A stretch of 32,000 bases of DNA from Deinococcus radiodurans R1 = ATCC 13939 = DSM 20539 (GCF_000008565.1 NC_001263.1:1820603-1852602), one strand, 5' to 3'. Numbered from the stretch's first letter, positions 1 to 32,000 are shown. Numbers and translations are program-made. The notes: generated by a model not told the origin, from the letters alone.

Positions 1-447
1 AATCACCAGCCCACGCGGCGCCACGAACAGCGCGTCGGGCAGCTTCAGTTCATCGGGGTTGGCGTCGGGCAGCTTTTCGTAGGCGCGGATGATGTCGTAG
101 GCCGCGTACCCCACTGCGCCGCCTACCAGCGCAGGCAATCCGGCGGGCACGTCCAGCGGGCGGGTCGTGACGCGGTAGAGCCGGGCGAGCGGGTCGGCTT
201 CCTCGCCGTCGAAGTCACCGAATTGCCCGCTGCTCTGCACCCGTCCGGCGCAGGCGCGAAACGTGCCCTGCTCGCCCACGCCGATAAACGAGTAGCGCCC
301 CAGCTTTTCGCCCGCTTCCACGCTTTCGAGCAAGAACGACACCGTTTCTCCCTGTGCGGCCTTGAGGTAAGCGGTGACGGGCGTGTCGAGGTCGGCATTG
401 AGTTCATGGACGGCGAGACAGGTCGGGTGGGCAGAGGTCTGGGACAT
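1..447 (-). CDS. trpE: Anthranilate synthase component I (TrpE), N-terminal ~149 codons; gene continues past the left edge of the window
   Basis: Absent from the ORF track because there is no stop inside the window. Hand translation from ATG 447..445 gives MSQTSAHPTCLAVHELNADLDTPVTAYLKAAQGETVSFLLESVEAGEKLGRYSFIGVG... This is the LESVE-x-G-x3-GRYSFIG region typical of TrpE/PabB chorismate-utilising enzymes. AAGGAG lies 8 nt upstream of the ATG. The Trp-codon leader upstream favours TrpE over PabB. Confidence 0.85.
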   Translation of the reverse strand, partial: MSQTSAHPTCLAVHELNADLDTPVTAYLKAAQGETVSFLLESVEAGEKLGRYSFIGVGEQGTFRACAGRVQSSGQFGDFDGEEADPLARLYRVTTRPLDVPAGLPALVGGAVGYAAYDIIRAYEKLPDANPDELKLPDALFVAPRGLVI

Positions 448-476
448 GGGCAGGACTCCTTATGGACTGAGCGGGG

Positions 477-513
477 CACAACAAAACGCCCCGGGCGCGG
501 AAAGCCGGGGCGT
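477..513 (-). terminator. Intrinsic terminator / attenuator hairpin in the trpE leader
   Basis: Minus strand: ACGCCCCGG (513..505), 10-nt loop, CCGGGGCGU (494..486), then UUUGUUGUG. It lies between the Trp-codon mini-ORF and the trpE Shine-Dalgarno. Confidence 0.6.
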
Positions 514-538
514 GTGCGGAGATAAGAAAACGCGGCAC

Positions 539-586
539 TCAGACCCAGCGGGAGCGGGGCCACCACGAAGTGCGGCGGGTCAACAT
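539..586 (-). CDS. trpL: Candidate trp leader peptide, 15 aa: MLTRRTSWWPRSRWV
   Basis: ATG 586..584 to TGA 541..539. Tandem TGG TGG at 565..560 and a third TGG at 547..545. No SD, but TACCTT (598..593) lies 6 nt upstream of the ATG. A terminator follows 25 nt downstream, then trpE. Confidence 0.5.
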   Translation of the reverse strand: MLTRRTSWWPRSRWV

Positions 587-643
587 GAGGGGAAGGTAGC
601 GCGGGGAAGGGCGGCGGCGGGCGGGGTGTCTAGCAGAGGTCGC

Positions 644-1294
644 TTAGCGCAGCGCCACCCAGCCCAGCGCCAGCAGCAGCGCGGCACCGATGCCCAGCAC
701 GCTCAGGGCCTGCACGCGGGTCTTTTTCAGGAACAGCAGCACGCCGATGCCGGTGAGGGCCACCACCGTCAGAAACACGCCGCTGAGGTCAATCACCCAT
801 TTCCACGCGCCGGGGGCGTCGCGGCCCTTGTGCAGGTCGTTGAGAACCGCTACCGCGCCCTGTTGCTGGATGTCCACCGTATACTTGCCGGTCTGCGTGT
901 CGATGACTGCGTCGGCGCTGTAGCCGGGGGCCAGAAAGGACACGCTCGCCTCGGTGCCGTCCACCCGGGGGCTGTCGGCGTGCCCGTGCAGGTTTTGCTG
1001 CTCACGGAGGGCCTCGGCGGTGGTGAGCCAGTTGACCTCGCCGCCCTTGATCCAGCCGCCCGGCAGCGTGCCCGTCACCTTCTGCTCGACTTCCTGCGTG
1101 CCGAACACCCAATCGGGATGGTTGAGGGTCACGCCGCTCAGCGCAAAAAACAGCACCGCAAGCAGGCTGATCATGGAGGTGTAGGTGTGCAGCCAGCGCA
1201 GCCACTTGTTCGCCTGCGCCTTAGCATTGGGGGCCTTAGCGTTGGGGCGGCGGGCCGGGGCCACGTCCCGCTCAGGCCTTGCCGAAGCTGACAT
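644..1294 (-). CDS. PepSY-associated TM-helix membrane protein
   Basis: 216-aa ORF. The N-terminal KWLRWLHTYTSMISLLAVLFFALSGVTLNHPDW segment is typical of PepSY_TM-type proteins. A second hydrophobic helix lies at the C-terminus. It overlaps the upstream DUF2271 gene, consistent with one operon. Confidence 0.7.
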   Translation of the reverse strand: MSASARPERDVAPARRPNAKAPNAKAQANKWLRWLHTYTSMISLLAVLFFALSGVTLNHPDWVFGTQEVEQKVTGTLPGGWIKGGEVNWLTTAEALREQQNLHGHADSPRVDGTEASVSFLAPGYSADAVIDTQTGKYTVDIQQQGAVAVLNDLHKGRDAPGAWKWVIDLSGVFLTVVALTGIGVLLFLKKTRVQALSVLGIGAALLLALGWVALR

Positions 1295-1862
1295 TCACGG
1301 CCTCGATGTCGCCGTCGGCCCCCAGGCTCTTTTTGAAGGCGCTCGTTCCGACGCTCACCTTCTGGCGCACCAGCCCGTAGGGACCATGCTCGCGGCCCGA
1401 CTCGACGCAGACATAGTAGTCGCCCTGCGGCGCGAGTGCGTTCTTGTCGGTTTTGCCGTCCCAGGCGACCGCGTAGGTGCCGGGGTTACGGGTGGCGCTG
1501 CTCACCGTGCTCACGAGCTGGCCGTTGTCGCGGGTCCAGCGGCGCAGACTTTCTTCGAGCCAGCGCGGGTTCAGGCGGCGCTGCTGTACCCACACCGTCA
1601 GGGTGCGGACGGTTTTGCCGCTCTCGTCCTCGATCCAGACCGCCACAAAGGGGCGCTTAACTCGCCCACTGGCTTTGGTCGCCACGCTGAACTGAATATC
1701 GAGCTGCATGCCGCTGGCCCAGGCTTTGCTGCTGGTCGCGGCCTCCGCCAGCGCGCCGGGCACCACGCGCGAGGCGCCGAGCGCGGCGGCAGCGACGGCG
1801 AGCTTGCCGAGAAAGGAACGGCGGGTCTGTTGGACTTCGGGGGCAGTTTCGTTTCTGGTCAT
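1272..1862 (-). CDS. Tat-exported DUF2271-like protein, candidate flavinylated partner of ApbE
   Basis: 196-aa ORF with twin-arginine signal TRRSFLGKLAVAAAALGA. It lies between the ApbE and PepSY_TM genes. An internal VSSATR motif resembles the S-G-A-T type FMN attachment site. Confidence 0.65.
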   Translation of the reverse strand: MTRNETAPEVQQTRRSFLGKLAVAAAALGASRVVPGALAEAATSSKAWASGMQLDIQFSVATKASGRVKRPFVAVWIEDESGKTVRTLTVWVQQRRLNPRWLEESLRRWTRDNGQLVSTVSSATRNPGTYAVAWDGKTDKNALAPQGDYYVCVESGREHGPYGLVRQKVSVGTSAFKKSLGADGDIEAVNVSFGKA

Positions 1863-1928
1863 AGGTCTTCTCCTTGTGGCCGTGCTGTGGTTCTGAGCAG
1901 AAGATGCCCGGAAGACGTTAGGCGGCGG

Positions 1929-2867
1929 TTAACGCCAGTTCGTGCTCTGGAGCTGCGCGCCGTCCCGCGTGACCAGCAGGGCCGCGCAGCCGGGGGTTTC
2001 GTCAGCAAGGCGCAGGCCGTCAGCGGGGGCGAGAACGCTCAGGGCCGTCGCCAGCGCGTCCGCCATGGCGCAATCGGGCGCGGTCACAGTGACGCCGGGC
2101 ACCGCTTCCACCGGTTGCCCAGTGCGCGGGTCAAGGAGGTGCGAGTGCCACTTCTTCCCCACTCGGTGTCCCCGCCGGGCGCCGCCGCTGGTTGCCAGCG
2201 CGCCGTTTTGGACCCACACCGTCGTCAGTGGAGGCGCGTCGTCGCGGGCAGTGAAGGGGTCGGCCACCGCTACACTCAGCCCATCCCCACCGAGTGTTCG
2301 TAGGTCGCCCCCAGCGTTCACCAGCACCGCTCGCACGCCCGGCGCGGCGAAGGCGGTTTCGGCCATCCGGTCCACGATAAAGCCCTTGGCGAAGGCGTTG
2401 AGCCCCAGCGGGAAGCGGGCGTGAACCGTCGCGCTGCCGTCGCCGTGCCGGGTCCAGAGGGGAGCACGCAGCTCGGCCACCTGCCGGGCGAGGGCTGCCG
2501 GGTCGGGCGCCTCGCCCCGCGCCGCTGCCGCCTGCCACAGCGCCCCGAGCGCATCGGCCCCAGGGTGAAAGGCACCGCCCGTGACCTGCTGCCAGTGCTC
2601 GGCGCGTTCCAGCACCGCGAGCAGCTCGGGGCTGAGGCGCACGCGCTCGCCTGGACTTGCCAACCAGCGGGAAAACTCGCTGCTGGGATCGAAGCGGTTG
2701 AGGACAGCGGTCAGCCGCTCAAGTTCGTCCAGCGCGGCATTCTCAGCGGCCTCGGCCTGGGCGCGGGTGCCCGCCACCACCTGCACCTCGACCTCGGTGC
2801 CCAGCAGCCGTTCATAGACGCTGCGCAGGCGATAGGGCGGGCGCAAGCGAGCGAAAAGTCCAGTCAT
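1929..2867 (-). CDS. apbE: FAD:protein FMN transferase (ApbE family)
   Basis: The ORF contains LATSGG...HSHLLDPRTGQP, matching the ApbE ATSG...H-x-x-DP-x-TG-x-P signature. Start placed at the internal ATG 2867 (MTGLFARLRPPYRLRSVYERLLGTEVEV). The track ORF extends to 2921. Confidence 0.8.
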   Translation of the reverse strand: MTGLFARLRPPYRLRSVYERLLGTEVEVQVVAGTRAQAEAAENAALDELERLTAVLNRFDPSSEFSRWLASPGERVRLSPELLAVLERAEHWQQVTGGAFHPGADALGALWQAAAARGEAPDPAALARQVAELRAPLWTRHGDGSATVHARFPLGLNAFAKGFIVDRMAETAFAAPGVRAVLVNAGGDLRTLGGDGLSVAVADPFTARDDAPPLTTVWVQNGALATSGGARRGHRVGKKWHSHLLDPRTGQPVEAVPGVTVTAPDCAMADALATALSVLAPADGLRLADETPGCAALLVTRDGAQLQSTNWR

Positions 2868-2972
2868 GTGAAGAAGATGGCGCGGAGCGGTTAAAGGGGG
2901 ATTGGCAGGCCAACAGGGCAAACTCCGCGCCCCCGAAGCCAGGAAACGCGGAGGGGCAGGCGGCTCTTCCCT

Positions 2973-3767
2973 TCAGAAGGGCGTGCCGTTGTACCCCCAT
3001 GGCAGCTCAGGCTGCGCCTCGCCGTCCCAGGTGCGGGTGCTCACGTCGTGGCCGCTGGCACCCACGTCGTAGGTGGCCTGGCGGGTGACCACGTTCCAGC
3101 CTTTGGCGAGCGTCAGGTCCAGTTCACTTTTCTGCTCCCAGCGCGGGGGCGTAGGGGTGCCGTTCCAGCCGGTCACGACGCACGTCCGCTCTCCTTGCAG
3201 GTCCACCGGGCGGTCGGCGTAGACCAGAAACGTGACCCACGCCGTCTTGCCTTCAGACCGGGAGCGGACCAGTGCCGGGCGGGACGGAATGGGCGAAAGG
3301 AGGGCGCGCATACTGGCGTCGTTGCTCAGCTGCCAGCCCTCGTAGGTCGCCACCTGCGCCGCCGGGTCCGACACCGACAAATCGGCCTTGCACTTGGTGC
3401 TGTCCACCTTTTCCACCGCTCCCAACCACTGCGGAAATATCTCACTGACAGGCCACAGTTGCGGTGGCGTGGCCTGGCCTTCCACGCGCCAATGGCCCGC
3501 CGCGTCGACGGTGCCGATTTTCTGCCCCGCCAGGAACAGGTCCGCTGCCCTGGCCGGCGTCCAGCTCTGCACCTGCCCGCTGAGGCTCAGGCGCTCGCCC
3601 AGGGCGCCGTCGGCTGTCCCGACACGGTGTTGACCAGGATCAGGTTGACCGGGTTCGTGTTGTCCAGGCTCGGGTTGACCTGGAGTGGGCTTCTCGGGGT
3701 TTGGGGGGACCGTCGAGGTGCAGCCCGTAAGCAGGGCCGCCGCGAGCGCCAGCATCAGCTTTTTCAT
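2973..3767 (-). CDS. Lipoprotein of unknown function with PGQ(P/H)E repeats
   Basis: Internal start MKKLMLALAAALLTGC has a lipobox (LTGC), followed by PGQPEPGQHEPGQPDPGQH repeats. The 478-aa track ORF upstream of this Met is antisense to rimP and looks spurious. Confidence 0.6.
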   Translation of the reverse strand: MKKLMLALAAALLTGCTSTVPPNPEKPTPGQPEPGQHEPGQPDPGQHRVGTADGALGERLSLSGQVQSWTPARAADLFLAGQKIGTVDAAGHWRVEGQATPPQLWPVSEIFPQWLGAVEKVDSTKCKADLSVSDPAAQVATYEGWQLSNDASMRALLSPIPSRPALVRSRSEGKTAWVTFLVYADRPVDLQGERTCVVTGWNGTPTPPRWEQKSELDLTLAKGWNVVTRQATYDVGASGHDVSTRTWDGEAQPELPWGYNGTPF

Positions 3768-3877
3768 GGACAGAGTGTAATTGACTGAGAGGCCGTTTAA
3801 AGCCCCGCTATCGTCACCCCGCGCCCGGTTGAGGGGCGGCCTTGCGCTATACTGGGGGTCAAATCCTCGAACCAGGG

Positions 3878-3910
3878 GGTGGGTGCTGAAGTTTCCGGCC
3901 CACCTTTTTT
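3878..3910 (+). terminator. Terminator-like hairpin inside the rimP-nusA-infB leader (candidate attenuator)
   Basis: GGTGGGT (3878..3884) pairs with GCCCACC (3898..3904), 7 bp including one G-U, followed by TTTTTT 3905..3910. There is no upstream plus-strand gene to terminate. A TATACT -10-like box lies at 3848..3853. Confidence 0.4.
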
Positions 3911-3972
3911 CGTGGAGGAGGTGGTGAAGACGCTGACCCCAGGGACGGTCCCCGTGGCACGGCGGCAACAAT

Positions 3973-4449
3973 ATGAATAACAAAACGAATAACAATTCGG
4001 TGCTTTTTGACCTGGCGGACGGCGCGGTGCGCCCGCTCGGCTTCGAGGTGCTGGAAGTCACCCAGCAGCGCGAAGGGCGTGATTTGATCGTGCTGGTGCG
4101 CATTGACCGGCTCGACGAGCAACCTGTGACGATGGACGACCTGACCGCCGCGAGCCGCGCCGCCGAGGCCGAATTTGACCGGGTGGACCCGATTGAAGAG
4201 GAATACCGGCTGGAATTCGAGTCGCCCGGTGGCAAGCGGCCCCTGCTGCGCGCCCGGCATTTCGAGCGCATGATCGGCCTCAAGGCCAAGGTCCGCAGCC
4301 TGCCCGGACGCGGCGAGCACAACTTCACCGCGCCCATCAAGGCCGTCGAGGGCGACACCGTGACCTTCGAGCACGGCGGCGAAGACCTCAGCGTGAACGT
4401 GGCTGACATTCAGGCCTCGCTCGCCGAGTTTCCCGACCGGCACCGCTGA
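3973..4449 (+). CDS. rimP: Ribosome maturation factor RimP
   Basis: 158 aa. LGFEVLEV...LIVLVRIDR...VTMDDL follows the RimP N-domain pattern, and the gene sits immediately upstream of nusA. Confidence 0.85.
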   Translation: MNNKTNNNSVLFDLADGAVRPLGFEVLEVTQQREGRDLIVLVRIDRLDEQPVTMDDLTAASRAAEAEFDRVDPIEEEYRLEFESPGGKRPLLRARHFERMIGLKAKVRSLPGRGEHNFTAPIKAVEGDTVTFEHGGEDLSVNVADIQASLAEFPDRHR

Positions 4450-4503
4450 GCCGCGCCGTCCCCCTTTTTCAAAGATCAAAAAGCTGTTTTGCAAGGAGTG
4501 GTT

Positions 4504-5694
<1,191 letters not shown>

Positions 5695-5716
5695 GCGCCG
5701 GCCCGGCGGCCCGAGC

Positions 5717-6010
5717 ATGACCGGGTCTATTCCTGAGCGGCACACGCCCGAGCGCACCTGCGTCGCCTGCCGCCGCAAGCGCCCCCAGGGAGAACTGCTG
5801 CGCCTGACCCAGCAGGGCGAAGGCTGGGCAATCCAGCAGCGCCAGCGCACCGGACGTGGGGTGTACGTCTGCGCCGACTCGCCCGCGTGCTGGCAGGAAA
5901 AGCCGCTGCGACGGGCCTTTCGCGCCCAGGCCAGTGCGGTCAGCGAACTGCTCAAGACTCAGACGCCGGAACCTCAGCCGTCACCGCCAGAGACCCCACC
6001 GCGTCCATGA
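5717..6010 (+). CDS. ylxR: YlxR/RnpM family (DUF448) RNA-binding protein
   Basis: ERTCVACRRKRPQGELLRL...GRGVYVC matches DUF448. It occupies the conserved position between nusA and infB. Start at ATG 5717 within the longer track ORF. Confidence 0.8.
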   Translation: MTGSIPERHTPERTCVACRRKRPQGELLRLTQQGEGWAIQQRQRTGRGVYVCADSPACWQEKPLRRAFRAQASAVSELLKTQTPEPQPSPPETPPRP

Positions 6011-6078
6011 ACACCGCGAGCGCCGCCATGTAGTTCCTGCTTCTTCCCCACTTTTTTTCACTCACCCGGAGGTGAGTC

Positions 6079-7872
<1,794 letters not shown>

Positions 7873-7893
7873 ACCCGATTTCAGTTCTCCCGG

Positions 7894-7923
7894 CCCCCTT
7901 TCCCCAGTGGAGAGGGGGTTTTT
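7894..7923 (+). terminator. Intrinsic terminator of the rimP-nusA-ylxR-infB operon
   Basis: CCCCCTTTC (7894..7902) pairs with GAGAGGGGG (7910..7918), 9 bp with one G-U, followed by TTTTT 7919..7923. Confidence 0.7.
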
Positions 7924-7972
7924 CGTGCCTACGCCGCCGTGCGCCCCTGCCCTGCCGTGGCAGACTGCGCCC

Positions 7973-8512
7973 ATGCCGCCGCTGTTGCCGATCACCCTGC
8001 GCGCGGGGCCGTACACGCTGCGGCCTTTTGCCCAGCTCGACGTGCCGAGCATTGTCGCGGCGTCCCACGACCCGCTGATTCCGCTGATCACCACCGTGCC
8101 CGCTGCCTGCGACGAGGCGGGGGCGCTGGCCTTCATCGCCCGGCAACACGAGCGCCTGAGCAGCGGTCAGGGCTGGTCGCTGGCGGTGGCTGAGGGGGAC
8201 GCGCCCGCGCTGGGGCAAATCGGGCTGTGGCCGCAGCGGCACGAAACAGCGTCGCTGGGCTACTGGCTGCTGGCCTCGGCGCGGGGCCAGGGCGCGGCGG
8301 CAGCGGCGTTGTCGGCCCTGGCAGGGTTTGGCCTGGGACAGTTCGAGCGGCTGGAACTCTATGTCGAACCCTGGAACGAGGCGTCATGGCGCACGGCGGA
8401 ACGGGTCGGCTTCCGGCGCGAGGGACTGCTGCGGCAGTACCAGTACGTGGGCAGCGAGCGGAAGGATATGTACGTGTACTCGCTGTTGCCGGGCGAACTG
8501 AGCATTGCGTAA
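7973..8512 (+). CDS. GNAT family N-acetyltransferase (RimJ/RimL-like)
   Basis: LRPFAQLDVPSIVAASHDP...IGLWP...LGYWLLASARGQGAAAAAL...LELYVEPWNEASWRTAERVGFRREGLLR follows the typical GNAT core. Start at ATG 7973 is uncertain. Confidence 0.75.
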   Translation: MPPLLPITLRAGPYTLRPFAQLDVPSIVAASHDPLIPLITTVPAACDEAGALAFIARQHERLSSGQGWSLAVAEGDAPALGQIGLWPQRHETASLGYWLLASARGQGAAAAALSALAGFGLGQFERLELYVEPWNEASWRTAERVGFRREGLLRQYQYVGSERKDMYVYSLLPGELSIA

Positions 8513-8542
8513 AAAGCCGCCGGAGATGTGCTGCCCGGCGGC
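8511..8542 (-). terminator. Putative terminator for the 8562..9176 gene
   Basis: GCCGCCGG (8516..8523) pairs with CCGGCGGC (8535..8542). On the minus strand the hairpin is followed by TTTTT (8515..8511). Confidence 0.5.
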
Positions 8543-8561
8543 CTGCTCTCACCCTCAACAC

Positions 8562-9176
8562 TCAGAAGGTAAAGTTGCTGTTCTCGGCGCTGGCCTGGGT
8601 GTCCGTGTCGTCATCGCCCTCGTCACCCGTGTCGCCCTGGGCGTGGTCATCGTCGTCATGGTTACCCATGCCGTGTGGTCCACGGTCGCGGCCACCATCC
8701 CGGTTCTCGCCGGGGCCGCCGTGCCCGTGCGGGCCGTGACCACCGGGGCCGCCAGGACCGCCGAAAGCGAAAGGATTCTCGCTCAGGCGCCCCTTCATCT
8801 CGGCGGCGCGGTCACTGGGCAAGTCGCCCGCCTGCACGCCCTGGTCGATGGTGGCGCTCCCGGCAGCGGTGGCGGCGGCCTTGAGCCTGTCCACGCCGAT
8901 GCCGAGCTGCGCGGCGAGCTTTTGCAGGAACACGTCGGCGTAGTTGGTGCCGCTGCCCTGCGGAGCCGCCGGGCGCTGGCCGTTCTGGCTCTGGCCTTTC
9001 TGGGTCTGGGGGAGGCCCGGCTGGTCGAGGTTCTGGCCCTGCTGACCCTGTTGGTTCGGCTGTTGCTGGGTCTGACCGGGCTGGACTGGCTGCACGCGCT
9101 GGGGCTGCGCGGCGAAGGCGAGGCCGATGCTGAGGGGCAACGCGGCCCAGGCGATCAGGGGAAGACGGTTTTTCAT
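8562..9176 (-). CDS. Secreted low-complexity protein: Q/G/P-rich N-part and His/Gly/Asp-rich tail
   Basis: Signal peptide MKNRLPLIAWAALPLSIGLAFA. AAGGAG SD upstream. The C-terminus reads HGPHGHGGPG...HGMGNHDDDDHAQGDTGDEGDDDTDT. Confidence 0.6.
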   Translation of the reverse strand: MKNRLPLIAWAALPLSIGLAFAAQPQRVQPVQPGQTQQQPNQQGQQGQNLDQPGLPQTQKGQSQNGQRPAAPQGSGTNYADVFLQKLAAQLGIGVDRLKAAATAAGSATIDQGVQAGDLPSDRAAEMKGRLSENPFAFGGPGGPGGHGPHGHGGPGENRDGGRDRGPHGMGNHDDDDHAQGDTGDEGDDDTDTQASAENSNFTF

Positions 9177-9363
9177 GCGGTCACGCTCCTTGAAGTGGAA
9201 GCCGGGGACCGTCCCCGACCGTGACCGGAGGATGCCGGGAGGCGGTTAAGGGGGCGCTAAAACGCTTTCCCCGCCCGGGCGGCGGCCTACACTGGCGGCA
9301 GATGCGTTCGGCGACCCCCCCAACTACTCCACCCCGCTCACGCTGGGGCTGGGGGCGGCGTGC

Positions 9364-9732
9364 GTGCTGGCATCGCTGGCCGAGTTCGCGCTGGGCGCGC
9401 TGGACTACGGTGACGTGAACCGCTACCTGGGGCTGGGCAACATGTCGCTTGGCGGGCTGCTGCTCGTGTACGGCGTGCTGACGGTCATCCGCTACGCCGA
9501 GGCGCAAGACGCCCTGCACGACCCACTGCCGCGCACCCCGATGTACGACACGCCGCACCAGCGCCTCACCCTGCTCGTCGGCGTGGGCCTGAACCTGCTG
9601 GGGCTGGCGGTCTGCCTCGCCTGGGCCGCCGCCGGGCAGCGTCCGCTGCTGCACCTGCTGGGGGCCGCGCTGCACCTGTGGACCGCGTGGCTGGCGTGGC
9701 GGGGCCGCATTCGGGGTGCGGAGGGGATGTGA
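9364..9732 (+). CDS. Small hydrophobic membrane protein, function unknown
   Basis: 122-aa ORF with 3-4 hydrophobic segments. The frame is open from 9262 and the first helix seems to begin upstream of GTG 9364, so the start is uncertain. Confidence 0.4.
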   Translation: MLASLAEFALGALDYGDVNRYLGLGNMSLGGLLLVYGVLTVIRYAEAQDALHDPLPRTPMYDTPHQRLTLLVGVGLNLLGLAVCLAWAAAGQRPLLHLLGAALHLWTAWLAWRGRIRGAEGM

Positions 9733-9815
9733 ACCTCAGGGTAGAGCTGGGCGGCACACAAAGAAAAAGCAGAGGACACTCACCCGGCCCCCTGCTCTCA
9801 GTTGTTCTGAATAGC

Positions 9816-9944
9816 TTAGAGCATTTGACGTAATAAAGACCCCTCACCCCTGCCTTTGGCAGGCCCTCTGCTTCGCAGCTTTACAAGTCTCCTCTTGGTA
9901 GAGGGTCAAACAGTGCGAGGCAATTCTTTTGTCAAATGCTAAAA
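9816..9944. repeat. MITE-like small noncoding repeat (Deinococcus SNR type), copy 1
   Basis: Terminal inverted repeats AGCATTTGAC (9820..9829) and GTCAAATGCT (9931..9940). The GACCCCTCACCCCTGCCTTTGGCAGGCCCTCT...GGTAGAGGGTCA core is shared with 22832..22940 and 31263..31468. Confidence 0.8.
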
Positions 9945-9954
9945 AGCGGTGTGC

Positions 9955-10332
9955 TCAGCTCTCAGCGGTCGGCTGCACGAACGACGCGCTGTCGTAGTAG
10001 GTGCGGAAGGCTTTGACCTGGTTGCCGTCCACGTCGATCAGGCTCACGCCCCGGTAGCTGATGGGCTGGCCGCCCTTGAGTTCACCCTCGGCGGTCCATT
10101 CCATCACACCCAGGCCGCTCTGCTCCTGGCTGTGGGTAAATTCGCTGTGGATGCGCTCGAAGTTGCCCAGGTAAGTCTGCCAGAAGTCGCGGGCGCCGTC
10201 CGTGCCCTGCCAGGTCCGGTCGGTCAGGTTGCGCAGCGTCGCGTCGGGCGCGTGGAGGGCCACCAGCGCGTCCACGTTGCCGGTGCTTTCGGCCTGTTGC
10301 AGGGCCTGCATAAACTGTTCGGTGGTCGTCAT
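9955..10332 (-). CDS. SnoaL/NTF2-like fold protein
   Basis: 125 aa. The MTTTEQFMQALQQAESTGNVDALVALHAPDATL...FRTYYD pattern is typical of SnoaL-like or ketosteroid-isomerase-like small proteins. Confidence 0.65.
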   Translation of the reverse strand: MTTTEQFMQALQQAESTGNVDALVALHAPDATLRNLTDRTWQGTDGARDFWQTYLGNFERIHSEFTHSQEQSGLGVMEWTAEGELKGGQPISYRGVSLIDVDGNQVKAFRTYYDSASFVQPTAES

Positions 10333-10508
10333 ACGGCCTACTGCACCACAGCCGCCCGCCCCCAGAGCGTATGCACGGCTACCCTCTCAGCGGCGAGTGA
10401 AGTCTGACTAAAGCCTCGCCCAGCGCCGCGTGCCCGCCGCCGCGCAGCGTGAACCCCGCTGAAGTTCCCCCTCACCCTTCCCCACCCGCGCCCTGCCACG
10501 CTCGGCGC

Positions 10509-10838
10509 ATGACCCAAGCCAAGACCTACAAAGTCAGCCGCGATGAAACCCAGCACGGCAAAGACAGCGAACACCACCTGATTGCCGGCTACAACAGCTC
10601 CATGCGCCTGTGGCACAACGAGGAGCCGAGCGACACCGCCGACAAAACCCCCCGCAGCCACGAGTACGAAACGCTGGGCTATGTCATCTCCGGGCAGGTG
10701 GAGCTGACGGTGGACGGTCAGACCCTCACCCTGAGCGCGGGCGACAGCTACCGCGTGCCCAAAGGCGCCGAGCACGTCTTCCGCGTGACCGAAACCCTGA
10801 CCGCCGTGGAAGTCACCACGCCCGCCACCAACAAGTAA
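10509..10838 (+). CDS. Cupin domain protein
   Basis: The two-motif cupin core HEYETLGYVISGQVELTVDGQTLTLSAGDSYRVPKGAEHVF is recognisable. Start at ATG 10509 within the track ORF 10449..10838. Confidence 0.7.
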   Translation: MTQAKTYKVSRDETQHGKDSEHHLIAGYNSSMRLWHNEEPSDTADKTPRSHEYETLGYVISGQVELTVDGQTLTLSAGDSYRVPKGAEHVFRVTETLTAVEVTTPATNK

Positions 10839-10853
10839 GCCTTCATTTCTCTG

Positions 10854-10883
10854 CCCCGGTACCTGCGAGTGCCGGGGGTTTTT
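10854..10883 (+). terminator. Intrinsic terminator after the cupin gene
   Basis: CCCCGGTAC (10854..10862) pairs with GTGCCGGGG (10869..10877), 9 bp with one G-U and a 6-nt loop, then TTTTT 10879..10883. Confidence 0.7.
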
Positions 10884-10886
10884 ACG

Positions 10887-11885
10887 TCACTTCGCGTTTT
10901 TCCGCAGGGCCGTGTCAAAGGGGGCGAGGTCGGCGGGGGCCGTGCGCGCATACCCTGCCGGGAGTTCCACCGCCGCCGCGCCGAGGTCTACGGCTTTTTG
11001 CAGCGTGCCCTTCAGGTCGCCGACTTTTGCCAGCGTCGCCGTCTGGAACATCAGCGGGGCGCTGAGGGCTTTCATGCGGGCGTACATCTGCGGGTAGTCC
11101 CCGCCCTGCTCGGCCACCCGCAGCGAGTTGTTCGCCAGTACGCACTGCGGCCCCAGGCGGGCGCGGCACTCGTCCATCAGGCGCAGGGTGAAGGCGAGGT
11201 CAGGCGTCACCTTGCCCGCGCTGCTCACGCGCTGGTAGGGGTTGAACGACAGGCTCACCCGCGTCCCCTTCCAGGCCCGCGCCGCGTCTATCTGGGCGAC
11301 CTGACACGCTTCGTCCAGTTTGTCAGTGTAGCCCGCCGCCAGCAGGTCACGAATCCAGGCGCGGTCGGACCCCTGGCGAATCAGCGGCTCGGCGTACACG
11401 CTGGTGCAGCCCGCCGTGACCACCTCGCGCAATTCCGGTACGGCGTCATATTTGGCCGCCAACTGCGCGTGCAACTTGGCATAGGCCGCCATGAAGTCGG
11501 GCGTCCAGAAGCGCGGCACCGTGCCCGCCGCGCCGCTCTGGGGCGAGGTCACGGCCAGCGGGGGGCCAAAGCGCGCCTTGACCCAATCCGGCGACTCGAT
11601 GCCCGCCACCACCCGCAGCTTCAGAAACAGGGGGTGCGACGGGTGCGCCCGGTTCCAGGCCCGCGCCGCCGCAATCGCCTGGTCCAGCTCGTTATTCGGT
11701 GCAATTTGCCCCGGCTGCGGCTCCAGCTCGGCCCAGGGCACGTTGACCACCCAGCCGCCCATGACTGCTGCGTACGCTGGGTCGGGCATCTTCTGGCGGT
11801 CGAGCAGGCCGGAAAGCTGAGGCTTGAGCGCCGCTGCCGGTGCGCTGAGACCGAGCAGGGCCAGCGCCGCGAGAAAAGGCTTCAT
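10887..11885 (-). CDS. Secreted hypothetical protein, possibly a glycoside-hydrolase-like TIM barrel
   Basis: 332 aa with signal peptide MKPFLAALALLGLSAPAAA. The segment VPWAELEPQPGQIAPNNELDQAI resembles the W-x-x-x-E-P-x-x-G motif of GH-type barrels. The function call is weak. Confidence 0.55.
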   Translation of the reverse strand: MKPFLAALALLGLSAPAAALKPQLSGLLDRQKMPDPAYAAVMGGWVVNVPWAELEPQPGQIAPNNELDQAIAAARAWNRAHPSHPLFLKLRVVAGIESPDWVKARFGPPLAVTSPQSGAAGTVPRFWTPDFMAAYAKLHAQLAAKYDAVPELREVVTAGCTSVYAEPLIRQGSDRAWIRDLLAAGYTDKLDEACQVAQIDAARAWKGTRVSLSFNPYQRVSSAGKVTPDLAFTLRLMDECRARLGPQCVLANNSLRVAEQGGDYPQMYARMKALSAPLMFQTATLAKVGDLKGTLQKAVDLGAAAVELPAGYARTAPADLAPFDTALRKNAK

Positions 11886-11950
11886 GGAGACAGAAGAGCG
11901 TAGAGACGTGAGATTTACCGATCTACCCGCCCCCGCGCTAGCATGGCGCT

Positions 11951-12238
11951 ATGGACATGCAGGCCCTACGGGGGCACCGACAGGCGATAGACGCCCTGGC
12001 CCGGCGTCATGGGGTGGCCGACCTGCGGGTGTTCGGCAGCACGGTCCGGGGCACCGCGAGCCCGCAGAGCGACCTTGACCTGCTGGTGCGGCTGGAAACG
12101 GGCCGCAGCCTGCTAGACCGCGCCGCCTTCCGCGCCGACCTGCAAGACCTGCTGGGCCTGCCGGTGGATGTGGTGAACCCCGCCACGCTGCACCCCCTTA
12201 TCCGGGACCGCATTCAGCGCGAGGCGCAACCGCTTTGA
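11951..12238 (+). CDS. mntA: MNT-type nucleotidyltransferase, antitoxin of a HepT/MNT type VII TA pair
   Basis: 95 aa with FGSTVRGTASPQSDLDLLV, which matches the G-S-x10-D-x-D minimal nucleotidyltransferase motif. Confidence 0.8.
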   Translation: MDMQALRGHRQAIDALARRHGVADLRVFGSTVRGTASPQSDLDLLVRLETGRSLLDRAAFRADLQDLLGLPVDVVNPATLHPLIRDRIQREAQPL

Positions 12239-12639
12239 ACGCCGGCAAGAATCCCGCCCTGTACCTCGCGCAAATGCTGGACAGCGCCGAGGTCATAGCG
12301 GAGTACCTCGGCGGCGACGTACAGAATTACCGGGACAGCCGCCTGATTCGGGACGCCGTTCACCGCAATCTGGAAATCATCGGTGAAGCCGCCAAGCGTT
12401 GCCCGGAAGCCACCCGCGCCCAATACCCCGATATTCCCTGGCGCGGCATGGCAGGCCTGCGCGACGTGCTGATTCACGACTATGACGGCACAGACCCCGA
12501 AGAAGTGGTGCCGGTGTTGACCGAGCATTTGCCCCGGCTGCGCGAACAGTTGACAGTGGCCCTGAAACGGGAAGCCTTCCTCGCCGTGCTGGACAAAGTG
12601 CCCGACGCCCCGCCCCTCCCCGGCGACGAACTCCCGTAA
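12235..12639 (+). CDS. hepT: HepT (DUF86) HEPN-domain RNase toxin
   Basis: 134 aa with RDVLIHDY, matching the HEPN R-x4-H-x-Y motif. The TTG start overlaps the MNT stop (TTTGA). The start could instead be the downstream ATG (MLDSAEV). Confidence 0.8.
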   Translation: MNAGKNPALYLAQMLDSAEVIAEYLGGDVQNYRDSRLIRDAVHRNLEIIGEAAKRCPEATRAQYPDIPWRGMAGLRDVLIHDYDGTDPEEVVPVLTEHLPRLREQLTVALKREAFLAVLDKVPDAPPLPGDELP

Positions 12640-12650
12640 CCCCGCCCACG

Positions 12651-12695
12651 CCAAGCCCCCGCCACCCCCAGAAGGGAGCCGAAGCGGGGGCTTGG
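12651..12695 (+). terminator. Long GC stem-loop after hepT, a weak terminator candidate
   Basis: CCAAGCCCCCGC (12651..12662) pairs with GCGGGGGCTTGG (12684..12695), 12 bp. Only TTT follows, after GCTTGGCG. Confidence 0.35.
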
Positions 12696-12723
12696 GCTTG
12701 GCGTTTACAGTACACTCGACCAA

Positions 12724-14025
12724 ATGACAGCAATTGTTGAACCCACTTGGGAAGAAAGGCGTACGCCGGAAGCTGCTCATGAGGATGATGCGCGCAGTCA
12801 ATACCGTAAAGACTATTCAAGAATCATACACAGTGCAGCTTTGAGGAGATTACAAACTAAGACACAAGTGTTAGGTCTAGGAGACAGCGATTTTTATAGA
12901 ACCCGCCTGACGCATTCTCTTGAAGTTGCTCAAATAGGTGTAGGTATCTTATTAGAAATTCAAAGAAGGTTCGCGGGCTCAAACATTGAAAAGTATTTAC
13001 CAGACGAGAGACTTCTAGAAGCTATATGTCTCTCTCATGACTACGGTCATCCTCCTTTCGGCCACGGAGGAGAACGTGCACTAAACTTTGCCATGCGTGA
13101 GTATGGAGGATTTGAAGGCAACGCTCAGACGTTTAGGATACTTTCCAAACTAGAAAAATACTCACAGAATTCTGGATTGAATCCAACACGTCGAACGCTA
13201 CTAGGAGTTCTAAAGTATCCTACTACCTATTCCAATTCCATGACAAACGACTTTAGGAGAGGTACAGATATTGATAAGTATCCTGATGCCGAACTTAAAC
13301 CACCAAAATGTATATATGATTGCGATCTAGACGTCTTAGACTGGGTGCTCAAAATTTTTTGCTCAGAGGATGTCACAGAATTTAAGAAGTTAGATTATAA
13401 GTGTAAACCCTTACATAAATCCTTGGATTGTAGCCTTATGGAGACCGCAGATGATATAGCATATACAGTACATGATTTGGAAGACTGTATAAAACTTAAG
13501 CTTATCAATCGCGAGATGTGGGATGCGTATATAAAGTCCGCAGATTATTCAGAGGCTACACGACTTGAGATAGAAAAATGGAATCAAAGAATATTCTCTA
13601 AAGAGGGCAATTTAGTTAAACAGGGCATAAGCAATATGGTCTACTTTTTTATACATTCGGTTATTCAATATGAGCACGAAGAACTTAGCCATCCTATTCT
13701 TAAGTACGGGTTCAAGTTAGGGGAAGAGGCAGCACGCCTTAGAAGCGCCATTCAAAAAATCATAACTAATGAAGTGATCAAGACCCATCGCGTTAGGGTT
13801 CTTGAGAGCAAAGGTCAGAGAATGATTTTTTCTATATTTGGAGAACTTGTTAGAGATCCTGAATCCTTTTTACCCAGGGAAACACTTGATAAGTACAACA
13901 AAGCCACCGGAAACCTTAGAATGCGAGTTATATGTGATTATGTTTCGGGCATGACAGACGAGTATGCTACTAAGACTTACCAGAGGTTTTTTACACCCAA
14001 ATTTGGATCTGTATTTGATGTTTAA
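12724..14025 (+). CDS. dgt: dGTPase-family HD-domain deoxynucleoside triphosphate triphosphohydrolase, encoded in a low-GC island
   Basis: 433 aa with [64 protein letters not shown] and a C-terminal [11 protein letters not shown]. All are characteristic of the Dgt family. Sampled lines 13261 and 13621 are 33% and 37% G+C by hand count. Confidence 0.85.
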
Positions 14026-14029
14026 AAGA

Positions 14030-14055
14030 GGCAGCCCCCACCCCCGGAGGCTGCC
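14030..14055. terminator. Hairpin between convergent dgt-like gene and gcvP
   Basis: GGCAGCC (14030..14036) pairs with GGCTGCC (14049..14055). A T-rich CCTTTCCTTATTTCC stretch follows on the plus strand. Confidence 0.45.
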
Positions 14056-14075
14056 CCTTTCCTTATTTCCTTATC

Positions 14076-16925
<2,850 letters not shown>

Positions 16926-16963
16926 TTGGGGTAGCTCCTAGTCAAATTGGCAGGAAAGGGCTT

Positions 16964-17161
16964 TTATCCTTTGAAAAGTGCTTTCTGCACAGCTTCAATC
17001 CAATCTGCCGATACGGCAGGGTCAAACGGCTCACCTTGAGTGTCAAGCTGCAAATCACCAAGCAAACTGCCCACATCTTCAGATTGAGTTCGCTCGTAAT
17101 ATGCTTCCAGAAAAGCAAACATGGCGCGGTATGCATCCTGCACTGAGAGCAATTCAGACAT
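16964..17161 (-). CDS. Small acidic hypothetical protein (65 aa) inserted between gcvH and gcvP
   Basis: MSELLSVQDAYRAMFAFLEAYYERTQSEDVGSLLGDLQLDTQGEPFDPAVSADWIEAVQKALFKG. The segment is lower in GC (line 17041 is 45% by hand count). Alternative starts at 17194 (ATG) or 17218 (TTG). Confidence 0.45.
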   Translation of the reverse strand: MSELLSVQDAYRAMFAFLEAYYERTQSEDVGSLLGDLQLDTQGEPFDPAVSADWIEAVQKALFKG

Positions 17162-17244
17162 AGCGCATTTCAATCCCGAAAGCAGTTGAGCCATAAGCCC
17201 TGGCCCGAGCAGGCACAAAGCTCATGGCTCATAGCAGGGCTTAC

Positions 17245-17607
17245 TCAGTTCGCCTGCGCCTCATACGCCGCCGCGTCCAGCAGGTCGCCTTCCTCGGTCA
17301 CGTCGAGCTTGAACAGCCAGCCGCCTTCGTAGGGGCTTTCGTTGACCTTTTCGGGGCTGCCGCTCAGTTCGTCGTTGACGGCGGTAATCGTGCCGCTGGC
17401 CGGGGCGTAGATGTCGCTGGCGGTCTTGACCGATTCCACGACGGCGACGGCTTCGCCGGCCTTCACTTCGCGGCCCACTTCGGGCAGTTCGACGTACACC
17501 ACGTCGCCGAGCTGCTCCTGCGCGTGGTCGGAGATGCCCACGGTGCCGTCTTGGGTGAGCCATTCGTGGGAGGCGGCGTATTTGCGGTCGGTGGGGGTGG
17601 TGGTCAT
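17245..17607 (-). CDS. gcvH: Glycine cleavage system H protein
   Basis: 120 aa with the lipoyl-lysine motif ESVKTASD and HEWL near the N-terminus. Confidence 0.95.
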
Positions 17608-17652
17608 GTCAGCTTCTCCTTGAAGGGGCGGGGGCGTGAAAACAGCCTCAGC

Positions 17653-18722
<1,070 letters not shown>

Positions 18723-18893
18723 AGGGAAACTGTAAGCGACCGGCGGGGCGCACGTCCGGGCAGTATGGACGGAAACTTTCGGGGGCTTGGCCGCATACTG
18801 AAGCTGAGGCGGGCCTTTTGTCGCCGGAGCCTCCCTCCTGTCCGATAGCCCTTCTGCGGCCAGCCCTGAGCCGGCGCTTCTCGGAGGTTTCCG

Positions 18894-19526
18894 ATGAAGA
18901 CCGTACCCTTGTTTTTGCTGCCCCTGACGCTCTCGTCCCTGGCCACGGCCCAGACCTATCAGTCGGTGAACATCACCCTCAAGCAGTCGACGGGTCAGCT
19001 GCGGGTGGCGCCCAGTACAGCCACGACCCCCACTTTGGGCGTCAAAACACCGACGGTGAAAGCGGGGGTGGCTTACGTGAGCGCCAGCCACGAAACCGGC
19101 GACTGGGCCGTCGGCCTGAGTCCCCGCCTGCCGCTGGCTCTGTCCATCCGGCAGGACACGGGCAGCATGGACCTGAACCTCAGGGGCCTGCCGCTGACCG
19201 CGCTGAACCTGATGGGCACGACCAGCGATATTCAGCTGGTGCTGCCCTCGCGGAGCCTGACGGCCAACATCACGCAGGACACGGGCAGCCTGAATCTCTA
19301 TCTGCCCGCCGACACTGGGTTACAGGTGGTCATTCAGAATTTCGGTACCGGCTCCCTGGTCGTGGAGGGTCAGGAAGTGGCCTCGGGGATAGCCCTGACG
19401 GGCACGTACAAGACCGCCAACTACGACAGTGCCCGCAACAGGATTACGCTGAATCTCAAAATGACGACTGGAGACGTGAAGGTCTTCAAACCCGGCGCCC
19501 CCGCGCCTCGGCTCAATACGAAATAG
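18894..19526 (+). CDS. Secreted beta-rich protein, DUF4097/toast-rack-like putative adhesin fold
   Basis: 210 aa with signal peptide [19 protein letters not shown]. Repeated segments of the type [27 protein letters not shown] and TTGDVKV are present. Confidence 0.55.
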
Positions 19527-19622
19527 GCCAGTTCGGTGAAGCGGCGAGGGGCCGAGGGGCATGCACTCAGTCGGTTTGCACGGCCCCCCGCTCGTTCCAA
19601 CACGCTGCTCTAGGCTGCGGCG

Positions 19623-20149
19623 GTGACCCCCTCTTTGCTGCTGGCCCTGCTCCCCCCGCCCGAACTGAGCGAACGCCTCCTGAGGTTCCGCGACGGGCAT
19701 GGCGTCCGGGACGCGGCAGCGTGCCGCACATCACGGTCAAGGCCCGCAGTGGGCTGGGTGAGACGGTGAGTGAAGTGGCGCGGGCGGTGGCCGAGAGACA
19801 GTCTCCCGTGCGGGTGGAGGTCGGCGGCCCGCGCCTTTTTCCCAACGGCTCGGCGCTGTATTTAGCGGTGCGGAGCCCGGAGGCGGTGCGACTGCATCTG
19901 GCCCTGCTGGACGTCCTCCAACCAGCACGGCGCTTCGGCTACGAGGGCCCGCAGATGACGCCGCACCTGACGCTGGCCCTCGCCCGGCGCGGGATAGCTT
20001 TGCCAGAGCTGCTGGCCGACGCTCAGAAAGAATTTGCCGACCTGGCGCGTGAGTCCTTTGTGTTTACCGCCCATACTCTCACGCTAATGGGGAAGCCGAG
20101 GCCAGGCGGGGTTTACGCGCCGGTGGAAGCGTTCCCGTTGCAGGGCTGA
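19623..20149 (+). pseudogene. 2H phosphoesterase (LigT / 2'-5' RNA ligase-like), with an apparent 1-nt frameshift near 19720
   Basis: From GTG 19623 the N-terminal strand VTPSLLLALLPPPELSERLLRFRDGHGVRDAAA is in one frame and stops at 19767..19769. The rest, VPHITVKA...TPHLTLALA with both H-x-T-x motifs, is in the frame of track ORF 18818..20149. Confidence 0.65.
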
Positions 20150-20682
20150 ACTCCCCGCTCCGTCGCCACCCAGCCCACCCGCACGTCGTGCGCCTCACCG
20201 GGCAGTTCAGGCAGCAGCAAGGCGGACCACACCACGCCGACGAGCAGGCCCGCATACCCCAGCAGCAGGCGGTCATAAAAGCCGCCGCCGTAGCCGAGGC
20301 GAGTACCGTGCCTGTCAAAGGCGAGGCCCGGCAGCAGCACGGCGTCCACGCTGCCGAGCGGCAGTTGCGGCGCGGTGGTGGGCGGTTGCAAGTACCCGGC
20401 GCGGCTGACCTCGGTGGCGGTGGCGTAGGGATGCAGGGTGAGATGCCGCTCAGGCCTGAAACGGGTGCGGGTGGTCAGCAGCTCAAAGTCGGCTTGCAGG
20501 GCTGACACGTCCGGCTCGCCCGGCAGCGCGTGGTAAGCAAGCACCCGACGGGCACCCTGCGCGTGCAGAAAATCTCGCAACGCCTCCACTACCGCTGCCG
20601 AGGCGTCCGGCTGCTCCCGGCGCACGGCGAAGGCCCACTCGCGCCACTCGGCTTTGGGGGCGCCGGGAAAGGGCCGCGTCAT
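20113..20682 (-). CDS. 5-formyltetrahydrofolate cyclo-ligase
   Basis: 189 aa with [23 protein letters not shown], matching the MTHFS G-x-G-x-G-x-Y-D signature. Confidence 0.85.
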
Positions 20683-20683
20683 C

Positions 20684-21430
20684 TCAGCGGCGGCGGCCCG
20701 TGACGAACCACGCGGCGGCGGCGGCGAGGAAGCCTACGCCCACGTAGCTCCAGAGGTTGGGGCCACGGTTTTGCTGCACGACCACCGGAGTGTTGCCGGG
20801 CGCGCCGCCGGGGTTGACGTTGTTCACCACCACGTCCGGCCCGTCGAGGGCGTCGGCGACGCTGCTCACGGCGGTGAAAATCAGCGCGTATTTCAGGATG
20901 TCGTAGCCGATGCCGTGCTGGCGGTAGTAGCTCTGCGGGTAGGGGTAGTAGCGGCCCGGCTCCAACTGGTAGCGGTACTGGCTGCTCGGGGTGGCGCTGT
21001 AGGTGATGGCATTGCGCGGCACCCCGGCGGGCAGCTTGACACTCTTCCAGTTGTTGAGCTGCGTGGGTTTGACCTGGGCGGCGGCGGCGCGGTTGGCCGC
21101 GTTGTTCGCCACCGTGCGGTTGCTCGGCAGGGTGCTGCGCTGCGTGGTGCTGGGCGTGCGGGTGGTGCCGGACCCGGCGGGCGGCGCGGTGCGCGGGCGG
21201 GTGTAGGTGCTGCCCGAGGACGAGTTGGCGGGCGGCGTATATCGGGGCGTGGACGGCGTGCGGTAGGTAGGCGTGCTGGGGGAACGGTAAGACGGCGAGC
21301 GGTACGACCCACCATAAGACCCGCCCGAGCTGCGGCTGCCGCCAAACCCCCCACCGCTGCGGCGGCCCGCATCGGCCAGGCCACTGCCGAGGGCCAGGCC
21401 CGTTAGAAGAAAGACGAGAGCGCGTTTCAT
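20684..21430 (-). CDS. Signal-peptide protein with an S/P/T/R/Y/G-rich low-complexity region and a C-terminal hydrophobic anchor
   Basis: Start at the internal ATG 21430 ([21 protein letters not shown]). Contains [43 protein letters not shown]. The C-terminus reads [23 protein letters not shown]. The stop is 1 nt from the MTHFS start. Confidence 0.55.
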
Positions 21431-21562
21431 CACTCCAACAGTACGCAGCGAGGCAGGCAAAAGTTCCGCTTCCCCCGCGAGGACAGGTCAACAGTCAAGG
21501 GGGGATGAACACGACCTAGACGCCTCCCCCTCTCCCCTGCCCGCCGGGTCTACACTCCGGGC

Positions 21563-21640
21563 ATGACGGTTCAGCGCGCGCCCCTGTGCCCCCACTGCGG
21601 CGAGTTCGGCTTTTATTGGTTCGGTTCCCACCGGGCCTAG
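21563..21640 (+). CDS. Candidate aromatic-amino-acid leader peptide, 25 aa: [25 protein letters not shown]
   Basis: ATG 21563 to TAG 21638..21640. Codons 21605..21622 read TTC GGC TTT TAT TGG TTC (F G F Y W F). There is no SD. TACACT (21551..21556) lies 6 nt upstream of the ATG. A terminator and the DAHP synthase gene follow. Confidence 0.5.
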
Positions 21641-21660
21641 CCTCGCGCTGTTTTTCCCCG

Positions 21661-21702
21661 CCCGGTGACGCCCCGCAAAGGCTCGCCGGGTTTTTCTTTT
21701 TT
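21661..21702 (+). terminator. Intrinsic terminator (attenuator) upstream of the DAHP synthase gene
   Basis: CCCGGTGA (21661..21668) pairs with TCGCCGGG (21683..21690), 8 bp, plus an inner GCC/GGC extension. TTTTTCTTTTTT follows at 21691..21702. There is no upstream plus-strand gene to terminate. Confidence 0.7.
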
Positions 21703-21741
21703 CCCCAGCTAAATAACCCAGATAAAAAAGGACGTGTTCCC

Positions 21742-22827
21742 ATGACCCAGCCCCCCGCCCCCTCTACCACCGAAAACCTCAACGTGACCGGCTTCACGCC
21801 GCTGATGACCCCGCGTGAACTCAAGGCCGAGGTGCCGCTGACCGACGCTGCCGAGCGCACCGTGCTCGCCGGACGCCGGGCGGCGCAGGCCATCCTGAGC
21901 GGCGAGGACGACCGCCTACTGGTGGTTGTCGGGCCGTGCAGCATTCACGACCAGGCGCAAGCGCTGGAGTACGCCGGGCGGCTCGCGGCGCTGCGTGAGC
22001 GGGTGAAAGACCGGCTGGAAGTGCAGATGCGCGTCTACGTGGACAAACCGCGCACGACGGTGGGCTGGCGCGGCTACCTGCTCGACCCCGACATGGACGG
22101 CAGCAACGACATGGGCAAGGGCGTGCGCCGCACCCGCGAGCTGATGGTGGCGGTGAGCGAACTCGGGCTGCCGGTGGCGACCGAACTGCTTGACCCCTTC
22201 GCGCCGCAGTACCTCTTCGACGCCGTAGCCTGGGCCTGCCTGGGCGCGCGCACCGCCGAGTCGCAGACCCACCGGGTAATGGCGAGCGCCGTCAGTGCCC
22301 CGATGGGCTTCAAGAACGGCACCGGCGGCGGTATCAAGCTCGCGGTGGACGCGGTGGTGGCCGCCAGTCACCCGCACGCTTTTTTCACCATTGACGAAGA
22401 TGGGCGCGCCGCGATTGTCCACACCAAGGGCAACGCGCACGGGCACGTCATTTTGCGCGGCGGGCGTGCCGGCCCCAACTACGCCCCGCAGTTCGTGCAG
22501 GAAGCAGCAGACCTGCTGCGCGCGGCGGGCCGCGAAGAAGCCGTCATGGTGGACTGCTCGCACGCCAACTCGGGGTCGGACTGGACCCGGCAGCGCTTGG
22601 TGTGGCGCGACGTGCTGGGCCAGCGCCTCGCCGGACAGCGCGCCATCCGGGGCGCCATGCTGGAGAGCAACCTGCAAGCCGGCAAACAGAGCCTGCCTGC
22701 CGACCTCACGCAGCTCAAGCCCGGCGTGAGCGTCACCGACGCCTGCGTGGGCTGGGACGAAACCGAGGCCCTGCTGCTGGAGGCCCACGAACAGCTCAGT
22801 GGCCGCGCGGCACTGGCGACCTGCTGA
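21742..22827 (+). CDS. aroG: 3-deoxy-7-phosphoheptulonate (DAHP) synthase, class I (AroF/G/H type); feedback specificity unknown
   Basis: Starts [33 protein letters not shown] and contains [24 protein letters not shown] and DCSHANS. Start at ATG 21742 preceded by AAGGA. Confidence 0.9.
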
Positions 22828-22831
22828 GCGC

Positions 22832-22940
22832 ATAAAGCACTTGACGTAATCAAAGACCCCTCACCCCTGCCTTTGGCAGGCCCTCTCCCCTTGGTAGAGG
22901 GTCAAAGAGCGCAAGGCCATTCTTTTGTCAAATGCTCTAA
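22832..22940. repeat. MITE-like small noncoding repeat, copy 2
   Basis: AGCACTTGAC (22836..22845) and GTCAAATGCT (22927..22936). The core is nearly identical to copy 1 but lacks about 20 nt of the central segment. Confidence 0.8.
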
Positions 22941-23000
22941 GAGCGGAAGCCGTTAACAACCCATCAGCCTGCTGTCATCTGGCGGGCCTAGCCTTGGGCC

Positions 23001-23396
23001 ATGCGTTCAACGACTCTGTTCGCCCTTCCCCTCGCCCTTTTCGCCACCGCCTTTGCCGGGGGCGCCGGTCAGCCGCAGGCCGCGCCGCTCAAGCTCTCGC
23101 AGGAGGCCCACGTCTACCAGTGCCAGGGCGGTCAGCAGGTGCAGGTGTCCTACGTGAGCACCGGGCACGCCAACGAAAACAGCCCGCTGTTCGCGGTTTT
23201 GAAGTACCAGGGCCAGCGCTACGGCCTCGCCGAAGCCGTGTCGGCCAGCGGCTCGCGCTACGTCGGGCACGCCGGGCTGAACACCGCCAGCGGCCTGGAA
23301 TGGTGGGAACACCAGGGCGAAGCGACCCTCAGCACCTTCCGGGGCGACGACGCCCGCGCAACCAGCACGCTGCTCAAGTGCAAATTCGTGCGCTGA
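23001..23396 (+). CDS. mliC: MliC-family (membrane-bound lysozyme inhibitor of C-type lysozyme) periplasmic protein
   Basis: 131 aa with a signal peptide. YQC...VQVSY...A.L......[14 protein letters not shown]...[10 protein letters not shown]...C is the MliC-type pattern with two conserved Cys. Confidence 0.65.
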
Positions 23397-23410
23397 AGCG
23401 TTCCCATTTC

Positions 23411-23442
23411 AGCCCCGTCTTCTGTTAGAGGCGGGGCTTTTT
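23411..23442 (+). terminator. Intrinsic terminator after the mliC-like gene
   Basis: AGCCCCGTCT (23411..23420) pairs with AGAGGCGGGGCT (about 10 bp including G-U pairs), followed by TTTTT 23438..23442. Confidence 0.7.
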
Positions 23443-23637
23443 GCTGCCACTCCTACGGATTCCGCTCCATTGCGCCACAGTCGGAACCCCACCGCCTGCG
23501 GCTCCACACCGCAGAACCCGTCGTTTTTCCTTCTCGCCGTCGCTCGGATGGATTCAGAACGGCACCGAATCCATCGGAACCTCCTCAGAGTAAGCCCCCG
23601 CACAGCCCCCCGCCTCCCGACGCGGCAGACTGCGCGG

Positions 23638-23820
23638 GTGGCAAACCGTGAGAAATCTTCCCCTGCAAAGAGGCCCGGCGGCGGGCGGCCCCCCAGCGAG
23701 CGGCCCAGCAAAATCTGCGCGCGCTGCGGCCTGCCCTTTTCTTGGCGTAAGAAATGGGAGCGCGACTGGGACAACGTGCGCTACTGCTCGGAGCGCTGCC
23801 GCCGGGGAGGAACGGCATGA
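23638..23820 (+). CDS. DUF2256 small zinc-ribbon protein
   Basis: The C-terminal [35 protein letters not shown] is the DUF2256 signature. The start is uncertain: GTG 23638 is proposed, and the track ORF begins at 23470. The stop overlaps the uvsE ATG. Confidence 0.6.
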
Positions 23821-24734
23821 CCTCGGCCTGTGAAGCCGTGCCGCAGCTCGGGCTGGTGTGCCTGACGGTGGGGCCGGAGGTGCGCTTCCGCACGGTCACG
23901 CTCAGCCGCTACCGTGCGCTCTCGCCTGCCGAGCGCGAAGCCAAGCTGCTCGACCTGTATTCGAGCAACATCAAGACCTTGCGGGGGGCCGCCGACTACT
24001 GCGCGGCGCACGACATCCGGCTCTACCGACTGAGTTCGAGCCTTTTTCCCATGCTCGACCTCGCGGGCGACGACACCGGGGCCGCTGTGCTCACGCATCT
24101 AGCGCCGCAACTGCTGGAGGCCGGGCATGCGTTCACCGACGCGGGCGTGCGGCTGCTGATGCACCCCGAGCAATTCATCGTGCTCAATTCCGACCGGCCC
24201 GAGGTGCGCGAGTCGAGCGTGCGGGCCATGAGTGCCCACGCCCGCGTGATGGACGGGCTGGGGCTGGCGCGCACGCCCTGGAATCTGCTGCTGCTCCACG
24301 GCGGCAAGGGCGGGCGCGGCGCTGAGTTGGCGGCCCTGATTCCCGACCTGCCCGACCCAGTACGGCTGCGGCTGGGTCTGGAAAACGACGAGCGGGCATA
24401 CAGCCCCGCCGAGCTGCTGCCCATCTGCGAGGCGACCGGCACGCCGCTGGTCTTCGACGCGCACCACCACGTCGTCCACGACAAGCTTCCCGACCAGGAA
24501 GACCCCAGCGTGCGCGAGTGGGTGCTGCGCGCGCGGGCGACGTGGCAGCCCCCGGAGTGGCAGGTTGTCCACCTCAGCAACGGCATCGAGGGGCCGCAGG
24601 ACCGCCGCCACTCGCACCTGATTGCCGATTTTCCGAGTGCCTACGCCGACGTGCCCTGGATCGAAGTCGAGGCGAAGGGCAAGGAAGAAGCGATTGCGGC
24701 GCTGCGGCTGATGGCGCCGTTCAAGAAAGACTGA
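23817..24734 (+). CDS. uvsE: UV damage endonuclease UvsE (UVDE)
   Basis: [29 protein letters not shown]...[12 protein letters not shown]...LLMHPEQF...LGLENDE...FDAHHH follows the UVDE TIM-barrel pattern. Start at ATG 23817 within the track ORF 23754..24734. Confidence 0.9.
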
Positions 24735-24778
24735 ACGCGGGCGCGGAAAGAGCGGGCAACGTACCCTTAGGCTGAAGC

Positions 24779-25702
24779 ATGAAACGACTTCTGATGACGG
24801 GGTTTCTGACGACTGGGCTGCTCGCCGCGTTCGGAACGGCGGGCGCGGCGGGGATTCTGGGCCAGGGCGTGAGCGCGGCCACCGTCACGCAGTCGGCGTT
24901 TTGCCAGAAGTACGGCTGCGACGAGCCGTTCGTCCGGGGGCGCGAGTGGCAGTTTCCGTACAACAGCACCCAGACCCTCGTCATCTTGCGCGAGTCGAAT
25001 GAAGCCGGGAGCCGGGCGGTCAGCGTGCAGCTGTGGGTCCGCAAAGAGGGGCTGAACACCGCCAGCGACCAACAGGCTTTTCAGGACGTGCAGCGCCTCG
25101 CTCTGGGCTACGTCCCCTACACCGGCAAGGTCGAGGGCTGCTACGCCGCGAGCACGACGAAAACCCTGGTGACGGCCCCCGACGAGCGCACGGCGGGGGT
25201 CAGCTGCGACCTGTGGCCGTCGGTGGTGATTTTCGAGGTCACGGCGGACCCGGCGTACCTCGCCCGCACCGCGCCGAGCCAGACCAACCTGAACAGCGGC
25301 CCCACCAAGCTCAACCAGTGGGATTTCCGTAACTGCAAGGCGGGCGGCGCGTCGTTCGGCTGCCTGCCCACCGGCAAGGCGGCCCGCTGCGACCTCGTCA
25401 TTACGACCAAGGGCGAGCAGTCGCAGGTGGTGCGCGCCGAATTTCAGTACGAAATCGAGTATGTCCAGAACGGTCAGGCTGTCAAGAAGTTGCTGCCGGA
25501 CAAGGAATACTGGTGGCCGGGCCGTCAGCAGGGTGCGCTCGACCCCCGCGTGAGCCAGCAGGGCCGGACCATCACCGCGAACGTGAGCCTCGCGGTCAGG
25601 GACCAACCGGGCCGGCGCGTGACCAGCCTGAACACCATCGCCCGTCTGACCTTCGCCAACGGCGCGGTGAAGACGGCCTACGAACCGCTGCTGGTGCGCT
25701 AG
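24779..25702 (+). CDS. Secreted hypothetical protein
   Basis: 307 aa with signal peptide MKRLLMTGFLTTGLLAAFGTAGAAG and several Cys pairs. No family recognised. Confidence 0.55.
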   Translation: MKRLLMTGFLTTGLLAAFGTAGAAGILGQGVSAATVTQSAFCQKYGCDEPFVRGREWQFPYNSTQTLVILRESNEAGSRAVSVQLWVRKEGLNTASDQQAFQDVQRLALGYVPYTGKVEGCYAASTTKTLVTAPDERTAGVSCDLWPSVVIFEVTADPAYLARTAPSQTNLNSGPTKLNQWDFRNCKAGGASFGCLPTGKAARCDLVITTKGEQSQVVRAEFQYEIEYVQNGQAVKKLLPDKEYWWPGRQQGALDPRVSQQGRTITANVSLAVRDQPGRRVTSLNTIARLTFANGAVKTAYEPLLVR

Positions 25703-25765
25703 CGCCTTCTCACGCTCCACACCGCCGCACCGCAAATCCCGTCAGCCGCGCTCTGATAAGCTGAC

Positions 25766-26146
25766 ATGCTTGTGAAGCCCCCTCGCCGCGCCCCCCGCCC
25801 TGCCCCGCTTCGGTGGCCGGGACCGTTGGGGCGTTTCTGGCGTCTGGGGGTCACTTTGCCCGGTCTGGCCGCGCTGCTTTCGGCGCTGGCGGTGTGGCTG
25901 GGCGCTCCGGCCCCGGCGCACGAGGTGCCGCCCCGCCTGACGGCCAGCAACCTCACGCCGCCAATGCCCGAGCTGCGCCCCGCGCCGCAACCCGCGCCGG
26001 GGGTGCCGCTGCCCGCCGCGCCGCCGCCCGAAGTGCCCTGGCTGCGGCTGAGCGTGCCGGACGTGCCCAGGTTGGAAAGCGGCTGGACAGCGCCCATCTT
26101 CGCGCCGGACCTCGCGACGCTGGGGCGCTGGCAGCTCGAGGGCTGA
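25766..26146 (+). CDS. Proline-rich hypothetical protein with an N-terminal hydrophobic segment
   Basis: 126 aa with LGVTLPGLAALLSALAVWLGAPAPA followed by a P-rich region. Coding status is uncertain in this GC-rich context. Confidence 0.35.
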   Translation: MLVKPPRRAPRPAPLRWPGPLGRFWRLGVTLPGLAALLSALAVWLGAPAPAHEVPPRLTASNLTPPMPELRPAPQPAPGVPLPAAPPPEVPWLRLSVPDVPRLESGWTAPIFAPDLATLGRWQLEG

Positions 26147-26147
26147 G

Positions 26148-26189
26148 GGCTTTTCACTGAGCTCTTTTCGCTGAGCTCTTTTCGCTGAG
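26148..26189. repeat. 14-nt tandem repeat, about 3 copies
   Basis: GGCTTTTCACTGAG / CTCTTTTCGCTGAG / CTCTTTTCGCTGAG, located between the 25766 ORF and secDF. Confidence 0.7.
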
Positions 26190-26240
26190 CCCGCCCCTCT
26201 TTCAGACGCCCCCTTTTCGGATTCTTTCGGAGAACGAGTC

Positions 26241-28547
<2,307 letters not shown>

Positions 28548-28567
28548 GAACCAGTGAGTAAAAGAAT

Positions 28568-28604
28568 CCCCGCCGATGGACAGGCGGGGGTTTCTTTTGC
28601 TTTT
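28568..28604 (+). terminator. Intrinsic terminator after secDF
   Basis: CCCCGCC (28568..28574) pairs with GGCGGGG (28583..28589), followed by GTTTCTTTTGCTTTT. Confidence 0.7.
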
Positions 28605-28614
28605 AGTCAGTTGG

Positions 28615-29517
28615 TCAGTCCTCGGCAGCCTTCAACTCAAACCCCCGCTTCGTTTCGTGCAGCGTCGCAAACGCCACTTTCGGGTCGTGCGGCGTGCAGA
28701 TGACGGCGCCTTCCCCGAACCACTGCGGCAGGTACTTTTTGCGCTGCTCCAGGCAGGTGACGGGGTACAGGTCGTAGCCCATGACGTAGGGATAGGGTGC
28801 GTGGGCGGTGGTGGGCACGAGGTCGGCGACGTACACCAGCGTCTGCCCGCCCGAGCGCAGCACCACGCCCTGCTGCCCGAGGTTGTGGCCCGGCAGCGGC
28901 AGCACGCTCAGGCCTGGCAGCAGCTCGGTTTCGCCGTCTACGAGATCGAAGAGGCCGGCTTCGTGAATGGGCATGAAGGTGTCGGCGATGTAGCTCGCCC
29001 GGCTGCGTTCGTGAGTGTGCAGGGCGTCGTGCCACTCCTGCTTTTGCACCACGTAGCGGGCGTTGGGAAAGGTCGGCTCGCCGGTCAGGCCAGTGTTGCG
29101 CCCGCAGTGGTCGAAGTGGAGGTGGGTGTTGATGACGAGGTCAATGTCGTCGGGCTCCACCCCCACGTCGCGCAGACCCCGAAAAAACGTTTCGTCGCGT
29201 TCGAGCGCGTACATCTGCTCGAACTTCTCGCCGCCCCGGTCCCACATGCCGGTTTCCACCAGCACGTTCTTGCCGCCGAGCCGAATCAGCAGAGGGTTGA
29301 TGCGCAATTGAATGCGGTTTTCCTCGTCCGGAGGTGCCACTTTTTCCCACAGCACGCGGGGAATGGTGCCGAACATCGCGCCGCCGTCGAGCCGGAAGTT
29401 GCCGTCGGTGAGCGAGAACACCTCGGCCTCGCCAATCTGCCGCCGTTTGAGCCAGGTCATGAGGGCCACTTTACCGCGCTGCGGAGCGTGAGCCAAACGA
29501 ACGTTTGTTCTGGTCAT
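28615..29517 (-). CDS. MBL-fold metallo-hydrolase (lactonase-like)
   Basis: Contains the HLHFDHCG metallo-beta-lactamase motif and FRLDGGAMFG near the N-terminus. An alternative start is ATG 29460 (MTWLKRRQIG). Confidence 0.8.
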   Translation of the reverse strand: MTRTNVRLAHAPQRGKVALMTWLKRRQIGEAEVFSLTDGNFRLDGGAMFGTIPRVLWEKVAPPDEENRIQLRINPLLIRLGGKNVLVETGMWDRGGEKFEQMYALERDETFFRGLRDVGVEPDDIDLVINTHLHFDHCGRNTGLTGEPTFPNARYVVQKQEWHDALHTHERSRASYIADTFMPIHEAGLFDLVDGETELLPGLSVLPLPGHNLGQQGVVLRSGGQTLVYVADLVPTTAHAPYPYVMGYDLYPVTCLEQRKKYLPQWFGEGAVICTPHDPKVAFATLHETKRGFELKAAED

Positions 29518-29587
29518 GCCGAACCCTAATGCTCTGCCCGGCGCGGCTCACCTGAGCGGGGCGGGGGCTGCGCAGACTGGCAGTCCG

Positions 29588-30850
29588 ATGAAGACCCGGA
29601 TTGCTGGCAAAACCATTCTCGCCATCGTGCTGGCCGGGGGGCGCGGCAGCCGCCTCTCGCCGCTGACCGACGAGCGGGCCAAACCGGCGGTGCCGTTTCT
29701 GGGCACCTACCGCCTGATCGATTTCACCCTTTCCAACCTCGTTCACAGCGGCATCAACGACGTGTGGGTCATCGAGCAGTACCTGCCGCACGGCCTGAAC
29801 GACCACCTCTCGGGCGGGCGCCCCTGGGACCTCGACCGCACACGCGGCGGGCTGGTGGTGATGCCGCCCTTCGCGAGCGCCGAGAACGAGGAAGGCGAGT
29901 TCGCGCAGGGCAACGCGCACGCCCTGGCGCAGCACGCGCACCTCATCCGCGAGTTCGGCGCCGACTTGGTGCTGGTCCTGAGCGCCGACCATGTGTACCG
30001 CCTAGACTACTCGGACGTGATCCGGCAGCATGTGGAGCGCGGCGCGAGCGTGACGATGGTCACGACGGAGCTGGCAGACGAACAGCAGGCCACCCGCTTC
30101 GGCAACGTCCGTGCGGCGAAGAATGGCAAGGTCAGCGAGTTCGCCTACAAACCCGACGAGCCGCTCGGCAAGACCGTAACCGCCGAAGTCTTCGTGTACG
30201 ACGCGCACATCATGCTTTCCACGCTGGAAGCCCTGTCAAAAGAGGGCGAGCTGGGCGACTACGGCGAGGAGCTGCTGCCCGCGCTGGTGGCCCGTGGTGA
30301 CGCCCACGCCTTTCCCATGCACGGTTACTGGATGGACGTGGGCACGCTGGACGCTTACTTGCAAACCCACCGCGATTTTCTGGACGGCAAAGGCTTTGCG
30401 CTCGACGACCCGCAGTGGCCCTTCATCACTTCCAGCATCAGCCGCCCGCCGACCCGGATCGAGAAGACCGCCCGGCTGGACGAGGCGTTGGTCTGCGGCG
30501 GCGCGGTGATCGCCGGGGAAGTCGTGCGGAGCCTGATTGCCCCGAACGCGGTGGTGGAAGCGGGCGCCGTGGTCCGCGACTCGGTGGTGCAGCCGGGTGC
30601 CGTGATTCGCGCCGGGGCACAGGTGAGCCGCGCGGTGGTGGACCAGGACGCCGAAGTCGGCCCGGGCTCGCGCGTGGGCGGACAGACCGGCAACAGCCGC
30701 CCCACCGTGGTCGGCGCCCATGCCCACCTGGGTCCCGGCGTGCAGGTCGGCCCCGGTCAGGTGGTGGCCCCGCGCACCCGCGTGAAGGCAGGCGAGGAGG
30801 GGCAGAAGGTGCAGGAGCTGGACGCGGACGACAAGGCGGGGAAAAAGTAG
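29588..30850 (+). CDS. glgC: Glucose-1-phosphate adenylyltransferase
   Basis: ILAIVLAGGRGSRLSPLTDERAKPAVPFLGTYRLIDFTLSNLVHSGI matches the GlgC N-terminal signature. A left-handed beta-helix C-terminal part is present. Start at ATG 29588 within the track ORF. Confidence 0.85.
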   Translation: MKTRIAGKTILAIVLAGGRGSRLSPLTDERAKPAVPFLGTYRLIDFTLSNLVHSGINDVWVIEQYLPHGLNDHLSGGRPWDLDRTRGGLVVMPPFASAENEEGEFAQGNAHALAQHAHLIREFGADLVLVLSADHVYRLDYSDVIRQHVERGASVTMVTTELADEQQATRFGNVRAAKNGKVSEFAYKPDEPLGKTVTAEVFVYDAHIMLSTLEALSKEGELGDYGEELLPALVARGDAHAFPMHGYWMDVGTLDAYLQTHRDFLDGKGFALDDPQWPFITSSISRPPTRIEKTARLDEALVCGGAVIAGEVVRSLIAPNAVVEAGAVVRDSVVQPGAVIRAGAQVSRAVVDQDAEVGPGSRVGGQTGNSRPTVVGAHAHLGPGVQVGPGQVVAPRTRVKAGEEGQKVQELDADDKAGKK

Positions 30851-30858
30851 AGCCACAG

Positions 30859-30893
30859 AAAAAAGCACCGGCCAGGAATCCCCCAGCCGGTGC
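30859..30893 (-). terminator. Intrinsic terminator after secG
   Basis: GCACCGGC (30865..30872) pairs with GCCGGTGC (30886..30893). On the minus strand TTTTTT follows (30864..30859). Confidence 0.6.
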
Positions 30894-30910
30894 CCTGTCC
30901 CTGACGCGGC

Positions 30911-31141
30911 TCAGCGCGAGACGAACACGATCAGAAAGGCGAGCAGCATAAACAGCCCGCCCAGGACGGCGGTGGTGCGGACCAGGCCGCCTTCCACCCC
31001 GCGCCCGCCGAGCAGCGAGCCGCCCGACGCCATGCTAGCCGAGAGGCCCGCCTGCTTGGGCACTTGCAGCAGCACGAAAAACACCAGGCCGACGCAGATG
31101 GCAGCGAACAGAATCAGAAAGATGGTCAGAATGGGGGTCAT
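30911..31141 (-). CDS. secG: Preprotein translocase subunit SecG
   Basis: MTPILTIFLILFAAICVGLVFFVLLQVPKQAGLSASMASGGSLLGGRG... has two TM helices and the G-rich loop typical of SecG. Start at the internal ATG 31141. Confidence 0.8.
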   Translation of the reverse strand: MTPILTIFLILFAAICVGLVFFVLLQVPKQAGLSASMASGGSLLGGRGVEGGLVRTTAVLGGLFMLLAFLIVFVSR

Positions 31142-31262
31142 AGGGAAAACCTCTGGAAGAACGTGGAATCGGGGCAAGGCGCCGCGCACGGCGTAACGGC
31201 TCAGTTTAGCGGGCCCGGAGTGAGGCGGGATGAGGGGGCCAGTTCCCGCAGCGCCGCTTGGA

Positions 31263-31354
31263 GCGCATCTGGCATCGAAAGACCCCTCACCCCTCGCTCT
31301 GCGAGGCCCTCTCCCCCTGGTAGAGGGTCAAGAGCGCCCCATCTCTTGCTTGCT
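31263..31354. repeat. MITE-like small noncoding repeat, degenerate copy 3a
   Basis: The core GACCCCTCACCCCTCGCTCTGCGAGGCCCTCTCCCCCTGGTAGAGGGTCA is present. The left end is degenerate (GCATCTGGC versus GCATTTGAC) and the right end is truncated. Confidence 0.65.
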
Positions 31355-31464
31355 CTAAAGCATTTGACAGAAAAAGACACCCTCACCCCCTCGCTGCGGC
31401 GCAGCTCTCTGAGTCCCATCAAGGTAAAGGGTCAAAATCACACCGCATCATTTTGTCAAATGCT

Positions 31465-31468
<4 letters not shown>
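31355..31468. repeat. MITE-like small noncoding repeat, copy 3b, abutting copy 3a
   Basis: Perfect 14-bp terminal inverted repeats CTAAAGCATTTGAC (31355..31368) and GTCAAATGCTTTAG (31455..31468). Confidence 0.8.

Positions 31469-32000
<532 letters not shown>

Follow-up and report, generated by a model that had tools for sequence, protein, structure and literature searches.

A predicted ribosome-mediated tryptophan attenuator on a leaderless transcript precedes trpE in Deinococcus radiodurans and is conserved across Deinococcus

In Deinococcus radiodurans R1, the spacer between a PepSY_TM gene and trpE contains a Trp-rich mini-ORF and a GC-rich hairpin, which raises the question of whether this stretch controls trpE in response to tryptophan or simply ends transcription of the upstream operon. 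An initial annotation had read it as a ribosome-mediated trp attenuator on a leaderless leader transcript. Here, we analyzed a 32,000-nt window (NC_001263.1:1820603-1852602, i.e., the whole stretch of DNA under study, with positions counted from its first letter) together with the corresponding trpE upstream regions of related genomes. The attenuator reading is supported by conservation, by constrained folds, by covariation in two alternative helices (2:3 and 3:4; see below), and by linkage to trpE. Judged from sequence comparison, the trpE leader of D. radiodurans is very probably (probability of about 0.86) a transcription attenuator of the classical leader-peptide type, operated by a ribosome that translates a leaderless transcript.

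All elements of the leader lie on the minus strand, and rereading that strand over 447–644 confirmed every leader coordinate of the initial annotation, including those of the mini-ORF, its Trp codons, the hairpin and its tail, the distance to the trpE ribosome-binding site, and the flanking PepSY stop and trpE ATG. The PepSY_TM gene, which is co-directional with trpE, has its stop at 644. A −10 promoter box of the TAnnnT type, TACCTT (593–598), is located 6 nt 5′ of the leader AUG, and the 6-nt spacer between the box (598–593) and the ATG (586–584) reads CCCCTC. The trpL-like leader ORF (539–586) encodes MLTRRTSWWPRSRWV in 15 codons plus a stop (ATG TTG ACC CGC CGC ACT TCG TGG TGG CCC CGC TCC CGC TGG GTC TGA). 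Nothing GGAG-like lies 5′ of its ATG, which agrees with the earlier statement that the mini-ORF has no Shine-Dalgarno (SD) sequence. The tandem Trp codons, UGG UGG (560–565), form the proposed sensing site, a third TGG is at 547–545, and the stop codon TGA (541–539) ends the ORF 92 nt before the trpE ATG.

An intrinsic terminator hairpin (ACGCCCCGG/CCGGGGCGU; 486–513; approximately −18.7 kcal/mol) begins 25 nt past the ORF stop. Its 9-bp GC stem pairs ACGCCCCGG (513–505) with CCGGGGCGT (494–486) and is followed by the U-rich tail UUUGUUGUG (477–485; TTTGTTGTG in the DNA), which offers UUUU if the paired U486 is counted; relatives mostly have U5–U8 at this position. A further 15 nt separate the tail from the trpE SD sequence AAGGAG (461–456). 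With its SD sequence, trpE occupies 1–461 (minus strand; ATG 447–445) and runs off the window after the first 149 codons. The 149 N-terminal residues match Pfam Anth_synt_I_N (5.5e-30), i.e., anthranilate synthase component I. On the basis of the folds described below, the leader can be divided into four segments: region 1 (554–577), the 5′ half of the protector (1:2) hairpin, which includes the Trp codons; region 2 (531–549), which comprises the third Trp codon, the stop, and the next nucleotides and can pair with region 1 or region 3; region 3 (504–517), made up of the terminator 5′ arm (513–504) and 4 nt upstream, the antiterminator partner of region 2; and region 4, the partner of region 3 in the terminator.

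Taken by itself, the single sequence provides weak evidence for a trp attenuator, suggestive but not compelling. Tandem Trp codons occur in 3 of the 166 ATG mini-ORFs of 8–30 codons in the whole window (~2%), the whole-leader fold has a z-score of −2.0, and a terminator scan that picks up the trpE-leader hairpin gives a count of 3 versus 2.3 ± 2.0 for shuffles, i.e., no excess. The two other WW mini-ORFs were taken as chance occurrences: the one at 30720–30785 lies inside a longer ORF (29516–30850), and no combination of a TAnnnT box with a downstream terminator was found for the one at 18625–18717. Neither is among the window mini-ORFs with both of these features. A covariance model of the leader (R1) found no second copy within the window. 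Searches against Rfam gave no match in 300–900 at E ≤ 10 and none relevant at the gathering score in the whole window, which rules out a T-box, a Trp_leader, or a known riboswitch and places the trpE leader outside the sequence family of the enterobacterial trpL RNA (Rfam Trp_leader). Because no Rfam family matches, a curated model is unable to confirm membership. The significance of the element therefore derives from the conservation of its architecture in 37/37 Deinococcus/Thermaceae trpE upstream regions.

To assess this conservation, the TrpE N-terminus was used as a query against species-representative genomes, which yielded 40 trpE loci (36 from Deinococcus/Deinococcaceae, 1 from Thermaceae, 2 from Trueperaceae, and 1 from Planctomycetota). 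All 37 Deinococcus/Thermaceae loci have an ORF of 11–16 codons that contains WW or WWW followed by P (S instead of P in L005), begins 118–205 nt 5′ of trpE, and encodes peptides such as MTVNGAWWWPSFAWV and MKSVRAWWWPRFPG, and in all 37 the W-rich mini-ORF is accompanied by the hairpin and the TAnnnT box. The three distant loci (two Trueperaceae and one Planctomycetota) lack a Trp-rich leader ORF. Alignment of 38 leader sequences left as invariant columns the T, A, and final T of TAnnnT, the ATG, and UGGUGG, and nothing else. The box stands 6 nt from the ATG in 27 sequences (window included) and 7 nt in 11, so the spacing that had been likened to leaderless Deinococcus promoters is kept throughout the alignment, and none of the 38 aligned leaders has an SD sequence before the AUG. 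Three consecutive UGG codons are present in 31 of the 38 sequences (the D. radiodurans window copy has two), and the stop codon falls within region 2 in every one. Each leader thus combines a short ORF carrying at least two adjacent Trp codons just 5′ of a Trp-biosynthesis gene with a predicted intrinsic terminator, i.e., a conserved helix and U tract, between this ORF and trpE. A −10 box and AUG set at a fixed spacing, in-frame UGG UGG, and a stop within region 2, all of them invariant, are what a translational sensor would require, and the predicted Trp attenuator design is conserved across Deinococcus and one Thermaceae genome. A leader peptide and attenuator were reportedly described upstream of trpE in Thermus thermophilus in 1988; our literature searches returned nothing usable on a Thermus trpE attenuator, nor on an IS next to trpE.

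We found that the leader is predicted to form mutually exclusive structures (1:2 plus 3:4 versus 2:3), an outcome for which folding had been suggested as a check in the initial annotation. The unconstrained minimum free energy (MFE) fold of each leader consists of the 1:2 hairpin and the 3:4 terminator, the former being predicted for virtually every one of the 38 sequences. In the window leader, 577–554 is paired with 549–531, and the previously proposed pairing of 561–554 with 549–542 appears within this fold. The stalled state was modeled by masking the nucleotides under a ribosome with the second Trp codon in the A site and folding the nascent RNA to the terminator loop. With the ribosome masked on the W codons, the 2:3 antiterminator forms in 38/38 sequences (10–15 bp; −14 to −27 kcal/mol); moving the ribosome to the stop codon places region 2 under the footprint, and the folds that are left are weak (−1.7 to −10.2 kcal/mol). 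The window antiterminator (549–544:509–504, 541–540:512–511, and 538–535:517–514) has 12 bp and an energy of −14.8 kcal/mol. Its first segment is a pairing that the initial annotation had anticipated and had considered weak by eye, a judgment that the computed fold does not sustain, since the antiterminator occupies 8 of the 10 nt of the terminator 5′ arm (504–513). The predicted 2:3 pairing is exclusive with both the terminator and the protector hairpin (1:2) that holds the regulatory codons.

The positions of the codons relative to these helices also fit a ribosome-based switch. Assuming a ribosome footprint of +12 nt from the A site, a ribosome with its A site at W8/W9 extends to ~553–550, and region 2 starts at 549; with 13–16 nt between the Trp codons and region 2, a ribosome stalled on the second Trp codon is a borderline fit. 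Because the stop codon (541–539) sits inside region 2, the geometry implies that a terminating ribosome would cover this region. One MFE fold of the full read-through leader pairs the region 2 segment UCUGAGUG (543–536) with CGCUCAG (472–465), downstream of the terminator, and GCUCC with the trpE SD sequence (GGAGU, 454–458), the pairings spanning 536–554 versus 465–472/454–458. The long-range pairing of region 2 with 472–465 is probably a chance occurrence, the complementary segment being absent from the leader of the closest relative (L001).

Constraint at the RNA level was assessed in an alignment of regions 2, 3, and 4 that was anchored only on the region 2 GGG and the terminator, because covariance-model realignment left a 1-nt loop-length shift in 12 sequences. 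Among 34 distinct sequences, the 2:3 core is 89% paired (slid controls, 31–68%), with compensatory changes at 4 of 9 pairs; the 3:4 terminator is 94% paired in the anchored alignment, with compensatory changes at 5 of 11 pairs. Helix 1:2 is 77–78% paired, which is an underestimate owing to the 1-nt register problem in 12 sequences, and its pair 56:65 exchanges AU/GC/CG. The terminator helix of the alifold consensus shows compensatory changes as well; in the raw MAFFT alignment, RNAalifold detected no helix besides this one and a trivial one of 3 bp. Further controls, which overstate independence because the sequences are phylogenetically related, showed that own partners surpassed permuted partners in 2000/2000 permutations for 1:2, 2:3, and 3:4 each and that the 2:3 duplex averages −20.1 kcal/mol versus −14.0 kcal/mol once region 2 is dinucleotide-shuffled (mean z = −2.1). 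On its own, the window copy of this duplex does not significantly outdo its shuffles (z = −1.6; 14/200). The permutation, shuffle, and covariation tests all point in the same direction.

Coordinated changes in three segments can be read directly from individual leaders, namely CCUAGG/CCUAGG in L014 and L015, UUUUCUGGG/CCCAGGAAC/GUUCC in L034–L036, and CCCCGGG/CCCGGGG in the Thermaceae locus (L037). In CCCAGG, the A bulges out of the terminator helix but pairs with U in the antiterminator. The leader peptide itself varies freely at its N-terminal residues, and the portion beginning with the Trp run is conserved as nucleotide sequence: immediately 3′ of this run, the codon is CCC in 35, CCU in 2, UCC in 1, and CCG in none of the 38 sequences, and CCG accounts for 46% of Pro codons in the window genes. 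Given the CCC-biased codon and the nucleotide-level conservation, base pairing between regions 1 and 2 accounts best for the conserved peptide tail, better than a function of the peptide.

These observations can be assembled into the following model. Transcription would start at the AUG (586) or 1 nt before it, from the TACCTT −10 box; the transcript would therefore be leaderless, and a ribosome would load on the 5′ AUG once it has emerged. When Trp-tRNA is ample, the ribosome would pass UGG UGG, reach the UGA (541–539), and cover region 2 (549–531), and after its release region 2 would re-pair with region 1. Region 3 would be free either way and would pair with region 4, so that the terminator (513–486 plus the U tail) would form and transcription would stop ~30 nt short of the trpE ATG. 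Scarcity of charged tRNA-Trp would instead stall the ribosome at codons 8–9, with region 1 masked and region 2 left free; region 2 would then capture the terminator 5′ arm ahead of the synthesis of region 4, and RNA polymerase would enter trpE. The sequence elements, their conservation and covariation, and the predicted exclusive folds are what the analysis shows; from these we infer where transcription of the D. radiodurans leader begins, that its ORF is translated, and that read-through depends on Trp.

Could the hairpin instead be only the intrinsic terminator of the upstream ApbE/DUF2271/PepSY operon, with the Trp mini-ORF a chance product of a GC-rich spacer? The initial annotation had named the simple PepSY terminator as a counter-reading, and the PepSY stop indeed lies 130 nt 5′ of the hairpin on the same strand, the stretch between the two containing no further terminator; in addition, WW arises by chance in 2% of the window mini-ORFs. 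However, the mini-ORF, terminator, and −10 box precede trpE in 37/37 loci, whereas PepSY/DUF2271/ApbE genes are upstream in 3/37. The identity and orientation of the upstream gene, determined by tblastn and Pfam, vary widely: co-directional neighbors elsewhere encode LigA, an SNF2 helicase, GlgB, or an ABC permease, and divergent ones encode an OYE flavoprotein or DsbD-like, holin-like, or MscS proteins. Divergent neighbors, which are unable to use the hairpin, occur in at least four lineages. Because the upstream gene differs in 34/37 loci, the hairpin belongs to trpE, and covariation backs an alternative pairing that a plain terminator would not need. An upstream-operon terminator with a chance ORF is consequently the least probable of the explanations considered. 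In D. radiodurans, the hairpin may additionally stop PepSY read-through, which is compatible with attenuation and not a rival to it.

A premature terminator under the control of something other than a ribosome, i.e., a T-box/tRNA, a TRAP-like RNA-binding protein, or a Trp riboswitch, with the ORF incidental, is very improbable as well. T-boxes occur outside Firmicutes, and translation of the leader ORF is deduced here from its design, which would leave room for such a sensor; yet no T-box or other Rfam family is detected at E ≤ 10 or at gathering thresholds, the transcribed leader (586 to ~477) of ~110 nt seems too short for a T-box, and the trpE leader contains no (G/U)AG repeat array. Moreover, all 38 sequences retain the fixed spacing of AUG and −10 box, the in-frame UGG UGG, and a stop in region 2, a pattern needed by a translational sensor. 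More deserving of weight, although still unlikely, is the idea that the attenuator family is real and the D. radiodurans copy is decaying or weakly functional, leaving trpE effectively constitutive or otherwise regulated. No other copy in the set is as weak as that of the window: its covariance-model score (61.7 bits) is the lowest but one among intact copies, it has WW instead of WWW and an interrupted U tract, and its antiterminator is not individually significant; moreover, three sequenced R1 chromosomes tolerate an IS in region 2. Against decay, every part of the window copy is intact and in register, 1:2, 2:3, and 3:4 are all predicted, and the closest relatives (L001 and L002) share this variant, with WW and with CCCCGG in region 3, and their pairing partners are changed to match. 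A ribosome-mediated attenuator that serves trpE thus remains the preferred reading for D. radiodurans.

The insertion just mentioned is found in three other D. radiodurans chromosomes (CP150840.1, CP031500.1, and CP050116.1), where a 1177-bp IS1-family element lies inside the trp leader ORF (L041:4321–5497, likewise in L042 and L043); the window represents the intact, IS-free allele. On these three chromosomes the DUF2271 protein (window 1272–1862) is present with 100% identical flanking DNA, and trpE is annotated as Chorismate_bind (L041–L043). The 8-bp target site CGCTGGGT (543–550, minus strand), in region 2, is duplicated in the IS-bearing assemblies, the terminal inverted repeats begin GGTAGTTGGCTGGAA, and the 365-aa transposase matches NF033558 (5.4e-19) and is encoded in the same direction as trpE. 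With the insertion, the terminator and trpE are cut off from the promoter and the Trp codons, and the leader ORF grows to 25 codons. The IS in the leader may explain why a 2020 survey failed to find TrpL upstream of trpE in R1.

The window also contains a candidate for a second, aromatic-codon attenuator upstream of a class I DAHP synthase gene (21742–22827). At 21551–21703 on the plus strand, TACACT is followed after 6 nt by an ATG (21563) that opens a leader of 25 codons with the aromatic cluster F-G-F-Y-W-F, and a strong GC-rich terminator with a long U run lies between this ORF and the DAHP synthase gene, an arrangement of the leaderless type. With the ribosome modeled on F14–Y17, CACCGGGC pairs with the terminator 5′ arm GCCCGGUG at −17 to −20 kcal/mol. 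As to the trpE promoter, TAGACAC occurs on the minus strand of the window at ~625–632, ~28 nt upstream of the −10 box. A (T)AGAC(A/C)-like motif is present ~28–32 nt 5′ of the −10 box in several leaders without a TTGxxx −35 element (L018–L020, L023, L025, and L027); leaders of other species have TTGAGC 17–18 nt upstream of the −10 box instead.

The trpE attenuator is not new as a prediction, although the initial annotation knew of no account of it in Deinococcus. In D. deserti, a putative Trp leader peptide of trpEGD on a leaderless transcript is one of 14 predicted leader-peptide attenuators (de Groot 2014, PMC4007540), and dRNA-seq placed its transcription start site 1 nt before the start codon (PMC4007540). 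D. radiodurans is among 16 species with TrpL attenuators predicted by Merino, Jensen, and Yanofsky in 2008, as reported by Pokorzynski 2020 (PMC7755916), and Deinococcus is listed among the taxa with similar trp attenuators (Melior 2021, PMC7968998). The D. deserti system and the one described here share the genus, a downstream gene of the trpE family, and a Trp leader peptide on a leaderless transcript, and orthology of the two leaders is suggested by the genus-wide conservation. They differ in operon structure: it is trpEGD in D. deserti, but in D. radiodurans trpGD forms an operon by itself, preceded by the leader MSARTLRLIWWPRLT, which has no RBS (PMC7755916 Supplementary Data). This trpGD leader, located outside the window, has WWPR like the trpE leader; since trpGD has its own leader, D. 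radiodurans probably contains two separate Trp attenuators. In the main text of the D. deserti paper, as far as we consulted it, the attenuator is presented without analysis of alternative structures or covariation (PMC4007540), and our literature search found no experiment on Trp-dependent read-through in Deinococcus.

Comparison with better-known systems shows which parts of the design are shared. Like E. coli trpL (Yanofsky 1981), the leader has an ORF of 14–15 codons, tandem Trp codons, the 1:2/2:3/3:4 logic, a stop codon that adjoins region 2, and an intrinsic terminator just before trpE. There is no sequence or covariance-model similarity between the two (no Rfam match at E ≤ 10), and unlike E. 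coli trpL, the Deinococcus leader ORF has no SD sequence and starts at the transcript 5′ end. We know of no reliance on a canonical intrinsic terminator, of the kind seen in the trpE leader, among the mycobacterial polycysteine short ORFs. In the parts of the literature consulted, those ORFs resemble the trpE leader in their leaderless start at the 5′ end and in sensing an amino acid by codon runs, with the difference that they sense cysteine and the trpE leader tryptophan (10.1101/834739; PMC4633059). Among actinobacteria, the Streptomyces trpE leader MFAHSTRNWWWTAHPAAH (PMC7755916 Supplementary Data) combines a high-GC genome of the Gram-positive type, a WWW run, and trpE attenuation in an independent lineage, and experiments on trpE attenuation in Corynebacterium glutamicum and S. 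venezuelae are cited in PMC4833913. In Sinorhizobium meliloti, trpL likewise attenuates trpE(G) from just upstream and encodes a WWW leader (PMC7968998, PMC7298713); its terminated RNA and peptide (rnTrpL/peTrpL) have documented trans functions, and there is no such indication here.

By analogy, it is a long shot that the ~105-nt terminated leader RNA and/or the WW(W)P peptide act in trans like Sinorhizobium rnTrpL/peTrpL or that the IS1 insertion uncouples trpE from Trp control. If the former were true, a Deinococcus Trp-status signal would be coupled to other targets; if the latter, laboratory lineages would differ in Trp regulation. For the attenuator itself, the conceptual gain is small, since it follows the textbook trp design. 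Exact coordinates and a tested four-segment model are now at hand for the D. radiodurans trpE leader, and its predicted design is leaderless, conserved across Deinococcus and one Thermaceae genome, and shaped at the RNA level. If it works as proposed, the leader would provide a compact native Trp-responsive control element usable for engineering D. radiodurans.

Follow-up and report, generated by a model that had tools for sequence, protein, structure and literature searches.

The trp operon of Escherichia coli is controlled by the trpL leader, a classical attenuator that is also summarized in PMC4007540 and PMC11802643. In this system, a short leader ORF carries sensor codons that overlap segment 1 of the transcript, and the RNA can form three mutually exclusive helices (1:2, 2:3 and 3:4), of which 3:4 is an intrinsic terminator and the most stable. 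Segment 2 is blocked once the ribosome has reached the stop codon. We analysed a stretch of 32,000 nucleotides from Deinococcus radiodurans R1 (the window) and found, upstream of the gene for DAHP synthase, a leader that is predicted to share all of these features. The Deinococcus leader differs from trpL in several respects. It appears to lie on a leaderless mRNA without a Shine-Dalgarno (SD) sequence, and it has mixed Phe, Tyr and Trp codons where trpL has two Trp codons. Its segment 2 is located inside the last three codons of the ORF, and an extra outer helix (helix A) surrounds the sensor region. Moreover, it has no match to the Rfam family Trp_leader, and its target would be DAHP synthase instead of the trp operon.

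The closest functional analogue is the aroR-aroF system of Corynebacterium glutamicum. We found no other DAHP synthase gene for which such a leader has been studied by experiment, and the system had been correctly named as a precedent when the Deinococcus leader was proposed from the sequence alone (hereafter the original prediction). The aroR leader, with Phe-Tyr-Phe codons, lies 5' of aroF (Neshat et al. 2014, as summarized in PMC11802643). According to the same summary, Trp codons are absent from AroR, which reportedly responds to Phe, not to Tyr. Both loci place a leader-peptide attenuator, predicted in the case of Deinococcus, with mixed aromatic codons before a DAHP synthase gene. The Deinococcus leader adds an invariant Trp codon; the two organisms belong to different phyla, and no sequence relationship is evident from what that summary gives.

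Within the genus, 14 putative leader peptides on leaderless transcripts of D. deserti were reported by de Groot et al. 2014 (PMC4007540). These leaders resemble the one described here: the -10 box immediately precedes a 5'-AUG, and the short ORF, in which the cognate amino acid is abundant, comes before a gene for amino acid biosynthesis or a tRNA synthetase. The only examples named in the main text are cysS and trpEGD (PMC4007540). At the D. deserti DAHP synthase locus, the orthologue of our leader, MKLRSAFFYWFGVPRA, is already annotated in a public record as a 16-aa gene upstream of ACO46835, so the leader is not unknown in Deinococcus, where the original prediction knew of none. Judging from this gene call, the D. 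deserti DAHP synthase leader is probably among the 14 predicted in 2014. Our literature search found no description of the leader peptide, its RNA helices, their covariation or the genus-wide conservation.

Leaderless short ORFs are also known from mycobacteria, where poly-Cys ORFs act as Cys-responsive attenuators, according to a preprint (bioRxiv 10.1101/834739). As proposed for Deinococcus, a leaderless ORF that is the first cistron senses amino acid supply via the ribosome; the amino acid and the phylum are different. The proposed mechanism is not new in kind, being classical attenuation of a class that was predicted in this genus in 2014.

Leader ORF and terminator upstream of the DAHP synthase gene

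The gene that we propose as regulated encodes a DAHP synthase of type I-alpha (aroF/G/H class) and is located at 21742..22827 on the plus strand. Its product scored 431.7 bits with NCBIfam TIGR00034 and 476.3 bits with NF009395, and Pfam PF00793 is present in homologues of the enzyme. On the 5' side of the leader lies a divergent gene on the minus strand (20684-21430), so the terminator between the two genes has no plus-strand gene to terminate, as the original prediction had pointed out. We re-read the sequence and found the coordinates in that prediction to be correct throughout, for the ORF, the FGFYWF codon cluster, the terminator and its U5CU6 tail.

The leader-peptide ORF (21563..21640, plus strand, as are the other features of this locus) consists of 25 codons followed by TAG at 21638-40. 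The sensor codons F15, G16, F17, Y18, W19 and F20 occupy 21605..21622, with the conserved core F-(F)-Y-W at 21611-21619. Among the 777 small ORFs of the window (10-40 aa, six frames), this was the only one with five aromatic residues in a run of six. The -10 box TACACT, of the TAnnnT type (21551..21556), is found 6 nt 5' of ATG 21563, and there is no SD sequence. This arrangement, which had been noted for the window, is conserved in the leaders of the genus.

The transcript contains four segments with alternative pairing partners. Segment 1 (GGUUCGGU, 21618..21625) comprises the last two bases of the Trp codon and the next two codons, and its partner is segment 2 (CACCGGGCC, 21629..21637), which comprises the last three sense codons. 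The alternative partner of segment 2 is segment 3 (GCCCGGUGA-c-GCC, 21660..21672), the 5' arm of the terminator, of which 21660-21667 would also be the 3' strand of the antiterminator. Here, CACCGGGC (21629-21636) ends 1 nt before the stop codon and is the complement of GCCCGGUG (21660-21667) over 8 bp, and we could confirm that the claimed complementarity is exact. When the ORF was shuffled 20,000 times, 8 bp of complementarity to the terminator 5' arm appeared in its final 15 nt in 0.16% of the shuffles. Two pairings had been absent from the original prediction, namely the 1:2 anti-antiterminator and the outer helix A. The latter joins CAGCGCG (21572..21578) to CGCGCUG (21644..21650), which is followed by a U-rich run.

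The 3' arm of the terminator is segment 4 (GGCUCGCCGGGU, 21680..21691). G21660-A21668 and GCC 21670-72 pair with 21680-21691, leaving C21669 bulged. This GC-rich 12-bp stem and its U-tract U5CU6 (21691..21702) form a canonical intrinsic terminator between the leader ORF and the DAHP synthase gene, as the attenuator class requires. A simple terminator scan skipped the hairpin owing to the bulged C21669, and MFE folds were used instead. The SD-like AAGGA of the DAHP synthase gene (21728-21732) lies at least 36 nt 3' of the hairpin and is not sequestered.

Database searches did not assign the leader to a described family. The whole window gave no Rfam match at gathering score, and 21480-21760 gave nothing relevant at E <= 10, Trp_leader and T-box included. 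Arrays of (G/U)AG repeats were not found in 21300-21900. The leader peptide of the window had no exact match in a collection of 15 billion proteins, in which one N-terminally extended orthologue is labelled only 'hypothetical protein'.

Conservation of the leader in Deinococcus

We scanned species-representative genomes by their DAHP synthase and obtained 39 Deinococcus loci and 41 outgroup loci. In this first scan a leader was flagged in 37/39 Deinococcus loci, as an ORF of 15-21 codons with the core (A)FFYW(F)xxxRA-stop. At locus L027 the leader is degenerate (MSPRAAFPCWPRFLRV), and the Deinococcus locus L038 has too little upstream DNA to show a leader. D. deserti, D. sonorensis (enzyme 63% identical) and a 99% relative of the window also carry the leader, and it is rearranged in D. 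maricopensis (MRASFVYFAWWFT). A metagenome scan with the invariant nucleotide signature returned 81 matches, 5 of which are genuine and all located before DAHP synthase. The other 76 were rejected as chance matches; all ten that we inspected, among them the recurring matches 'MWFYWMKTCRV' and 'MGTSFRHFYWNEIRRA', are inside ordinary coding sequence. In total, leaders were identified in more than 45 Deinococcus genomes and metagenome contigs, each 5' of DAHP synthase.

None of the 41 outgroup loci (enzymes 47-57% identical) has a comparable leader ORF. The conservation of the aromatic codon cluster, which the original prediction had proposed to check, is thus seen in more than 45 Deinococcus loci and is absent from the outgroup. 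Aromatic mini-ORFs at the outgroup loci L054, L066 and L072 are sporadic and were not counted as leaders. Upstream of the Truepera DAHP synthase gene we observed a Y-F-Y mini-ORF and a terminator, but the switch is ambiguous and we consider it doubtful as a leader.

The conserved part of the peptide is its C-terminus. ORF length ranges from 15 to 25 codons, and the orthologues are mostly 16 aa long with unrelated N-termini, while the distance from the Trp codon to the end of the ORF is exactly 24 nt in every leader. The CPHC motif and the extra 9 N-terminal residues of the window peptide are confined to its own lineage. Three other NCBI records of Deinococcus/Trueperaceae lack a gene call for the leader. 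Since gene callers miss such leaders, this one is worth annotating.

Codon choice in the leaders also differs from that in coding sequence. All 40 leaders have CGG as the penultimate codon, the ORF ending with CGG-GCC or CGG-GUC and then the stop, whereas CGG accounts for 22% of the Arg codons in the neighbouring gene and CGC dominates coding sequence. The fixation of CGG against coding-sequence usage indicates a constraint at the RNA level. The Tyr codons of the leaders are the rare TAT in 38/45 cases, compared with 19/240 in the adjacent DAHP synthase genes, and the Phe codon TTT is likewise enriched. In the Salmonella leu leader, rare sensor codons sharpen attenuation. By analogy, the rare TAT may sharpen the response, an idea that we treat as a lead only. 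In several species, CCC, GCC, GUC or CCU stands in place of the fifth aromatic codon (UUC after UGG). This last Phe codon lies in segment 1 and is probably structural and not a sensor, because segment 2 would be partly covered by a ribosome that has this codon in its A site. The predicted sensor codons that are conserved are F-(F)-Y-W.

Translation of mRNAs that lack a 5' UTR is documented in the genus. In D. deserti, 47% of mRNAs have no 5' UTR and start at the start codon, and a -10-like motif is located directly 5' of 94% of transcription start sites, without a conserved -35 element (PMC4007540). At our leaders, the distance from the end of the TAnnnT box to the ATG is 6 nt in 26 loci and 7 nt in 13, and no SD sequence precedes the ATG in the leaders examined. 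By analogy with D. deserti, we infer that the transcript is leaderless, starting at or next to A21563, and that the leader ORF would be translated.

Predicted RNA structures and their covariation

The MFE fold of 21563-21705 contains the terminator, the 1:2 hairpin and helix A, which encloses the hairpin. In the 1:2 hairpin, 21618-25 pairs with ACCGGGCC (21630-37), and the hairpin overlaps the Trp codon and the codons that follow it. The free energies that the original prediction had left to be calculated are -17.2 kcal/mol for 2:3 (-13.7 kcal/mol for the bare 8-bp helix) and -21.2 kcal/mol for 3:4, and 1:2 has -11.4 kcal/mol. The fold of the whole leader has a z-score of -2.26, which, like the aromatic run and the 8-bp complement, goes beyond what chance would give.

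We folded all leaders in three states, namely as free full-length RNA and with a ribosome placed either at the stop codon or, stalled, at Trp. The stalled state has Trp in the A site and a transcript that still lacks segment 4. A ribosome at the stop codon gave the terminator in 39/39 leaders and the 2:3 antiterminator in 0/39. With the ribosome stalled at Trp, 37/39 formed the 2:3 antiterminator, and as free RNA 37/39 formed 1:2 together with the terminator. These are the folds that the attenuation model predicts.

Pair counts were made on a gapless anchored alignment (A2) instead of the MAFFT alignment (A1), which had some of the terminator out of place for the clade L031-37. For the 2:3 antiterminator, 76.4% of the cells are paired, compared with at most 48.6% in slid registers. 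Changes on both sides were seen in 27 cells (shuffles, 14.9 +/- 3.2), and the covariation score was 0.160 (shuffles, 0.095). None of 500 shuffles matched the observed percentage paired, number of double-change cells or score, a control that ignores phylogeny and is supportive but not to be read as a probability. One observation is unaffected by this limit of the control: in L031-35 the antiterminator is UUCCGGGC/GCCCGGAA, with AA in the terminator loop. This placement of AA implies that the 2:3 pairing is no by-product of terminator symmetry and is kept separately. A triple change (CUCCGGG, CCCGGAG, CUCCGGG) was observed in L025 and L027.

The terminator is paired in 76.9% of the cells, compared with at most 42.6% in slid registers, and 1:2 in 87.2%, compared with 72% when slid by +1 and at most 52% in other slides. 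Covariation was not significant for the terminator (111/500 shuffles) or for 1:2 (29/500), which reflects the invariant helix cores (CCGGGC/GCCCGG and GG/CC). Thus, of the compensatory changes expected in both helices by the original prediction, those in the 2:3 antiterminator were found, and those in the terminator did not reach significance. RNAalifold recovers the cores of 1:2 and the terminator, and the 1:2 pairing survives changes from UU to CC. Helix A (at least 5 bp between the 5' part of the ORF and the segment after the stop) is present in 40/40 leaders, with complementary sequences that differ by clade.

Proposed mechanism and alternative explanations

With the sequence anatomy, conservation, thermodynamic consistency and covariation observed here, we have high confidence that the locus would function as a classical ribosome-mediated transcription attenuator controlling DAHP synthase, the committed step of aromatic amino acid synthesis. 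The leader probably senses charged Phe-, Tyr- and Trp-tRNA. Actual termination at the hairpin and a response to aromatic supply would follow from this reading of the sequence. The core of the original prediction, a leaderless aromatic leader whose last codons are the antiterminator strand, is supported by the conservation in the genus, the three-state folding and the covariation of 2:3.

The proposed cycle would run as follows. Transcription from a promoter with only a -10 element would begin at the A of ATG 21563 or at a neighbouring base, and a 70S ribosome would translate the 25-codon leader without an SD sequence. When aromatic amino acids are plentiful, the ribosome would reach the TAG and cover segment 2 and the 3' strand of helix A. 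With segment 2 covered, segment 3 would be free to pair only with segment 4, and the polymerase would terminate near 21700. If the ribosome has left or has never loaded, helix A and 1:2 would sequester segment 2, again leading to termination. When Phe, Tyr or Trp is scarce, the ribosome would stall on F-(F)-Y-W, covering segment 1 and the 5' strand of helix A and stopping short of segment 2, so that the 8-bp 2:3 helix could form once segment 3 has been made. This helix would block the terminator and let the polymerase read through into the DAHP synthase gene. When Trp is in the A site, the ribosome is expected to occlude about 11-13 nt on its downstream side. Since segment 2 begins 12 nt past the U of UGG, it would be just free of a ribosome stalled at Trp.

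Such an attenuator would explain how Deinococcus controls the committed aromatic step without a known repressor, and it would be an unusually clear genus-wide case of classical attenuation on leaderless mRNA. Without an SD sequence, the ribosome would have to load on a 5'-AUG and then keep up with the polymerase. Because the F/F/Y/W sensor is mixed and its geometry fixed, multivalent sensing of three amino acids by one leader becomes testable. In Deinococcus engineering, the leader could in addition be used as an expression switch that responds to aromatic amino acids.

The U-tracts of the leaders vary in their fit to a route through intrinsic termination. In the 9 nt after the stem, 23 of 40 leaders have at least 6 U, 14 have 4-5 U and 3 have at most 3 U, with none in L022; termination efficiency in the species with weak U-tracts (17/40) is uncertain. 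The leader ORF and both helices are conserved even in these species, as would also be expected if the switch were real and ribosome position on the leader ORF acted through Rho-dependent termination, mRNA stability or downstream translation, the hairpin being mainly a pause or processing signal. We consider this unlikely overall, though it may apply in the species with weak U-tracts, given that the terminator of the window is canonical in both stem and tail, that the larger group of orthologues keeps a U-rich tract, and that the SD of the DAHP synthase gene is unsequestered and well beyond the hairpin. In high-GC bacteria, a weak U-tail is a common feature of hairpin terminators.

The two remaining explanations would take the aromatic codons out of the regulation, and both conflict with the way in which the ORF is conserved. 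If the terminator were controlled by an RNA-binding protein, a T-box-like tRNA interaction or a small-molecule riboswitch, the mini-ORF would be incidental. Other lineages control aromatic genes in this manner, for example by TRAP and T-boxes in B. subtilis, and the conserved CTAGAC box described below can be taken as a sign of at least one further factor at the locus. Against this, the Rfam and (G/U)AG repeat searches found none of the corresponding elements, the aromatic cluster stands alone among the small ORFs of the window, and the start codon, the frame, FFYW and the distance from Trp to the stop are kept in more than 45 genomes despite a variable N-terminus, which is unlike an incidental ORF. 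This explanation is very improbable in our judgement, and slightly more so is a stable small protein with a function of its own, for which the hairpin would be simply the terminator. The latter idea, raised in the original prediction, draws on the CPHC sequence in the window peptide as a possible redox or metal motif, and trans-acting leader peptides do exist, such as peTrpL in Sinorhizobium. We found it unsupported, as the motif and the long N-terminus are lineage-specific and most orthologues are short with unrelated N-termini. The conserved C-terminus is fixed at synonymous positions, as in the invariant CGG, which points to selection on the RNA and not on the peptide, and the window peptide is missing from the large protein collection. 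Ribosome-mediated attenuation thus remains our preferred explanation.

A conserved box shared with the trp leader

A CTAGAC box, which may be an operator or a promoter element, was found at 21516..21521 on the plus strand of the window, starting 47 nt 5' of the leader ATG. The box lies 47-50 nt 5' of the ATG in all 41 Deinococcus DAHP synthase leaders examined, and D. deserti has it as well. Its function as a -35 element was rejected, as it is too far upstream.

The window also holds a trp leader on the minus strand. It starts with ATG 586, encodes the peptide MLTRRTSWWPRSRWV and is followed by a hairpin and a U-run, with the start of trpE downstream at 447. At this leader, CTAGAC is located at 633-628, exactly 47 nt before the ATG, and TACCTT is found six bases before the ATG. 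Further CTAGAC copies of the window, at 12113 and 13327, are inside coding sequence and were rejected as operators.

A regulator common to the DAHP synthase and trp leaders, acting via CTAGAC, is possible from the position of the box but unproven. We also propose, tentatively and with more doubt than confidence, that entry into the shikimate pathway may be controlled in two layers, by one attenuator that reads all three aromatic tRNAs and by a putative CTAGAC-binding factor. If this were true, the two leaders would belong to a small aromatic regulon under dual control, recalling TrpR and attenuation in E. coli, and a single attenuator would replace the E. coli logic of three isoenzymes and three repressors. 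The box shared by both leaders is a pointer to this candidate regulator, which has not been described.

Two further trp leaders were identified, one with a CTAGAC box (L085) and one without (L086), and no leader was seen at the Trueperaceae trpE locus L087. The full arrangement CTAGNC-N24-31-TAnnnT-N5-8-ATG is restricted to the DAHP synthase leaders and the trp leader of the window in 303 kb of Deinococcus DNA, in which there are 184 occurrences of CTAGNC alone.

Upstream box of the aromatic leaders

A second putative leaderless attenuator, a trp sibling of the one at the DAHP synthase gene, was observed at 633-447 on the minus strand of the window. It comprises a TACCTT box (598-593), a leader ORF (ATG 586, stop 541-539) encoding MLTRRTSWWPRSRWV, and a hairpin CGCCCCGG/CCGGGGCG running into UUUU. 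The trpE gene (PF04715) opens at ATG 447 on the same strand, is preceded by an SD sequence, and continues past the window start.

We found a CTAGAC box at both the DAHP synthase leader (21516-21521, plus strand) and the trp leader (633-628, minus strand), its start being an identical 47 nt upstream of the leader ATG in the two cases, and another at 1296-1301 of the compared locus L177. The spacing from box to ATG is 47-50 nt in all orthologous Deinococcus DAHP synthase leaders. When 303 kb of Deinococcus DNA was scanned with the composite CTAGNC-N24-31-TAnnnT-N5-8-ATG, which includes the -10 box type of these leaders (TAnnnT), the matches were confined to these leaders. Two other trp leaders were checked; the CTAGAC box was present in L085 and was not found in L086. 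The box may be an operator of an aromatic regulon.

Divergence and erosion of the leader

Divergent leaders were identified upstream of DAHP synthase in D. maricopensis (L082:1356-1500, encoding MRASFVYFAWWFT), where the WW codons pair with a segment 3' of the stop codon, and in Truepera radiovictrix (L081:1373-1500, encoding MTGTVYFAGYRLG), where the peptide has no Trp and a clean terminator is present. These versions, found at the same enzyme, suggest an early origin of the attenuator in Deinococcales, followed by remodelling.

The sensor is eroded in the leaders at L027:2818-2868 (MSPRAAFPCWPRFLRV) and L016:2809-2874 (MTRRPMTRCGAFLSWFGSRRA), and the helices are retained despite this erosion. 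The antiterminator is the favoured fold of the free L027 RNA, a possible sign that regulation is relaxed in these two species.

In an uncultured gammaproteobacterium, a DAHP synthase homologue is preceded by a mini-ORF whose product ends in REAFFYFFT (L072:2724-2860). This mini-ORF may be a Phe/Tyr leader that arose independently in a different phylum.

Start and neighbourhood of the DAHP synthase gene

The DAHP synthase frame (21586-22827, plus strand) is open upstream as far as GTG 21586, so gene callers could over-extend the N-terminus; the open stretch runs through the terminator and takes in some of the leader. Homologues and the SD sequence support ATG 21742 as the start. In D. sonorensis, the DAHP synthase gene is closely followed by a gene for a UvdE-family UV damage endonuclease (PF03851, L083:3066-3983). 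Its apparent counterpart in the window is the ORF in the corresponding place (23754-24734, plus strand), in which case synteny would be conserved.

Elsewhere in the window, a stretch at about 13290-14030 is strongly AT-rich compared with the genome (~66% GC), and may have been acquired horizontally. A nucleotidyltransferase-like ORF pair near 11960-12380 adjoins this stretch.
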